Source of the DNA: a virus
Lineage: Duplodnaviria; Caudoviricetes
Length of the DNA: 64,000 nt
Strand: one strand, 5' to 3'
Virus record (IMG/VR): IMGVR_UViG_3300021255_000042
Location: 32,001 to 96,000 of that record
This document shows positions 1 through 64,000 of this stretch, in pieces (position 1 is the stretch's first letter; each line of letters starts with the position of its first letter). The notes below the pieces were generated by a model that saw only the letters and a list, made by a program, of their open reading frames with translations, had not been told where the DNA came from and did no database searches. A program made the position numbers and the translations under genes.

Positions 1-101
1 CAGTAATCGCAAGATATATGATATTGGAGATTGCTCTAAAAGAAAAATGGATGGATATTGGGAGAGAACTGGAGGAGAATAAACCCCTAACGAAGTAACC
101 G

Positions 102-200
102 ATGTTTTGGACTAATTTATGGCTTGCGATAATAGCTTATATGCTTTACGAAATAGCCAATCAAATTTACAAGTTTCGGAAAGGAGACAAAGATGACTAA
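102..200 (+). CDS. Small membrane peptide (32 aa, MFWTNLWLAIIAYMLYEIANQIYKFRKGDKDD)
   Basis: Read by hand: ATG at 102, TAA ending at 200. Hydrophobic N-terminus and charged tail; fills the gap before ORF 216. Confidence 0.45.
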   Translation: MFWTNLWLAIIAYMLYEIANQIYKFRKGDKDD

Positions 201-215
201 CCTAATTTACTGATT

Positions 216-614
216 ATGTCAAGACAAAATAGCAGGAAGAAAAGACGCGATGCCATAAATATCGCAAAGATGAGCTGGGAAGATGTGTACCAACTTCCAC
301 TTCATCTCGATCCGTATGGTAGCTATGCGTGGAGCGTAAACGATACTATGTCGTTAATGTTCGAAGACAACCTTTCAGATGAATTTCGTCAAGAGGTGGT
401 GGACTGCATCAATGGCAAAAATTACGTTGACACAGAAGGATGGACGTATGATGTCGTTGATTTCTATTTCAAGGGAGAATATATGTTCTGCGTTCGTGGT
501 TGGGGACATCTCACGGGGACAGGTGCTTTGAACCTGCCAGAACACGAAGCAGAGCGAATCCAAGACGGGTTCATCAAATACATCGCAGAACGGTTAAATG
601 CAAAACCCGACTAA
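216..614 (+). CDS. Hypothetical phage protein
   Basis: 132-aa ORF in a tightly packed + strand gene run; contains a VRGWGHLTG motif. Confidence 0.7.
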   Translation: MSRQNSRKKRRDAINIAKMSWEDVYQLPLHLDPYGSYAWSVNDTMSLMFEDNLSDEFRQEVVDCINGKNYVDTEGWTYDVVDFYFKGEYMFCVRGWGHLTGTGALNLPEHEAERIQDGFIKYIAERLNAKPD

Positions 615-615
615 T

Positions 616-1110
616 ATGAAACAACATTGTTACATTTTACCACTGTTTTGTCTCGGCTTCGTGCTGGGAATCGTTGTCGGCGGCCTATCGAAGCCCGTAG
701 AGGCCAAGGAAATGCCTGAGCCGGTCGTACAGGTCTATGATACCTTGACGGACTGGAATGTCCTCCAGCTCGCTATTATTATGAAGGAGAGCCGCTTCAA
801 CCCGGATGCGGTAGGAAAGACCAACGACTATGGCATCTTCCAGATCACGCCCATCTATGTTCTGGAGGCCAACCGCCTTTCGAACCTTGAGTACACTCAC
901 GATGACGCATTCTCGATTGAGAAGAGCCTGGAAATGTTCAGCATCGTTCAGAACTACCATAACCCTGCACGCTCGATTGATTGTGCCATAACTCTGCATA
1001 ATCCTGGAGCCTCCAGTGCGTATGAGCGTCAAATCAAGAACAACATTACATTCATTCGGCGGTATGAGGCCGTCAGAGAAAACCTGATTGCGTATGAAAG
1101 AGAAAATTAA
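616..1110 (+). CDS. Membrane-anchored lytic transglycosylase (SLT/lysozyme-like)
   Basis: N-terminal hydrophobic segment, catalytic ES motif (KESRFNPDA), GIFQI motif and later HN(PG). Start placed at MKQHC. Confidence 0.75.
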   Translation: MKQHCYILPLFCLGFVLGIVVGGLSKPVEAKEMPEPVVQVYDTLTDWNVLQLAIIMKESRFNPDAVGKTNDYGIFQITPIYVLEANRLSNLEYTHDDAFSIEKSLEMFSIVQNYHNPARSIDCAITLHNPGASSAYERQIKNNITFIRRYEAVRENLIAYEREN

Positions 1111-1372
1111 TATCCTGGAAGCTGAGAAGCGTCTGCTTGACACGCTTAATGACAGCTTCGAAGATCGCCTCTATGAATTCGCGCAAGAACTCTTCCAGCG
1201 CGGCATTGCCAAGGTAGAAGAGAATGCGACCGTGGTAGGCGTGAATGATGAAGAATACAGCGATGGCTCCGATGGAGAATGCACCTGGTACGATGCCTTG
1301 TGGCAGGGCTTCTTCGATGAGGTCTATTACAAGACGTTCAACTTCTTAAAGTCTGAGTATGAAGATTCCTAA
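1088..1372 (+). CDS. Hypothetical acidic protein
   Basis: ORF overlapping both neighbours in the gene run. Confidence 0.65.
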   Translation: MRMKEKINILEAEKRLLDTLNDSFEDRLYEFAQELFQRGIAKVEENATVVGVNDEEYSDGSDGECTWYDALWQGFFDEVYYKTFNFLKSEYEDS

Positions 1373-1694
1373 GTACATCCAAGAAATGCTGGAGCGTAGA
1401 TGTGAGTGGGCGATTTACTCAACGCATCTCTCGAAGGACGATGATCCGTCCTGCACGATCCTGATTCACAAGCGCAGCCACTATTGTACCACCGACACGT
1501 TGATGAAGGAGGTCAAGAAGTTCATCAAATGGGTGAATTTCCAGAATAAGCTGAACATCATCTGGGGAACTATCAAGTACGTTCCGATGCACACGCATCA
1601 TTGCGACCAGTGGGCGAAAGTCGAGGTCGTTGATCCGGTTCTCCAGCAAATCGAAAAGTTTATCCCTGAAAAGTATTCCTATGCAGTACATTGA
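1359..1694 (+). CDS. Hypothetical protein
   Basis: 111-aa ORF coupled to its neighbours. Confidence 0.65.
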   Translation: MKIPKYIQEMLERRCEWAIYSTHLSKDDDPSCTILIHKRSHYCTTDTLMKEVKKFIKWVNFQNKLNIIWGTIKYVPMHTHHCDQWAKVEVVDPVLQQIEKFIPEKYSYAVH

Positions 1695-1932
1695 ATTAAT
1701 TTCCGAACGCGCCAAGAAGCGCGGTGCTGAGATGGTAGATTGCGTCAACCAGCATAACTATAATACTGGCTACTACTGGTATTGCAATGGAGATAAAATC
1801 TACTATTGCGCGTCTGATGAACATGAGATTCCAGCTGGCACAATGTTGCAGAAGCTTCGTTGGTTTGTTTCCGGCTTCATTGCTGAAGAGATGAAGAACG
1901 AGGTGGACTGGAAGATCGTGAGTGAAAATTAA
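1681..1932 (+). CDS. Hypothetical protein
   Basis: ORF 1630..1932; likely start MQYIEL at 1681. Confidence 0.6.
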   Translation: MQYIELISERAKKRGAEMVDCVNQHNYNTGYYWYCNGDKIYYCASDEHEIPAGTMLQKLRWFVSGFIAEEMKNEVDWKIVSEN

Positions 1933-1943
1933 ACCTTTCAAAT

Positions 1944-2195
1944 ATGACTTATCAGATTTCATATTTTGCTGTTCACGATTTATCAAGGATAACTCTGAAT
2001 TATGCGCTTGGAGACCTTTGGCCCACGAAGCGAGAAGCTTGCAATGAAATGCGTAACCTTGGAATTAGCCTTTACCATATTATCTGTGTATGTGAAGTTA
2101 TAGATGACAGTGGAGAGAATTCTATTGATTTCGGTTACGGACGCGATCGCAAGGAGGCTAAAAATAATGTGTTACCAAAATATAATCTCAAATGA
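1944..2195 (+). CDS. Hypothetical protein (AT-rich)
   Basis: 83-aa ORF with an ATGA overlap into the next gene. Confidence 0.55.
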   Translation: MTYQISYFAVHDLSRITLNYALGDLWPTKREACNEMRNLGISLYHIICVCEVIDDSGENSIDFGYGRDRKEAKNNVLPKYNLK

Positions 2196-2452
2196 ATAAG
2201 GAAAGACGCGAAGAACTCATTGAAGTGGTCGATTTGCTGGGAGATGCAAGTGACCGGCTGCGCGAAATCATTGATGACGAGCAGCAAGCCTATGACGACC
2301 TGTCCGAAGGGTTGCAGTACTCCAGGACTGGGGAAAGTATGCTCAACGCCATCGATCAGATGGAGACCTTTGACGACCATATTCACAAGGTAAGTGATGA
2401 GGTCGAAGACTTTATCAAACCTAAGAAAAAGAAGAAAGATGTCAAAAAGTGA
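2192..2452 (+). CDS. Hypothetical coiled-coil protein
   Basis: Acidic helical ORF (DEQQAYDDLSEGLQYS) with a basic tail. Confidence 0.7.
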   Translation: MNKERREELIEVVDLLGDASDRLREIIDDEQQAYDDLSEGLQYSRTGESMLNAIDQMETFDDHIHKVSDEVEDFIKPKKKKKDVKK

Positions 2453-2687
2453 CGAACTCATAGCAAAAATCGCTAAACGTGTCGCGCCCATAGTTGGGTG
2501 TGATACCATCACGATAATGATGGATTTGACATACTGCATTCAGGGCGGTTGCAACCTTCGCCTGGAAGATATGCTGAATGCCAGAGAAATTGACCTTATG
2601 CACGACATTTACGGCATCAACCGGCACCTGAACCATAACACTTTCGAGCTTGAAGGCGGGTTCTGGCCGAGGTTTGCCGGAAAATGA
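2439..2687 (+). CDS. Conserved phage protein (DUF6874-like)
   Basis: MDL...HDIYGINRHLN...FWPRFA pattern; family recalled from memory. Confidence 0.6.
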   Translation: MSKSDELIAKIAKRVAPIVGCDTITIMMDLTYCIQGGCNLRLEDMLNAREIDLMHDIYGINRHLNHNTFELEGGFWPRFAGK

Positions 2688-2694
2688 AAAATTA

Positions 2695-2726
2695 TTTGTG
2701 TATTACAAATAGTTTGCATACCTTTG
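2695..2726 (+). promoter_or_regulatory. Bacteroidetes primary-sigma promoter
   Basis: TTTG (2695-2698), 20-nt spacer, TACCTTTG (2719-2726), just upstream of ORF 2743. Confidence 0.65.
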
Positions 2727-2742
2727 TCAAAATTCAAATTCT

Positions 2743-3156
2743 ATGGATAGGACTAAGTTCTGTAAAATGCTCGCTATCGCAAAGAAGCGGTCGAAGAAAT
2801 CCACATCGGACATCTGTTTCGATATGAGGTGCCTTCCGACCGCACTGCGCCGTATAGAGCTGGGTGAAACCAACTTCCAGGTTGTGAAATGCCTGGAATA
2901 CTTGGCCGTTATTGGGAACCACATCGAGCTCTCTGACAACACCCAGGATTACGTGATTCGAACCGGCGAGGATTTGTCTGCCTATATTGAGGAATGCCTG
3001 AAGGGACGGTCAATCGGCCAGGTGTCGGTTGACGTTGGGTGCAATCGCAATTACTTCAGGCTCATCCTCAATGGTACGCACGACATTCCAATCGACCAGT
3101 TCCTCAAATTCAATGAGATAGTGGGCTGTAATCTATATCTGGTGAAGAATGGGTAA
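2743..3156 (+). CDS. Tandem XRE-like helix-turn-helix regulator
   Basis: Two HTH-like repeats (STSDICFDMRCLPTALRRIELGETN; SIGQVSVDVGCNRNYFRLILNG). Confidence 0.65.
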   Translation: MDRTKFCKMLAIAKKRSKKSTSDICFDMRCLPTALRRIELGETNFQVVKCLEYLAVIGNHIELSDNTQDYVIRTGEDLSAYIEECLKGRSIGQVSVDVGCNRNYFRLILNGTHDIPIDQFLKFNEIVGCNLYLVKNG

Positions 3157-3946
3157 ATATATGCTACTTTCTAACGGCCCGAAACGGGTTCAACTTATTT
3201 CGGACAACGGCCAATTCCAGACAGTATTGGCCGGTAAGCAAGTCGTGTATCAGGAATCCACCGAACGGTACTGGGTTTACCTTCTCTTCCAGAAAGAGGA
3301 TCGCGCCGAGTTTATACGTGAGCTTCGTGGCTCGGTTAAGCTGGAGCTGTCGCCTATGGAAGTGGATCAGTTCACCCAGGACTTCATCGATGCTCACTTT
3401 GTGCAACGTGTGAACGAATACACGTTCGATATGCTGCCGCGCCAGGCAGATGCGCAAGGTGGCCTGATACTGCCAATTCCAGGATATACCTGTACCATAT
3501 CTTCCGAACACGAGGACGCACTTCTAAGCCTGCTCGTGAGTTATCCTAATGCGGGAGTCAAATCAAAAATTGCCGGATGGTTCAAGACCTTCTGTACAAA
3601 CTATGGCTACGATTTCCAGAAGAAGTGCAAGGGGCTTCAATATGATTACCTCGCCCAGTCGTTCTTGGAGCAGGAGGGAATCGACCCTGACAGTTTGCCA
3701 CCAGCACCTCAGACGGACAATGATACCGGCGGCCTTTCCGATGCCGCAATTGGTACGATCCTGGGGGTGTTGGTGCCGATAGTTCTTGGGCCGCTTCTCT
3801 TTGTGGCCGGGGTAAAAATATGCGACATCTTCCCCAGCTTCTTTGGGATAACGCTTGGTGTGCTCGTGTCTGGAGTTGGCATTCTACTGTTTGGTTTTGC
3901 TATCGGAGTGTACAACTACGATGATATATTTGGAAACAAACAATGA
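3149..3946 (+). CDS. Hypothetical membrane protein (two C-terminal TM helices)
   Basis: 265 aa with two hydrophobic C-terminal segments. Confidence 0.7.
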   Translation: MGKYMLLSNGPKRVQLISDNGQFQTVLAGKQVVYQESTERYWVYLLFQKEDRAEFIRELRGSVKLELSPMEVDQFTQDFIDAHFVQRVNEYTFDMLPRQADAQGGLILPIPGYTCTISSEHEDALLSLLVSYPNAGVKSKIAGWFKTFCTNYGYDFQKKCKGLQYDYLAQSFLEQEGIDPDSLPPAPQTDNDTGGLSDAAIGTILGVLVPIVLGPLLFVAGVKICDIFPSFFGITLGVLVSGVGILLFGFAIGVYNYDDIFGNKQ

Positions 3947-4305
3947 TAGTCAGATTAACCGAAAAGCATTTCAAGAAGCTCGCCGTCATAACTGACCTTC
4001 CACTGGAAGAAGTTATCAAGCTGAACTCTATGGGCCTTATCGATTGCGACAGGGCCGTTGCGTTGCTGATGAAATATGACTGGAAGTTACTCCTCTCAAA
4101 TGCCTCAGCGTACTCTGCCCAGCAGCGGATCGAGGCCATTATGAACGAGTACAATGTTACGGAACATCGCGTCCGGGAAACCGTCTATGGCAACCGCAGC
4201 ATGGAGTACTACTGTAAGGAATGTGGACGAAAAATCACTAAGACCGAAAGCCTAAAGAATCGAGGGTATTGCCACAAATGTACTGTAAAACAAATTAAAC
4301 TTTAG
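3943..4305 (+). CDS. Putative DNA-binding protein with C-terminal Zn finger
   Basis: CKECG...CHKC motif; ATGA-coupled to the previous gene. Confidence 0.65.
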   Translation: MIVRLTEKHFKKLAVITDLPLEEVIKLNSMGLIDCDRAVALLMKYDWKLLLSNASAYSAQQRIEAIMNEYNVTEHRVRETVYGNRSMEYYCKECGRKITKTESLKNRGYCHKCTVKQIKL

Positions 4306-4310
4306 GTGTT

Positions 4311-4622
4311 ATGAACCAAATCGAAATTGAGGCGTATGGTTATTACAAGAAGCTCTATGCGCCACTTATCATCTTCTTCAGGACAGGCAATCTATGCAAG
4401 GCGTTCAAGGAGGACGCAAGCATGGTTGCCGGTGCGTTAAACCTTCCAGTTGAAAATGACAGCGTGTCCCTGGAAGCTGATGGGATTCTTGATGTTGTCG
4501 GAGAGCTTGCCGGTCTTGGTTTTCAGGCCAAGGTTATCGAAATGCGTGGCGAATCCGGCGACTTCGAGGTGCCTGACGTACAAAAATTACGGGAGGAACA
4601 GGAACTGGACGAAAATTTTTAG
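4311..4622 (+). CDS. Stand-alone MutS domain I-like protein
   Basis: YKKLY...IIFFRTGNLCKAFKEDA..VA..LNL resembles the MutS N-terminal domain. Confidence 0.5.
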   Translation: MNQIEIEAYGYYKKLYAPLIIFFRTGNLCKAFKEDASMVAGALNLPVENDSVSLEADGILDVVGELAGLGFQAKVIEMRGESGDFEVPDVQKLREEQELDENF

Positions 4623-4680
4623 ACTTAACGGTAACATTTTAGTTACATACGCGGGTTAACAGCCTGAACTACAACTCATA

Positions 4681-4735
4681 ACGCTGGGAATCAAGCGAAT
4701 TTAGCCTTAACGGTTAAGTTGCTGATTCCCAGCGT
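4681..4735. repeat. Long inverted repeat / hairpin
   Basis: Perfect 13-bp arms ACGCTGGGAATCA (4681-4693) and TGATTCCCAGCGT (4723-4735), with further inner pairing AATTTAGCC/GGTTAAGTT. Confidence 0.8.
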
Positions 4736-4762
4736 ATTACGTCTAATTTTGTGCCAAAATTT

Positions 4763-4794
4763 CTTGGTTTGAATAGGGTATTATGCTACCTTTG
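4763..4794 (+). promoter_or_regulatory. Probable Bacteroidetes promoter
   Basis: CTTG, 20-nt spacer, TACCTTTG (4787-4794) upstream of ORF 4832. Confidence 0.5.
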
Positions 4795-4831
4795 TAGAAC
4801 CCGCTTGGGGCATTAGTTGAAATAATCCATA

Positions 4832-5377
4832 TTGCAAATGAATAGTGTATCTATCATCTCAAACGAACCTCAGAAGAGGATTTACACGAAGCTCAAATTC
4901 ACAGCATCGGACAAGACAAATGCGACTGTCGGCTTCGTTTCCCAGAACTCTAAAACCGGTGAAATCCGTGGCGTGCGCCAGGACGATCCACACCCGAAGA
5001 AAATATGTGTGGTTGACCGGAAGCTCTCTTGTGACATTCTTCACAACACTCTCTACAACGTTACCTTGATTCCTATGAAGGACAAGGACGGCTACGTGGT
5101 AATCGAAGCAACGCCGGTACAGTTCCGGGCCGTCATCGAGACCACCTATGTCCCCAAGGCAATCTACCATATCGATGTCAAATTCGGCAATAAGAAACTC
5201 CAGTTCGACCCTAAGGATGGCCGTAAGGAATCCGTGAAACGGCTCGACCTTTGCCGCCGCGTCCTGGAAACCCGCGTTGACGTTCGTGATCTTCCCCAGG
5301 TGATGGAAGACTTTGACATCGCAGTTCGCAACCTCTTAAGAAAATACGAAAACGATGGCTTTATCTACAGGAACTAA
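4832..5377 (+). CDS. Hypothetical protein
   Basis: 181-aa ORF with coding-like codon usage. Confidence 0.75.
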   Translation: MQMNSVSIISNEPQKRIYTKLKFTASDKTNATVGFVSQNSKTGEIRGVRQDDPHPKKICVVDRKLSCDILHNTLYNVTLIPMKDKDGYVVIEATPVQFRAVIETTYVPKAIYHIDVKFGNKKLQFDPKDGRKESVKRLDLCRRVLETRVDVRDLPQVMEDFDIAVRNLLRKYENDGFIYRN

Positions 5378-5606
5378 TATCGAATTCAAGCGGGCCAAGC
5401 TTCCCAGGAAGAGGAAGAAGGCCGCTATCAAGGCCCAGGGCCGCAAGTGGTACTTTGACACCATCAGGCTTCACGAAATCTGTGTCAAGAACGGCACCTG
5501 CACGGAGCGCGTTTGCAAGTTCTGGAAGAATGATTCAATCAAAGCACGTCCTTTCATTGTCGGCGGCCAGCCCCGTATGATTCCCGTAGCAACACGATTC
5601 TGGTAG
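5355..5606 (+). CDS. Small highly basic protein (possible nucleic-acid binder)
   Basis: KRAKLPRKRKKAAIKAQGRKW; ends 3 nt before the first structured RNA. Confidence 0.65.
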   Translation: MALSTGTNIEFKRAKLPRKRKKAAIKAQGRKWYFDTIRLHEICVKNGTCTERVCKFWKNDSIKARPFIVGGQPRMIPVATRFW

Positions 5607-5609
5607 AAC

Positions 5610-5702
5610 AATGGGCAATCAAAGCCCTGGTGAGAACCACGGCCTTGGGACATTGCTACAGGTAGTCTCATTCAAATGCACACTCAGTCCCAGTTGCCCA
5701 TT
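5610..5702 (+). ncRNA. Putative three-way-junction structured RNA 1
   Basis: P1 AATGGGCAA/TTGCCCATT; P2 closed by GAGA tetraloop; P3 TGGGAC/GTCCCA; junctions TCAAA, CT and G. Confidence 0.55.
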
Positions 5703-5709
5703 TTATTAT

Positions 5710-5833
5710 AAATAGGCGGTTAAATTTAGGTGTGAGCTTAAAAAGTGAAGCACGTTATTACTTAAGTTTAACAAAATAAGAGTAGTTTCAATCCCTACAG
5801 CCTTTATGACCATTTGCTTCACGCCGCCTATTT
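5710..5833 (+). ncRNA. Putative three-way-junction structured RNA 2
   Basis: P1 AAATAGGCGG/CCGCCTATTT; P2 TTTAGGT-GTGA-GCTTAAA; P3 GTGAAGCA/TGCTTCAC; junctions TTAAA, AA and G. Confidence 0.55.
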
Positions 5834-5845
5834 TATATTTTGCTT

Positions 5846-6241
5846 ATGGAACGACCTACACGCGGCATCGCAACTGATGCGGCCCACTCAACAAAGAACG
5901 GCGTTACCGAGTATCAGGGAATTGACCTGGAAACCGGTGAACGCATTTTTTATCGGAACCTGGGAAATCAGACCGTGAACATCGGTGAGTTCCTGGGAGT
6001 TGTTGAGGCTGTGAAGTACATCATCGAGAACGACTTCCAGCCTCGGATCATCTATACCGACAGTACAACCGCAATCTCGTGGTTCAATGCGAAACAGACC
6101 GCCAGCAACAAGAAGAACAAGGAACTGAAGAAGGCCGAAATCTTCCTGAAGGCGTTGGCGTATGACGTTGACACAATTGAAGTAAAGCATTGGGATAACA
6201 GAAAATGGGGCGAAACCCCGGCAGACTTTGGAAATAAATGA
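5846..6241 (+). CDS. rnhA: Ribonuclease H (Bacteroides-type RNase HI catalytic domain)
   Basis: All four acidic catalytic positions present: TDAA, NIGEFL, IYTDS, WGETPADFG. Confidence 0.9.
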   Translation: MERPTRGIATDAAHSTKNGVTEYQGIDLETGERIFYRNLGNQTVNIGEFLGVVEAVKYIIENDFQPRIIYTDSTTAISWFNAKQTASNKKNKELKKAEIFLKALAYDVDTIEVKHWDNRKWGETPADFGNK

Positions 6242-6289
6242 CCATTTCGTGCCCCGCTTCTCCAGCTAACGTTCTATTCTATAATAGAT

Positions 6290-6361
6290 CGCGGGATGGA
6301 GAAGCGGTATCTCGTTGGGCCCATTACCCAAAGACCGGGGGTTCGAATCCCTCTCCCGCTA
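6290..6361 (+). tRNA. tRNA-fMet (CAT), initiator-type
   Basis: Cloverleaf with C1:T72 mismatch, GGG/CCC closing the anticodon stem, CAT anticodon and TTCGAAT T-loop. CCA is not encoded. Confidence 0.85.
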
Positions 6362-6392
6362 CAACTTAAGTCAAACAAAATTCATAACAGTT

Positions 6393-6644
6393 ATGACCGT
6401 CTTTCTCATTATCGCTATGGTGGTTCTCACCCTCCTCAGCATTCTCTTCGCTTTTATGGCTGGCTACGGCGCAGCCCTGAAGGATCGCTTGGAAAAGACC
6501 GAAAAGTCCAAGGAAGCTCTTAAGGCTCTCCTGGAATTCGCTAAGGGTTTCATCGAGTATATGAACTCGCATGAGGACGACCCTGAGCATCCTGAATCCA
6601 CCCAGGAACCCGAACCTGGAAAGGAAGAGGCCGCTGAAAAGTAA
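6393..6644 (+). CDS. Single-TM membrane protein with acidic tail
   Basis: Start MTVFLII at 6393, between the two tRNAs. Confidence 0.7.
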   Translation: MTVFLIIAMVVLTLLSILFAFMAGYGAALKDRLEKTEKSKEALKALLEFAKGFIEYMNSHEDDPEHPESTQEPEPGKEEAAEK

Positions 6645-6653
6645 GCAGCTGAT

Positions 6654-6725
6654 TGAAGTGTGATGTAACGGCAAGCATCTGGGATTTTGGTTCCCATCGT
6701 CCTGGTTCGAATCCGGGCACTTCAA
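6654..6725 (+). tRNA. tRNA-Gln (TTG)
   Basis: TGAAGTG/CACTTCA acceptor stem, TGGGA-TTTTGGT-TCCCA anticodon arm, CCTGG-TTCGAAT-CCGGG T arm. Confidence 0.9.
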
Positions 6726-6753
6726 CTATGATTCAATTCAAACTCAAAGCACA

Positions 6754-7359
6754 ATGAAGAAATCCATTTTTGCTCTGGCACTCGTTGCCATGATAGGAGC
6801 CGCACTTTGTAGCTCCTGCAAATGCGTTGGGCCGAAGCCCGAAGCAAGTCTCGAAATCGTTCCGATGGTAGAACTTTCCTTAGAGAACACCGTAGCCGCC
6901 GACCGCGAATATATGTTCGTCCACTATGGCAGCAGCTACCGGTGGTACGAATCCTGCATCATCCTGGACGAATACATGGACGCTGAGGAATGCACCGGCA
7001 GTATCGCAGGAATTTCCAACGTCTTCCAGTCCATTGAAGGCGAGGCACCTTCCTTCGATACTCACGTCATTCTGTTCTCCTACACCCGTGAAGCACATAA
7101 TATGGAAGTTAAGCACGCCTTCTGGGTTGAGGATTGTCCGTTGAATGAGGAAGTTATCAATATTAGCTACAAGGAAGCCTACGAGAAAATGATGGAGGCC
7201 AATTACCCTAAACCGCATTCGAAACACTGTGTGCTGCGGAAGGAGGTCGGCCCCTATGATTGCAACGCTCAGTATATTTTCGGTAACATCGAAGCTCAGA
7301 TTTACGTTGACGCTGTTACCGGCGCGGTAAGCGATCAAAGTCCGGCATTTAACAAGTAA
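6754..7359 (+). CDS. Lipoprotein with PepSY-like C-terminus
   Basis: MKK + hydrophobic signal + lipobox (LCSSC); C-terminal ISYKEA...IYVDAVTGAV. Confidence 0.65.
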   Translation: MKKSIFALALVAMIGAALCSSCKCVGPKPEASLEIVPMVELSLENTVAADREYMFVHYGSSYRWYESCIILDEYMDAEECTGSIAGISNVFQSIEGEAPSFDTHVILFSYTREAHNMEVKHAFWVEDCPLNEEVINISYKEAYEKMMEANYPKPHSKHCVLRKEVGPYDCNAQYIFGNIEAQIYVDAVTGAVSDQSPAFNK

Positions 7360-7365
7360 CGCCCA

Positions 7366-7647
7366 ATGAAAGAGTTCTTCAAAAAGATATTCGGCTGGCT
7401 CGGTGAAAGCAACCGCCTCAAACACCTAATCTGCGGTTTCATCATCGGTCTCAGCTGCGGCCTGGATGCCGGTCTCGTTGCCGGTTTTGCAGTCGAATAT
7501 AAGGACTGGGCATATCAGGGCTATTCCAAAGGCCTCAATCCCTTCCAGAAGGGAAGCGGCTGGGATTGGCTCGATGTGGCCGCAACCTCGCTCGGTGCCG
7601 TGCTTGGCTCACTCGTCAGGCTCCTGGTTATCGGGCGCATTCTGTAA
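7366..7647 (+). CDS. Small integral membrane protein
   Basis: KH...EYKD...WDWLDVAAT pattern, hydrophobic. Confidence 0.7.
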   Translation: MKEFFKKIFGWLGESNRLKHLICGFIIGLSCGLDAGLVAGFAVEYKDWAYQGYSKGLNPFQKGSGWDWLDVAATSLGAVLGSLVRLLVIGRIL

Positions 7648-7697
7648 TGAGCTCCAAAGCTTCTGCCTCTCTTTATATTCTTGCCCATCTTCTCCCC

Positions 7698-7726
7698 GCC
7701 CCGCAGTAATGCGGGGCAATTTTTTG
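7698..7726 (+). terminator. Probable intrinsic terminator
   Basis: GCCCCGCA-GTAA-TGCGGGGC followed by AATTTTTT. Confidence 0.65.
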
Positions 7727-7738
7727 TATATTTGCCTT

Positions 7739-7999
7739 ATGAAAAAGTTCCTTCTCACCCTTTTCATCGTGTTATCGGCATCAACAATGGTGCTGATCTG
7801 CCTGATGAACTACCAATGTATCAGGCAAAAGAGTAATACCCTGGAATGCCTTCAGGAAGAGTTGGATAGCTTGAAATCCGTGAATGACAGCCTTACTGTA
7901 CGCGTGCGTGCGCTTGAACAAGAATGCGCCTCCAGTACGAAGGAATTGGAGGACGAGCTGGATGAGGTTGTGGGTTTTCTGAGCGGCCTTGGGTATTGA
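7739..7999 (+). CDS. Membrane-anchored coiled-coil protein
   Basis: Start MKKFLL within ORF 7466..7999; signal/TM segment then heptad repeats. Confidence 0.65.
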   Translation: MKKFLLTLFIVLSASTMVLICLMNYQCIRQKSNTLECLQEELDSLKSVNDSLTVRVRALEQECASSTKELEDELDEVVGFLSGLGY

Positions 8000-8114
8000 T
8001 TTGAAACACATTTGTGTCGTTGGAATTCGGCTTTTATGTGTCATCCAGCACCGTTAAGTCGAATTTATGGAAGCATAGTCTTTATGTGTCGTAAAAACAG
8101 AGTGTTATTTTTGT

Positions 8115-8145
8115 TTTGAATTTCGATTTTTCTATTATATCTTTG
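8115..8145 (+). promoter_or_regulatory. Bacteroidetes promoter within attP
   Basis: TTTG, 19-nt spacer, TATCTTTG. Confidence 0.55.
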
Positions 8146-8290
8146 CTGACGATAAACTGAGAATTGCGATTGCACTTTCGTGTTCGAAGTGTATTCTTTG
8201 ACATAAAATTATGCACTTAACTTGGTGATTATCAAGTAGTTATAGATTTGCTGAGAGCTCCCTTCCCAGCACCACTTTTTTGACTACTTC

Positions 8291-8312
8291 GTGCCACTTC
8301 GGTGGCACTTTT
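8291..8312 (+). terminator. Intrinsic terminator with C(UUCG)G loop
   Basis: GTGCCAC-TTCG-GTGGCAC followed by TTTT. Confidence 0.7.
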
Positions 8313-8556
8313 CGTTAAGTTAAATCTGAATTTTTATGACGATGTAATACGCTGAAAATGAGTTCGTTAATTGAGCCACCTAAACAAAAGGTTTGGCATT
8401 GAACCGTTAAGTCGAATCCTTGCAATCGAGCTCGAAAAAATTTTGATGACACATAGTTTTTAGACACCACAATGTGTCGATGTGTCGGCGACAAAATGTG
8501 TCGCAATCTGCAATTCGTTGGTTCATCATATTCGTTTATCTAATAAAGTACACGTT

Positions 8557-9852
8557 ATGGTGAGACTAAAATTCGTCATCCGGCAAGGATTTCTCGCTCT
8601 TAGAATCAGCGAAGGAACAGAAAGATTCTACAAATCCGCAATGCCCTATCTCCTGGGCAACATCAATCTCTCCAGGCAATGGGACGATAAAAAAGAACGG
8701 TTCATCCGCACGTCCCCTTACGCCAAAGAAAACAACGCCGCCCTCCAGGAATTCAAAGCGACCTTCTCGAAGCTTCTCCTGGAACACCCAGATTTCACTG
8801 CGCGGCAAATTTCCAACTACTACATCGAGCAAAAGGACAAGGCACGAAAGGAAGCGATCGCGGCTGAGAAGAAGCTTGATGTCAAAATCGTCACTCCCAC
8901 GGAATATTCCAACAACGTTGAGAAGTTCCTGGAGAAAATCATCCAGCGCGAGAAAGTAAAGACCGGATGCAATTTCGAGGTCTATGCAAAGGCCCTGTCG
9001 AAATTCCGCAAAATCATCCCGGACTTCAGCTCGCTCAAATTCACAGACCTTGACTACGACCGGATGATTGAGATCGCCGGTTACATCGCCCAGCATAAGG
9101 GTTACGCTGGAAGCGCAAAGGCTTTCCGTAATTTGCTGGGAAAGGCCAGCCGAGACCGTGACGTGAAGTTCCACCTCTACCAGATCGGTGATTTCCGCTT
9201 CCAGGACTACGACCCCGACAAGGACGAGCTTCACGATGAGAAACCGGACGTGCTCACCCCGAATCAGGTGCGCAACTTCCTTTCCCTGGACGTTGGCCGC
9301 ATCACGCCGACCTATCACGATCGCACCCAGGTCGAGTTGTACTACGACTTCTGTATCTTTATGCTCAACTCGTTCCTGGCTCCGTGCGATGTCATTAACC
9401 TCAAACGAAAGAATCTCTCTGGAAGAGGAACAATCATCACCAAGCGCAAGAAAACCCATCGTCAGATCGAACTCCCAGTAACGCCTGCAATGGAAGAAAT
9501 TATGGCGAAGTACGAAGGTCAATCCAAATGCGGCTACCTGTTCCCTATCATGGATGACAGCAAGATTAAGGAATACCGCACCAGGGACTACCAGTACAAG
9601 AAGTTCCGGGAATATCTGAATGTGTGGCTGAAGGAAATCGGCAAGGAACTTGGCCTGAGCTTCGACTTGTATGCCTACGTGTTCCGGCACACGGCCATAA
9701 GCCTTGCGATTGACGATGGGCTGCCAATTTCATACGTTGCGTCCGTGGCCGGTACAAGCACGGACATTATCGAGCAGCACTACTACAACGGCAACAATGA
9801 ACAGAACTCCCAGCGGCTCCTGTCGTCCTTCTCAAAGCTGTCTCCAAGATAA
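8557..9852 (+). CDS. int: Tyrosine recombinase / integrase
   Basis: Arm-binding-like N-terminus, KRKKT, YVFRHT and C-terminal EQHYY nucleophile region. Start MVRLKF. Confidence 0.9.
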   Translation: MVRLKFVIRQGFLALRISEGTERFYKSAMPYLLGNINLSRQWDDKKERFIRTSPYAKENNAALQEFKATFSKLLLEHPDFTARQISNYYIEQKDKARKEAIAAEKKLDVKIVTPTEYSNNVEKFLEKIIQREKVKTGCNFEVYAKALSKFRKIIPDFSSLKFTDLDYDRMIEIAGYIAQHKGYAGSAKAFRNLLGKASRDRDVKFHLYQIGDFRFQDYDPDKDELHDEKPDVLTPNQVRNFLSLDVGRITPTYHDRTQVELYYDFCIFMLNSFLAPCDVINLKRKNLSGRGTIITKRKKTHRQIELPVTPAMEEIMAKYEGQSKCGYLFPIMDDSKIKEYRTRDYQYKKFREYLNVWLKEIGKELGLSFDLYAYVFRHTAISLAIDDGLPISYVASVAGTSTDIIEQHYYNGNNEQNSQRLLSSFSKLSPR

Positions 9853-9857
9853 TGCGA

Positions 9858-9890
9858 AACCCGGCCAGACGGTCGGGTTCCTCCTTTCTC
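9858..9890. terminator. Hairpin between convergent genes
   Basis: AACCCGGCC-AGAC-GGTCGGGTT right after the int stop. Confidence 0.55.
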
Positions 9891-9949
9891 GGATGGCCGA
9901 ATCTCACGACCAGGCCAGCACTGTAACACATCACATCAAAAAGTACAGA

Positions 9950-10975
9950 TTAAATCTGCCAGGGGTTCTTGTTCGGGTCATAGTCGCGTGCAAAGGTTGC
10001 AATCGCGTACTCTGCTACCGGCTTGTTGTCATCATCATCGATCCTGCGAGGTATTTTCGGGTTGATCTTCAACCTGGAAGCGTCACGGAGCCAAGTGATT
10101 GATGTCTCGTAGTCGGTAATGCGGGCCGAACTTATGTTGTTTGGCGAAATGAGCTTGTGGAGCTCGTAGATCGCCAGTCTGAGCAGATGTTTCTTGACGT
10201 TGGCATTCCTGGGGTCGTCCAGCTTGATGTTCACGCCTTCCTCAATGGTATCGGCGTTGACGTTCATAACCGGGTAGAACAGCCGGTCTTCCACAACTAC
10301 ATACTCGTGGTCGGAAACCTCGTACTGGTAATCCGGCGTGTAGTTTCCGATAAGTCCCCAATTGTCAGATTCTGCCGGGTTGACGGTAAGGTCGATGTCA
10401 TCGAGCTTTATGAGGGCGTAGAACTTGCCTTCGTGTTTAACCGGTGCCCACAGGTCATACTCCACGTTGGCCTCCCAGCTGGGAACGTTCTCAACCTCCA
10501 CCCAGGCATCGATACCAGGAATGCGGATGTTTCCGTAGGAAAAGCCGTTGTAAGCTTTGCAGAGGAAGAAATTGTCGCCGTATTTTGTGATGTCTCCGGG
10601 TGCCCAGTCAAGAATCTGGGAATAGGGCCTTGCCTCTTCCTCTTCTACGATACGGTCTTCAATTAGCTCCCAGTACACTATCAGTGCAGGAGTTTTGTAG
10701 CCGTTGATGGGTTTGAGGGCCATATAGACCTTCCCATTTTCGATGAAGTGGGAACCTGGAGGGTAAGTGATGCCTTTGTTGTGCTCCATCAGGTTCTTGC
10801 CGACCGCCAACACCTCCTCGATCTTGTAGTTGTCGATAAGGTATTCGATGATGGATTCCTCAGCGGCTTCCTCGGCCTGGGCAAGACGGTCTTCGTTGCC
10901 ACGGGTAAGCTGAGACATGGCCTCTTCCGTGACAATGCTCAGGTAATCGCTGTTAAGTAAAAATCTCTTATACAT
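9950..10975 (-). CDS. Head-tail adaptor-like protein (Mu gp36/DUF1320-like ends) with large internal insertion
   Basis: N-terminal FL..DY...AEEAAEESIIEYL..Y and C-terminal RN..V...LAIYELHK...DYE..ITWL; immediately follows TerL. Confidence 0.6.
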   Translation of the reverse strand: MYKRFLLNSDYLSIVTEEAMSQLTRGNEDRLAQAEEAAEESIIEYLIDNYKIEEVLAVGKNLMEHNKGITYPPGSHFIENGKVYMALKPINGYKTPALIVYWELIEDRIVEEEEARPYSQILDWAPGDITKYGDNFFLCKAYNGFSYGNIRIPGIDAWVEVENVPSWEANVEYDLWAPVKHEGKFYALIKLDDIDLTVNPAESDNWGLIGNYTPDYQYEVSDHEYVVVEDRLFYPVMNVNADTIEEGVNIKLDDPRNANVKKHLLRLAIYELHKLISPNNISSARITDYETSITWLRDASRLKINPKIPRRIDDDDNKPVAEYAIATFARDYDPNKNPWQI

Positions 10976-10980
10976 TGTCG

Positions 10981-12561
10981 TTAATATTCAAAGCCGGTGT
11001 AAATCGGCGCAGCTGTCGTTTGTATGCCGGTTCCACCCTTCCTGTTGAACTTCTGCCACACGTCTGGAAGGAACAGAACCAGGGCGTAGTCAAGGCAGTC
11101 TGATAGGTGTCCGTATTTCTCGTATTTCACGCCGCTCTTGGAATCCACCACTTTCTTCTTGCACTTCGTTCCATCCGAGTTCTTCGTCTGGTAAACGAGG
11201 TCTTCCGTGAGCTTGCGGCACTTCATATCTATCTCTATCTTCCAGCCATCGTAACCATTGAAAAGAGCGTTCACGAAATCCAAGCGGGCCGTCTGGGAAG
11301 GTTGCTTTGAAAGCAGCTTCTTCCGGGCGTTCAGGATCGGACTGCTCATATTGCCGAGGATAATCGTGTAGTTGTTCACGCCCTCTTCGGTCTGCGTAGA
11401 ACGGGCCAATCCTGATGGGTCTCCAGTAACTAATAGCCCGCCGAGATGACCTTCGTTTAAGTATTTGGCCTCCAGCTTCCTTGCGAGCTTCGGAGTATTG
11501 TTCTCCTTGTTCTCTGGTTTACCGAGGATTTCTTCAATCACATAGACCGCCTTATTCTCAAAATCAATCTGAAGGGCTATGGTGCTCATAAATGGCATCA
11601 CGTTAAAGTCCCAGCTGATGATGAGCGGCTTGGTCGGATCATACTTGGAATCCTTCAGGCCGGTCGTCAAATGCTTGCTACCGTCAAAATTCCAGTAGGC
11701 GGCGGCTTCGTTTGTATCAACCCAGTTCCAGTTACCGTATTTCAGTCGTTCTTTGGTGGCCTTGTCCTTGATGTTATCCAAGGCGACAAGGTATGCTCTA
11801 CGGAATGCGGCATCGGGGTTGTCGAACACAGAGAACGGGATATACCGGTCGTGCTTCTGGAGAACTACATCGTTGCCGTCCTCGTCCATCACGAACCGGT
11901 CACGCACCCAACCAAGGCACGGGTTCGTTGACATCAGGAGCTTGGGAACGACCGTGGTGCTTTCGACTTTCCAACGGAGACGGGAACCGAGAACGTCAAT
12001 GGCCTTCTGGGAAATCTGACCGACCTCATCGACAAATGCGCCGGAGTATTCGGACGAACCGAGACGCTGGAACTCAGGGTCGATCAGGGTGTCGGCCAAC
12101 TCCTTCATAATGATTTTCGAGTTGTTCCAGAAAATCATCTCGCCGTGGAGGTTGTCAATGCGGTAGTTTTCCTCTTCTTCCAGGCCCCAATCGCGCACAA
12201 TGGAGCAGATGGTATTCCAGGTCGATTCACGGAGCGATTTGAGTGTTAGACGGGCCACTACCATACGCATATCCTCCCAACGCAGGCAACTCGATATGAG
12301 CCAGCAAGAGCCAAGGTAGCTCTTTCCACCTCCAGCCGCCCCTCCTTCAAGGATAACCTGGGGAATGTCTTCGTTTCCGCAGTTTGCGCAGACGGCCTTG
12401 TAAAGCGGCTGGCCGTTACGGTCGATTCCGCATTCTACCTGGGTAACTCTACCCCCGCACAACGGGCACTCCGGCTGCAAGCACTTCCAGACCTCATACT
12501 GTCGCTCGGACGGTTTGAAGTCTATGTGCAGGTTGCGCGGTGCTTTCAGTCTTTTTCCCAT
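10981..12561 (-). CDS. terL: Terminase large subunit
   Basis: Walker A GGAAGGGKS, Walker B FVDE, motif III STNP, nuclease motifs WDFN and HLSDCLDY. Confidence 0.92.
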   Translation of the reverse strand: MGKRLKAPRNLHIDFKPSERQYEVWKCLQPECPLCGGRVTQVECGIDRNGQPLYKAVCANCGNEDIPQVILEGGAAGGGKSYLGSCWLISSCLRWEDMRMVVARLTLKSLRESTWNTICSIVRDWGLEEEENYRIDNLHGEMIFWNNSKIIMKELADTLIDPEFQRLGSSEYSGAFVDEVGQISQKAIDVLGSRLRWKVESTTVVPKLLMSTNPCLGWVRDRFVMDEDGNDVVLQKHDRYIPFSVFDNPDAAFRRAYLVALDNIKDKATKERLKYGNWNWVDTNEAAAYWNFDGSKHLTTGLKDSKYDPTKPLIISWDFNVMPFMSTIALQIDFENKAVYVIEEILGKPENKENNTPKLARKLEAKYLNEGHLGGLLVTGDPSGLARSTQTEEGVNNYTIILGNMSSPILNARKKLLSKQPSQTARLDFVNALFNGYDGWKIEIDMKCRKLTEDLVYQTKNSDGTKCKKKVVDSKSGVKYEKYGHLSDCLDYALVLFLPDVWQKFNRKGGTGIQTTAAPIYTGFEY

Positions 12562-12623
12562 TCTTTAATAATTGAGCCAGGTGGTTTGCCTGGCTCCTTG
12601 AACAATGAAATATAATCAGAGTG

Positions 12624-12962
12624 CTACTGTTTCTTTTCTCCGATGGCCTCGTTGTAGATTTTCTCTACAAACACCCAGAAGTCGTCCGGGTAGGCCGAGG
12701 ATGAGAGAGCTTCGCAGCCTTTCTTCAGATAAGCGATTTCCTGCTCGGTGAAGGTGATTTCGAGGGGGTTCTTCTGGTCTTTCTCAGCGTCCCAAGTAAT
12801 GCGACCGTTTTCACGATCTTCCTGGATGCCGAATTCTTCACGGTCTTTCTCCTTCAGGCCGACCTTTTCAAGCAGGGCCTTTTTGAGATTGAAGTCCATA
12901 AAGTTGTTCTCTTTGGGGAGAATCTGGGGGAAATAAATCCTGTCTTTGATGTGCAGTTTCAT
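12624..12962 (-). CDS. Hypothetical protein
   Basis: 112-aa ORF preceded by the late-promoter motif. Confidence 0.75.
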   Translation of the reverse strand: MKLHIKDRIYFPQILPKENNFMDFNLKKALLEKVGLKEKDREEFGIQEDRENGRITWDAEKDQKNPLEITFTEQEIAYLKKGCEALSSSAYPDDFWVFVEKIYNEAIGEKKQ

Positions 12963-12987
12963 AATGCGTTACTGTTTATGTTACATT

Positions 12988-13018
12988 AAAGAATAGGCCG
13001 GAGACCGGCCCATTGGTT
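12988..13018 (-). promoter_or_regulatory. Putative phage late promoter (AACCAA-N16-CTATTCTTT)
   Basis: One of four copies with an identical 16-nt spacer. Confidence 0.65.
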
Positions 13019-13019
13019 G

Positions 13020-13565
13020 CTATTTTTTGAAGATTTTTCGAAGCGGAACGCCAATTGTCACGCCCACGCCAACGTAAGGGGCATAATTGTTCTGGCCCAT
13101 CCAGCCCATTCCAGCCTGAATTCCGATCGTCACATCAATCCAGGGAGACTTCTCGGTCTTGGTGTTTACGGTAGTGGGCGCAAACACATTGATACTATCC
13201 AGCTTCGGCTTGTAACCACTTACCCATGCTTCGTATTCCGTCTCCTTGTAATACTTCTGGGTGATTGGAATAACAACCTGAACGGAATCAGGCTTTGCGG
13301 TTGACGTGGAATCAACGACTGGAAGCGTGGCCGTGGTGTCCTTTTCAGGCTTTACCGGGTCGGCTGACGGTGCAACCGGAAGCGTCTCCGTGACATAACG
13401 TATAACGACACTATCTCTTGGTATCGGCTTATAGTATGGAATAGTGTCGATATACGTTTCTGACGATATGGAATCGAGCGACCTCTTGTAATGAAAGTTG
13501 AATCCGATCGAAACAAGGAGGCCAACGAGGACGAGGCTGAACAATATTTTTTCAAACGTGTGCAT
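13020..13565 (-). CDS. Membrane-anchored lysis-cassette protein (spanin-like)
   Basis: N-terminal TM, DTIPYYKP..RDSV region and C-terminal beta-strands (YVGVGVTI); follows the endolysin. Confidence 0.55.
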   Translation of the reverse strand: MHTFEKILFSLVLVGLLVSIGFNFHYKRSLDSISSETYIDTIPYYKPIPRDSVVIRYVTETLPVAPSADPVKPEKDTTATLPVVDSTSTAKPDSVQVVIPITQKYYKETEYEAWVSGYKPKLDSINVFAPTTVNTKTEKSPWIDVTIGIQAGMGWMGQNNYAPYVGVGVTIGVPLRKIFKK

Positions 13566-13567
13566 GA

Positions 13568-14272
13568 CTATAAGGTTGCCACGTAATTCTTGATGGCTTC
13601 AACGTGGGTTCTTACGATTGCATCCTTGCCCTCTTCGGAAAGCAGGAATGCCACGTCAGAACGGTTGTCCTGGAAGAAGTTCTCAGAGAGACACGCAGCA
13701 CAATTAGTGTTACGAAGCACATAGAAGTTTGCCTCCATATCGGCATCGCCATCGGAATAGTCGGTACGGTACGGCTTCTGGTATTTGTCGTAGATGCCCT
13801 TTTTCTTCCCTTGCTCCATAATCTTCTCGTATGCCTTGAAATTGAGCTTCGCGGCATCGTAAAGGAACGCGGAAAGAACGTCAGCACGCGTCTTACCTTC
13901 GCTGGTGTAGCAACACCAACCACCGGCACTCATCCAGTTTTTACCTGAACCGGCAGCGTTGACGTGAATTGACATATAGAGGCATTTCTTTGCACCAACC
14001 TTCTTACAGATTGCGTTTACGAAGTTGACACGATACGCCAGTTCGCGGTTCTGCTCGGCCTTGGAGGAAGCGGCCTTGATGTCGGTGTTTGGGATCAACG
14101 GCTCATAGTCCACGACTACGTTAAAACCGTCAGCTTCCAGATCGGCCTTGACTCTGGAAACTATCTCACGGGAATACACAGCTTCACGAAGGGTGCCGTC
14201 CGGCGAACGTTTGCCGGGCGTTGTCTGGAGATGTGCTGTGCCAAGGATAACTGTAAAGTCTGCTTTATTCAT
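13568..14272 (-). CDS. Endolysin, N-acetylmuramoyl-L-alanine amidase (Amidase_3)
   Basis: Zn ligands H (GTAH), E (LREA), SIHVNA, and catalytic LSENFF. Confidence 0.9.
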   Translation of the reverse strand: MNKADFTVILGTAHLQTTPGKRSPDGTLREAVYSREIVSRVKADLEADGFNVVVDYEPLIPNTDIKAASSKAEQNRELAYRVNFVNAICKKVGAKKCLYMSIHVNAAGSGKNWMSAGGWCCYTSEGKTRADVLSAFLYDAAKLNFKAYEKIMEQGKKKGIYDKYQKPYRTDYSDGDADMEANFYVLRNTNCAACLSENFFQDNRSDVAFLLSEEGKDAIVRTHVEAIKNYVATL

Positions 14273-14471
14273 AATCTATTGATACGATTGGTATAAACCA
14301 CTCTTTTTCATCAAGGAACGGTTCGCCTTCCAATTCAATCCAGGCACCGAAAATGCCCATCCAGTTCCTTCTGACTTCAACGATTTTGCCGCTTCTAAAA
14401 GCAAGCTCCATCAATTGCATTTCCGCAAGCTCCTCGGAGGGCAGGATAAGAATGGTATCTCCAATCTTCAT
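14265..14471 (-). CDS. Hypothetical small SH3/KOW-like protein
   Basis: MKIGDTILI...GKIVE...EWFIP; coupled to both neighbours. Confidence 0.6.
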   Translation of the reverse strand: MKIGDTILILPSEELAEMQLMELAFRSGKIVEVRRNWMGIFGAWIELEGEPFLDEKEWFIPIVSIDYE

Positions 14472-14758
14472 TACTCTTCTTCAGCTTTGCTTTCATTGAA
14501 AGGTTCGTCTGAGCCTGGATTCATGCGCATCCGATACCTATCAACAAGTTCTCTCGTTTTGTATTCGTATTTGAGGTCGAGCCCCCAGACTGCTCCTACG
14601 AATCCAAGGAACAAACCAAAGGCTGTTATGACGGACGGGTCAATAACGCCTCTGGGCGGGATGAACAGAGAAATAAATACAAGAGCGATTCCTGCAATAA
14701 GAACAACTCCGGCAAGAGCGAATTGAATGGCTTCTTTTGTGCCTTTACTCAGCTTCAT
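14471..14758 (-). CDS. Putative holin (2 TM)
   Basis: Two hydrophobic helices and a charged C-tail, upstream of the endolysin. Confidence 0.6.
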   Translation of the reverse strand: MKLSKGTKEAIQFALAGVVLIAGIALVFISLFIPPRGVIDPSVITAFGLFLGFVGAVWGLDLKYEYKTRELVDRYRMRMNPGSDEPFNESKAEEE

Positions 14759-15245
14759 TAGGCGTATCGGTTTGAGATTTTTGTTCAGGAACGATGACAT
14801 TGAAGGTTATACCCGATTCACCACCGCCGTTGATCTCAAACTTATTGACCTGCGATTCTTTCACCGGGTACATCTCCATCAGGGCTTTACTTGCGCTAAC
14901 TGCTACGCTTCTCAATGCTGCTGGAGACAATGCTTTCCCACGGCGATCATAGTATATATCCCTGGAAGTCTCTTCAATGATGTGCTTAAGGTTAGCTGTG
15001 AGGAAACGCTTCATATTCTTCGCATCCTCAATTGACAGCTCTTCAAGCTCCTTGACGTACTCGGTAATACGAGGTTCCTGTAACAGAACCGCCGCCTTTT
15101 GGTTATTGAACATCTCGTCTTCCTTGCTTGTGTGGAAGACATCGGCGTAGCATTTAGCGGCATTGCCCGCGTAAGGGGCGCACCCATTCACGAACAACTC
15201 GCAAAAGATGCGCTCCTCCTTGGATATTTTGGATGCCACTGACAT
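14745..15245 (-). CDS. Terminase small subunit-like protein
   Basis: EERIFCELFVNG...GNAAKCY...AAVLL.EPRITEY matches the TerS HTH pattern. Confidence 0.65.
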   Translation of the reverse strand: MSVASKISKEERIFCELFVNGCAPYAGNAAKCYADVFHTSKEDEMFNNQKAAVLLQEPRITEYVKELEELSIEDAKNMKRFLTANLKHIIEETSRDIYYDRRGKALSPAALRSVAVSASKALMEMYPVKESQVNKFEINGGGESGITFNVIVPEQKSQTDTPNEAE

Positions 15246-15266
15246 TGCTATATCTTTTCTTTTACT

Positions 15267-15297
15267 AAATAATAGCCGTTACCTATTCTTTTTGTTC
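15267..15297 (-). promoter_or_regulatory. Putative phage late promoter (GAACAA-N16-CTATTATTT)
   Basis: Same motif and spacer, upstream of the TerS-like gene and lysis cassette. Confidence 0.6.
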
Positions 15298-15546
15298 ATT
15301 CTTGGCACCGAGCAACTGGCTCATAATAATCTTACGCCAAATCTCCCCCATACCCTCTATCGCGGCCTCAACATCTTCGATCGTTTTGATGAAGTCCATG
15401 TTGAAATTTATCTGGAGATCATAGCCGCTAATCTCCACCAGATTCTGACCTATATCCGGGTTGGAAACCACGAACACATCCCTGTCAGACACGGATTTGA
15501 AGACCACCTTTGGTTCTTCCTGCATTTCAGGTAATTTGCTTTCCAT
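15283..15546 (-). CDS. Hypothetical protein
   Basis: Likely start MESKLP, just after the exonuclease stop. Confidence 0.65.
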   Translation of the reverse strand: MESKLPEMQEEPKVVFKSVSDRDVFVVSNPDIGQNLVEISGYDLQINFNMDFIKTIEDVEAAIEGMGEIWRKIIMSQLLGAKNEQKE

Positions 15547-15550
15547 TGTA

Positions 15551-16333
15551 TCAGATTTTGAAGTGTTTACGTGTCTTTTCGGTCTTGCTGACGGCAAGGG
15601 CTTCACCGCCTTCTCCAGAAGCATTCCTCATACGCTGGGTGAGAACGGCAACTACGTTCGTGGTGGCCGATACGTCCGCGTCCGCATCGTGGGCATCGTC
15701 CAGTTCAATTCCAAGCTTCTCGCAAATCAGCTCCAGCTTGTAGGAAACGATGTCGTCACGGTTACAGAGAGCGAGCTGTGCCAGAGGAATCGTGTCAACC
15801 AGGTCAGGATGCCAGTTGCCATAGAAGTCCTCGTGGCCGCGAACAACCTTTGAAAACTCCTTCATCAGACCGGCGTATTCCATCATCTGGCAAAGGAACC
15901 CCTCATCAAAAGGAATGTTCTGGCCGATGATGAACGGCTTGTTGCTCTTGCCGACCTTAGGGCAAACGTCCGTGATGAACTGGATGAGGTCTGCCGCTAC
16001 GGTTTCAAGAGGTTCACCTTTCTCTTCCAGGATTTCCATTGAAAGCCCGGAAACTTCGAAGGCCCTCTCGCCATAGCCCATCATTTCTTTCTCTTCCACC
16101 TCGTACTTGGTCTTAAGTACCTTCTTTTTCTTGCCGGTGGAAACTCCTTTGATTTCTTTCTTCTCGTAAGGCTTGATGTAGCGCACGAACGTTCCAATGC
16201 GTTCAAATGTATCAAGCCTGGTAGCGTGTACTGCAATCTGAGTGCAAGCATCTGTCTGGCAACTCAGGCCGCCGGTTTCAAAATCCAAAGTGAGTGCTAC
16301 GATTATCGGTTTTTCTTGTTTCGGTGCTGCCAT
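15551..16333 (-). CDS. DEDDh 3'-5' exonuclease (DnaQ-like)
   Basis: Exo I LDFETGG, Exo II GQNIPFD, Exo III AHDADAD. Confidence 0.9.
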   Translation of the reverse strand: MAAPKQEKPIIVALTLDFETGGLSCQTDACTQIAVHATRLDTFERIGTFVRYIKPYEKKEIKGVSTGKKKKVLKTKYEVEEKEMMGYGERAFEVSGLSMEILEEKGEPLETVAADLIQFITDVCPKVGKSNKPFIIGQNIPFDEGFLCQMMEYAGLMKEFSKVVRGHEDFYGNWHPDLVDTIPLAQLALCNRDDIVSYKLELICEKLGIELDDAHDADADVSATTNVVAVLTQRMRNASGEGGEALAVSKTEKTRKHFKI

Positions 16334-16337
16334 AATG

Positions 16338-16844
16338 TTAGTCGTTTAATGAATTAAAAATCTTTGCTGCTTCATAAAAGAATTCCTCCAGGGTACCATT
16401 ATTGACAATTATGGCCTTGTAGAAATCCCTTGGGAGGATTGTGCGCTTATTGTCACGTTCGATACGGTCTGCGCCAATAGCCGGATCGTACTCACGGTCA
16501 ACGTAGATTGGAACGATGTCATACCGGTCGCCGAATTTCTCAATCATTTCGACCAGTGCATCCTCATCTATGATATAGGTGCAGACATCATATTCGTCAA
16601 GCTGGGAAAGAGCCACCCAGTAATGGAAACCGCCAAAGAGTGCGTATGCCAACATCTTTTCACGTGCTGGTACGCAAACATCTTCATCGAACCAATGCTC
16701 ACGGCCCTGTTCTTCACCGGCACGCATCGGCCTGGTGGTATGGGACACAAGCTGGGGAATGTCAAGTTCTTCTTCCAAGAAGCGGACGAGAGTTGATTTA
16801 CCGCTTCCAGAAGGCCCCACGATTGCATAAATCTTCGTTTTCAT
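16338..16844 (-). CDS. gmk: Guanylate kinase-like protein
   Basis: GPSGSGKST P-loop and SHTTRPMRAGE. Confidence 0.85.
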   Translation of the reverse strand: MKTKIYAIVGPSGSGKSTLVRFLEEELDIPQLVSHTTRPMRAGEEQGREHWFDEDVCVPAREKMLAYALFGGFHYWVALSQLDEYDVCTYIIDEDALVEMIEKFGDRYDIVPIYVDREYDPAIGADRIERDNKRTILPRDFYKAIIVNNGTLEEFFYEAAKIFNSLND

Positions 16845-19012
16845 AATACTTCCAATACACTTTTACGATAGAACTGTAAGTTATTCTTTCCCTGGTAGTC
16901 GCTGTATTTTACGGCGGCAGAGCAGACGATCAATTTGTCTTTTGCTGCGAGAAGTTGCGGCCTGAGCTCGTTGTATTCCTCAGACCACACGATACACTCG
17001 CAGCTGTCATTGTTTTGCTGGAGGAGGAGTTTGCAGAACACCTTCTTGTCACCGGTACGTTTGTCTTCGTACTTCTTTTCCTCCACATCCACGACCGTGG
17101 CGCATATCGCCACCTTCTTGTCCTCCATTTCTGACGGAACAATATCTCCCAGGGTAACGTATGTTGCCTTACCCTTAATGAGCGTCTTGGCCTCGGAATT
17201 GTCATAGATGCGCTTGTAGTCGATGGCACCCATGCCAGACACGGCGATTTGCTGCTGCGACCACCAATAATGTTTTCCACGCATTTCTGACGGCACGTCC
17301 TTCTCGGTGATTTCGAATCCGAGACGGGCGGCAGCTTTTTCCAGGATTGCAAAACGCTCCACTACGGATTCTGCACGCTCAATCTTGTCGAAGCAACCGG
17401 CGAAGATGAGATTGCGGATATGCCTTGCATTGACTGGGCATTTGGTAGCTTCCTCTTCATTGTCGGGGTCATCCCAGTATTCGTACTTCTTCAACTTGTA
17501 CTTGAAGATACGGTCGATAAAGTTCTCTATACTTGTAAATTCGCCGTTCTTGTTGCGCTCATTGATAATCCAGTCAACCGCCTTTGTGCCGAGCATCTTA
17601 ATCCTGGAAAGAGACCAGAAGATAGAATTGGTTTCGTAGTCAGTGTAGAAAATCTGGCCGCTTACATTGATGTCAGGAGCAACAACGTGTGCCTGACTGC
17701 AAGCGTCCATTTCGCCCATAAGAGACACGATTTCCTTGTCATCGGCCCACTGGAGAGCAACAGTATAAAAAGCGGTCGGATAGGCCACCTTCAGGTATGC
17801 TCCTGCGTAGGCAGTTGCGGCGTATGCGGTGGCGTGTGACTTGTTGAAGCAGTAGGTACCGGCGGCCTCGATCTGCGCCCAAATCTTATCGCGGTCTTCT
17901 GCCGGGCAACCATTCTTGTCGGCACCGGCCATGAACTTGTCACGCATTGCCTGGATTTTCTCGGTCTTCTTCTTGGAGACGAACTTCACAAGCTTCACAC
18001 CGTCACCAAGGCTGAATCCACCAATCTCACGGGCAAGGCTCACAATCTGCTCCTGGTACACCACAACACCGTAAGTATTTTTCAAGGAATTGTACGTTCC
18101 CCAGAGATAAACCGGCGCGATAAGGCCGTTCTTACAATCCACGAACTCATCGATATTTCCCATCGTGGCCGGGCGATAGATTGCGTTGGCGGCGATAAGG
18201 TGCTCGATGCAGGTAGGCTTCAGGTCGATAAGGAACTTCGTGATACCACGTGAGCCAAACTGGAAGACGTTCTGCGTGAATCCACGGCCAAGAATGTCGT
18301 AAACGCGAGGATCATCCATCGGGCCGGTTACAATCGATTCCAGGCTCACGTCTTCGTGGTAATGCTCTTTTACAAGGTCGAATACTTCGTGGAGCTTTGA
18401 CAACTCCTTCGTGGCAAGGCAGTCGTTCTTAAGAAGGCCCAATTCATCGAGTTCATAGCCATCGTTTTCGCTCACCAGGAGGCCGTCAACTTTCTTGATG
18501 GGAACGAAATCGAAGCATTCAACATCCTCGCCGTCCATATAGTCTGGAGTAACCAGGAGGGCAGATGCGTGAACGGAGCCAGAACGAGGCTGGAACATCA
18601 GCGTGCGGATGGATTCGAATAGCTGCGGATAGTCGTTGATGAACTTGGCAATTTTCTTCTCGGTTGCGGCCAGCTTGAAAATGCCTGTGAAATCGCACTT
18701 GTCATCGTCAAAAATGGCGGTGATATAGTTGACGATATTGACGGGAATCTTCATCGTTCTGGCCACATCCTTGATAACGGCTTTGACCTTCAGCGTGGTA
18801 AGAGTACCGGCTGAGAAAACGCGCTGCTTCCCATCGTGGTTGTAGCGTTCTTCAATATATGCCTTTACGTCCTGACGGCGGTCGCTTTGATAGTCCTGAT
18901 CCACGTCCGGCAAGCTGCCACCGGGCCCTTGGAGATAGCCATCACCGACAAACGTATCTATTGTCTGCACAGGCGCGTTGCTATGAACGCGTTTTACACT
19001 CGTTACTTTCAT
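16841..19012 (-). CDS. dnaE: DNA polymerase III alpha, C-terminal fragment (with N-terminal degenerate IntC)
   Basis: SLPDVDQD catalytic motif, VHASA, YQEQ, FNKSHATAYA and C-terminal OB fold. Confidence 0.92.
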   Translation of the reverse strand: MKVTSVKRVHSNAPVQTIDTFVGDGYLQGPGGSLPDVDQDYQSDRRQDVKAYIEERYNHDGKQRVFSAGTLTTLKVKAVIKDVARTMKIPVNIVNYITAIFDDDKCDFTGIFKLAATEKKIAKFINDYPQLFESIRTLMFQPRSGSVHASALLVTPDYMDGEDVECFDFVPIKKVDGLLVSENDGYELDELGLLKNDCLATKELSKLHEVFDLVKEHYHEDVSLESIVTGPMDDPRVYDILGRGFTQNVFQFGSRGITKFLIDLKPTCIEHLIAANAIYRPATMGNIDEFVDCKNGLIAPVYLWGTYNSLKNTYGVVVYQEQIVSLAREIGGFSLGDGVKLVKFVSKKKTEKIQAMRDKFMAGADKNGCPAEDRDKIWAQIEAAGTYCFNKSHATAYAATAYAGAYLKVAYPTAFYTVALQWADDKEIVSLMGEMDACSQAHVVAPDINVSGQIFYTDYETNSIFWSLSRIKMLGTKAVDWIINERNKNGEFTSIENFIDRIFKYKLKKYEYWDDPDNEEEATKCPVNARHIRNLIFAGCFDKIERAESVVERFAILEKAAARLGFEITEKDVPSEMRGKHYWWSQQQIAVSGMGAIDYKRIYDNSEAKTLIKGKATYVTLGDIVPSEMEDKKVAICATVVDVEEKKYEDKRTGDKKVFCKLLLQQNNDSCECIVWSEEYNELRPQLLAAKDKLIVCSAAVKYSDYQGKNNLQFYRKSVLEVL

Positions 19013-20349
19013 ATTGACATCGTGTGATAAGCGTGACGGTCAAAGATGTTATTGTTAGCCTTGTAAGCCTTCTCAAATGCGGTCAATTCGTAGTCTGGGA
19101 AGATCATCCGCTTCGTGATAAAGCTCTCGGATGCGATTCCTTCCAGCGTCCTACAACGGCTCAGGGCAACGTAAAGCTGTCCGGGACAGAACATACCCTT
19201 TGAGTGGATGACGATGTTGTCAAAAGTCAACCCCTGGCTCTTATGGATGGTAATTGCCCAGGCAAGTGCAAGCGGGAATTGTTCACACGTTCCCTTTACA
19301 ACTCGCTCAATCTTCTTCACTGGCAAGCCATTCTCAACGGTATCTACGGCCTTGTACTCGCATTGCTCCCAGATGTACGGGCCGATTTCCACGAGGTAGC
19401 CGTTGTCAAGCTGGACGAGAATGCTCTTCTCACCAAGCTCTTCCACAACTCCGAGAGAGCCGTTATAGTAATGACCTTCCTTATCGTTGACAAGCGTCAT
19501 TACACGGGCACCGACACGAAGGCTGAGGGTTGTGTCACAAGGCGCGTTGGCCTCTGGGAAGTCGCCCTTTATCTTGCAATCGTAATTGTGTGTCGGTATG
19601 CCAAGCAGTTCCCGGTTGATATTCGCAACGTCCTGACGGTGGGAGCAGATATGAATGTGCTTGCTATCGAAATTGGTACTCAGTTCCTTGTTACGCAGCT
19701 CAGAAAGAATCTGCAAATCGTCAAACGTAAGTTGGTAGTTGCGGATATGGTTCAGGATCGTGATGAAGTTTTCATCGGTCTGCCTGAAGATATGGGTGAG
19801 CTCAATAACACGGAACCCCTTCTCACGGAACACTGATGCGTTGAAGAAATAAGGGCCACGATACATACTTTCGATGAACTCGCGCTCATCGGCCTTGACA
19901 ACCGGCGGGAGCTGATGAAGGTCTCCGAACATAACGAGCTGGATACCTCCAAACGGTTCTGCATTCTGCCGGTACATCCTCAGCTTTTTGTCGATGAAGT
20001 CCATCACATCGGCACGCACCATACTGATTTCGTCTATGATAAGGACATCGATGCAGTTTGCCAGGTACTTCTTGTTGGCAAAGAACTTGGAATCCGATGC
20101 AGCCGTAGGCCCAAGCGGGCCGAACGGGATATTGAGGAAGCTATGAAGCGTGATTCCACCGGCATTTACTGCGGCCACGCCGGTAGGTGCCGTGATGATG
20201 AATCGCTTATTGATGTTTTCAACAAGGTATTTTAGAAAAGTGGTCTTACCCGTACCAGCCTTACCAGTGATATAGATGGATTCGTTGGTATTCTGAACGA
20301 TTTCAAGGGCCGTGGCCATTTCATTCGTTATCGTGATGTTAGGTGTCAT
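19009..20349 (-). CDS. PIF1/RecD-like SF1B helicase
   Basis: GKAGTGKT, IIDEISM, GDLHQLPPV, AITIHKSQG, YVALSR. Confidence 0.92.
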   Translation of the reverse strand: MTPNITITNEMATALEIVQNTNESIYITGKAGTGKTTFLKYLVENINKRFIITAPTGVAAVNAGGITLHSFLNIPFGPLGPTAASDSKFFANKKYLANCIDVLIIDEISMVRADVMDFIDKKLRMYRQNAEPFGGIQLVMFGDLHQLPPVVKADEREFIESMYRGPYFFNASVFREKGFRVIELTHIFRQTDENFITILNHIRNYQLTFDDLQILSELRNKELSTNFDSKHIHICSHRQDVANINRELLGIPTHNYDCKIKGDFPEANAPCDTTLSLRVGARVMTLVNDKEGHYYNGSLGVVEELGEKSILVQLDNGYLVEIGPYIWEQCEYKAVDTVENGLPVKKIERVVKGTCEQFPLALAWAITIHKSQGLTFDNIVIHSKGMFCPGQLYVALSRCRTLEGIASESFITKRMIFPDYELTAFEKAYKANNNIFDRHAYHTMSI

Positions 20350-22067
20350 AGCTCGTCAATTGTAAACAGTTCATCTTTGTTGTCGAAAAGGATGTCATCA
20401 CCTTCCTCTATTTCATCTGCATAAATTGTTATCGGCTCTTCCTCGCCGTCCCTGCGGACATAAAGCTGTGCATCACGGTCGATCTTCAAGGTCTTGCCAT
20501 TTCCCAGGGTGACTTCAACATAGTCGCTGGAATCGATGTCTTCACCGATTATTGTGGTACTGGAAGGATAGAGCCCGGCCCTTTCGGGAAGTAGGAACCG
20601 CTCGAAGATGAGGTCATAACGAAGCGGATCAATGAGGGTGATGCCAAGGAGGTACAACAGCAACGAACCCGCCGCCGAGCCTCGTCCACACCCAACGAGA
20701 ATGTTGTTTCTACGGCTCCAATTACAGGTGTCGTACTGAACGAGAAGATAGTCAACATTGTTGGTAGATTCTATTATGTACTTTTCATACTCCATCTGCT
20801 TGCGGTACTTCTCCTGGCTTTCAGCGTCCTTCGGAACAAGCCGGTCGAAACCTTCTTCAAGAAGCTGGATAAACATATTGTGCGTGGTGCCGTACTTCTC
20901 TGCCTCTTCCGGTGTCATGGTGTATTTCGGCATAAAGTTGCGGTCGTTCTCAAACCTGGCGGTGGCGTGTTCCGCAATGAAAACTGCGTTGGAAGCGCAC
21001 TCTTCGAACAAGGCTTCAATATCCCAGGCTTCTTCATCAAAGAGCTGGGTGAATAATGCGTAATGTTCGTCAACATCCTTAAAGTATTGCTCATCGCTCT
21101 GCTCATGCGCCGCGCCGGAAGCAATCTTGTTTAGGATAATCTTGTTCTTCGAATCGGTCTTGTCAAGATAATAGGCATCGGTGAGAAGAACCGGATCAAC
21201 CGCATAGTCGGCATTGTCGTAAACCTTGTCGAAATACAGCTTGGCCGCTTCCAGGACACGGATGTCAATGCGCTCAGCCTTGTACTCAGTCAGATCAACC
21301 TGGAAGAAGATGTCGTCATAGCTTTCCTTCAGCTCTCTGACGGCCTTAGGATTGGCGATAATCCACTCGGACGAATACTTATCCAGGACGATAAAATTGC
21401 CCTCTCCACGGCGTTTTAATTCATCAAACGTAATGGTCTGGTCTTCGCTGTCAACCATAACGGCCTTTTGAATGCGGAGTAGGTTTCTCAGGCCCTTCTG
21501 GGTACTGACATAGACCTTTGCGCCAACCAAATCCTCTCCGTAGTGGAAAGAAAGCGAATATCCGAATACGAACTTTAGGCCCTCTTCATCACAGCATTTT
21601 TGGAGATTGTAGCAGGCAGCCATCGTGTTCCGGTCGCAGATTCCGATTGCCTTGTGGCCGAGGAACTTCGCCTTCTTCACCCACATCTCAGGCATAAAGC
21701 TTCCGTTTAGGAGTTCGAACGGCGTGTGTACGCCCAGGTTGACAATCTCAACATCGTTCTTGGCCGGTTCAACCCTGGTGCCGACATACTTCAGGATGTT
21801 CAGCGCGAAGCCTTTTCTAAGGTCGAAGTAATACCAGTTGTCACCGAACTTGAACGTGATGTAGTTGATGTCCTCTGCCATAAGAATCGCCGGTTCCTCC
21901 ATACTGTTGAAGATTACCTCGTTGTCCTTATTGAGCCTGAAGATGGAGTTGAGTTCACTCATATCTTCATAGTACACCTTGCCAAGACCTGGAAGCTCGA
22001 CAACCTCATTGTCAACGACAGTGTATTGTATTTTGTTGGCTTCAAGCCATTCAAGTAATTCGTTCAT
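20346..22067 (-). CDS. dnaE: DNA polymerase III alpha, N-terminal fragment (PHP + palm start, with C-terminal degenerate IntN)
   Basis: VHTPFELLNG, GRGSAAGS and FERFLLPER, followed by a Hint-like tail. Confidence 0.92.
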   Translation of the reverse strand: MNELLEWLEANKIQYTVVDNEVVELPGLGKVYYEDMSELNSIFRLNKDNEVIFNSMEEPAILMAEDINYITFKFGDNWYYFDLRKGFALNILKYVGTRVEPAKNDVEIVNLGVHTPFELLNGSFMPEMWVKKAKFLGHKAIGICDRNTMAACYNLQKCCDEEGLKFVFGYSLSFHYGEDLVGAKVYVSTQKGLRNLLRIQKAVMVDSEDQTITFDELKRRGEGNFIVLDKYSSEWIIANPKAVRELKESYDDIFFQVDLTEYKAERIDIRVLEAAKLYFDKVYDNADYAVDPVLLTDAYYLDKTDSKNKIILNKIASGAAHEQSDEQYFKDVDEHYALFTQLFDEEAWDIEALFEECASNAVFIAEHATARFENDRNFMPKYTMTPEEAEKYGTTHNMFIQLLEEGFDRLVPKDAESQEKYRKQMEYEKYIIESTNNVDYLLVQYDTCNWSRRNNILVGCGRGSAAGSLLLYLLGITLIDPLRYDLIFERFLLPERAGLYPSSTTIIGEDIDSSDYVEVTLGNGKTLKIDRDAQLYVRRDGEEEPITIYADEIEEGDDILFDNKDELFTIDEL

Positions 22068-23119
22068 AATCTGTTATCTAAGGTTGTCAATTTGAATTCT
22101 ACTGGAGTTTTGATGTTTAGTGAGAAGGTGTCGAAGATTTCCCAGAAGTCCATTTCATCCCAGTCTTTTCCGTCACTCTCGATCCTTGCAATGTAGCAGT
22201 CGAAGTATTCGTTCAAGTCCATAGCGGCCTTGTTGATTGCCTCAGTTGCATCAGAATCATACCCTATCACAACCGTCCGCACGCCCTTGGATTGGAGCTT
22301 ATAAATCTGGGTGTCTGAAATCTTCTTCCCAAACGTGGCAACGGCTGCAATCCTTGTGTTGTCGTACAGATTGAGTTTCCTGGTGAGGGCAATCACATCG
22401 AACACACCCTCACAAAGAATCACGGTGTCGGTCTCGTCCTCTATCACAGAATCATAGTTGTAGAGCAGCTTGACGAAATCGTTCTCACCCTCCTTGGAGC
22501 CGCTGTTGTTGTACCGGCGAATCTCGAACTTTCCCTTCAGACGGGCCTGGCGATTGTATGCGTCAATCTTCTCCTTTGGCCACGTATGCCTGCTGATGTA
22601 GCCTACAACGTCACCACCGTCAATGATGGGAAACACCACATAATCGTCAAACTTGAAGTTCAGGCCGCGAGTGGTTCCAACTGGGAAGTACTCATAGTCG
22701 TCTGCCGTGAAGCCACGCGACTTAAGGTACGGATTCCGAAAGCAACGCTTCCATCCTTCAGGCATATCGACCACGTTCAGTTCATCGTCAATCTCTTCCT
22801 CGTCTATGGTAGCGAACTGTGGAATTTCAAGCGGCTGGAAGGAAGCTGTCTCTTGAATCTTCAGATCAGACCGGCCAATATCTTCCAGGAGCTGATTGAC
22901 ATCGGTTGTCGTGTGGCCGCAGGAGAAGCAGTGGGCCATAAAGAGTTTCTTCTTGGCCGTCTCTTTCCCGATATAAATGCCGAACTTGCCACCTGCGTGA
23001 CCACAATACGGGCAGTAAGGAACGATGAGGTTCTTGCGCCCGCCGTCCGGTTTGGCGTGAAGTTCGTTGGTGAGTTCCTGAATTAGAAACTCACGTTGTT
23101 CCCTATCGATATACATCAC
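22064..23119 (-). CDS. DNA primase (Zn finger + TOPRIM)
   Basis: CPYC...HCFSC, LCEGVFD and GYDSD. Confidence 0.85.
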   Translation of the reverse strand: MMYIDREQREFLIQELTNELHAKPDGGRKNLIVPYCPYCGHAGGKFGIYIGKETAKKKLFMAHCFSCGHTTTDVNQLLEDIGRSDLKIQETASFQPLEIPQFATIDEEEIDDELNVVDMPEGWKRCFRNPYLKSRGFTADDYEYFPVGTTRGLNFKFDDYVVFPIIDGGDVVGYISRHTWPKEKIDAYNRQARLKGKFEIRRYNNSGSKEGENDFVKLLYNYDSVIEDETDTVILCEGVFDVIALTRKLNLYDNTRIAAVATFGKKISDTQIYKLQSKGVRTVVIGYDSDATEAINKAAMDLNEYFDCYIARIESDGKDWDEMDFWEIFDTFSLNIKTPVEFKLTTLDNRL

Positions 23120-24471
23120 GCAGCCTTGTTAATGTTCATTGTACGAACACGGTCATAGAACTGCTCGTGTTGGTAATCGGTAGCAATGCGGAACGGTTCG
23201 CCCTTCTTGAACCAACGGGCCTTTGCAACGTGGATGCGCATCGTCTCTTCCTTCGCCTCACGGTCGGACTGGTTGAGCGTGATGAGGTGAGTAAGCGGCC
23301 TGGAAAGACCTTTGGCCTCGGAAGTATTGTACTCCGTCAGCACGTTCTTCTCATCATTGATCCACTCACGGTTCTCGATAGTGGCCTGGTAGGTAACAAC
23401 CATCCAGACATCCTCATCGGCGGCCAGGTCTTTTAGGTCGTTGGCAACGGCAATTCTCTTGTGACGTTCGCCGTTCTCGCCCCATTGCCTTCCAGAAGAA
23501 TCCGTAAGCAAGTCCATCGAATCCACTATAACAACGTCAGGATTCACGCCGTAGCGTTTCTTGAACTCCGTGATGCCGTTCTTGATGTCGATGGTCGATA
23601 CGTGGCAGTTGAACTTTGGATAGGATTTCACATAGAGCTTTCCAGATACACTCTTAAGCTCTTCCTCCATCTTTTCCAGTTCTGCGTCACGGATCGTGCC
23701 GGTCTCATACCTGAAGACATCACAGGCCGTAATAGCCGCCGAATAAGCGTTCACGGTCTCAGCCTTACTGCCCTCCAGCGAGAAATGAAGTACGTTCAAT
23801 CCGTCACGGCAGGCGTTGGCTCCGATATGACGGGCAACGTGGCTCTTTCCTACGCCGGTAGCGGCCATGAAGCAGGTAAGCTGGGTACGGAGGTCATGTG
23901 CTCCGTTGCGTTCGTCCAGCTCATCAATATAGAACCTGGTGATGGCACGCTTGCGGCCAACGGAGTTATGTTTCTGCCGGTTCTCCTTGAAGCGTGAACC
24001 AAACGTATCAATGACGTTCACATAGTCGGATTCGCGCAGGCTGAAGTTCTGAGACCAAGTAGCATAATCGTTCAGTTTGGTCTGGGCCTTCTCGTGTTCC
24101 TGCTTGTTGTAAAGCTCGCCTACCTCTTTGTAGGTTTTCTGGAAGCGGACTTGCTTTATGTACTGTTCAAGCTGTTCCAGGATTTCGTTTGTGCCGGTGA
24201 CGTTGGCAGTATCGTATATGTCTTCTGCAAGGGTAACGGCACCGCGATCACTCGCAATCGACTGTTTGAGGATGCTGAATGATGGGCAATGCTTGTACTC
24301 CTTGTAGTAATTTGATAGGGCCGTGTGGATTTTGATGAAGTCCTTGTCCGGCAGATAGTCCTTCTTGATGTTATCCACCACAACAGCCAGGATATACTCA
24401 TTATCCAAGCAGGTGCGGTAAACATCCATCAAGAATTCTTCCGTCAGGACATTATTTGTTTGATTCGCCAT
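23116..24471 (-). CDS. DnaB-like replicative helicase
   Basis: AATGVGKS, HFSLE, IVDSMDL, VTYQ, KAR. Start MANQ. Confidence 0.88.
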   Translation of the reverse strand: MANQTNNVLTEEFLMDVYRTCLDNEYILAVVVDNIKKDYLPDKDFIKIHTALSNYYKEYKHCPSFSILKQSIASDRGAVTLAEDIYDTANVTGTNEILEQLEQYIKQVRFQKTYKEVGELYNKQEHEKAQTKLNDYATWSQNFSLRESDYVNVIDTFGSRFKENRQKHNSVGRKRAITRFYIDELDERNGAHDLRTQLTCFMAATGVGKSHVARHIGANACRDGLNVLHFSLEGSKAETVNAYSAAITACDVFRYETGTIRDAELEKMEEELKSVSGKLYVKSYPKFNCHVSTIDIKNGITEFKKRYGVNPDVVIVDSMDLLTDSSGRQWGENGERHKRIAVANDLKDLAADEDVWMVVTYQATIENREWINDEKNVLTEYNTSEAKGLSRPLTHLITLNQSDREAKEETMRIHVAKARWFKKGEPFRIATDYQHEQFYDRVRTMNINKAA

Positions 24472-25045
24472 ATTCCACTCTGATTCTGAAGAGTTCGGGA
24501 TATTTCTTATCCGTCTCTCGTTTACATTGTTCAATAAAATTACAATCGCCGCAAGATTCTGAAAGTGGGCTCCAGCCAAGCGTAGATGATTGACAAATTG
24601 CAAATCCGACAGGACGGTTCAGTAGCCTTTTCTTCGTCTGTTCCTCGGATTGCAGATAGATGTAGCGTGCAAGGGGGTGTTCGCTCCGGTCAGCTATGAG
24701 TTGAATCAATGCGTCCCTCGTAAGCCCTCCCTCTTCCAGCCATTTATCTTCGTAGTACCGTGCGCCTCGCTTGGATTCTTTCAGCCTCTTGATTGAAGAC
24801 GGGCCGAATGCCTGGTTTACCGTCCAGGATTCACGGTTCTTATAAGCGTGCGCCGTGCAGATGCAAAAGTCAACCAGTCTTTCCTTAGTGACTGCGCCGA
24901 ACTCTTTCTCGAACAATCCTATGAATTTGGTCAAGACCCTGGCTGTCGAACCTCCCTGGGAAAACCGGAAGGAAGAATCAACCAGTTTCTTCTCGATCTC
25001 GCTAAAGACCTTCATTGTCTTCTTGACCCACTTTTCGCTCTCCAT
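24452..25045 (-). CDS. Hypothetical replication-module protein
   Basis: 197 aa with a Cys cluster (C..C..C..C), overlapping its neighbours. Confidence 0.7.
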   Translation of the reverse strand: MESEKWVKKTMKVFSEIEKKLVDSSFRFSQGGSTARVLTKFIGLFEKEFGAVTKERLVDFCICTAHAYKNRESWTVNQAFGPSSIKRLKESKRGARYYEDKWLEEGGLTRDALIQLIADRSEHPLARYIYLQSEEQTKKRLLNRPVGFAICQSSTLGWSPLSESCGDCNFIEQCKRETDKKYPELFRIRVEYGESNK

Positions 25046-25649
25046 CTCGCGTTAAGTACTTTTTCATAAATTGTCGAGCCAGGTACAGGCGGCTCTTGAC
25101 GGTTTCTATGTTGTGGGACTTAAGTGTCCCTCGTTTGAATTCAATATCGGCTATCTCCTTAAGGGAATAACCGGCCTGTTGTAAGAGAAGTGCGTCCCGA
25201 TGAATCGGCTTCATCATATCGAGCACCTGAAGAATGTCATCGTTGTAATAGTCACGGTAATTATCGATCGACATAAACTTGTGAGAAGGTTTCTCAGTGT
25301 CGGGTATATTATCTTGGCAAGTATCGATGTTGTCGCAAAATTGCTCACTCTCTTCCTCCTCGGCCCTCTTCTTCTCCAGCTCGAAAACGCAACGTTTGGT
25401 GCAGATGTGTAGCCAAGTCTTGATCGAACGGGACGGATCGTAAGTTTCGATGCCCCGGTAGAAATTAATCAAGACCTCGTTATAGTTTTCACGGACGTTG
25501 CGCATACTTGTGGAGTACTGCATCACAAGCTTATAAATCATATTCTTGTAAGGCATAACATACTCCTGGAAGAGTTCGTTTCGTCTCTTTATGACTTCTG
25601 GCTCACGCTCTCGCTTTTCTCTTTCTTGATTGCGTACACTGTCCACCAT
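25002..25649 (-). CDS. ECF-like sigma-70 family RNA polymerase sigma factor
   Basis: Region 2 (YDPSRSIKTWL) and region 4 (GYSLKEIA...TVKSRLYLAR). Confidence 0.85.
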   Translation of the reverse strand: MVDSVRNQEREKREREPEVIKRRNELFQEYVMPYKNMIYKLVMQYSTSMRNVRENYNEVLINFYRGIETYDPSRSIKTWLHICTKRCVFELEKKRAEEEESEQFCDNIDTCQDNIPDTEKPSHKFMSIDNYRDYYNDDILQVLDMMKPIHRDALLLQQAGYSLKEIADIEFKRGTLKSHNIETVKSRLYLARQFMKKYLTRDGERKVGQEDNEGL

Positions 25650-25858
25650 TCGGTCGCAACTTCCTTGTTAAACATTAAAGTTGCTTTGTCAGTCAATTTG
25701 CGGGCAGCGCAGTATTTCCTCCAGCGGTTCTGAAGTGATAAGAACTTCAAGCGAACCTCATCATCGGAGGGTTTGGGACGCTTGTCAAGAAAGTCACAGA
25801 ATTCAGTAAGAAGCTCCTGACACTTGTCCTTATCTGATTGGTAAATTCTGTTACTCAT
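25589..25858 (-). CDS. Hypothetical protein
   Basis: 89-aa ORF coupled to the RuvC-like gene. Confidence 0.6.
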   Translation of the reverse strand: MSNRIYQSDKDKCQELLTEFCDFLDKRPKPSDDEVRLKFLSLQNRWRKYCAARKLTDKATLMFNKEVATEWWTVYAIKKEKSESVSQKS

Positions 25859-26352
25859 TAGATATGAAATTTATGGATGTAGTATTGCCAGATATGCAAG
25901 GCATCGGCCTCGTTGTCATCGATGCACTCAACCTTCCAGCGAAGCTTGGCGAACTTTATCATGGTCGCCTTGTCTGCGTTTCCATCGCCGGTCGCCCAGC
26001 TCTTTACTACCTTCACGTTGATGAAGGCCGGTTCTGGAAGGTCAAGTGTGTCGCATACCTCCAGTAGAATGCCCCTGAATTCAGAAAGCTTGCGTTGGTC
26101 GATGAAGTGGTTGTTCACGTTCACATCCTCTGCTACAATCTGTCTAATGTCGTACTTCGTAATGAAGTCAATAAGGGTGTCTCTGAAAGCCTTATGCTGC
26201 TTATTATTATTGCGGCGCATCGATTCCTCAAAGTTCCAGGTGCCACTCTCGTGGGTCGAATAGAACCCGCAATGGGTGGCAATATCAAGTCCTAAAACCT
26301 GATCCCTGGTTGGCTTCTGAGCCGATGCCTGTGTCATATCCTTTGTTGCCAT
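25858..26352 (-). CDS. RuvC-like Holliday junction resolvase
   Basis: LGLD, VAED, ATGDGNADK and DDNEADAL. Confidence 0.85.
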   Translation of the reverse strand: MATKDMTQASAQKPTRDQVLGLDIATHCGFYSTHESGTWNFEESMRRNNNKQHKAFRDTLIDFITKYDIRQIVAEDVNVNNHFIDQRKLSEFRGILLEVCDTLDLPEPAFINVKVVKSWATGDGNADKATMIKFAKLRWKVECIDDNEADALHIWQYYIHKFHI

Positions 26353-28673
26353 TAAATGAATGAAATTCCGTTACGTTTATTTACCACCAGCTTGTAGGGA
26401 TAGTTCTCGGCGATGTTTCCGTGGCTCACGATCAAACTGGTAATCTGGAGGGAGTTCAAGGATTCGAAGATGTTTGCAAGGCCGGTTTCATCGGTCGCAT
26501 CCAATATCTCATCCAGGATAAGGAGATCAAGCCCCTTACCTTCCGCGCAGCTTACATTGGTGAGTTTGTGCATTGCCAGGATGTTCGCCAGATTTACACG
26601 CGCCTTCTCGCCTTCGGAGAACTTATCGAACGAGCCGCAGTTCACACCGTCACGAAGAAGGGAAATGGAAATCTTGTCACGAACCTTCCCTGATTTAAGA
26701 ATAGTGAAACCGGAGAAGGAAATGCGTATATCAGAGCCAATCTTCTCCAGGAACTCGTTCGTGATATGTGCAAGGGCCTCAATCTTGGAGTTGGCAAGGT
26801 GGGTCTTGAACTCTACAAACGTGGTTTCCTGGGAACGATACTTAGCCAGTTCCTTTTCGACCTTCTCCTTGGCTGTGACGGCCTTTTCGTAGTCCTTCTG
26901 ATACTTAACCTTACTCTGCTTCAAGTTGTCGATTACATCGTTCTCCAGGGCCTTCTCCGCGTCCGCAATGGATTCTTCAAAGGACTGGATGGAACCTTCG
27001 GCATTGGAGATGGCGCGTTCAGCATCCCTCTGGGCGTTTTCAGCCGTATCAGTCTCGCTATCGATGAACTGGAAAGCATCATCGAACATATCCGAGCGCA
27101 GGTCTTCGATGTCACGCTGAACATCGTCAATCTGGTTCTCTATGTCCTGACGGTCGTTCTTATGGCTTGATTCGATACGGATAAGCCGGTCAAGTTCAAG
27201 CTGGGAATCCGACACGCGCTTCGACCAGTCACTCTGCTTGGTGTTAAGAACGGTCTGCTTTTCGCGGGCCTTCTTACCGTCCTCGATGGTATTGTCGATG
27301 TCCTTCTGGGTGGCCTCGATGCGTTCCTCGTTCTCGGACTTGACACCTTCCAGATCGGCGAGGGAATCGCGCACCTGTTCAATATCAATGTCTTCTGAGA
27401 GGGAGAATTCATGGCCGCACTTAGGGCAGGTAATAACACCGGCAAGCTGCTTGTTGAGAGCCGCTATCTGACGGTCGAAATGGATGTTGTCGGAACGATT
27501 CTGGGCGATCTCTGCCTCCATCTTTCGTACCTTTGCGGTAAGCGTGCGAATGGTTTCTTCAACCTCCGGCATTTCCGCATCGTACTCTTCCTTGAAGGCG
27601 TTGAATTCTTTAACCAGGGAATCGTGCTTGGTCTTGGCGGCTTTAACCGCATCGGCGCGTTGCTTGTCCTGGGCGGCCTGCTCTGCCAAATCACGTTCGA
27701 GTTCCTTCAGCTTGTTTTTCAGTGATGCAAGGCGGGTCATATAATCAGAGAACTGAAAGCCGTATTTAGCGAACAGTTCCTTGATGGCCTTATTGTCATC
27801 CTCGATACTGCCAGAGGCATTTTCGATTTCGGTGAGTTTGGTGTACACAGCATCCAGGTCGGCAAGGCGCGTCTCATAGTTGGTGATTGCTTCCTTGCGC
27901 TTACGAATAAGTGCGCGCTTGTCGGCAATGAGCTGGCGAAGATTGGCGATGCGTTCCTCACGAGACTTTGCGCGTTCCTCGTTGGAAGAGACGGCCTTCT
28001 CAATCTGCTCTTCTATGGCCTCAATACGGCCCTGGCAAGTGGAGACATTCTTCTCAGCCTCATATACGCTATCCTGGATGGGTTTCATATCTTCCTGAAG
28101 GGCAGCTATGGATTCGTCCACCAGAATACCGTTTGAGAATCGGTTGATGATTTCCTTCTTGTCCTTGTCGGAGCTGGAAAGGAATGAAGAATACTTGTGC
28201 TTGCAGAGGATATAGTTGGCATAGATGTCGTCCTTGGTGATACCGATAAGGTCAAGAACGTACTTGTTGTAATCGAGAACGGATGCCTGAGATACCGGCT
28301 CCCAGTCAAATTCGCCATCCTCCTTCTGGCCGTTGGAAAGAAGCACAGTAATTGCCTGCGGGTTCTTCCTGGAAATGACACGGCTGATGGTGGCGTATTG
28401 GCCGGTGAAGTCGTTGGAAAGCAGCAGTGAAACGGTGGCCTCATCCGCGTTATCGTTGATGATCTCGTCTATCTTGATGTTGCGGAGAGTTGCACCGGTA
28501 AGACCGACCGCAATGGCTTCAATAAGGGCAGACTTCCCAGACCCGTTCGAGAGCTGAGAATCGTTATCCATATTGTTGCCGAAAATCAGCGTGGCGTGGC
28601 TCTGCTGGATGGCATAGTCAAGCTCCTTAAATGCGCTGAAGTCTTTGGCGTGTATTTGTTGTAATCTCCACAT
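26352..28673 (-). CDS. SbcC/Rad50-like ATPase
   Basis: NGSGKS, long coiled coil with CPKC Zn hook, FSEGEK signature and LILDE. Confidence 0.9.
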   Translation of the reverse strand: MWRLQQIHAKDFSAFKELDYAIQQSHATLIFGNNMDNDSQLSNGSGKSALIEAIAVGLTGATLRNIKIDEIINDNADEATVSLLLSNDFTGQYATISRVISRKNPQAITVLLSNGQKEDGEFDWEPVSQASVLDYNKYVLDLIGITKDDIYANYILCKHKYSSFLSSSDKDKKEIINRFSNGILVDESIAALQEDMKPIQDSVYEAEKNVSTCQGRIEAIEEQIEKAVSSNEERAKSREERIANLRQLIADKRALIRKRKEAITNYETRLADLDAVYTKLTEIENASGSIEDDNKAIKELFAKYGFQFSDYMTRLASLKNKLKELERDLAEQAAQDKQRADAVKAAKTKHDSLVKEFNAFKEEYDAEMPEVEETIRTLTAKVRKMEAEIAQNRSDNIHFDRQIAALNKQLAGVITCPKCGHEFSLSEDIDIEQVRDSLADLEGVKSENEERIEATQKDIDNTIEDGKKAREKQTVLNTKQSDWSKRVSDSQLELDRLIRIESSHKNDRQDIENQIDDVQRDIEDLRSDMFDDAFQFIDSETDTAENAQRDAERAISNAEGSIQSFEESIADAEKALENDVIDNLKQSKVKYQKDYEKAVTAKEKVEKELAKYRSQETTFVEFKTHLANSKIEALAHITNEFLEKIGSDIRISFSGFTILKSGKVRDKISISLLRDGVNCGSFDKFSEGEKARVNLANILAMHKLTNVSCAEGKGLDLLILDEILDATDETGLANIFESLNSLQITSLIVSHGNIAENYPYKLVVNKRNGISFI

Positions 28674-28675
28674 AA

Positions 28676-29722
28676 TCAGTTGATTTTATCAAGATACTGA
28701 AGCCCCATTTCACTGTCGATTTCCTTCTGGGAGCAGAAATTGGTGTACTCGTCCTTGATGCCGGACTTGTCGAACTTCTGGTCGAGGGCGTGTGATTCGA
28801 TTTCAGTCACTTCGGTCTGCTCGGTCACTATCTCAACCTTTGTAGCACCGGCATCGATAAGCTTCTGCTTGTCAACGTTCGGGGCCTCATCGGAATAGCA
28901 GGAGACCTTGACTTTGACCTTGTAACGTTCATCAGATTTAACCTCTTCCAGCTGCTCTATGAAGTTGTTGTCGAGCTTGGTGTAATCCACCTCCATATTC
29001 TTGTAGCGGATATTCACCTGGTTCTTGACAAATTCATAGGAGCCGTCATCGTACAGGACTGTGTAACCCTTTTCCTCGTCCTCGCCGAACGTGTGCTGGC
29101 GCGATGAACCGATGTACTCGATCTTGGTGCCTGGGATGAGCTTGCGGTCATGGTAATGGCCGACAAGAACCGCATCGAAAGCCTTGAAGATTTTCGTAGG
29201 GAGTTCATCTTCGCCCGGCTGGGCGAGGCCACCGCGAATTCCCTGGTGGCAGTAGAGGATATTGATATAGTCGTTGTCGCCTACCTCGTACTCCTTGATG
29301 ATACCTTCCAGTCGCTTTGTGAAAGAGCCGTTCTCTGGGAAGTAACTCATAACATAAAGATTGACCTTCTGGTACTCCAGGACGGTGCATTCATCGGCAA
29401 CAGTAACGCCATCATAACCATCGAAAATGTGGCTGTAGCCAAGAAGTGATTCCTGATCAACCAAATCGTGGTTTCCCTCCGCAATCGTGACGAACACGTC
29501 TGCTTCACGCGCTTTCATAATGGCCTGGCGCACCGCAAGGAGCACATCAAGCGTCTGGGAAGAACGTGACTGCCAAAGGTCGCCTCCAATAACAAGGTCG
29601 TCAATGTCACGTTCCTTGCAGATTGAAAGGGCCTCGTCCCAATTTTTATGGAATTCTGGAATGTTGTCCTTACTGATATGGATGTCGTTCATCAGTAAGG
29701 CGCAGGGGCGTTTCTGATTCAT
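28676..29722 (-). CDS. SbcD/Mre11-like metallophosphoesterase nuclease
   Basis: DIH, GGD, GNHD and GHYH motifs. Confidence 0.9.
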   Translation of the reverse strand: MNQKRPCALLMNDIHISKDNIPEFHKNWDEALSICKERDIDDLVIGGDLWQSRSSQTLDVLLAVRQAIMKAREADVFVTIAEGNHDLVDQESLLGYSHIFDGYDGVTVADECTVLEYQKVNLYVMSYFPENGSFTKRLEGIIKEYEVGDNDYINILYCHQGIRGGLAQPGEDELPTKIFKAFDAVLVGHYHDRKLIPGTKIEYIGSSRQHTFGEDEEKGYTVLYDDGSYEFVKNQVNIRYKNMEVDYTKLDNNFIEQLEEVKSDERYKVKVKVSCYSDEAPNVDKQKLIDAGATKVEIVTEQTEVTEIESHALDQKFDKSGIKDEYTNFCSQKEIDSEMGLQYLDKIN

Positions 29723-29734
29723 AGTAAGAGGTTA

Positions 29735-29766
29735 TAAAGGGGCACACAAACCTAATCGTGTGCCCC
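29735..29766 (-). terminator. Hairpin terminator after SSB-like gene
   Basis: GGGGCACAC/GTGTGCCCC stem followed by TTTAT on the - strand. Confidence 0.55.
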
Positions 29767-29780
29767 ACCGTTACACATCA

Positions 29781-31109
29781 TTAACGCCTTCTTGCGGGAC
29801 GACCTGCGCGGCGGCCTGCCGCCGGTTCGTTGGTGTCGTCATTTCTTTCTTCACGGGCCCTACGTGCAGGACGCTCTTCTGGCTCCGGTTCCGGTTCGGG
29901 TTCTTTCTCCTTCTCAGGCTCCGACTTCTCGGCTTCCTTGGCGGGCTTGCCAGCCTTCTCACCGGCCTCTGCTGCCTCGTCCATGATGTCCTGGATGTCG
30001 TTCAGGAGGTCTTGGTTGGTGTCGCGGCGGCTCGGCTTGATGTCAAGGCCGTTGGCCTCGATGAACTCCATGATGGAAGCACGAAGGTCTTGACCTTCCT
30101 CGGACTTGTCGTCCAGACCAGCCTCGGTAATCTGCTCGTATGTGTCCCAGAGCGTATCGAGGGTGGTAGCACCTTCACCAGCCTTGTCGTTGCCGTCACC
30201 ACCGTTCATGGTGAAATGGCTGTTGTCGTCTGAAGGCAGGGAAAGCTTGATCTGGTCGATGCAGTCCTTGATGTCGTCGTCTTCCATAACATCGATGTCA
30301 AACTGCTCTTCGTACTGCTTCAGGAAAGCGATGGTTGCCTCCAGATGGAAGCGGGTGTAGCGATAGATGACCTCCGGCAGACGGGGAGCATCGAATAGGG
30401 CCTGGAGTTCAGCATCGGTAAGGGCGGCATCATCACCACCGAGCATATCGATGTTGAAGGAGTAGCTGGTCTTGTTGTTCTCAGTGGAACGCGTGATTTC
30501 CAGCGGGTAGGCTTCATCGATGGAAGAGATAGGGCAAGGTGCCTTGGGGTCTTTCTTGCGAAGCTTCTCCCACAGAGCGAGCTTGCGTTCCTCCAGTTCC
30601 TTGTACTGGGCGAAGGAGAGTTTGAGAATCTGGAGACCGTCACTGCGCTTGTCGATGTCGAGGACGTACATACAACGCTTCGAATCGTAGCGGAGGCCAC
30701 CGTTGAAGCTTGTGCTGCGAACCTTCTTGATGAGGGCTTCGTCATCGGAGTACTTCTCGCACACCTTGTCAACGAAGAGATCGATAAGGTCGTTCTCCAG
30801 CTTGGGAAAACGCTTCTTGGCATTGCAGACACTCACCATAGTGGTCTTTTCCTTACCCTTGGCATCGGTGCCCTTGATCTTCAAAAGAAGCTCCTTGGTG
30901 TCGTACTCGTAGCCGAGGCGTTCCATCACGGGTTCGCCGTTAGCATCGATAACCGGAGCGAGAGGGAGAATACGAACTGCAACAGTTCCGTCCTGATTGA
31001 ATCTCAGGTACTTGGTAGTTTTCCTCGATTCCTGGGAAAACTTTTTCTTGGCATCCTCTAAGGATTCCTGGTTCTGGAGGAATAGATTCCTCAAATTTTC
31101 TGTACTCAT
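29781..31109 (-). CDS. Probable single-stranded DNA-binding protein (T4 gp32-like)
   Basis: VRILP motif and long acidic low-complexity tail, next to SbcCD. Confidence 0.55.
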   Translation of the reverse strand: MSTENLRNLFLQNQESLEDAKKKFSQESRKTTKYLRFNQDGTVAVRILPLAPVIDANGEPVMERLGYEYDTKELLLKIKGTDAKGKEKTTMVSVCNAKKRFPKLENDLIDLFVDKVCEKYSDDEALIKKVRSTSFNGGLRYDSKRCMYVLDIDKRSDGLQILKLSFAQYKELEERKLALWEKLRKKDPKAPCPISSIDEAYPLEITRSTENNKTSYSFNIDMLGGDDAALTDAELQALFDAPRLPEVIYRYTRFHLEATIAFLKQYEEQFDIDVMEDDDIKDCIDQIKLSLPSDDNSHFTMNGGDGNDKAGEGATTLDTLWDTYEQITEAGLDDKSEEGQDLRASIMEFIEANGLDIKPSRRDTNQDLLNDIQDIMDEAAEAGEKAGKPAKEAEKSEPEKEKEPEPEPEPEERPARRAREERNDDTNEPAAGRRAGRPARRR

Positions 31110-31123
31110 TGAGCGTAATGATG

Positions 31124-31594
31124 TTATTTGTTACGGAAGTGAAGTTTCCACATCTCAGCCTGCGCATCAGCATAATATCCTTGGGCCTCTTTGGAAGAGA
31201 GTTCTTCCCTGGACGGTATTTTGATGCCCCACTGGGAGGCGGCGTGATGAATGATCATTCCAATAACATCATCCATCTCAATTGACTTTTCATTTTTCAG
31301 GTCGAAGTATTCGTACTTCTCCCCGTTGATATAGGCGGTATGAATCGGGGCGTAAACCTCTTCAAAGTACCTATATAAAGATTCTACGCTTGGGTGATCC
31401 GGGAGTTGGTCTGAGATCAGCTTCAAGACCGTTCCAAACAAGTATTTCAATTGAGGTAGAGGGCGATTCCTTGTATCATCGTACAAATAGAAGAGAAAAG
31501 TACCTTCTTTTGGCAGATGTGCCACCGAATCTAATAGCTCTCTGGTGTCAGCGTTACCATTGTGGACTTCGATAACGCCTTGTTTCTTCATCAT
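31124..31594 (-). CDS. Hypothetical protein (weakly NinB-like)
   Basis: R..PQLKYLFG.V...I and WGIKIP pattern. Confidence 0.6.
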   Translation of the reverse strand: MMKKQGVIEVHNGNADTRELLDSVAHLPKEGTFLFYLYDDTRNRPLPQLKYLFGTVLKLISDQLPDHPSVESLYRYFEEVYAPIHTAYINGEKYEYFDLKNEKSIEMDDVIGMIIHHAASQWGIKIPSREELSSKEAQGYYADAQAEMWKLHFRNK

Positions 31595-31768
31595 TTCTTC
31601 ATAAGGCGATTATATTTAATTGTTCGAATGCAAAGTTAATGAAAGTATTTTTGAAATATGCAATGAAAATTGAAAATTTCTTGATTATTTTTCAAACCTT
31701 TTTCAAGCTATATTGATTATCAATGATTTACAAATTCACTGCACATATCAAAAAATGTTCTTTTGCCA

Positions 31769-32236
31769 TTAACGCCAAAACTCGCTGGTAATGTCAATTT
31801 TCTCGTACTTGCCCTTCCCGTGCCGCCGGATTTCATAGAGCCGCTGGTTGGTCGTAGGCTTATTCAGAGGTCCTAATTCCTTGACATACGGGCCGACTTT
31901 GATGTAATCAAAAACCCAGTAGCAACGCTTGTCAACCTCGGTCTTACCACTATACAAAGCAACGGCCCGATGATTACCGGCATATACAGCCAGATCAAGC
32001 AACGTCTCGATGTCGTCCCCTTCCCCAAGGAACAACACGCAGTTCACGCCAAAGTTCTTATCCAGCAAATCATCAATGACGCTGGGAGTAAGCGGAATGC
32101 CGATGTTGTCCCTCAGTTCCGGCGAATGACACCCAGGGCAGTTACCCCTGCAATTGGAAATGGATATTGCAAGGGTAACTTTTCCGGGTATTTCCTCCAT
32201 TACAACGGAGGTCATAGATGGGACGAACTTAATCAT
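31769..32236 (-). CDS. nrdG: Anaerobic ribonucleotide reductase activase (radical SAM)
   Basis: CRGNCPGC, YIKVGPY and TTNQRLY. Confidence 0.9.
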   Translation of the reverse strand: MIKFVPSMTSVVMEEIPGKVTLAISISNCRGNCPGCHSPELRDNIGIPLTPSVIDDLLDKNFGVNCVLFLGEGDDIETLLDLAVYAGNHRAVALYSGKTEVDKRCYWVFDYIKVGPYVKELGPLNKPTTNQRLYEIRRHGKGKYEKIDITSEFWR

Positions 32237-34418
32237 CTGGATTGGCGTAGAACCGGTGAGCCGCCTCTTCCTGGCGAACCTCGCTGAAATTGGAAATGCG
32301 TTTCAGGTAGCCGATAACGCGGGTTAGGTAGTCAAGATTCTTGCTACCGCACTTCGGGCAAACATCCAACGTGTCCTTCGAAATGTAACCGCACTCGTTG
32401 CAGACCGTGTTGCGACAGTTGAAGGTGAAATAGTTTGTGCCGTAGTGAGCGGCGGTGTTCAGAAGCTGGCGATACTGTTCTTTACTGAGGTGTTCCTGGA
32501 TGTTCATGTGCAGCGCAGAGCCTCCATCCAGGTACTTCACGTAGTCCTCGCCGTGCAGCCGGAACTTGTCGATGATGGAAAGTGTGTCGTCCTCAGGATT
32601 GTAGAAGTATGAGCTGTACATTCCGTGCTTCTGGGAGACAAAATAGCCATCCTTCTTGTCCCAACGGTAGTTCTTGCCGGACAGATTCTCTCCAGGCACG
32701 AACTCGGTGTTGAACATACAATCCTTGGTCTTGTCGCGGCGGTTAACCACGTTGATGGTCTCCAGGATAGTATTGACGAACTCCTTGTAGTCATCGTTCG
32801 GAGAAACCTCGATACCCAGGAACTCAGCCGCATCAGTCAGGCCGTTCACGCCAATCGTGAGATACTGCTTCTTCATATCAATGAAACCGGCATTGTACAC
32901 GTCCAGCATATCGGCCTTAAGGAAGTCCTTGATGATTTCGTTGAAGGCGGTCTGGTACTTATGAACACGGGTAACGATTTCTTCAATCGCGGCCTTTATA
33001 TATTCATAAAGGTGTTCCTTATTGTACCAGTCGCGCTCCAGGCCCTTGTTGAGAGTAACCGGGGCGCACTCAGTCATATTCTCATCGCGGAATTTCTTGG
33101 TAGCGTCCTGGATGATCCGATTGAGATTAATGGTCATAACGCTCTTGGAGCCGGTTGCAACGGATGCAGTGCCCATTGAATACTGGTGGGTAGTGTGGTT
33201 GTGCTCTTCATCCAGGTCTTTAAGAGAATTACGCAGGCGGCAGCAACTGGAAAGGGAATCAGGGCTGTTGGAAAGGTAGCAGAAGAAGCTATGGCCCTCG
33301 CTCCACATTTCGGCTGTGAAGTCAGCGTAGTCCTTGTCAACGAAGTCATCACCACCATCGGTAAGCAGAGCCATCGTTTCAACCGGGAAGGTAAGGATGT
33401 AGTGATTCCGTTCTTCGTTGAACCACTTCATAAAATGCTTCTGGAGCCAGCTGAGGGTTTCCCACTTGGGCTTGGTTCCATCCGGGAAATAGAAGTCACC
33501 GAACACGCCCTCAAAGTAGGGCTTGTCGAAGTAGCCGATATTCCAGAACACGGTCTGATACCCACGATTACCGGCGGGCATATTCATCGAGTGAACGACT
33601 TGCTGGAAGCAGTTGTCGATGACCTTGGTGAGAGTGCGCTGCTTGGCATTGTTCTCCACCACCTCATCCAGTCTTTCCAGATAGTTGTTGCCGTAGTCCT
33701 TGCGGATGAAGTAGTCAAGGTACATCAGGAATTCAGGTGTGGCGACCGCGCCCATAAACTGGGAACTGATTGAATAGACGAGGTTTATGAACTCGCCGCA
33801 GAAGGATTTGAGGTCGGTCGGTGCTATAGATACACCTCCAAGACCCTGCAATCCATTCTCCAGGAAGGGGTACATCGTAATGGCAACACAGTACGGATAG
33901 CCAGGTGTTCCGCTTTCATCGTGCTTGTACAGCACATGGGATTCCAGGTCTTTAATGTACTGCTGGGCAAGATTGCGACCATAGATGGCCTTGATCTTGT
34001 CCTGCATGATATAGCGGTTCTGCTTGATGTTGTTCTCTTTGTACAATTCCTGGCCAAGTGTGACGATGTTCTTGCGGTTCACGTTTGCGTTTGCATCGAA
34101 CTTGGAACCTGTGGCCGCATTGGAAGCCTTGATGTAGTCACGGATGAAATCGCGCTTCTTCTTCAGGTCGAGGCCGCGATCGAACGTCTCTATGTATTCT
34201 ACGGCCACTTTCTTGTTGACAGACATAAGAGCTTCAACCACCTGACGGCGAATCTCCTGGGAAGACATACCGTCATACAAATAGAGGTTGTCAACGATAG
34301 ACGTGACAATTCCTTCGTGGCATTCCTGCCCAGATGATGCAAAAGCCTGGTGGATGCCGTCAATCAATTTGGCCCTGTCGAATTCTTCGAAGGTGCCGTT
34401 CGTTTTGCTTACTTCCAT
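32229..34418 (-). CDS. nrdD: Class III anaerobic ribonucleoside-triphosphate reductase
   Basis: N-terminal ATP cone, SCCRL, CNEC/CPKC and the TRVIGYL glycyl-radical motif. Confidence 0.93.
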   Translation of the reverse strand: MEVSKTNGTFEEFDRAKLIDGIHQAFASSGQECHEGIVTSIVDNLYLYDGMSSQEIRRQVVEALMSVNKKVAVEYIETFDRGLDLKKKRDFIRDYIKASNAATGSKFDANANVNRKNIVTLGQELYKENNIKQNRYIMQDKIKAIYGRNLAQQYIKDLESHVLYKHDESGTPGYPYCVAITMYPFLENGLQGLGGVSIAPTDLKSFCGEFINLVYSISSQFMGAVATPEFLMYLDYFIRKDYGNNYLERLDEVVENNAKQRTLTKVIDNCFQQVVHSMNMPAGNRGYQTVFWNIGYFDKPYFEGVFGDFYFPDGTKPKWETLSWLQKHFMKWFNEERNHYILTFPVETMALLTDGGDDFVDKDYADFTAEMWSEGHSFFCYLSNSPDSLSSCCRLRNSLKDLDEEHNHTTHQYSMGTASVATGSKSVMTINLNRIIQDATKKFRDENMTECAPVTLNKGLERDWYNKEHLYEYIKAAIEEIVTRVHKYQTAFNEIIKDFLKADMLDVYNAGFIDMKKQYLTIGVNGLTDAAEFLGIEVSPNDDYKEFVNTILETINVVNRRDKTKDCMFNTEFVPGENLSGKNYRWDKKDGYFVSQKHGMYSSYFYNPEDDTLSIIDKFRLHGEDYVKYLDGGSALHMNIQEHLSKEQYRQLLNTAAHYGTNYFTFNCRNTVCNECGYISKDTLDVCPKCGSKNLDYLTRVIGYLKRISNFSEVRQEEAAHRFYANPDD

Positions 34419-34421
34419 TAT

Positions 34422-35039
34422 TTAGAATGTTATGTCTTCGAAGAGTTCGGGGATGGTGCGCTTGAATTCCTCAAACAAAGGAATCATTAGTTCACGCATC
34501 TGGGGATGGGCCGCCTTGGAGCAACGAAGCTTGAAGATGGTTCGCCACTCGCGCATATTGGCGGTTACGATGATGTCGGTTTTCAGGGAATTCGGCAGGA
34601 CAGAACGTGCCTGCTGTGGAGTCCAACCTTCGTCCAGGAGCTTAAGATATTTCTGCTCCGCGAAGGCCATAGATTCCTCCCAGTCCTTCTTGCTTTCTTC
34701 CGATACGCTGTCGAACCAGTTGGGAAGAATGAAGGTGACTTCGCCGTTCTTGCCATAGTTGCAATACCTGGTTGATTCCTGGGAGAAGGAGGCGAGACGG
34801 TGACGTACAATCTCGTGAGAAACGCCACGATCGCAGACAAAACGCACGGTTGCCTTTTCGTGTTCAAGGACGGATTCGTGGCCGCGTCCAATAACCATGC
34901 GAACAAATTGACTGGCACTGTCTTCCGTAATTTTACCCTCGGACTTGTAACAGTTTCGTCCGGCCAGCTCAATACTGGAAAGAATTGCCTCTCGGTTCAG
35001 AGGCGAGAGGATTTCGTAGTAAGGCTTGATGATGTTCAT
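34422..35039 (-). CDS. thyX: Flavin-dependent thymidylate synthase
   Basis: GHESVLEH and HEIVRHRLASFSQESTRY. Confidence 0.95.
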   Translation of the reverse strand: MNIIKPYYEILSPLNREAILSSIELAGRNCYKSEGKITEDSASQFVRMVIGRGHESVLEHEKATVRFVCDRGVSHEIVRHRLASFSQESTRYCNYGKNGEVTFILPNWFDSVSEESKKDWEESMAFAEQKYLKLLDEGWTPQQARSVLPNSLKTDIIVTANMREWRTIFKLRCSKAAHPQMRELMIPLFEEFKRTIPELFEDITF

Positions 35040-35172
35040 ACCTTATAGATGTGTATAGGACACGCACCCAGGGTATGGGTATCGCGTCATTGATGTGTAA
35101 CTGGGGAAGATGGAGTGTTTCAACTATGGGATGGCAAAGATGAACAAAGAATTCAAAAATCCAAAACAAAAA

Positions 35173-35544
35173 TTAAAAATTGCCGGAATTTTGTGCAACC
35201 TTGTTCATTTCTCTGCGGAGACGGATGTATTTTACCTCCCTGGAAGGCGTTGGCTTGATTGGCTTTTTGGGCGACAATCCACTATGATAGTATTCGCGTA
35301 GGGCAAGTCTAAACTTCTCCGTCTTGAAAAACGGATTCAGGGAAGCATAAGTGACCGCCTCGATTAAGTACGGGCTGGGAGCAATATCCCCGCTGGCTTC
35401 CAGGATCAACCTATACTCCAGCGGGGTTACACGTGATAGAAAATATCCAACCCGCGTTTCGAGGAAACTACGCCTCTTCTTTTTTCGCCCCGGCTTTTTT
35501 CGGCTTTTGCACTTTGTCGGCGGGACGGGCTTCTTCGTTTCCAC
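35173..35544 (-). CDS. Basic hypothetical protein
   Basis: 123 aa with a K/R-rich N-terminus. Confidence 0.6.
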   Translation of the reverse strand: METKKPVPPTKCKSRKKPGRKKKRRSFLETRVGYFLSRVTPLEYRLILEASGDIAPSPYLIEAVTYASLNPFFKTEKFRLALREYYHSGLSPKKPIKPTPSREVKYIRLRREMNKVAQNSGNF

Positions 35545-35647
35545 TCTTGTTGGGTTTTTCTTCTACTCTGGGGGATTCCGGGATAATAACCGGATGCTCA
35601 TTGCGCTCCATAATGGAGGCGTCTTTTGGTGAACGATGAATTTTCAT
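35468..35647 (-). CDS. Small hypothetical protein (59 aa, MKIHRSPK...KKEEA)
   Basis: Read by hand; ATG 12 nt after the tail-fibre stop; below the ORF-track cutoff. Confidence 0.45.
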   Translation of the reverse strand: MKIHRSPKDASIMERNEHPVIIPESPRVEEKPNKSGNEEARPADKVQKPKKAGAKKEEA

Positions 35648-35659
35648 TACTGTATATTA

Positions 35660-37435
35660 TTAAACCATGTACATCATTTGGAAGAAAGTTGTTACACCAT
35701 GATTACCTGCGTGATCGCAATAGCGGACGGTACACTTACGGCTGTTTGCGGCAATTACACAACCCCAGTCACGATAGCTGGATTCGAACACAACGGCCAT
35801 ATCCGGCGAGCTGATACCATTCGGAAGGGTGAACAAATCTCCGCTATGAGCCATTGAAACCGCACCCTGGATGAAGACGATGTTGCCTTTTTGACGGGCA
35901 TACACACCAACTTGACCACTGCACTGCTTCCAGCCGGTATCTCCCTGGATGGGTTCATAGCTGTCGGAAGAAGATGCGGCACCAATATTGGCGCGAATCT
36001 GAGCCTTCTTAGTCTCGTCCGTTGCCATATCGGCAAGGAGATTCGCCTTCGTGGGGCAAAGGCTTTTAACATCGCTCTGGCCCATCGCATCGATATGGCC
36101 ACGGAGAACGGCCTTGGTATTGGCACCACCGACAAACTGAGAGAGACCGCCGGTAAGCAGGCCATAGCGATTGTCGGACTGGGTGCGGGTGTAGATGGAC
36201 GAAGTGTCTGCCTTCAGAGCCATCGCCGTATTGTAGCTGGAAACCAAAACGTACTTCGTGCTGAGAAGTGTGCCGCCCTCCTTGATGGCCGGGCCGATAT
36301 TCACATAGCTTGCACCGGTGATTTCCACTTCACCCAGGGCGTTTGCAATCGAGAACAGCTTGCTTCCACTGGTGACGTAACCAATGTTGGCCATCACCTC
36401 GTTCGCGCTGTCACGGAATCCGATCGCCTTCAGCATATCGGCACTCGTCTTGGCATAGGTGGACTTGATAATGAGACCAACCGCATCGGCAGACTTGATG
36501 GTTGCCACTCCGTTGATTCCGACCGCTGAAGTGCTTCCAGTCACCTCAATAACAGCCACGCCCTTACCGTTGCCAATCTTCGTGTCACGGTAATAGGAGT
36601 TGCCGCCATTGTAACCCAGCATATTGATGTTGAGAACGCCCGCATCGGAGCTGGTGCCATCGTCATAAATATTGGTGCTGGCGAGTTTGACCGAACCACC
36701 CTTCACAGTATTGGCCGAGAATCCGAGAGACGTAGAAATGCCGCTGGAGCCGATGGTAAAAAGAAGATTGCTGCCAACGTAGAACTTTACGTTGCCGCCG
36801 TTATCAATGACGATCTTGTGCCAGGAGCCGTTCTCTTTCTTGGTCTGGATGATGAAGTCGGTACCATCCCAGTACATCTTACCCTCGTGATTGCCTGAGT
36901 TATTGTTGATACCGCCCTTCGTGGTGAGCGCGGTATTCATCGTAACAGCACCCTGGAAGGTAACTGCACCGGCAACCGCTTGGTTTCCAGATGCGGCGTT
37001 GAGCAGGAGGGCGTACTTGCCGAAGAACGCGTCCTTCATCGTCAACGCACCGGTAGAGGTGAACTTGATGTACTGAGGAACAGCGTTGGTAATCGGGTCA
37101 AGCGAAGACGGGACGGACGTGCCAATCGCGCATCCGTAGATATGACGGCCAACTTTCTCGGTGCCGCTTGCGTAGTCAACGTTCTCGATGGAATTGGCTT
37201 CGTAAATATAACGAGGCCACGTTGAAACGCCGGTTGCACCTGGGAAATACCTCAGTTCGCCGTTGATGAAAACGTAACCGCTGGAGATTGTAGTGCCGGA
37301 CACCTCGCATCCACTGACTACGAAATTATCGCACCCAGTAAAGATGGAGTTCAACGCAAGCGAAAGCTCTTGCAGATTGATTATGTCGTCCACATAGGTG
37401 TAGCGGCCACCAGTCTGTGCGTTAAAGTGTTTCAT
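35660..37435 (-). CDS. Tail fibre protein
   Basis: Gly/Ser/Thr-rich; KANLLAD...IRANIGA repeat; C-terminal DTGW...ARQKGNIVFIQG...LFTLP. Start MKHFN. Confidence 0.75.
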   Translation of the reverse strand: MKHFNAQTGGRYTYVDDIINLQELSLALNSIFTGCDNFVVSGCEVSGTTISSGYVFINGELRYFPGATGVSTWPRYIYEANSIENVDYASGTEKVGRHIYGCAIGTSVPSSLDPITNAVPQYIKFTSTGALTMKDAFFGKYALLLNAASGNQAVAGAVTFQGAVTMNTALTTKGGINNNSGNHEGKMYWDGTDFIIQTKKENGSWHKIVIDNGGNVKFYVGSNLLFTIGSSGISTSLGFSANTVKGGSVKLASTNIYDDGTSSDAGVLNINMLGYNGGNSYYRDTKIGNGKGVAVIEVTGSTSAVGINGVATIKSADAVGLIIKSTYAKTSADMLKAIGFRDSANEVMANIGYVTSGSKLFSIANALGEVEITGASYVNIGPAIKEGGTLLSTKYVLVSSYNTAMALKADTSSIYTRTQSDNRYGLLTGGLSQFVGGANTKAVLRGHIDAMGQSDVKSLCPTKANLLADMATDETKKAQIRANIGAASSSDSYEPIQGDTGWKQCSGQVGVYARQKGNIVFIQGAVSMAHSGDLFTLPNGISSPDMAVVFESSYRDWGCVIAANSRKCTVRYCDHAGNHGVTTFFQMMYMV

Positions 37436-37967
37436 TATTGAATTGAATTGAATATGTTTTACCTGCAAGTTTGTACTTATCGACCTGATACGCTACCATA
37501 GCCAGGTAATCAGCCCTGGAAATCTTGGTGGTATCGATTGCCGGTGAATACACCATAAAGCTCTTGTTGCCGAACGCTTCGTTCTCGTCCTCGTTGAACA
37601 AGATCATATTGTCGGCGATTGCATCGGATTCCCCTTCAAACCGTGTGACCTGGTGCTCAACGCCGGAAGCCTCCGTATTCTCCCAATGCAGTTCCGCGCC
37701 AAGGTGGCTGGCTGTCTGGATGGTAATGCCCTCTCCAGGGTTCAGGAAATACTTGCGGAACTTATGGTTCAGGAACCACTCAAATTTGATAACCTGGGAA
37801 GTCATAGCCGCCTCGATTCTTGTTTCTGCGGCCCAATACTTAAAGGCATCGTTCAAGTCCTGCAACGGCTTCAATATCGACTGAAGAAACAGTATCAGCT
37901 TTCTCCCACCAATATAGTGAGGGACAAGCTGATTGACTGTTTTATCGAAATTAATTCCGTATCTCAT
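37422..37967 (-). CDS. Baseplate wedge protein (gpI-like)
   Basis: Follows the J-like gene; QVIKFEWFLN and YKLAGKTY. Confidence 0.6.
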   Translation of the reverse strand: MRYGINFDKTVNQLVPHYIGGRKLILFLQSILKPLQDLNDAFKYWAAETRIEAAMTSQVIKFEWFLNHKFRKYFLNPGEGITIQTASHLGAELHWENTEASGVEHQVTRFEGESDAIADNMILFNEDENEAFGNKSFMVYSPAIDTTKISRADYLAMVAYQVDKYKLAGKTYSIQFNNETL

Positions 37968-37978
37968 TGTCGTGCCGG

Positions 37979-38890
37979 TTAGGATTCAACAACAAATGTC
38001 ATAGCAGACCTCCAGCCCTGGAAACCAGCTTCCTCGCCGGTCTCCGTACTTTGCTTCACATAGCCGCTGTTCGGAACAAAAGAACGAGTAACCCTTTGCT
38101 CATAAGTCAGCGTGTCAGCTGCCGGATCAACCGGAATGAGGTGGTCATCGTCATCATACATAACCACAAAGATTCCCTGGCTTGCGGATTCCGGGTTGAT
38201 GTAAACATCCACAACGTGCTCTGCGGACTGGATGGCATCAATAATCTTCTGGGCATAAACCGCTCCGTTGAAATCAACCTGGGAAATGAAATCGTTCAGA
38301 GACTTCTCGATGTTCTGGTAGAGGTCGTCTTCGGTAACGGCACCATCGTAGTAAACCGTGACCCTTGGAATAAGGATGTCACCCTTACGGCTGACGGCTT
38401 CCAGATGCGTACCGGCGAAGGCGATCTGCTTCAGGTAGGCGCGAATGGCAATCAATTCGTCAGTTTCGATGCGCTTATAACTGCCAGGATCGCCGGTCGC
38501 CAGCTTAAAGATGAGTTTCTTGTCGTAGAAGCCTTGCTCCTGAACCTCAGAATAGCTCACCTTGGTAATGATACGCTTGGATTCGTCAACGGTCGGATAG
38601 TTGAAGGTGGTTCCGTCATCGCTCACCTGGAGTTCATCGCCGGACTGATACTTCAACAGGGCACTTGCGTAGTATGCGGGCGTGCCGTTGATACGGTTCT
38701 GGATGTCAACTGCGATGTCGGTCTGAAACACCTCCATAATGTTCTCGAACGACCAAATGCACGCAGACACCACCCAGGTAAACGCGTCCAGGATAGACAT
38801 CTTGGAATCGTTCTTGAATTCGGTAAGCTGGAGGTATTCGTTGCGCTTGTCAACGGCTTCCTTGTATATTTCAGATAGTGTCCTTGCCAT
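37979..38890 (-). CDS. Baseplate J-like protein
   Basis: MARTLSEIY start, FNGAVYAQKIIDAIQ..EHVVD and position in the baseplate block. Confidence 0.65.
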   Translation of the reverse strand: MARTLSEIYKEAVDKRNEYLQLTEFKNDSKMSILDAFTWVVSACIWSFENIMEVFQTDIAVDIQNRINGTPAYYASALLKYQSGDELQVSDDGTTFNYPTVDESKRIITKVSYSEVQEQGFYDKKLIFKLATGDPGSYKRIETDELIAIRAYLKQIAFAGTHLEAVSRKGDILIPRVTVYYDGAVTEDDLYQNIEKSLNDFISQVDFNGAVYAQKIIDAIQSAEHVVDVYINPESASQGIFVVMYDDDDHLIPVDPAADTLTYEQRVTRSFVPNSGYVKQSTETGEEAGFQGWRSAMTFVVES

Positions 38891-38891
38891 T

Positions 38892-39764
38892 TTATGATGC
38901 AGTATAAATTGTTCCGTTAATATTGAATACCCACGCACCAGACTGATTCCAAGCACTTTCGTTGATGATGGTCTGGATGGCTGTCATACCGGTCGCAGTG
39001 GGTTCAGTTGTCAAATAGACGGTGCAGTTACGGCGCGTGCCGTAGTTGTTTACGATGTTCACCAGGTAATCATCGATAACCTCCGGCTCAATATGGGCAC
39101 CTCTCAGGTCAAGCTCCTGAAGGCTCATATTGTAGATCGGAGACAGGTCTTTGATAAGCATCCCGGTAAGATTGAGTACGACTGTCCCGCTGAACAAGAA
39201 TAGACCCTCCAGCGAATACTCGTTTGACTTACTGGTGAATTCATCCACGACAACCGGATAGAGAGTATAGAGGTTTCCGTTCAGCTCGGTCGTGTCAAAG
39301 GAGAGCAACGAGAAGTCACCGAATATCCGAATGACACGCTTATCGACCTGGTTGTCAAAGAAATGTTCAACCTTGACTTCGGTGTGTGTGAGATTGATTG
39401 CCTGGAGTTCGGAGTTGTCTCCCCAATCCACAAGCATCGTCCCCTCGCCGCTTACAATGATAGTCGAGAACTCAATGTCTTTCGGGACGTGAATCTGGAA
39501 GACTTGGTTCTCGGAAGGATTCTTGACATAGACGTGACGGGCACCATTGGCGGGCCGGTAGTTCTTGTTCCTGATCTCGTCCACGATACCCTGGTTCAGC
39601 ACAAAATAGTCGTGGTACTCCAGCACATCACCGGCCTTCAAATCGTACTCCATAGAAAGCCAGGAGTTCGTTATCAGGAGGTCGTAGATGCCTTCGACAG
39701 AGCCGTAGAGTTCTATGGCTATGTCGAAGATGTTCTGGTTCTTTTTTACTATATACTGTGCCAT
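38892..39764 (-). CDS. LysM/gpX-like baseplate protein with LRR-like extension
   Basis: QNIFDIAIELYGSVEG...N...LKAGDVL; later VDWGD and LQELDLRG. Confidence 0.6.
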   Translation of the reverse strand: MAQYIVKKNQNIFDIAIELYGSVEGIYDLLITNSWLSMEYDLKAGDVLEYHDYFVLNQGIVDEIRNKNYRPANGARHVYVKNPSENQVFQIHVPKDIEFSTIIVSGEGTMLVDWGDNSELQAINLTHTEVKVEHFFDNQVDKRVIRIFGDFSLLSFDTTELNGNLYTLYPVVVDEFTSKSNEYSLEGLFLFSGTVVLNLTGMLIKDLSPIYNMSLQELDLRGAHIEPEVIDDYLVNIVNNYGTRRNCTVYLTTEPTATGMTAIQTIINESAWNQSGAWVFNINGTIYTAS

Positions 39765-40453
39765 TAGTTCGTTGCGTCTGCGTTTGTCGTGTCAAGCTGG
39801 AGGGACAGTTGACGCGTGTTGAAATCATAGCTTGCGGAAATAACCGGCGTGCCGTCATCCGAGAACTCTTGTTGGAGGACGTTCGAGAGATCATTCCCTA
39901 TCATATTGCTCTGCTGCCAACGGATCAGACCAACGCCGGTTACTGGATAGCGGTAGTTGTTGGTAGGCACGCAGGCCAGCATCATGTTCGTGTTCTGGCG
40001 GTTGGCCTTGACCACATTAAGGTCGGTTTCTTCGGCAGAGTAAAGCTTGGCGATTCCTCCTTCCAGCATCAGGAAGAAGGAATTCTCGGAGATACGGAGA
40101 AGCTGGGAAGCGAAGGCGTTCTCGAATTCGCCACCATACAGCGCAGTCTTCACCAGGAACCAATCTGAGCCGTCAACAGGGTTCTGGACGTATGCCGAGT
40201 TGGTCTCTGAATACACGCGCTTGATGCGCACATAGAATTCTTTGTACTTTCCGGTATAAGGAATCACGAAGTACAAACCCTTGCTCCAAATGGAATCCAA
40301 CGGTAAAGCTGCTGGAACAACGATCTCGCCATAGATGTACCTGGTGAGGCCGTTTGGATTGGAGACCCAGGAGAAGTCGTGTAGTTCGTACTTCGCCTGG
40401 GAAGGGAGTGTTATGTCTCCGGTGTTGATATGTATTTCGAAGTCTCTACGCAT
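39764..40453 (-). CDS. Baseplate protein (gp25/gpW-like C-terminus)
   Basis: YRYPVTGVG motif and position. Confidence 0.5.
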   Translation of the reverse strand: MRRDFEIHINTGDITLPSQAKYELHDFSWVSNPNGLTRYIYGEIVVPAALPLDSIWSKGLYFVIPYTGKYKEFYVRIKRVYSETNSAYVQNPVDGSDWFLVKTALYGGEFENAFASQLLRISENSFFLMLEGGIAKLYSAEETDLNVVKANRQNTNMMLACVPTNNYRYPVTGVGLIRWQQSNMIGNDLSNVLQQEFSDDGTPVISASYDFNTRQLSLQLDTTNADATN

Positions 40454-43146
40454 TATATTCCATTTATAGTCCTATACGACACATCAAACCATTCGTCAAT
40501 ATTAAATATCTGGAAGAAGCAACCGCCATCGTTTCTTGTATCGTCATCAGAAATTGAAATCTGGAATGATGAGCCAGACACATTTGTTATAGTCGGCTTT
40601 ACAGAACTATTGTTGGCTGTGTCAAGACCAGTCGCCATAACTATATAATGATCTACCGAAAGTCCCCAAGAAGATGGCATCGTAATAGTATATAGTCCCG
40701 TATCAGCCCTGCTAACAATTAATTGCGAGTTATCAAACGTTCTATATTTCAATACCGTTGCAGAAGAAGTAGAAGCACCTCTAAGCACACCCTGGGCAAT
40801 ACAACGCAAATCCCTTCCGTAAATTCCGGTGGTTGCTATATTTGCACGGCTAATAACAATCCATCCAAAAAACGTTGTTTTTGTTCCATACCCCTTCAGA
40901 ACAATTATTTCACGGCTAAATCCAATAGACGATAGTGCCAAACCATTCTCAAAAAGTTTGTTTCCTCCACCAGCAACTTTTATAGTATATGAACCAGATG
41001 CGACACTACCGCCCTCTGTCATATAATGCGTAAAAGTCAATGTCCTTCCACTCTGCGATGGATCGCAAGGAAGCTCTAAGTCTCCGCTACCTGTAACAGA
41101 TATATTGTCAAAATATAAATATGGACGATTCAGAATATCCGTTGCGCTGCCATCTGGATCATCCCAATCCCAATATATCTCATTAACATTTTTCCATGCA
41201 AATCTACTCTGAAGAACCCCATTAACGTGTACATTATCCAATGTAGCACCCGTAGAGTACATTTTGCCATCTTGTTGAACCCTAAATGGTGCCGTACTTC
41301 TATTTGCATGGGTTGAACCGGCCCAAATACGAATGGATGTTTCTGCATTCCCTTCCGAACAAATACCTGCATTCGCTAATTGTAAACACCCACTACCAGA
41401 TACGCTAAGTGTTCCTGTAAGTGAAAGGGAGCCGGTATCAGTCCACGCAATTTTACCACTTGCAAAACTGCCACTTCCATCAGGGCTTAATATCCAAGCT
41501 GGAGAATTGCCATTTCCACTCTTTACAGTTCCACCGTAAAAAGTCAAGTTCCCAGACACATCCCATCCTATCTTTCCACTTGCAATACTGCCACTTCCAT
41601 TTGCCGCCCATGCAATTTTACCTCCTGCCAACTTACCACTTCCGTCTGCTTCAAATCTCCACGCTGGGCCAGCTAATATTCCAGAAGAGCCAATAATAAC
41701 AGAACCACTGCTCTGCGTAAATCCATCATTATTACATAAGTCGCTTCCAGACCAAATATGTGTATTGTCAAATTTCCAGCCAGCTATCCTATGGCCATTT
41801 GTACCGAGCCTAAATACAAGATTACCACCTGCATACCCAGCCAATTCATGGAAGTTATCGTGCGCTGTAATATAAATTCCAGTTCCGGCTGCAATATTAG
41901 CAGTAAGCCCGGAAACCGCTACATTGCTAATGTCTGAAGAAGAAACATACAACCCAGCATTACCGTTCGTTCCAACAATCATCGCATAGGTTCCATACAA
42001 CTTCTCATCATCGAAGTGCCAACCAGCAATGAAGTTCGAGCTTCCAAGTGCAAAAGCCTGGTGATATTTGGTAACAGTTTCGTTATCAATGGTTTCTTCC
42101 GTAGCTGGAAGCCAAGCCTCCAAGCCATAGTCGCCAGAAGACGTATAGTACATCTTAACACCACCATCGGTTTTCAGGGCGGCGGTATAAGCATTTGCCG
42201 TATTCTGATAGTTGTCTGATGCGAGAACCATAATCGCTGAGACATTGCTATCAAGAACTACGTGAGCCTTATGGATTGCGTTTTCAGAGATCAGCCAGTT
42301 ACCAATCTTTCCAGAACCGGCTTCAATTTGACCCTTATACTCTGCGCTACCGTTTGCATAGAACTTAATGTTGCCCTTTGCAAACTCAGCATTACCATCG
42401 CGCTTCAACTGATAAATCGTGTCGCCATTATTATCCTTTGCGATGATAGAACCAGAAGAAAGAAGCTGGAGAGAATAACCCGACACGGAATCAACGGTCG
42501 ATATTCCTCCAGTCTCTATATTCCAGCCGCCAATCGAGGCCCCGTTGGAGTTGATATGGAAGACCTCGCTGGTGATGGTATGGCCGGTATTCGAAGGATC
42601 AGGCACGGCCTTGTAGCCGTAAATACCTGCGCCCGCCGTATCAGGGCCAAGATACACACCGGTCAAGGAATTGTCGGAATCCTTTGCACCGGCAAAAATC
42701 TTCGGGGTGACGATTGATGCACCGCCGATCGAGGTGCGCCTTCCATCCCAGTCCTGAATCCAGTCGAGCATCGAGCTTTCCCTTACAACCGTGAACGGGA
42801 AGCTGGAAAGTATCTCAAATGCGCTGAGCGTCACTTTCACTCCAAGGCTTCCGTTCAGTATGGTTGTCGGAATGGCCGTAATCTGCAACCGAACCGTGTA
42901 GGTATCGATTGCCGTCAGGGAATAAGTGATGTTGTTATTCGACCTGGAAGGGATTGTGATGTTGGAAGTCGTAATTGCCAGCTTCACATCACCGCGCACC
43001 ACGTTTATGTCGGTGTAGGCGTATGTCAGAACCGGGTTAGAGCCGTCAAAGTCCGCGTGAACAACACACGAACTTGGACTGAATACCACTGAGCAAGCGT
43101 CACTTACTGCGGTCAGGGTTATGCCATTTCTTCCTAATTCCGACAT
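40453..43146 (-). CDS. Tail fibre/spike protein with IAGW and SGxLAxGKIxW repeats
   Basis: 897 aa with repeated IGGW/IGNW/IAGW and APFRVQQDG. Confidence 0.75.
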   Translation of the reverse strand: MSELGRNGITLTAVSDACSVVFSPSSCVVHADFDGSNPVLTYAYTDINVVRGDVKLAITTSNITIPSRSNNNITYSLTAIDTYTVRLQITAIPTTILNGSLGVKVTLSAFEILSSFPFTVVRESSMLDWIQDWDGRRTSIGGASIVTPKIFAGAKDSDNSLTGVYLGPDTAGAGIYGYKAVPDPSNTGHTITSEVFHINSNGASIGGWNIETGGISTVDSVSGYSLQLLSSGSIIAKDNNGDTIYQLKRDGNAEFAKGNIKFYANGSAEYKGQIEAGSGKIGNWLISENAIHKAHVVLDSNVSAIMVLASDNYQNTANAYTAALKTDGGVKMYYTSSGDYGLEAWLPATEETIDNETVTKYHQAFALGSSNFIAGWHFDDEKLYGTYAMIVGTNGNAGLYVSSSDISNVAVSGLTANIAAGTGIYITAHDNFHELAGYAGGNLVFRLGTNGHRIAGWKFDNTHIWSGSDLCNNDGFTQSSGSVIIGSSGILAGPAWRFEADGSGKLAGGKIAWAANGSGSIASGKIGWDVSGNLTFYGGTVKSGNGNSPAWILSPDGSGSFASGKIAWTDTGSLSLTGTLSVSGSGCLQLANAGICSEGNAETSIRIWAGSTHANRSTAPFRVQQDGKMYSTGATLDNVHVNGVLQSRFAWKNVNEIYWDWDDPDGSATDILNRPYLYFDNISVTGSGDLELPCDPSQSGRTLTFTHYMTEGGSVASGSYTIKVAGGGNKLFENGLALSSIGFSREIIVLKGYGTKTTFFGWIVISRANIATTGIYGRDLRCIAQGVLRGASTSSATVLKYRTFDNSQLIVSRADTGLYTITMPSSWGLSVDHYIVMATGLDTANNSSVKPTITNVSGSSFQISISDDDTRNDGGCFFQIFNIDEWFDVSYRTINGI

Positions 43147-43161
43147 ACAGGTGCTTTTGAA

Positions 43162-43192
43162 AAAGAATAGCCGATATGCCGACTATTTGTTT
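43162..43192 (-). promoter_or_regulatory. Putative phage late promoter (AAACAA-N16-CTATTCTTT)
   Basis: Same motif and spacer; would restart late transcription downstream of the DGR. Confidence 0.65.
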
Positions 43193-43194
43193 GG

Positions 43195-43581
43195 CTATTC
43201 CGCTTCAAAGGGCGATTTCGGAGCGTCTGCGTCATCAAGTTTTCCGGCTCCGAAATCCCTGCCGATTTGCTTTGCGTAACCCCTGAAGAGTTGCATTGTA
43301 TTCCAGGTTGCAATCGCATCCGCATCGTCAGGGTCAAGCATATAGTTGTTGACAATGGCCTGCATTGCATCGGAACCATACTCGTGATTAATGATGGCGG
43401 CCACGATAGAGCCATAATCTACCACGCCGGGCTCCAGGGTGACGGAATCCCAGCGATACTTGCCCTGATCCTCATCATTGACTTCCTGGAGATTGTAGTT
43501 GAGCGTCAAAACCGGCACGCCCAGATGCCTTGAATAAGATACCGCCTTGGGTATTTCATTACCGTAATTCCATGTTTTCAT
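43195..43581 (-). CDS. Small tail-fibre-associated protein
   Basis: 128 aa with TAATG overlap on the RT stop; AII..EY..DAMQAIVNNY motif. Confidence 0.6.
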   Translation of the reverse strand: MKTWNYGNEIPKAVSYSRHLGVPVLTLNYNLQEVNDEDQGKYRWDSVTLEPGVVDYGSIVAAIINHEYGSDAMQAIVNNYMLDPDDADAIATWNTMQLFRGYAKQIGRDFGAGKLDDADAPKSPFEAE

Positions 43582-45056
43582 TATGCTGCTTGTGTTTGAA
43601 ATAATCGAGTTCTTAACCTGTAATTCTTTCTAAGTTTGACTATCTGGAGGTGGCCTTTTATGTAGCAGAGCTTCCAAAAGAACTGGAGTTTGTTGCTCAG
43701 GAATTCACGCGCTCGAATAGCATAGCTGTTTGTGTGAACCATCGTTCCAAGATAAGAATTCAGGCTGTCAATATCATGTTCCAGGAGCTTTGTATGCTTG
43801 ACAGACAATTCACCATATTCGCTTTTCTCACACACCATCTCGAAACAGAAATTCTCAAACAATTTGAGCTTGTTGACGAACGATGACACAGAACGGTTTG
43901 ATGTGAACCGTCTTCCAGGCTTAAGAAACGTACCAACGAAATTAACGCCCTTACGGGCCTCCTGAACGTAAACCTTATCACAGTGTAACGAAAGCTTCAA
44001 GTTCTCTTCCAGCCAATCACAAGCCATCTTGTGTATGCGCGTGACAACCTTCTTCCCATCGAAGTCAAGCGTAGTGGGCACCACAATCACAAAGTCATCA
44101 ACAAACCGGATATATTCGCCACCGCACTCCGCAAGCAATGCCAAAATCCATTCATCAAAGAACGACATATAATAGTTAGCGAAGAGCTGGGAGGTGAGGT
44201 TGCCTATTGGCATACCTTTACTCCGGTCGATGCAGAAAAGGCTCTTGTGGGGCGGCAGATAATCCCAGAGCTTTACGTTACCCTTTCGGATGCAGTTATC
44301 CTGAGGACAATGGTTAATAATGATGTTGCAGAGATACAGAAGCGTGTCTTTGTCGTCCCCTTGGTACTTGGTCTCTATGAGCTCCGTAATCAGCTTAGTC
44401 ATTATAGCCTTGTCGATTGTCATAAAGAATGAACGGAGATCAAACTTTCCTATCCACGCCTCACGCGTATATCCCTGAGTTACTCTATCAATTTTCTTCT
44501 CCAGGGTGTCAACTGCCATAAGGGTTCCGAATCCTTCACGGCAGTTAAATGATACATTGCCCTGGGAAACGAACCGTTCTTCGAACAATGGGTTCAACCG
44601 GAGACAAACCCAGTGCTGGACGATACGGTCGCGGAAATTTGCCGCAAACACCTCACGTATCTTTGGCCGTGTTACTATGAAGCAGATGCTCGTAGATGGC
44701 TCATAGCGTCTCTCATCGACTTCCTGCATCAGATGAAGCAGGTCGTCTTCGTAAATAGAACGATAAAAGGTACATTGACTACTTGACTTCTTTTTCTTAC
44801 AACAGTCTTCAAACGCCTCAATCCATCCTGCTATCCTATCATCACCAGATGCCGCAACAGCACGCACATAGTTGTTGTTGTACTTGTTGTTGTTGTTCAC
44901 GTTGCCATTATTGAAGTTCACGTTCCAGGCGTTGTTGGCCGAGTTCTCCGTGGAGGCCGCTAATACGCACACTATGTTTTTCTTAACTAAATCCGATGCT
45001 TTACGACCGAATCCAGTGGTGCGCCCATTTAATGAATGATAAGAGTACCCAATCAT
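43581..45056 (-). CDS. DGR reverse transcriptase
   Basis: PKIREVFAANFRDRIVQH, KFDLRSFF, GMPIGNLTSQ (DGR SQ motif), YIRFVDDF and FVG. Exact start uncertain (45056 ATG or 45071). Confidence 0.93.
   Translation of the reverse strand: MIGYSYHSLNGRTTGFGRKASDLVKKNIVCVLAASTENSANNAWNVNFNNGNVNNNNKYNNNYVRAVAASGDDRIAGWIEAFEDCCKKKKSSSQCTFYRSIYEDDLLHLMQEVDERRYEPSTSICFIVTRPKIREVFAANFRDRIVQHWVCLRLNPLFEERFVSQGNVSFNCREGFGTLMAVDTLEKKIDRVTQGYTREAWIGKFDLRSFFMTIDKAIMTKLITELIETKYQGDDKDTLLYLCNIIINHCPQDNCIRKGNVKLWDYLPPHKSLFCIDRSKGMPIGNLTSQLFANYYMSFFDEWILALLAECGGEYIRFVDDFVIVVPTTLDFDGKKVVTRIHKMACDWLEENLKLSLHCDKVYVQEARKGVNFVGTFLKPGRRFTSNRSVSSFVNKLKLFENFCFEMVCEKSEYGELSVKHTKLLEHDIDSLNSYLGTMVHTNSYAIRAREFLSNKLQFFWKLCYIKGHLQIVKLRKNYRLRTRLFQTQAA
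44849..44958 (-). repeat. DGR template repeat (TR)
   Basis: 110-nt ungapped match to VR; AAC-rich; all mismatches fall at TR adenines. Confidence 0.95.
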
Positions 45057-45097
45057 AATCGTAATTAACAAAAAGGTCTCGTGCCGCGAATACTAAT

Positions 45098-45514
45098 TCA
45101 CTCGCCTTCTGGATCGCTGGGCCTGCCTTTAGAAAGGTCGCGTTTGGTTTTCCTTTCCCAACCAAATAACTGTTTACCAATGCTCTCAGTGTATTGGAGA
45201 TAGGCCGCTTTCTGTTTCGGGCTGATAAAATGGATGCTTTTACTTCGGGAGCAATATTCGTAGAGGGAATCCAACAACGATTTTACCTCTTCGAAGGACA
45301 AAATTGCTCCTTCAATAGCTTCCAGCCTTACTTGGCTATCCGTATGCTTTAATGCAACACGCACATAGGCTTCCGTTTCCATAAGGGAATCGGTAAGGCT
45401 ATCGGCCACGTGTTGTAAACGCCGCGAATTAGTTGGAATCCTATCACCGACAGGAATCCACCAGCAGAATAGATTTTCGATTTGTCGTCCGACCGATGAT
45501 TGCTTAGAAGTCAT
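45098..45514 (-). CDS. avd: DGR accessory variability determinant (Avd-like four-helix bundle)
   Basis: 138-aa helical ORF with IGKQLFGW motif, between target and TR/RT. Confidence 0.8.
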   Translation of the reverse strand: MTSKQSSVGRQIENLFCWWIPVGDRIPTNSRRLQHVADSLTDSLMETEAYVRVALKHTDSQVRLEAIEGAILSFEEVKSLLDSLYEYCSRSKSIHFISPKQKAAYLQYTESIGKQLFGWERKTKRDLSKGRPSDPEGE

Positions 45515-45594
45515 TTAGTCAATGTACCATAAATCGTTAATTATTAATAAGTTACAAAATCACATCGATTTTCAAAATCAATTTGGCTTTTTCG

Positions 45595-45620
45595 AGGCCG
45601 CCGCGTCAAAGCGGCGGCCT
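45595..45620. promoter_or_regulatory. DGR target-recognition hairpin/cruciform downstream of VR
   Basis: Perfect 10-bp stem AGGCCGCCGC-GTCAAA-GCGGCGGCCT, 25 nt past the target stop. Confidence 0.8.
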
Positions 45621-45645
45621 GAAAAATCGACTTCAAGGGCTACAC

Positions 45646-48600
45646 CTAAAATGCCGCAACAGCACGCACATAGAGGAAGTCGTACTTGTAGGAGCCGTTC
45701 ACGTAGCCACTATTGAAGTACACGTCCCAGGCGTGGTTGGCCGAGTACTCCGCGGAGGCCCAATACCAAGATTCCGTCCACTGCGTAAAAACGCCCGCTG
45801 TCTTGGCTTTTGCGAAAATCGCATTGGGAGTGCCAACCGTGTAACCCTTGGATTTGTACCAATAGCATCTACAAAGCTCTCCTGAACTCGGTAAGTACCA
45901 ATTGTGCTTTTTGAACTTGTCATTAAGCACTTCTCCAGTTCGCAACACTGTCGGCTGATAGGCGTAACAGTAAGAAGCGGCAGGATAGTAATACTGCTGA
46001 TACTTAACGGTGCTGCTGTTAGCATTAACCAAGTTCGTAATACAAGTCGTAACATTCTGATACTCCGATTCGGTTGCCGTCTCTGAAGGAATAGGGAGAT
46101 TAATGCCCGAATCGTTTAATATTTTGTTACGATGTTGTATAATTCTCAGAGTCTTCAACTTTCCAGAAGGAATCTTGTCACCTACATGGTAAGTCTTGCC
46201 GTCCAGAGAAATCTCCGAAGTAAGAGTAATGAGCTGCATATCTCCAGGCGCGGTATTGGCCGCGAAAATCTTGAAGCCGTCAGCATCACCGGTACTCGTT
46301 TCATCACGATAAGATTCATCGGTTACATAAGAACCACTGATACCTGACGTAATATTGTCGATGGAAACAACGTCATACACATTGTATGTAGGCTCATCGG
46401 AAAGCGTCAAACCGGCAAATCCGTTGGTGGCATCATTGTACAAACCCCATGCTCTGGAAGTAGGGGCGGTGTCCTGGAGAGCAGTCATTCGGCGGTCTGT
46501 GCTGTCATCAGGATTGATGTAGAAACAAATACCAACCGGTGTCTTATCTTCGTCCAAACTGTCAGAATACGAACCATCCGCATACACATAGTCACCAACC
46601 TCAGCTGCTCGGTCATATATACCAACAGTCTTCGCACCATTAATGGTCGTGTAAGAGCCATTGTTGAACGTTTCGATAGCAACACCTACCGTAACGAAGT
46701 CAGCTTCGCTGGAAAGCTGGGAAACGTGCAGCACACCGGTCTTTGTGTTCATAGACACCTGACCGTTCAACGAAGGGTTGGTCACGCTCCAGGTAATCTT
46801 TGTAAAGTTATTGGCATACCTGGAAGAAGGATTGACGATGTACTGGTAGTCAGCATTCGCCTCGTGGGTGTAGGTATCACCACCAATACCGGCAGATGTC
46901 AGAACCGTCTTGTTGTAGGTCATCAAAAGGCCCTTATGGTCTGCGGAGTTCACGTCATCTACGTTGCCCCACTTGTCGATGATCAACGCCTTCATTGCAA
47001 AGGTGATTGACGAACCAGCTGAAGGCTCATTCACAATCATCGAACCGGTGAGCTTGGAAGTTGCGATACCGGCCAGCCACTCAATCATCGCCGCAGATGC
47101 AGAAGTCCAGTTGATATTCTCGATCTGGATGTAGTTCACATTGGCGTTGGCATTGAATGCACCGAACGCAAGACCGTAAGAGTTGAAAGAACCTACATTG
47201 GAACCTATGCGTATGGTGTGCAGGTACTGATAGCCGTCAAACGTAATAGTGGTCACGTTCGGTACGTTGTCTATCTCAATGGTGGTCAACTTACCAGGCA
47301 ACTTCACAGTCACAAGGTTCTCGGATTCCGGCAGGTTAACCTCAGTAATGGAGGTACCTGAGAGATTTATGGTAGCCGCACGGATTAGCTTCGTTCCGTC
47401 AAACGTACCCTTGATTCCAACACAACCTTCCAACGAAATGGACTGTAGGCCGGTGGCGTTCTCGATAACAAATTGCTGAGGACGGAAGGCCGGTACGCTT
47501 TCGCCAGTTGTGCTGTCGGTATAGAACACGGTCGGCTCGGCAGTAAAGCTGGTAAGACGCTTACCTTGGAGTGTGAATGTGGAATCGGCCTTACAGCTGA
47601 TATTTCCAACATTGCCGAAATTGCGGTAGTAGTTGGACGCGAAGATAGCAACACCAGTATCACCTTGCACACTTCCCAGGTTGAAATTGTAAGTCTGACC
47701 AGGTGCAAGTCTGACGTGCGGATCGATGGTGTTTGCACCAACGTTCGCGGTCGGATAGATATACTGGTGAGGTGTAACCTGGATGACGTAGGACGCGACT
47801 GTTCCGTCCGGGTTAGGATAGCCCTGGAAACCGAAGGAAGAAGCCGTGTCGTCCAGACCGATAGAACCAGAAGCAGCATACTCGAAATCACCCCAACGTG
47901 CATACGAGGCCGCATACACGAGACGGCGTTTCATATACTGACGTTCGGCCTCCAGTTGATTACCAATAGACTGAGTGATTGGAGGAACTGCGCGACCACC
48001 CGTTGATACAAAACCGGTAGAAGCAGGGTACTCGTAACGGATGCGGGCCTGTTCATTCCACGCAACAGCCGGGAAATATTCTTGCACAGAGAAGAAGTAC
48101 TTGTGCAGGAATCCCCAAGGTGTTGTCTTCTGAACATCGGTAAGACCGGGCAGATCATCGTTCACGCTCACCATACGGCTCATTGCGGAAAGAATCTCGT
48201 GCATCATCGACTGGAGTTCCTTGGTGTCCTCGTACATCAGCTCGCAAAGGTTGAAGAGAACATTTGCGCCGCCCTCATAGAGAGACTGGTTGCTTCCTTC
48301 CGCGCACGGGTGCATACGGTCGATATAATACGGCTTGGTCTGGCGGCCCGTATTGTCGGTCGGGAAGATGGTATCAAGGTCATCCTGGTGAAGTTCGAAG
48401 AGGAGTGTGCTCGGATCAAGAACGTAGTAGGTGTTCTTCGAGCAGTTATCCGTTCCAGCGATGAAGAAATTCACGTATGCGTAGTGGAACTTCAGGGAAT
48501 CGACTTTGAAGTAGCTTCCAATGTTCGCCTTGGCGTGAGAAGCTATGGCCGAAATGAACGCCGCATTCAGAGCCGAATAGTTACTCTGGTTGTCAGAGGT

Positions 48601-51600
48601 GATTGCGCTGGAAGTCATCGAATCCGTGCTAAGGTTCCTAACTGCGTAAGCCGTGCCGTTCCACATTCCAGCGTGTACGAAGGATTCGGCCTCGTTATCG
48701 TAGCGGAACAGACAGTAACGGTAGGTTCCCTGTGTGAGCCAGTAAGCCATCGTAGTATCGAGGTTTTCATCGATGATGAACTGCTCATAGGTTCCGTTGT
48801 AGTAAGTGATGCGAGGGTTGTGCAAATAAAGGAAGTTCCACGCGTCCTTTACTTTCGCCAACACAGAATCCTTCAGCACCTTCTGGCCATTAACGGTCTG
48901 GGCAACGAATTTATCCACGTCAATATTAACCTCGTCTGCGGTAGGATAGCCGAAACCGTCACACTCACCATCTTCGAAGTGCGGAAGAACCTTGTGATCC
49001 CAAGGCACACGCATATCGGTAAGCGGGCTGTTGTTCTCTGCACCTTCCAGCATCACGAAATTGCCGTGCTGCGACTTCACAAATCCCCAGGTCGGATCAT
49101 CCATCTTTCCAGGGCCAAACGTACAGGCACCACGATACAACGGAGTTCCGCCCTCTGTTTCCTGAGTGAAGTAGAAGAACGGTTCAGTGTACTTTGCAAC
49201 GCGAGCCAGAGAGTTGGATTGCTGGATGGAGTTCTTGCCTACGATTTCGGTGTGCAGGTCGTTGTAGGAACGAGTACCACCGCAAAGGTGGCTCTGCATA
49301 GCCGAAGCGTAGTTAATCTTGTTCACCATCTTCTGGCCAAGCGGAACACCAAGAGCGACCTTGTAGCCCTTTCCACGATACATTCCGTTCGTGTCAATCC
49401 AACCATCTTGAACCTGGATGGTGCCATTAGTTACTTCATAGGTTCCATCCACCAGGCCACCAACGAGCGTCACGGTGCCATCATTGTTCAAGGTCTGGGA
49501 GATGGAGCTGTGAATCTTCGTCAGCTCGACCGTAATCAGGAAGTCAACGTCCTTAATCTTGGTCTGGATGTTCGAGTAGTAGTACGTGTTGGCGGTCGTA
49601 CCCTGGCGGCTGGAAACGAGGCACTTCACAGTGTTGTCCTGCTGCCATGCGAGGTAGGAAGCCTTACAAATGGTGCCGGACAAATCCGGGTTGATTGTGC
49701 CGTCAGCGTTATACTGGTAGATTTCCCAGTAACATTTTTGTTTTGCGGAAAGGAACTGATAAGGCTCCACTCCGTGATAAATAAGGACACGTTTGCCTTG
49801 CGCACGCACCTTAGCAGCCGAAATTAGTCCTGTCTCAGAATCCAAAATATCGTTATCGTGACGCACCTTCAGTTTCTCGGCAGAAGTCGGGAGCGTGGAG
49901 ATGTAGTTCTTGACGATATTTGTAGCTGAGAGCTGCTTATTCGTGTAGCAACGGATAGAGTAGATGTCAACGTCAGCAGAGTTGGAGCCAATGACGATAC
50001 CACCATTACTCATTGCGCCGGTGCAGAACTCATTGTACCTGTTGATAGCGAAGTTGAATTCACGCTTAATGCTGCCATTGATAAGGATGCGCACCAGGGC
50101 CATAGGAGTTGCGCCAGTCTCAGCAACCACGGAATGGTTGATATTAATGCTGAAGTGGGTACGCACGCCTTCTTCCCATTGCCAATCCTGCTGGGCTTCA
50201 ACGTTGTTAGAGGTGGTGAGCAAATAACCACGGAGCGCATCGAAGCGAAGACCAATCATCTGGTTGGTCGCATCAGTCTCATTGATACCTATGAGCTGAG
50301 CATTCTCAGGGTCGGTAACGTTGCGCACTTTCATATCGAACTCCAGCGTCATAGAGGATTCAGGGTTCGAGATGAATTGGGCGAACGGGTTGTACTGGAT
50401 GGTGAGCTTCTGACCGGCCAGAACACGGAGAATCTTCTGGCTGTCATCCGGACTGATAATCCAACCATCGTTTACACCTGAGAAGCCAACCCAGGTAGAA
50501 GGAATCTCAGCATTACCATCGCGGGCATTGAGAATGCGCTTGAAATTCGTCTCGGTATTGTTACGAATCTTCGGGTTAATCAAGAATGTAGAACCGGCGG
50601 TCGGTGAAAAAGAATCTGAATTGTCAACAGTAAGGCTGATAGCATCCGTGCCAATCGATTCCATAAGAGCGTCATAGGTGCCAGTAATTGTTCCTTCGAC
50701 ATCGGTAGTACGTCTCCAAACATGGAAATAAGCATCGTAGCTTGCCGCCTCTTCAGAACTATCGCTGGAAGCCTCAATTTCGACCGTCACGTTCAGGTCA
50801 CGGCGCACGTTTGTGGGCACGATGTCTTCCACGCGCAGGTATTCTATGAGGTTTTCATCTTCCAGGGCGTTCTCAGAATAGTTACTGATTATAAACGCAA
50901 GATTCAACGATGCAGTTGTATCGAGAACAATCTGATTGTTGGAATCCAACATAGGTACGAATACGGCATATCCACACAGACGAGCCTGCACATAGTTGGT
51001 GACGGAAGACAGCATCTCCTGAATCATCACATACGGCTGCGTCTTCTGGGCGGTTGTCACCGTTGCGTTGTTGATGACCATAAACCGGTTCACCAGAACG
51101 TCACTGGTAATTGTATTGCCATCACCGTCCGTACACGTCAGCCAGGCCGTCACGGTATGAACGCCATGCGACAGGATGCCATAGCCGGTCTGATCCGCGA
51201 TCGTCCTGGTAAAGTTCTCGGTCGTGTATTGCGTCAATCCCAGTGTGTACTCCAAGGTCATCTCCTGGGTCGCGCCGGAAATCTTCAGATGCAGGGTTTT
51301 TGCGACCGATCCGTACACCTGGTAAGCAATCGTGAAGCCGCCGCCAGCCGCATCGATAGGAACGTTGTAGTTCTGCTGGTTGACGAGGTAAAGCTGGGTA
51401 AGGACGATGGAGTTGAACACCAAACGTCCAGTCACGCCGGTTTCCATACCGGTTGCCTGCACACGGACTTGGTTGTCACCCGGAGACAGGTACTCGGAAA
51501 TGTCAAACTCTTCGTATGCGCTCGGCGAAGTAGGATCGAACGTGAACGGACGGGTGGAAACCTGGAAGCTTCCTCTTGTCACCCACTCACCTACGGAATA

Positions 51601-51957
51601 CACCTGAATCTGCACGGCAACGATTTCAGCCGTATCGGAGCCGCCGTCAACAGATGTGAAACGCAAGTGGAGCTTGGCCGTGCCATCGATACTAATGATT
51701 GAATCCGTGTTGTCTGGACTTAACACGGAGACAGTGGTATTCGCTCCTGGCAAAGTGACCACGTGATTCACAGGCTCGTAAGTGGTGGAGCCCTGCTTGA
51801 TTGCGTAAACTGCGTTTTGAATAAGTTCCGCTACGGCATTCTGGTTTTCAATGACTGCCGTAACAAGAAGGTTGAACTCACTCGCTGACAATTTACCTTC
51901 GGCAGTAGTTCCACCATTTTCGGTCTTGGGAATCAAACTTGAAATGTTTGTTGCCAT
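45646..51957 (-). CDS. DGR target: 2103-aa multidomain tail/adhesin protein with C-terminal CLec-type variable domain
   Basis: C-terminal WYLPSSGEL...YWASAEY...VRAVAAF; internal LamG-like, CotH-like and LRR-like segments. Confidence 0.88.
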   Translation of the reverse strand: MATNISSLIPKTENGGTTAEGKLSASEFNLLVTAVIENQNAVAELIQNAVYAIKQGSTTYEPVNHVVTLPGANTTVSVLSPDNTDSIISIDGTAKLHLRFTSVDGGSDTAEIVAVQIQVYSVGEWVTRGSFQVSTRPFTFDPTSPSAYEEFDISEYLSPGDNQVRVQATGMETGVTGRLVFNSIVLTQLYLVNQQNYNVPIDAAGGGFTIAYQVYGSVAKTLHLKISGATQEMTLEYTLGLTQYTTENFTRTIADQTGYGILSHGVHTVTAWLTCTDGDGNTITSDVLVNRFMVINNATVTTAQKTQPYVMIQEMLSSVTNYVQARLCGYAVFVPMLDSNNQIVLDTTASLNLAFIISNYSENALEDENLIEYLRVEDIVPTNVRRDLNVTVEIEASSDSSEEAASYDAYFHVWRRTTDVEGTITGTYDALMESIGTDAISLTVDNSDSFSPTAGSTFLINPKIRNNTETNFKRILNARDGNAEIPSTWVGFSGVNDGWIISPDDSQKILRVLAGQKLTIQYNPFAQFISNPESSMTLEFDMKVRNVTDPENAQLIGINETDATNQMIGLRFDALRGYLLTTSNNVEAQQDWQWEEGVRTHFSININHSVVAETGATPMALVRILINGSIKREFNFAINRYNEFCTGAMSNGGIVIGSNSADVDIYSIRCYTNKQLSATNIVKNYISTLPTSAEKLKVRHDNDILDSETGLISAAKVRAQGKRVLIYHGVEPYQFLSAKQKCYWEIYQYNADGTINPDLSGTICKASYLAWQQDNTVKCLVSSRQGTTANTYYYSNIQTKIKDVDFLITVELTKIHSSISQTLNNDGTVTLVGGLVDGTYEVTNGTIQVQDGWIDTNGMYRGKGYKVALGVPLGQKMVNKINYASAMQSHLCGGTRSYNDLHTEIVGKNSIQQSNSLARVAKYTEPFFYFTQETEGGTPLYRGACTFGPGKMDDPTWGFVKSQHGNFVMLEGAENNSPLTDMRVPWDHKVLPHFEDGECDGFGYPTADEVNIDVDKFVAQTVNGQKVLKDSVLAKVKDAWNFLYLHNPRITYYNGTYEQFIIDENLDTTMAYWLTQGTYRYCLFRYDNEAESFVHAGMWNGTAYAVRNLSTDSMTSSAITSDNQSNYSALNAAFISAIASHAKANIGSYFKVDSLKFHYAYVNFFIAGTDNCSKNTYYVLDPSTLLFELHQDDLDTIFPTDNTGRQTKPYYIDRMHPCAEGSNQSLYEGGANVLFNLCELMYEDTKELQSMMHEILSAMSRMVSVNDDLPGLTDVQKTTPWGFLHKYFFSVQEYFPAVAWNEQARIRYEYPASTGFVSTGGRAVPPITQSIGNQLEAERQYMKRRLVYAASYARWGDFEYAASGSIGLDDTASSFGFQGYPNPDGTVASYVIQVTPHQYIYPTANVGANTIDPHVRLAPGQTYNFNLGSVQGDTGVAIFASNYYRNFGNVGNISCKADSTFTLQGKRLTSFTAEPTVFYTDSTTGESVPAFRPQQFVIENATGLQSISLEGCVGIKGTFDGTKLIRAATINLSGTSITEVNLPESENLVTVKLPGKLTTIEIDNVPNVTTITFDGYQYLHTIRIGSNVGSFNSYGLAFGAFNANANVNYIQIENINWTSASAAMIEWLAGIATSKLTGSMIVNEPSAGSSITFAMKALIIDKWGNVDDVNSADHKGLLMTYNKTVLTSAGIGGDTYTHEANADYQYIVNPSSRYANNFTKITWSVTNPSLNGQVSMNTKTGVLHVSQLSSEADFVTVGVAIETFNNGSYTTINGAKTVGIYDRAAEVGDYVYADGSYSDSLDEDKTPVGICFYINPDDSTDRRMTALQDTAPTSRAWGLYNDATNGFAGLTLSDEPTYNVYDVVSIDNITSGISGSYVTDESYRDETSTGDADGFKIFAANTAPGDMQLITLTSEISLDGKTYHVGDKIPSGKLKTLRIIQHRNKILNDSGINLPIPSETATESEYQNVTTCITNLVNANSSTVKYQQYYYPAASYCYAYQPTVLRTGEVLNDKFKKHNWYLPSSGELCRCYWYKSKGYTVGTPNAIFAKAKTAGVFTQWTESWYWASAEYSANHAWDVYFNSGYVNGSYKYDFLYVRAVAAF
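45651..45760 (-). repeat. DGR variable repeat (VR)
   Basis: Encodes ASAEYSANHAWDVYFNSGYVNGSYKYDFLYVRAVAA; 17 substitutions relative to TR. Confidence 0.95.
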
Positions 51958-51975
51958 CTTGTAAATTGTTATAAA

Positions 51976-54387
51976 TTAGAAACTTATCGGGAAGTCGTAT
52001 GTGAACATATCGGTCGTTGACACAACACACTCAAAGTAGTCCTGGTCGCTAATAGCATAATCCAGAACTATCGTGTCGGACGTTTGATCAATAGAAGGAT
52101 TGTTCGTCCAAAAATCGGTGTCTTCCACCAACCCAGACGAACCAACCGTGTACTTATGCCAACGGAACGCGATGCCGGTAAGGTCAGTCACCAGCTCGCC
52201 ACGGAAGTAAAGCTCGGCCTTCAAAGTGGTCTGGCAATCTCCATTGTGGAAACTGGAACCGGTACTGGAAGTGACCTTGACCGTGTAACCGGCGATGATT
52301 ACCTTGCGAACCGTGAATGTATCGTAGCTGGAGGTGGCCGCAACCGCGTAGTTACACCTCAGTTCAAGAATTCCGTCCTCGCTCCAAAGAGTAGAAAGCG
52401 GCTGAACCGTGTAAGTGTAACTCGTTGCGCCGGATATATCAGTCCATACCCCTTCGGAATTCTTGTACTGCCACTGGAAAACTGCCTCGTCCGGCGTGAA
52501 GTTTTTGCAGATTGCCGTAAGAACAAGCGTCTGCGGAGTGAAAGCATCGAAACCACTGTTGCCGCCCTTAATGACAACCATCGTGTCATTGCCTTCAATC
52601 TTAATCGTGCGGCCAATGACTTCGCGCTGTGCATCCTGAGAAAGATTATCCCAGTCAAGGGTCACGTCACTTCCGAACGTCACGGAACCGGCGGCAGTCC
52701 ACCGAATGTTGTTGTTCGCCAGGTAGCCGGAGCCGTCCACACGGAGAACAAACGAATTCGTCCGCGTGCCGATGCTTCCGTTGCCGTCATAATTCAGCTT
52801 CAAGAGGGGGTTCTGGATGGTGCCACCAATACCGCCACGGCTGAACCAGGCACCGTAATCGTCAGTAGTGTCGAGTACGGAATCGGTAGGTTGGTACTGG
52901 GTGACAACCTTTCCAGATTCAAGCTGGAAGGCAGACACACAAACCTCGTCCGCATAGGGAACGAGTGTGTCGGCGGCAATTACAGATGCGCTCTCGGAAA
53001 TCGAATCTTCGTCAGCATCGGCGAACGTGGGCGTGAGCGTGAATGTCAAAGATTCAGACGCAAGGGCGGGTGTAATCACCTCAAATGAAACCGATTCACG
53101 TTTCCAGGCATTTAGTTCGTGGGCTTCGATATATACCGTTCCTATCAGGAATCCATTCTGCTGGATGGAGAGCGTCACCGGCTTCTTCGCGTTCACCCAG
53201 AACGAGAGGCAATACTGCTTGGCTATGTGCGAGTTAAGCCACGAAGAAGTCTGGGCCGTGACAGTCGCGCCGCCGGTCAGCTTGTACATCTTTCCTACCC
53301 CGGTCGGATTGGTGATTGTGGTGTCCTCAGCACACGCACCGGAGATTGTTGGCGACAGGGAGTTAATGAAAGCGTTGCGATGAATCTTACCGGCATAGAA
53401 GGTGGAGCCAAACCCATTCTCGTCCCCCGCCGTCAACGTACCCGATACGTGTGCCGAGCCGGAGGTAAATAGTTTCTGGAGATAACCGCCATATCCATCC
53501 AGCCGCCCGAACACCGGATCAACCATTCCAGTCAACCGGCCAAGGCGCATCTGAGAAGCATCGCCGAAATTGGCAACGCTGGAAAGAAGGATGATATTGA
53601 AATCGGCAATCCAGACCTCATCATTGTTTTCGAGATCTGGAAGAGCTATCTTGACCGAACGAAGATGTCGTCCAGACCAATCTACCGTAATCGCGTGAAG
53701 CTTGTACTGCCAACTTGTCGTAACGGCAACATCAACTGTTCCGTCAACACGCACACCGTCAACATATTCCAGGGATGCCGTTGCGGTGAGTGATTTTGAT
53801 GCCTTAATCTTGTAGGAAATCAGCACGCGGTTCGGATTGGCCACGTACTTATAGAAATCCTGCTTCAGCTTCACCGTCCCTTCGGTTGAATTCTTGGTGA
53901 TGTGAAGGATGCGGTTATTGTCGTTCTGGGATTTGATATACTGGAGGGTTGCAAGCTGCGGGTTCTCCAGGATATACTGCGTCTGTGGGTCTTCATTGTT
54001 CACAACGCCCAACGAAACCGGCCATGACAAGCTCGCATTGCGCCCAATCCCGTCAATCACATCCATATACGGAGCCTCGCTGTCACTTGCCGTCAGATAG
54101 AGTGCGCCTGAACGATCGGTATCAAAAAGGTTCGTGACGCGAGCAAAGTCGAGAATCTGGGAGGAGGAAGGCGCATCTCCTTCCAGGAGGGCACCAACGA
54201 AGTACGGCTGTTGACTATTGTCAGACAAAGTATCGACACCGGTTTCCAGGACGGCCATCAACGAATAGATTACGTTCTGCCCGTCAAAATACTGTCGTCT
54301 AACTATGTCGCCAACGTGAAGTCCTTGCGTCTTTTTTGAATCAGAGCGCAAGGACACCTTGAACTGTCTATAACTGAATACTGCCAT
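51976..54387 (-). CDS. Tail/baseplate structural protein
   Basis: 803 aa, beta-rich, with carbohydrate-binding-like and Ig-like segments (FQWQYK, FRWHKY). Confidence 0.65.
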   Translation of the reverse strand: MAVFSYRQFKVSLRSDSKKTQGLHVGDIVRRQYFDGQNVIYSLMAVLETGVDTLSDNSQQPYFVGALLEGDAPSSSQILDFARVTNLFDTDRSGALYLTASDSEAPYMDVIDGIGRNASLSWPVSLGVVNNEDPQTQYILENPQLATLQYIKSQNDNNRILHITKNSTEGTVKLKQDFYKYVANPNRVLISYKIKASKSLTATASLEYVDGVRVDGTVDVAVTTSWQYKLHAITVDWSGRHLRSVKIALPDLENNDEVWIADFNIILLSSVANFGDASQMRLGRLTGMVDPVFGRLDGYGGYLQKLFTSGSAHVSGTLTAGDENGFGSTFYAGKIHRNAFINSLSPTISGACAEDTTITNPTGVGKMYKLTGGATVTAQTSSWLNSHIAKQYCLSFWVNAKKPVTLSIQQNGFLIGTVYIEAHELNAWKRESVSFEVITPALASESLTFTLTPTFADADEDSISESASVIAADTLVPYADEVCVSAFQLESGKVVTQYQPTDSVLDTTDDYGAWFSRGGIGGTIQNPLLKLNYDGNGSIGTRTNSFVLRVDGSGYLANNNIRWTAAGSVTFGSDVTLDWDNLSQDAQREVIGRTIKIEGNDTMVVIKGGNSGFDAFTPQTLVLTAICKNFTPDEAVFQWQYKNSEGVWTDISGATSYTYTVQPLSTLWSEDGILELRCNYAVAATSSYDTFTVRKVIIAGYTVKVTSSTGSSFHNGDCQTTLKAELYFRGELVTDLTGIAFRWHKYTVGSSGLVEDTDFWTNNPSIDQTSDTIVLDYAISDQDYFECVVSTTDMFTYDFPISF

Positions 54388-54388
54388 A

Positions 54389-56200
54389 TTACACCAATTC
54401 GGTTACAAGGTCTCCTGAGCAAGAATCGCTCACCCAAAGAGAGCCGTTAGTTACTGACATTTTCTGCACCTCCAGCTCGTACACCCTCATCTTCTTGCGC
54501 ACAGTCAAGCTGTCGAAGGTAGCCTCATAGCCACCGTACAAAGTATCACTGAGGATGGCCCAACCAGAACCGGCGAAGCCACTGGAGAAGGCCGTAGTGC
54601 TAAGAGAGCCGGTAAAGGTCGTGTTGCCATTAAGGTGCATTCCTCCAGTCACACCCTCAATGAAAACCGCATCGGCAAACATCAAGGCGTTCTCAATTAA
54701 GCGAGTTTTGTAAGTATTGCTGATGATTGAGAATGCCGTACCCTCGACAGGCTTCTTGAACGTAAAGAACTCCGCATTGGCATCCACCGTGTCGAAGTTA
54801 ACGCTGGCAGAGTATGCGAGGTTCAGGTTCTTAAATAGCGAGGTGGTCGGAGCCAGATATATTTGAACTGGAAGGTTGACTGTGTGGCTGTTCTCGGAGT
54901 TGTCAACGTAGGTGTACGGAAGGCCGAGAACGAACTTGGCCGAATCGTTTGTGATGTACGGGCCGGTAGTGCTTCCCAGACGAATCCGATGCGAGGAAAC
55001 AAAACCGCAATCGCTTCCGTCCACATAATAGGTCTGGATGACGGTCGGCCCGGCGTTTCCACAACCGGCCTGGAATGAGTTGGGGAAGTTGCCATCGCCA
55101 AACGGAGACACCATATTATAGGTGCCTGCGGCGTTCTTGATGGCCGTCTGAAGAGCTATGTAGTTCGTGGCCGTTGATCCGTCAACGTCACCAAGATTCA
55201 GAACCATTCCAGGCGCAGAGAGCGAAACGATGTCGGTGGTGCCGGTCTTAACCTTCAGGATGTACTTGTCCTTGAACTTGAAACCCTTCTCATTCTTGAT
55301 ATGTACGTTCTCATCCAGCTTCAGATACGCGATGGTAGAATCGTTCTCGTCAACGTAGGTGTAGAACCACTTCGTATTGTTGGCACCAAGCTCAAACCCG
55401 TTCAAGGCCACCAGCTTACCACCGACATTATAGTCGCCGTCAACAGTCAAGTCGCCGAATACGTGCAGGTCTTTTGTCTGCCAATCAACTGTCGGCAAAT
55501 TTGAGTTGGCCGCATGATAATAGATGCTGGAGACATTGCCAGTGACGTTGTAGATTTCGTTATCGTGAGCGAACACCTTCCCGGACTTGAATGTAGAAGC
55601 AACTACATTTCCGCTGAACTCGACATCAGAATAGGTGGTTTTCAGCTTTCCGTCAACGGCATCCACGTAGAGGATATGGTTATTTCCAATATAGATACCG
55701 GCAGTGCTGAGTGTGAGCTTACCGCCAACGCTCGCATCATCATCAACGCTCAGGTTTCCGAACACGCTGGCCGTATTGGTCGATACATCATCTACGGTCG
55801 TTCTGGTAACTGTGAAGATGGCCACATTCCCAGCACCGGCCACGAATCCATACTTGGCATTCAATGCGCCGGTCATTGAATCGCCTGTGCGGGCAACATA
55901 ACCGATACCAGTCTCGCCTCCACCTCCTCCAGCTCCACTTGCGCTGATTGCATTGATAATGGAGTTGGCGAAAAGATATGCAGAATTCTTGGTGAGAATG
56001 TCGGTATATGCAGCCATCTGGGTATTGATAGCTTCTGCGTCAATCTCACCGCCAGGAGTGGTCGGAGGGTTGGTCGTTACGTCAGGTACATCAACCTGGC
56101 CAGCCGCAACCATCCCATCGTACAGCCTTGTATAAAGGTCGTACAGTACGGAAGTCGGATCGAGCGTGCTCGGATCAAAGTTGAGTTGTGCTGCTGCCAT
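54389..56200 (-). CDS. Tail structural protein
   Basis: 603 aa; C-terminal FSSGFAGSGW...DSLTVRKKMRVYEL pattern typical of Bacteroidetes phage tails. Confidence 0.7.
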   Translation of the reverse strand: MAAAQLNFDPSTLDPTSVLYDLYTRLYDGMVAAGQVDVPDVTTNPPTTPGGEIDAEAINTQMAAYTDILTKNSAYLFANSIINAISASGAGGGGGETGIGYVARTGDSMTGALNAKYGFVAGAGNVAIFTVTRTTVDDVSTNTASVFGNLSVDDDASVGGKLTLSTAGIYIGNNHILYVDAVDGKLKTTYSDVEFSGNVVASTFKSGKVFAHDNEIYNVTGNVSSIYYHAANSNLPTVDWQTKDLHVFGDLTVDGDYNVGGKLVALNGFELGANNTKWFYTYVDENDSTIAYLKLDENVHIKNEKGFKFKDKYILKVKTGTTDIVSLSAPGMVLNLGDVDGSTATNYIALQTAIKNAAGTYNMVSPFGDGNFPNSFQAGCGNAGPTVIQTYYVDGSDCGFVSSHRIRLGSTTGPYITNDSAKFVLGLPYTYVDNSENSHTVNLPVQIYLAPTTSLFKNLNLAYSASVNFDTVDANAEFFTFKKPVEGTAFSIISNTYKTRLIENALMFADAVFIEGVTGGMHLNGNTTFTGSLSTTAFSSGFAGSGWAILSDTLYGGYEATFDSLTVRKKMRVYELEVQKMSVTNGSLWVSDSCSGDLVTELV

Positions 56201-57159
56201 TATTTCTGTACTTTAACTTTATTGGTAAGGAATCCTGAGTGGGCTGACTTCCAAGCCGCAATCTTCGCCTTCATAGCGATAAAATTCGGAAGCTGGGTGA
56301 CAAGGGGTTGCGGGCCCATCATAGTGGTGGTCTGAGCCTGGGAGAGATAGCCTACGATGTCGGAAAGAACATCGGCCAGCTCACCACCCAGGACAGCATC
56401 ATCGGTTCCGCTTGTAGAGCCAAGATGAACGGTGCCGTCTTCGACCTGAACCTTGGAGCCGCCCATCTCAATGATAACCTTGTTATCGTCCAGGGTGATT
56501 TTAGCGTCACCGTGGACGAACTCAATCTTGTCCTTGTTGATTTCGGCGGTACTGTCATCATCACCGGCGGTCACTTTCTTCTTCTCGGTGTCAAGCACCT
56601 CGGTCATCGTATTTTCATCGCCGTCAGTGACCTCAGTGGTTATCTTGTCCTTCTCATAAATAGTCTGGGAATGAACACCGGTTTCCTCCAGCTCGTCAAT
56701 ATCAGGGCCGTCCTCGGAACTGGCATCGAAATCCTCACGTTCCTTGACCTCGATGACAACCTTATCGTGAGAATCAAGCTGGATGAGGTCAACGTGTGAG
56801 AACATCGTGACATACTCAACGCCGGAGGCCGGATCACGAACAATCGTCACGTCAGAATACAACTTAGGGATAATTACATATCCCTTTGTGTTATCCTGGA
56901 TGGCACTCAGATATACGTTCTCGTGAAGTCCGGCATCGGGGTTTTCGGATGCGTCAACAACAGAGCTGACATATTCCTGAACATCGATTGTACCGGCAAA
57001 CTCGCCGTCAAGGTGTATGGCCTTCACATAACCGACTATCTGTCCGACATCATACAATTTGCCGGCCTTATCAGCAATGCCATGTAAGGCGATCCTTTGA
57101 ATCGCCTCACGAATGGTTGCGTTCGAGCCCGCACCGGTATGACCTTTTTGATTGCCCAT
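56200..57159 (-). CDS. Baseplate central spike (gpV/gp45-like)
   Basis: OB-like N-terminus (IIPKLYSDV), beta-strand repeats and AVLGGEL; follows the hub gene. Confidence 0.65.
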   Translation of the reverse strand: MGNQKGHTGAGSNATIREAIQRIALHGIADKAGKLYDVGQIVGYVKAIHLDGEFAGTIDVQEYVSSVVDASENPDAGLHENVYLSAIQDNTKGYVIIPKLYSDVTIVRDPASGVEYVTMFSHVDLIQLDSHDKVVIEVKEREDFDASSEDGPDIDELEETGVHSQTIYEKDKITTEVTDGDENTMTEVLDTEKKKVTAGDDDSTAEINKDKIEFVHGDAKITLDDNKVIIEMGGSKVQVEDGTVHLGSTSGTDDAVLGGELADVLSDIVGYLSQAQTTTMMGPQPLVTQLPNFIAMKAKIAAWKSAHSGFLTNKVKVQK

Positions 57160-58652
57160 TATTCAGTGCCAGAATCCTTATCCTTGTCGCGTGAAATGCA
57201 GTACGGCATCTTCAAGGTCTGCTTGTACCCATCATTCACACCGAACTTGGTAGTTATTTCTTCTATCAAATAATAGCCGTTTTTGGCCGTGAATCGGTTA
57301 TCAAGAAGGTGAATTTCCATACCAGATTTCAGCCCAAGATCACCCATAATTGTCAGGGAACCATCAATGCCATTCGAGTTGTAGGATTCGAAATATTTGA
57401 TAGCATCCTGGAGTAAATCATCGTGGGAGATACCTATACGCGGGGACGCATACGGAATGATATTATATGAGGACAGGTCAACCTTCTGGTTGGATTTGCC
57501 AAGTACGGTGGCACCGGCCTTCAAAGCCTTCTTGGAAAGGGTCGTCTCATTAAGAACCTGGTATTTATCATTACCATCGTTCTTCTCCCAGTCATAATCT
57601 GGATTCAAACGTATGGTGATATGATATTGCTTCCCCTTCCCTTCAATGGTGTCCCAGGACGTTGCTTCTACGGCCAAGAAATTCTTGTCCGTATTCATCG
57701 TGGTCAAGCCATTGTTGGTAACGTGGTAATCAAACCTGACTTCCGGTATCTTTGAGGAATCCTGATTGATCTCTGGAATGGAATCACCATTCAGCTTCGA
57801 GAAGTAAGACCACCCAACTGCAAGATACGGCTCGGAGCCATCGCTTTTGATGAAGGAGTATAACCGCGCATTCTTCGCCCAAGTCGTAAGAACATCAGCA
57901 ACCGTAAAATCTTTAGGAATGCTGGTCTTTACTTCGATATTTTTCGACTTCGGATATAACTTCAGACCGGCCTTTTGAAGAAGGTCGTCAGTCAGTATGT
58001 CCGTAATTTTATAATTCTTCACCCTGGTATGAGCAGGGCAATTGATTTTCTTCAGGTAACTGGCAAGGTCTTCACATTCCAGCTCTATAGGATCATCGAT
58101 ACTGCATTTCGTAATGTAGCCATCGAACATAATACAGCTGGAAGAGTTAGATGCCTGCGGACACATCGACTTTTTATAAGTCTCACGAATCGCGGAATCA
58201 TTGAACACAGTCTTCCCTTTTGCGCTCGTCTTGGCAAATTCCGCAATCTCGGATGCACTATATCCATCCATATCGTGCAAATAGCCAAGACGAATCCGAA
58301 TACGCTGGCCAACCTTGAAATCGCTGACACCAGCACGCCTCGTAGTATTCCGCGTAACCATCACCAGGCCGCCATCCTCAATAGACACGCTAACGCCGCT
58401 TGCGACATCTTCTATGTTCGTCTGGGTAACGGTCTCACGGATAACCGTACCGCGAGGGAATTTCACCTTCGCGGTATTAAACAGCTTCTTGTAGGAATCT
58501 ACGATCTCGATTTCCTCCACCTCAGTAAGCATCTTCATCTTCGACACTTCCGTAGGCTCATTAACCAAGCTCTGGCCTTGTTCCTGCTCCCATACTTGAA
58601 TGAGACAGGCAAGTATCACAAAGCCGCGATTTTCTTGAACTATCTCACTCAT
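57159..58652 (-). CDS. Baseplate hub (gpD/gp27-like)
   Basis: IRLGY, FDGYIT, IELECED, GSLTIMG and GYYLIEEITTKFG..GYKQ. Confidence 0.7.
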   Translation of the reverse strand: MSEIVQENRGFVILACLIQVWEQEQGQSLVNEPTEVSKMKMLTEVEEIEIVDSYKKLFNTAKVKFPRGTVIRETVTQTNIEDVASGVSVSIEDGGLVMVTRNTTRRAGVSDFKVGQRIRIRLGYLHDMDGYSASEIAEFAKTSAKGKTVFNDSAIRETYKKSMCPQASNSSSCIMFDGYITKCSIDDPIELECEDLASYLKKINCPAHTRVKNYKITDILTDDLLQKAGLKLYPKSKNIEVKTSIPKDFTVADVLTTWAKNARLYSFIKSDGSEPYLAVGWSYFSKLNGDSIPEINQDSSKIPEVRFDYHVTNNGLTTMNTDKNFLAVEATSWDTIEGKGKQYHITIRLNPDYDWEKNDGNDKYQVLNETTLSKKALKAGATVLGKSNQKVDLSSYNIIPYASPRIGISHDDLLQDAIKYFESYNSNGIDGSLTIMGDLGLKSGMEIHLLDNRFTAKNGYYLIEEITTKFGVNDGYKQTLKMPYCISRDKDKDSGTE

Positions 58653-58653
58653 A

Positions 58654-59784
58654 TTAGATATGGTTGCTTATCCACATTATGCCTTTGTTCCGTTCCTTAC
58701 CATCGGTAAGCTGGGTGGTTTCTGATTTTCCGGTCTCAACCTCTTTCTTCTTCCTTTCCAGGAGAGACTTATACCAACCGGAAAGATCGGTGTTTGCAAG
58801 CGCATCGTTCAGTGCAACAATAGTGTCTGCCGTGATTTGAACGTTGTCGCTCGGCTCAACCGCCACGCAGGTAATGGTGTACGGCTGGATATTCTTGAAG
58901 GTCTGCGATTCAAGCTTGAAATCCTGGATGATGATGTTGTCAACACCGAACTGCTTGAACAGAAGATGATTTACCTGAACCACTCCGTTGTACTGGCAAA
59001 TCTTGATGAGCCGCTTCACATCGTCCTGCGGATAAACGCCTGGAAGGTTGGAATTAATGGCACCGCTTATGGAGAAGCAAATGTCACCACCGGACACCAG
59101 CTCTTTCCTCGTATAATCGCGGCCTTCAACTTTGTTGAGGATCACGTTTTTGGATGTGGTCTGGGAAACCTGCGGGGTAACGTCATAGAAGAAAATCTGC
59201 TTCGATTTGACAGTCCTCTTCGTAGGCCCCTCCATATACGTTATATCCATAGGCTCCTTAACCTTGTAGCTAAGGATAAGGGCTTCAGGAACAAGTCTGC
59301 CGAAAGCGTCAAGAGCGTTCACCTGGTCGTTGCTATCCTCCAGCTTCAAAACACCGAGACCGCTGTCAACCTTCTCACCGGCATCTATGATTATTTGGCT
59401 ATTAGCCGCCTGGTTCTCCAGAATGTTCTTGCGTCTCTCGCGGTCGGCCTTAATTTCAGCCTGCCGCGCCTCGTTCTGGGATTTGATTTCATCGATGGCT
59501 GTCCGAACGTTCTTGTGGCCAAGCCACCTGAAGGCTGCATTCACGTAACCGCTACCAATCTCCAGGGCGACATTTGCATAATGTTCTGCAAGCTGAAAGC
59601 CGATTCGCTTTGCGGTGTGAACAATCACATTCTCGTAGGCACGCTCACTCTTATAGTAAAGCATCCCATCGCGGTTCTGGAACCTCGCATAATATGTGTT
59701 GCTGGAGAGTATGTTCTGCGTTGCAGCACCTACACTCCAGACAACGTGCTCCCAAGGAAGCAATTGACTTACCGGTATAGCCAT
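58654..59784 (-). CDS. Tail tube initiator/baseplate-associated protein
   Basis: KNVI...VEGRDYTRKELVSGGD..FSISG; directly after the tape measure. Confidence 0.55.
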   Translation of the reverse strand: MAIPVSQLLPWEHVVWSVGAATQNILSSNTYYARFQNRDGMLYYKSERAYENVIVHTAKRIGFQLAEHYANVALEIGSGYVNAAFRWLGHKNVRTAIDEIKSQNEARQAEIKADRERRKNILENQAANSQIIIDAGEKVDSGLGVLKLEDSNDQVNALDAFGRLVPEALILSYKVKEPMDITYMEGPTKRTVKSKQIFFYDVTPQVSQTTSKNVILNKVEGRDYTRKELVSGGDICFSISGAINSNLPGVYPQDDVKRLIKICQYNGVVQVNHLLFKQFGVDNIIIQDFKLESQTFKNIQPYTITCVAVEPSDNVQITADTIVALNDALANTDLSGWYKSLLERKKKEVETGKSETTQLTDGKERNKGIMWISNHI

Positions 59785-59785
59785 T

Positions 59786-62700
59786 TTATACTAAGTTGGC
59801 GGCGTTGGCATCGAAGTCTGCCACAACCTCGATAAGTGCCTGGGCCATTTGTTGTTTCAAGTTGTTCACCGTTGCAGCAACATTCGGGTCGCTCATATCA
59901 ACGGACTCTACGTTCATCAGGTTCTCGATCTTGACAATAATCTGCTTCGGCGTTGCAGACTGGGAACGATACTGATTTGTGTAGCCATTATTATTCGTTG
60001 GCGTTGGTGTAGGCGTAGGAGTTGGTGTCGGGGTGGTTCCACCAAGCTGATTCTGAAGTGCTTCAAATTGTCCCTGCGCATTCATTACGCCAAGGCCAGG
60101 TATCTGAAGACCATTGAAGTTAACTCCCTTCCAAGCCTCATCTGCGAAATATCCAGCAAGTAACGGCTTAAGTTTGTCGTTCATCGAATTGTAAACGGCA
60201 AACAATGAACTCATTACACTGTTAGCAATTTCAAGGGCATCTGCGGAATCCTTAAAACCATACTTAGGGTTTGTCGGGTCGAGATAAATGTCATTAACCC
60301 TTTGAAGCCACTCTTGTGTCCCAAAACCCCTTAAGAATTGCATTCCGGGATCGCCAAACACAGAAGGAAGCCACTGTTCAAGAAGTCCTTGGTTAACGGT
60401 TCCCTTCGTCTCATACTCTTCCATAGCATCTGTCAATGCCTGGAAAGGAGCCATCAATTGTTCGGCAATTGGTTGCCAGAACCTCACATATCCAGGGATA
60501 GTTTGAATGTCGTTCCACGACATCTTCTTCAAACTATTGAATTCAGGATAAGCAAGGTCAGGATTAGCCTCAGGTATATATCTTGAACGGGCACCGGCCA
60601 AATATGTCTTTGCCAAAGACGCATTCTGTGCTCCGATTATATTATTTGCCAAGAACTGTTGAAGCGCAACAGCACTCGGATTTTCTACGTCTGCCGCAAG
60701 TCTCGCAAGCGTTACAGAAGCAGCATCGACCTGATCAAGCCTGTGCATCAGGTCAATGCCCTCCCAAGTGGCAGATGCGCGTTCTCTTACTGTATAAGAA
60801 TCGCCGTGTGCTCTATCGGTTACATATTTATCTCTAAAGGATTCGCTATAATTACCAATATTCGCTGCGCCAAGCGTTGAAGCGATTCCGCGCATCAGTT
60901 CCGCACTTCTTCCTTGTTCGAGCCAAGTTTTGAATGTTTCACCGCCTGGAGTTTCAATAAACGGTTTAGAGTTGTCCTGCTCGCCACCCTCTTCACCATT
61001 TTTAGCCCTCCAATATCTACGATACAAATCGATAGACATTAAAAGCTTTTCATTCTGGGTATGGAGCTGGCTATTGACAATTCTCATATTGCCAATCAAA
61101 ACACCATCAACGGTGTTCATATTAAGCTTCTCCAGACCAAGAGAACGGAAAGACGCAGACCATTCACGAGCCGCTTTTGTTGCTTCCCACTCACTCTCAG
61201 CAATTTTATAAAGTGCCAGGCCAACTGCTGTGAAAACACCAAGAACAGCACCACCGGCAACACCAAGAGTGCTCAAAATGGCTGGAAGCTTTGCACCAAG
61301 TGCCATACCGCCAATTGAACCGGCAATACTACCGATCATACTCGCAGTACTTCCTTCTTCTCCAATTTTTGCTCCAAGAACAGCACCACCAACTCCTCCA
61401 AGCATTGTTCCGAGACCACCAACAATAGGTGCTGCCTTAATCCTTGCATACCTACCCCATACAGCCATACTGTGCTTCCGGTGGGCACCAATCATTCCAA
61501 CACCTCCAGCACCACCAACGCCTGTAGAAGCATTAAGCGCATTGTTCGCACGAACAACACCCCACATACTTTGACCAAGGTTATTGAACCGAATGGCAAG
61601 CTGCCCGATTTTAGCCGCACTCGTTCCAATATACCGGCCAAAATTCAGCAATGCGTTAACTGCACGAAGTGGAACCAATACGAGCGATAGGACAAGCTGC
61701 ATTTTCAGCCACAGCTTGATAATCGGCTCAAACATTTTGTACAGTTTAAGCAGAACACCGCTTACATCGAACAATGTTTTGGCCAGATCAGCAATTGTGA
61801 GACTGAATCTCTTAATAAGGTCAATCGTCTCCTGAGATTTGAGGCCAGAAATTACTGAATTAAGAGCATCCCTTATAGGCCCCTCCAAATCCTCAAACGC
61901 CTGCATACCAGCCTCCGTAAATGAAGACGTAAGCTGATACCACAAGCCCTGGATAGTATTCTTCTTGGCCTCTGCAAGCCGAGCAGACATACCCTCAGAC
62001 ATAAAGTTCTCTTCAATGATCTCATTCCACTTATCAACGTGCGCCGCCAACGCAGATGCACCGGAAGCAGCCGTTTTATGGAAGAGCTGACCAAATTGAC
62101 CGAGAGTAAGATTCCTGGCATTAAGTTCCTGGAAGAGTTCAATGAGCGGCCTAATTCTGCCATTCTCATCAGTTCTGGAAATTCCCAGCTGTTCCCACAT
62201 CGCAGCTTGCGCCTTCGTAGGCTTTGCGATGTTGAGAGCCATTGTACGCAGAGTTGTACCGGCCTGAGAACCCTTGATACCGGCATCGCCCAAAATACCG
62301 ATTGCAGCGGTGGCCTCTTCGAACGAGGTTCCATTTCTGGAAAGGAGTGACCCAGCGTACTTGTAGGATTCAGCAATCTCCATCAAAGTCGTATTGGACT
62401 TCGTGAAGGTCATCGTCATAATATCAGCCGCCCGGCGAACCTGGTTCGGAGAAATGCCGAAGCCGGTCATAATGTTGGTCACAACATCGGCAGTCTCTCC
62501 CAGGTCATTATCACCCACAAGGGCAATATCAGCAATAGGACGAATAGACTTGTTGATTGCCTCGATGTCGAAACCAGCCATAGCAAGGAACTTGGAAGCA
62601 TCCGCAACTTCTGGTGCCGTAAATTTCGTCTCGACACCCACATTACGGATGATGCGCTCCATACCCTTGAAGCGGTTCTCGAATGTAAACGGATTCTTGT

Positions 62701-63358
62701 CATGCGCCCCCAAGATATTCTTGGTGGTCTGCATTAGATTGTTGTATTCGGTAGCGTCCTTGATGACGTTGCTGACGAGCGTTCCTATACCGGCGATACC
62801 ATAGGCGATGCCCATACCTTTGACGAAATCAAAGACACCAACGCCACCAGTATCAATGAGAGTTTGACCGAGAGCCTGGTAACGGACGTTTCCTCTTCCA
62901 GTCCGTGCGCCGCGATTTGATATAAGGGCCCGCTTTCCTGCGTTCGTAGCCTTTTGTGCTTTCTGAGTGTTTGCGCCAGCCGCACCGCCACGCCTTCCAC
63001 CTCCAGGAATTACCGCCGTGCCTCCAGTGCTTTTTACAGCAGCGGACGAGCTACCACCAACCACGCCTCCAGCAACAAGGCCGGAAGACTTCATTCTCGT
63101 TTCAAGCTGGGTGAGTTTGCCGAGAAGCCGGTCGATTTTCTTCTCTGCCTGGCTCGTGTTGATCTGGATGACAGGTGCTTTCTTCGACCACGTAGCAAAA
63201 CGCTGGTTTACGGCGTTTATCTGGCTATTAAGTTGATTGAATTGGTTGCGGGCCTGTTGTAAATTCTTAGTAGCCGCTACGAAACTCTCTATGGACGCAA
63301 CGGCTTGCTGGGAAACGACATTTATATCGTAATTTACAACGTAATTATCACCAGGCAT
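59786..63358 (-). CDS. Tail tape measure protein (TP901-type core)
   Basis: TKFTAPEVADA..FLAMAGF and GIKGSQAGTTLR, hydrophobic Gly/Ala segments, PT linker. Confidence 0.92.
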   Translation of the reverse strand: MPGDNYVVNYDINVVSQQAVASIESFVAATKNLQQARNQFNQLNSQINAVNQRFATWSKKAPVIQINTSQAEKKIDRLLGKLTQLETRMKSSGLVAGGVVGGSSSAAVKSTGGTAVIPGGGRRGGAAGANTQKAQKATNAGKRALISNRGARTGRGNVRYQALGQTLIDTGGVGVFDFVKGMGIAYGIAGIGTLVSNVIKDATEYNNLMQTTKNILGAHDKNPFTFENRFKGMERIIRNVGVETKFTAPEVADASKFLAMAGFDIEAINKSIRPIADIALVGDNDLGETADVVTNIMTGFGISPNQVRRAADIMTMTFTKSNTTLMEIAESYKYAGSLLSRNGTSFEEATAAIGILGDAGIKGSQAGTTLRTMALNIAKPTKAQAAMWEQLGISRTDENGRIRPLIELFQELNARNLTLGQFGQLFHKTAASGASALAAHVDKWNEIIEENFMSEGMSARLAEAKKNTIQGLWYQLTSSFTEAGMQAFEDLEGPIRDALNSVISGLKSQETIDLIKRFSLTIADLAKTLFDVSGVLLKLYKMFEPIIKLWLKMQLVLSLVLVPLRAVNALLNFGRYIGTSAAKIGQLAIRFNNLGQSMWGVVRANNALNASTGVGGAGGVGMIGAHRKHSMAVWGRYARIKAAPIVGGLGTMLGGVGGAVLGAKIGEEGSTASMIGSIAGSIGGMALGAKLPAILSTLGVAGGAVLGVFTAVGLALYKIAESEWEATKAAREWSASFRSLGLEKLNMNTVDGVLIGNMRIVNSQLHTQNEKLLMSIDLYRRYWRAKNGEEGGEQDNSKPFIETPGGETFKTWLEQGRSAELMRGIASTLGAANIGNYSESFRDKYVTDRAHGDSYTVRERASATWEGIDLMHRLDQVDAASVTLARLAADVENPSAVALQQFLANNIIGAQNASLAKTYLAGARSRYIPEANPDLAYPEFNSLKKMSWNDIQTIPGYVRFWQPIAEQLMAPFQALTDAMEEYETKGTVNQGLLEQWLPSVFGDPGMQFLRGFGTQEWLQRVNDIYLDPTNPKYGFKDSADALEIANSVMSSLFAVYNSMNDKLKPLLAGYFADEAWKGVNFNGLQIPGLGVMNAQGQFEALQNQLGGTTPTPTPTPTPTPTNNNGYTNQYRSQSATPKQIIVKIENLMNVESVDMSDPNVAATVNNLKQQMAQALIEVVADFDANAANLV

Positions 63359-63376
63359 TATATAATGACTTTTATG

Positions 63377-63407
63377 AAAGAATAGCTCCGATAACTATCT
63401 TTTGGTT
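63377..63407 (-). promoter_or_regulatory. Putative phage late promoter (AACCAA-N16-CTATTCTTT)
   Basis: Same motif and spacer, upstream of the tape measure. Confidence 0.65.
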
Positions 63408-63410
63408 ACG

Positions 63411-63442
63411 GAAAAGCCTCACTACCGTGAGGTAATGAGGCT
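63411..63442 (-). terminator. Intrinsic terminator after tail chaperone genes
   Basis: AGCCTCATTACC-TCAC-GGTAGTGAGGCT followed by TTTC on the - strand. Confidence 0.65.
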
Positions 63443-63653
63443 ATTTCTTGGTCGTTGAGGCTAAAGCTGCGAGAGAGTTTGCCGCCTTTATTTGCACTTG
63501 GTGAGCATCAAACCATGCCGCATCGTTGGCGAAAATGGCGAACTCTTCTTCTGACAGCTCTTCGATTTTTACAGCTGGGAAGTAATGTCTGATGTAAATC
63601 GTGAAGTGACGGAGATAATCATCGTCCGCTACTTTCCAGCTTTCGATAAATTT
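63441..63653 (-). CDS. -1 frameshift extension of tail assembly chaperone (gpGT-like)
   Basis: Slippery A AAT TTA at 63647-63653; the -1 frame is open (FIESWKVADDDYLRHF...ASTTKK*) and has no ATG start of its own. Confidence 0.8.
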   Translation of the reverse strand, partial: KFIESWKVADDDYLRHFTIYIRHYFPAVKIEELSEEEFAIFANDAAWFDAHQVQIKAANSLAALASTTKK

Positions 63654-63994
63654 ACCAGACGACCGTTGCGGGCCTCGATGACCTTGGCGAACTGGTTCAT
63701 GGTGCCGAACAGGAACATATTGTCATCGTTGACAAGTTCGATGTCGCCGTCCACGAAGCAGTCTTTCGCAAGCTGGCGCATTGCGGAAACCTGGTCTTTC
63801 TGGGAGGCCGTGATGTACTTGCTGAACGCGGCGAGAGACGGTTGCTGGAAGTAGCCGACATAGTGCTCCTTCTCATCGACATCAGGAATTCCGTACACGA
63901 GAAGAGGGAAAACAGCCTTCAGTTTCTTGGTCTCTTTCAGTTCAGCGACCTTCTTTTCGATCTCCTTCTGGAGCTCCTTCGGGAGTTCGAGCAT
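63629..63994 (-). CDS. Tail assembly chaperone (gpG-like)
   Basis: About 121 aa, upstream of the tape measure; may start beyond the window edge. Confidence 0.75.
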   Translation of the reverse strand: MLELPKELQKEIEKKVAELKETKKLKAVFPLLVYGIPDVDEKEHYVGYFQQPSLAAFSKYITASQKDQVSAMRQLAKDCFVDGDIELVNDDNMFLFGTMNQFAKVIEARNGRLVNLSKAGK

Positions 63995-64000
63995 TTCGAG

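Follow-up and report, generated by a model that had tools for sequence, protein, structure and literature searches.

Two tandem three-way junctions between the basic-protein and RNase H genes of one rumen phage lineage: a probable terminator-derived element of recent assembly

What fills the 239 bp (5607-5845, + strand) between the stop codon of a small basic-protein gene and the start codon of an RNase H gene in a phage of the ruminant gut, and does it represent a family of phage RNAs? The stretch lies in a window of 64,000 nt (bases 32001-96000) taken from an IMG/VR phage record that is 109,728 bp long and has direct terminal repeats; positions below are those of the window unless genome coordinates are given. 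An earlier note on this DNA had described the gap as two tandem, structurally matched RNAs with fully different stems, had proposed them as a non-coding RNA family and had suggested that they work with the flanking proteins. The relatives of the source phage are phages and prophages of Bacteroidales of about 100-120 kb, including Bacteroides phage BS-TP1, and the studied stretch occurs in sequencing runs on gut samples of goat, sheep and cattle from about a dozen studies.

Every gene between 3149 and 7999 lies on the + strand. A 181-aa gene (4832-5377) is the upstream neighbour of the 83-aa basic-protein gene (5355-5606), and the RNase H gene (5846-6241), which matches PHROG 531 (E = 3e-9) and falls slightly below the cut-off for Pfam RNase_H, is followed by tRNA-Met (6290-6362) and tRNA-Gln (6654-6726), both identified by ARAGORN and Rfam. 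The tRNAs are thus located downstream of RNase H as previously described, although the supposed cluster consists of these two genes. The 181-aa gene is preceded by a long hairpin at 4681-4735, in which a perfect inverted repeat of 13 bp (ACGCTGGGAATCA...) surrounds a small inner hairpin. On the 3′ side of this structure is a Bacteroidetes-type -7 box, TACCTTTG at 4787-4794, preceded by TTTG (4768-4794); the two are probably a terminator and the promoter from which the operon containing the insert is transcribed. The basic protein, which has no match in Pfam or PHROG, is one of a family that comprises at least 94 clusters from phages and prophages of Bacteroidales (alignment A8), its closer relatives being 64-77% identical to it. 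The KLPRKRKKA.I.A.GR.WY block is invariant in this family, the C terminus reads ...FW, and the gene is almost always directly 5′ of the RNase H gene. Separately, an 11-bp perfect inverted repeat connects 6254-6264, just 3′ of RNase H, with 6297-6307 in the 5′ half of tRNA-Met (acceptor and D arm; CCGCTTCTCCA / TGGAGAAGCGG), and could form an alternative pre-tRNA structure.

Two tandem three-way junctions, here U1 and U2, are indeed present on the + strand, with every part of the geometry originally listed found in the sequence and reproduced by minimum free-energy folding. U1 (5610-5702) is closed by a P1 of nine perfect base pairs (5610-5618 / 5694-5702), from which the junction strand J1/2 (TCAAA, 5619-5623) leads into P2 (5624-5631 / 5636-5643), a stem of seven pairs and one C x C opposition capped by a GAGA loop. 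J2/3 (CT) then connects to the 6-bp P3 (5646-5651 / 5687-5692), which encloses a 35-nt loop (5652-5686) that varies between strains, and J3/1 is the single G5693. The unit is followed by a U-rich tail and spacer (5703-5709), which together with the end of the P1 3′ strand reads GCCCATTTTATTAT. U2 (5710-5833) repeats this arrangement with a P1 of ten perfect base pairs (5710-5719 / 5824-5833), J1/2 TTAAA (5720-5724), a 7-bp P2 (5725-5731 / 5736-5742) that includes two G.U pairs and has a GTGA loop, J2/3 AA, an 8-bp P3 (5745-5752 / 5815-5822), a 62-nt P3 loop (5753-5814) containing an extra hairpin, and G5823 as J3/1; its U-rich tail (TATATTTTGCTT, 5834-5845) is directly 5′ of the RNase H ATG. 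The stems are less different than had been claimed, since six of nine P1 pairs, four of five junction letters and three of four loop letters are identical in the two units, giving the consensus AATrGGCrr / yyGCCyATT for P1, TYAAA for the junction and GWGA for the P2 loop.

Both folds are more stable than those of shuffled sequences, with z scores of -2.7 (U1) and -4.3 (U2) on the + strand and weaker values of -2.35 and -1.84 on the - strand, and both junctions are retained when 5590-5860 is folded whole (z = -3.1). A descriptor of the layout matches only U1 and U2 on both strands of the window and in the 110-kb genome, compared with about 0.2 matches per shuffled window, a significance that is overstated because the descriptor was written post hoc from these same units. 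In a structure-fitted alignment of U1 and U2 (A7), all 22 shared pairs form in both units and 11 of them, three in P1, are changed on both sides, while sliding the partners abolishes pairing. Covariation within one genome, as asserted in the earlier note, is therefore found for half of the shared pairs, although it exists only between the two paralogous units; a covariance model built from U1 alone finds U2 weakly (10.4 bits, E = 2.3 in 64 kb). Should U2 be a diverged copy of U1, the 11 compensated pairs would argue for a selected fold.

Natural variants bear on the same point. The stem changes seen are limited to C>T at 5626 and at 5637 in the metagenome contig L070 and A>G at 5752 in the diverged bovine RNA-library contig X20, and all three keep pairing as G.U, which is possible on the + strand only. 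Together with the + strand fold and the G.U pairs of the units themselves, these variants mark the fold as one of RNA type and make a reading at the RNA level reasonable. The remaining changes fall in loops and spacers, including five substitutions and nine inserted nucleotides in the U1 loop of X20. We infer selection on the stems, but overall constraint on the insert cannot be demonstrated, since 3.8% of its positions differ from L070 compared with about 3.3% of the third codon positions of three flanking genes; the distribution of changes against L070 between stem (2 in 96 nt) and non-stem positions (7 in 143 nt) is likewise not significant.

How widely is this arrangement distributed? The distance from the basic-protein stop codon to the RNase H ATG is -1 to 14 nt in 33 viral loci and in 15 of 16 loci from bacterial genome assemblies, and it is this spacing in about 48 related Bacteroidales phage and prophage loci that identifies the 239-bp stretch as an insert. 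We found the insert only in one ruminant-gut lineage: in the window, in L070 (97.9% identical to the window over 6.2 kb), in DNA contigs from goat (X2) and bovine (X10) samples, and in X20. A covariance model of both units (R2; the U1-only model is R1) revealed no further credible copy in the rest of the genome, and no copy in 48 related phage records, in four MAGs with related prophages or in 151 sampled Bacteroidaceae genomes; its best stray matches, L128 and L137, were rejected as folding no better than shuffles. Degenerate motif scans of IMG/VR gave no hits in one case and a single chance hit in another, a pattern scan of JGI metagenomes returned one true relative (L070, of the same lineage) along with four chance hits, and blastn against 50,697 phage records produced no match within the insert. 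The proposal of an RNA family is thus not borne out, as these searches of the genome, phage records, MAGs and Bacteroidaceae genomes yielded nothing beyond the same-lineage variants L070, X2, X10 and X20. The suggested functional tie to the neighbouring proteins fares no better: basic-protein and RNase H genes lie side by side without the RNA in the ~48 related loci, and, as far as such comparisons of sequence can tell, the two proteins are not partners of the RNA in any detectable sense.

That the units belong to no named Rfam family was confirmed. At the gathering threshold, Rfam 15 (a test that took in hammerhead, twister, twister-sister, pistol, hatchet, riboswitches, tRNA, 5S and phi29 pRNA) matches the two tRNAs alone in the 64 kb, and a search of 5000-7000 with E up to 10 gave no credible overlap with 5607-5845; the overlaps listed are a 14-nt match to CRISPR-DR9 at 17 bits (threshold 45) and one to MIR4221 at 16.5 bits (threshold 100). 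We also rejected a tRNA or tRNA-like RNA, as ARAGORN and Rfam give only tRNA-Met and tRNA-Gln; the U2 loop does contain a T-loop-like TTCAATC, with a mismatched closing pair. A 34-codon open reading frame in U1 was discarded as a gene because it is frameshifted in L070.

The origin of the parts can be traced by comparison with L116, a prophage in a sheep-rumen Bacteroidaceae MAG. U1 opens with a relic of the RNase H start codon region (ATGGGCAATCAAAG): positions 5611-5628 (ATGGGCAATCAAAGCCCT), which supply the 5′ arm of P1, J1/2 and the start of P2, resemble the L116 RNase H start ATGGGAAATCAAAGACCA (encoding MGNQRP) more closely than any other part of the window does, with 13 of 14 and 15 of 18 letters identical. 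This relic lies 4 nt 3′ of the upstream stop codon, exactly where RNase H begins in the relatives, and the frame behind it is not conserved, L070 being frameshifted. The match to L116 thus indicates that the 5′ arm of P1 and the TCAAA junction of U1 are a dead gene start. The 5′ end of U2 (ATAGGCGGTTAAAT) is a second, more decayed copy of the relic, with 9 of 14 letters matching U1. The letters shared by the TYAAA/P1 scaffold, which had been taken for a designed junction, are accordingly relics of the RNase H gene start. A pattern for the relic start gave 69 chance hits in IMG/VR, none of them adjoining an RNase H or basic-protein gene.

The other parts resemble a terminator. Between the same two genes, L116 has a 61-nt spacer that forms a textbook terminator hairpin, flagged by the terminator scan, in which AAGGCCGTG, a loop and CACGGCCTT are followed by TTATTCATTT. 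This spacer aligns to U1 at 5638-5660, with an equal score in 1 of 300 shuffles, and to the 3′ end of U2 (TTGCTTCACG..GCC..TTTTAT), with an equal score in 2 of 300. The U1 P2 3′ strand (CACGGCCTT) agrees with its counterpart in the L116 hairpin at nine of nine letters; the tails of the two units, CCCATTTTATTAT and GCCTATTTTATATTTTG, match the L116 tail, and the reading after U1 (GCCCATTTTATTAT) is homologous to the L116 terminator tail GGCCTTTTATTCAT. The insert would then consist of two diverged tandem copies of one module of about 100 nt, each with a decayed RNase H start first and a GC-rich strand and terminator-like U-rich tail last. In the simplest history, recombination or duplication at the RNase H start would have been followed by tandem duplication of the module of relic start, hairpins and tail. 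U1-U2 is in these terms an element private to one rumen phage lineage, recently assembled and derived from a terminator. As for L116 itself (1729-1797), its spacer starts with AATCATCAAGGCC, in which codons 3-6 of the L116 RNase H gene (AATCAAAGACC) are nearly repeated in direct orientation, so that the L116 terminator hairpin may also be built on a duplicated gene start, to judge from this repeat.

What, then, could the element do? The reading that we favour, tentatively and with a confidence somewhat short of even, is that U1-U2 acts in cis on the operon RNA as a partial terminator or 3′-end stabiliser. As in intrinsic terminators, each unit has a GC-rich core, an A-rich 5′ side and a U-rich tract directly 3′ (GGGC...GCCC then ATTTTATTAT in U1; GGCGG...CCGCC then TATTTTATATTTTG in U2), and the homologous L116 terminator occupies the same site. 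Unlike the short-loop hairpins of intrinsic terminators, with loops of about 3-8 nt, the closing stem P1 holds 75 nt in U1 and 104 nt in U2 together with two further helices, and these very long loops are a weak point of the terminator version. A consensus terminator scan of 4500-7000 gave no + strand terminator. The units also differ from ordinary terminators in standing in tandem, and termination by them would have to be leaky. We observed no convincing Bacteroidetes promoter (TTTG...TAnnTTTG) inside or after U2, where TATATTTTG, 3 nt 5′ of the RNase H ATG, has one T too many, and RNase H and the tRNAs therefore need read-through.

A hint that the insert is transcribed comes from a 213-nt contig of a bovine metatranscriptome, which runs from 5621 to 5823 and joins U1 to U2 without extending into the flanking genes; it is a single assembled contig of low depth for which DNA carry-over is possible. 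Since it bridges the two units, U1 at least would be leaky, and the extent of the contig hints weakly at a stable structured RNA of about 230 nt. The RNA data consist of assembled contigs throughout, and gaps in the cover of RNA runs do not count as evidence; a further run (X19), in which cover is confined to a relative's basic-protein gene, is uninformative on the insert.

A mechanism is proposed in which each module folds as a Y-shaped three-way junction on the + strand operon transcript, with the relic start paired, as closing stem P1, to the strand just 5′ of the U tract. The resulting layout would have a core rich in GC, a flank rich in A and a U tract inherited from the terminator. Acting in cis, the modules could bring about leaky termination, or could obstruct 3′ exonucleases and processing, at a site that separates the early operon (4832-5606) from the block of RNase H and tRNA genes. 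Expression of RNase H and the tRNAs would be lowered relative to the upstream genes, and a stable structured RNA fragment of about 230 nt would be left over. Among the functions listed in the earlier note, a processing signal comes near to this reading, whereas a guide or antisense role finds no support in the loops, which have no excess complementarity to the phage genome.

Elements of a comparable kind are known. The REP/BIME intercistronic stabilisers and the RNase III hairpins of T7 are structured, often tandem and lineage-specific, lie between co-transcribed genes, and shape the 3′ ends and relative expression of the genes that flank them. REPs are multi-copy and spread by transposases, and T7 RNase III sites are single long irregular hairpins. 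U1 and U2 are similarly structured, tandem and placed between co-transcribed genes, but they occupy one locus, take the form of two three-way junctions and are predicted from sequence. If the cis-acting reading is true, the element would be ordinary in kind, as a terminator or stabiliser between cistrons, and unusual in its branched and duplicated form. Its chief value would be evolutionary, since its parts are traceable to the dead start codon region of an RNase H gene and to the simple terminator hairpin that a sister prophage has: a complex RNA fold would have been quickly assembled from local scraps, opening no new RNA family and providing no RNA partner for the flanking proteins.

The strongest rival, which we consider possible but doubtful, is that the fold has no function and is a neutral by-product, a tandem duplication at the RNase H start together with inverted copying by template switching during replication having made the perfect stems and kept them so. 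In PMC8794818, template switching during replication is described as creating and maintaining hairpins with perfect stems from local sequence, including apparent compensatory changes that arise without selection. Restriction of the insert to a single lineage, the recognisable origin of its parts as relics of a gene start and a neighbouring hairpin, and a divergence from L070 close to the synonymous rate would all be expected on this account, and perfect inverted repeats of at least 9 bp are about twice as common in the genome as in shuffled sequence. The hairpins described in PMC8794818 are simple, whereas U1 and U2 have a nested three-helix layout, twice, with equal junction lengths, GNRA loops in both and 11 of 22 pairs compensated. 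Further points against a neutral origin are the compatibility of the stem variants with wobble pairing on the + strand only, the distance of 75-104 nt between P1 partners, which is long for template switches, and the persistence of the insert across samples (goat, bovine and source) that belong to different studies.

We regard as unlikely a second rival in which the insert gives rise to one or more trans-acting small RNAs, either one processed RNA that spans U1-U2 (about 230 nt) or two separate RNAs, with the scaffold conferring stability and the loops or the P2 apex binding a protein or RNA target. It would account for the RNA-library contig that is limited to U1-U2, for a closed architecture with paired 5′ and 3′ ends like that of stable RNAs, and for a U1 loop that differs between strains in sequence and length. 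A possible target exists within the same transcription unit, as the U1 P2 apex GGTGAGAACCAC (5629-5640) has a perfect 12-nt complement, GTGGTTCTCACC, at 6420-6431 in a small membrane-protein ORF between the tRNAs; shuffled queries reach at most 11 nt, with an estimated p of about 0.03 before correction for multiple tests. The position beside tRNA genes recalls rnaC and rnaD of T4, small structured RNAs of unassigned function whose 5′ and 3′ ends are paired and which are conserved across many phages. U1 and U2 share the tRNA neighbourhood and the paired ends, but they are limited to one lineage and have no sequence or model similarity to catalogued RNAs. A trans-acting RNA would also have to do without a promoter of its own and without homologues elsewhere (the genome, 48 records, four MAGs and 151 Bacteroidaceae genomes), its loops do not exceed shuffled ones in complementarity to the phage genome, the letters of its scaffold are coding relics, and about 48 related loci manage without the insert. 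Slightly less likely again is the specific proposal of a discrete, stable phage ncRNA of about 230 nt, recently born from a dead gene start and a terminator hairpin and acting in trans, with its two Y-shaped domains and strain-variable loops, as a protein decoy or antisense RNA, for example via pairing of the U1 P2 apex with 6420-6431; if true, it would be a rare case of the birth of a structured RNA gene caught in progress.

The possibility that the insert works at the DNA level, as a MITE- or REP-like mobile insert, a recombination site or a single-strand DNA structure, is very unlikely. The stretch is an insertion relative to related phages, inverted repeats bracket each unit, and an integrase gene and attP region lie 2-3 kb downstream. 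Yet it occurs at one locus only, with no copy in the phage, its 48 relatives, the four MAGs or the 151 Bacteroidaceae genomes, and its borders have no visible target-site duplication or shared terminal repeats. The G.U pairs and wobble variants become A x C mismatches on the other strand, and the - strand folds are the weaker ones.

The same genome contains, at C1:24691-29585 (L063 692-5586), a gene for a 421-aa reverse transcriptase (RT) followed by two arrays with 12 units in all, each of about 135-195 nt, dominated by one long bulged hairpin and ending in AATC-N7-TA[CGT]AG-nnATGyA. That U1 and U2 are orphan units of these arrays (genome 25970-29585, about 8-12 kb upstream) and serve as extra RT templates is barely credible: 12 structured, sequence-diverse units and an RT do occur in one genome, and both U loops have TACAG preceded by (C)AAT, loosely like AATC-N7-TAnAG, but an nhmmer profile of the units matches 12 of 12 (E 5e-17 to 6e-6) and nothing at genome 37607-37845, R2 does not match the arrays, the motif AATC-N7-TA[CGT]AG is absent from the insert as a regular expression, the spacing is 3 nt in the U loops compared with 7-8 nt in the arrays, a match of 8-9 of 12 letters between two loops is by our estimate expected by chance, and the units, put at 155-195 nt for this comparison, are unlike U1 and U2 in size and layout.

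Two other regions of the genome deserve mention in their own right. Many perfect short-loop hairpins are found at C1:8268-8999 and 7442-7723, including a 21-bp perfect inverted repeat at 7657-7723 (genome coordinates). In the window, a 93-aa membrane-protein gene (7366-7647) differs from L070 at 8.9% of sites, compared with about 2% for the surrounding 6 kb, and is a local hotspot of divergence.
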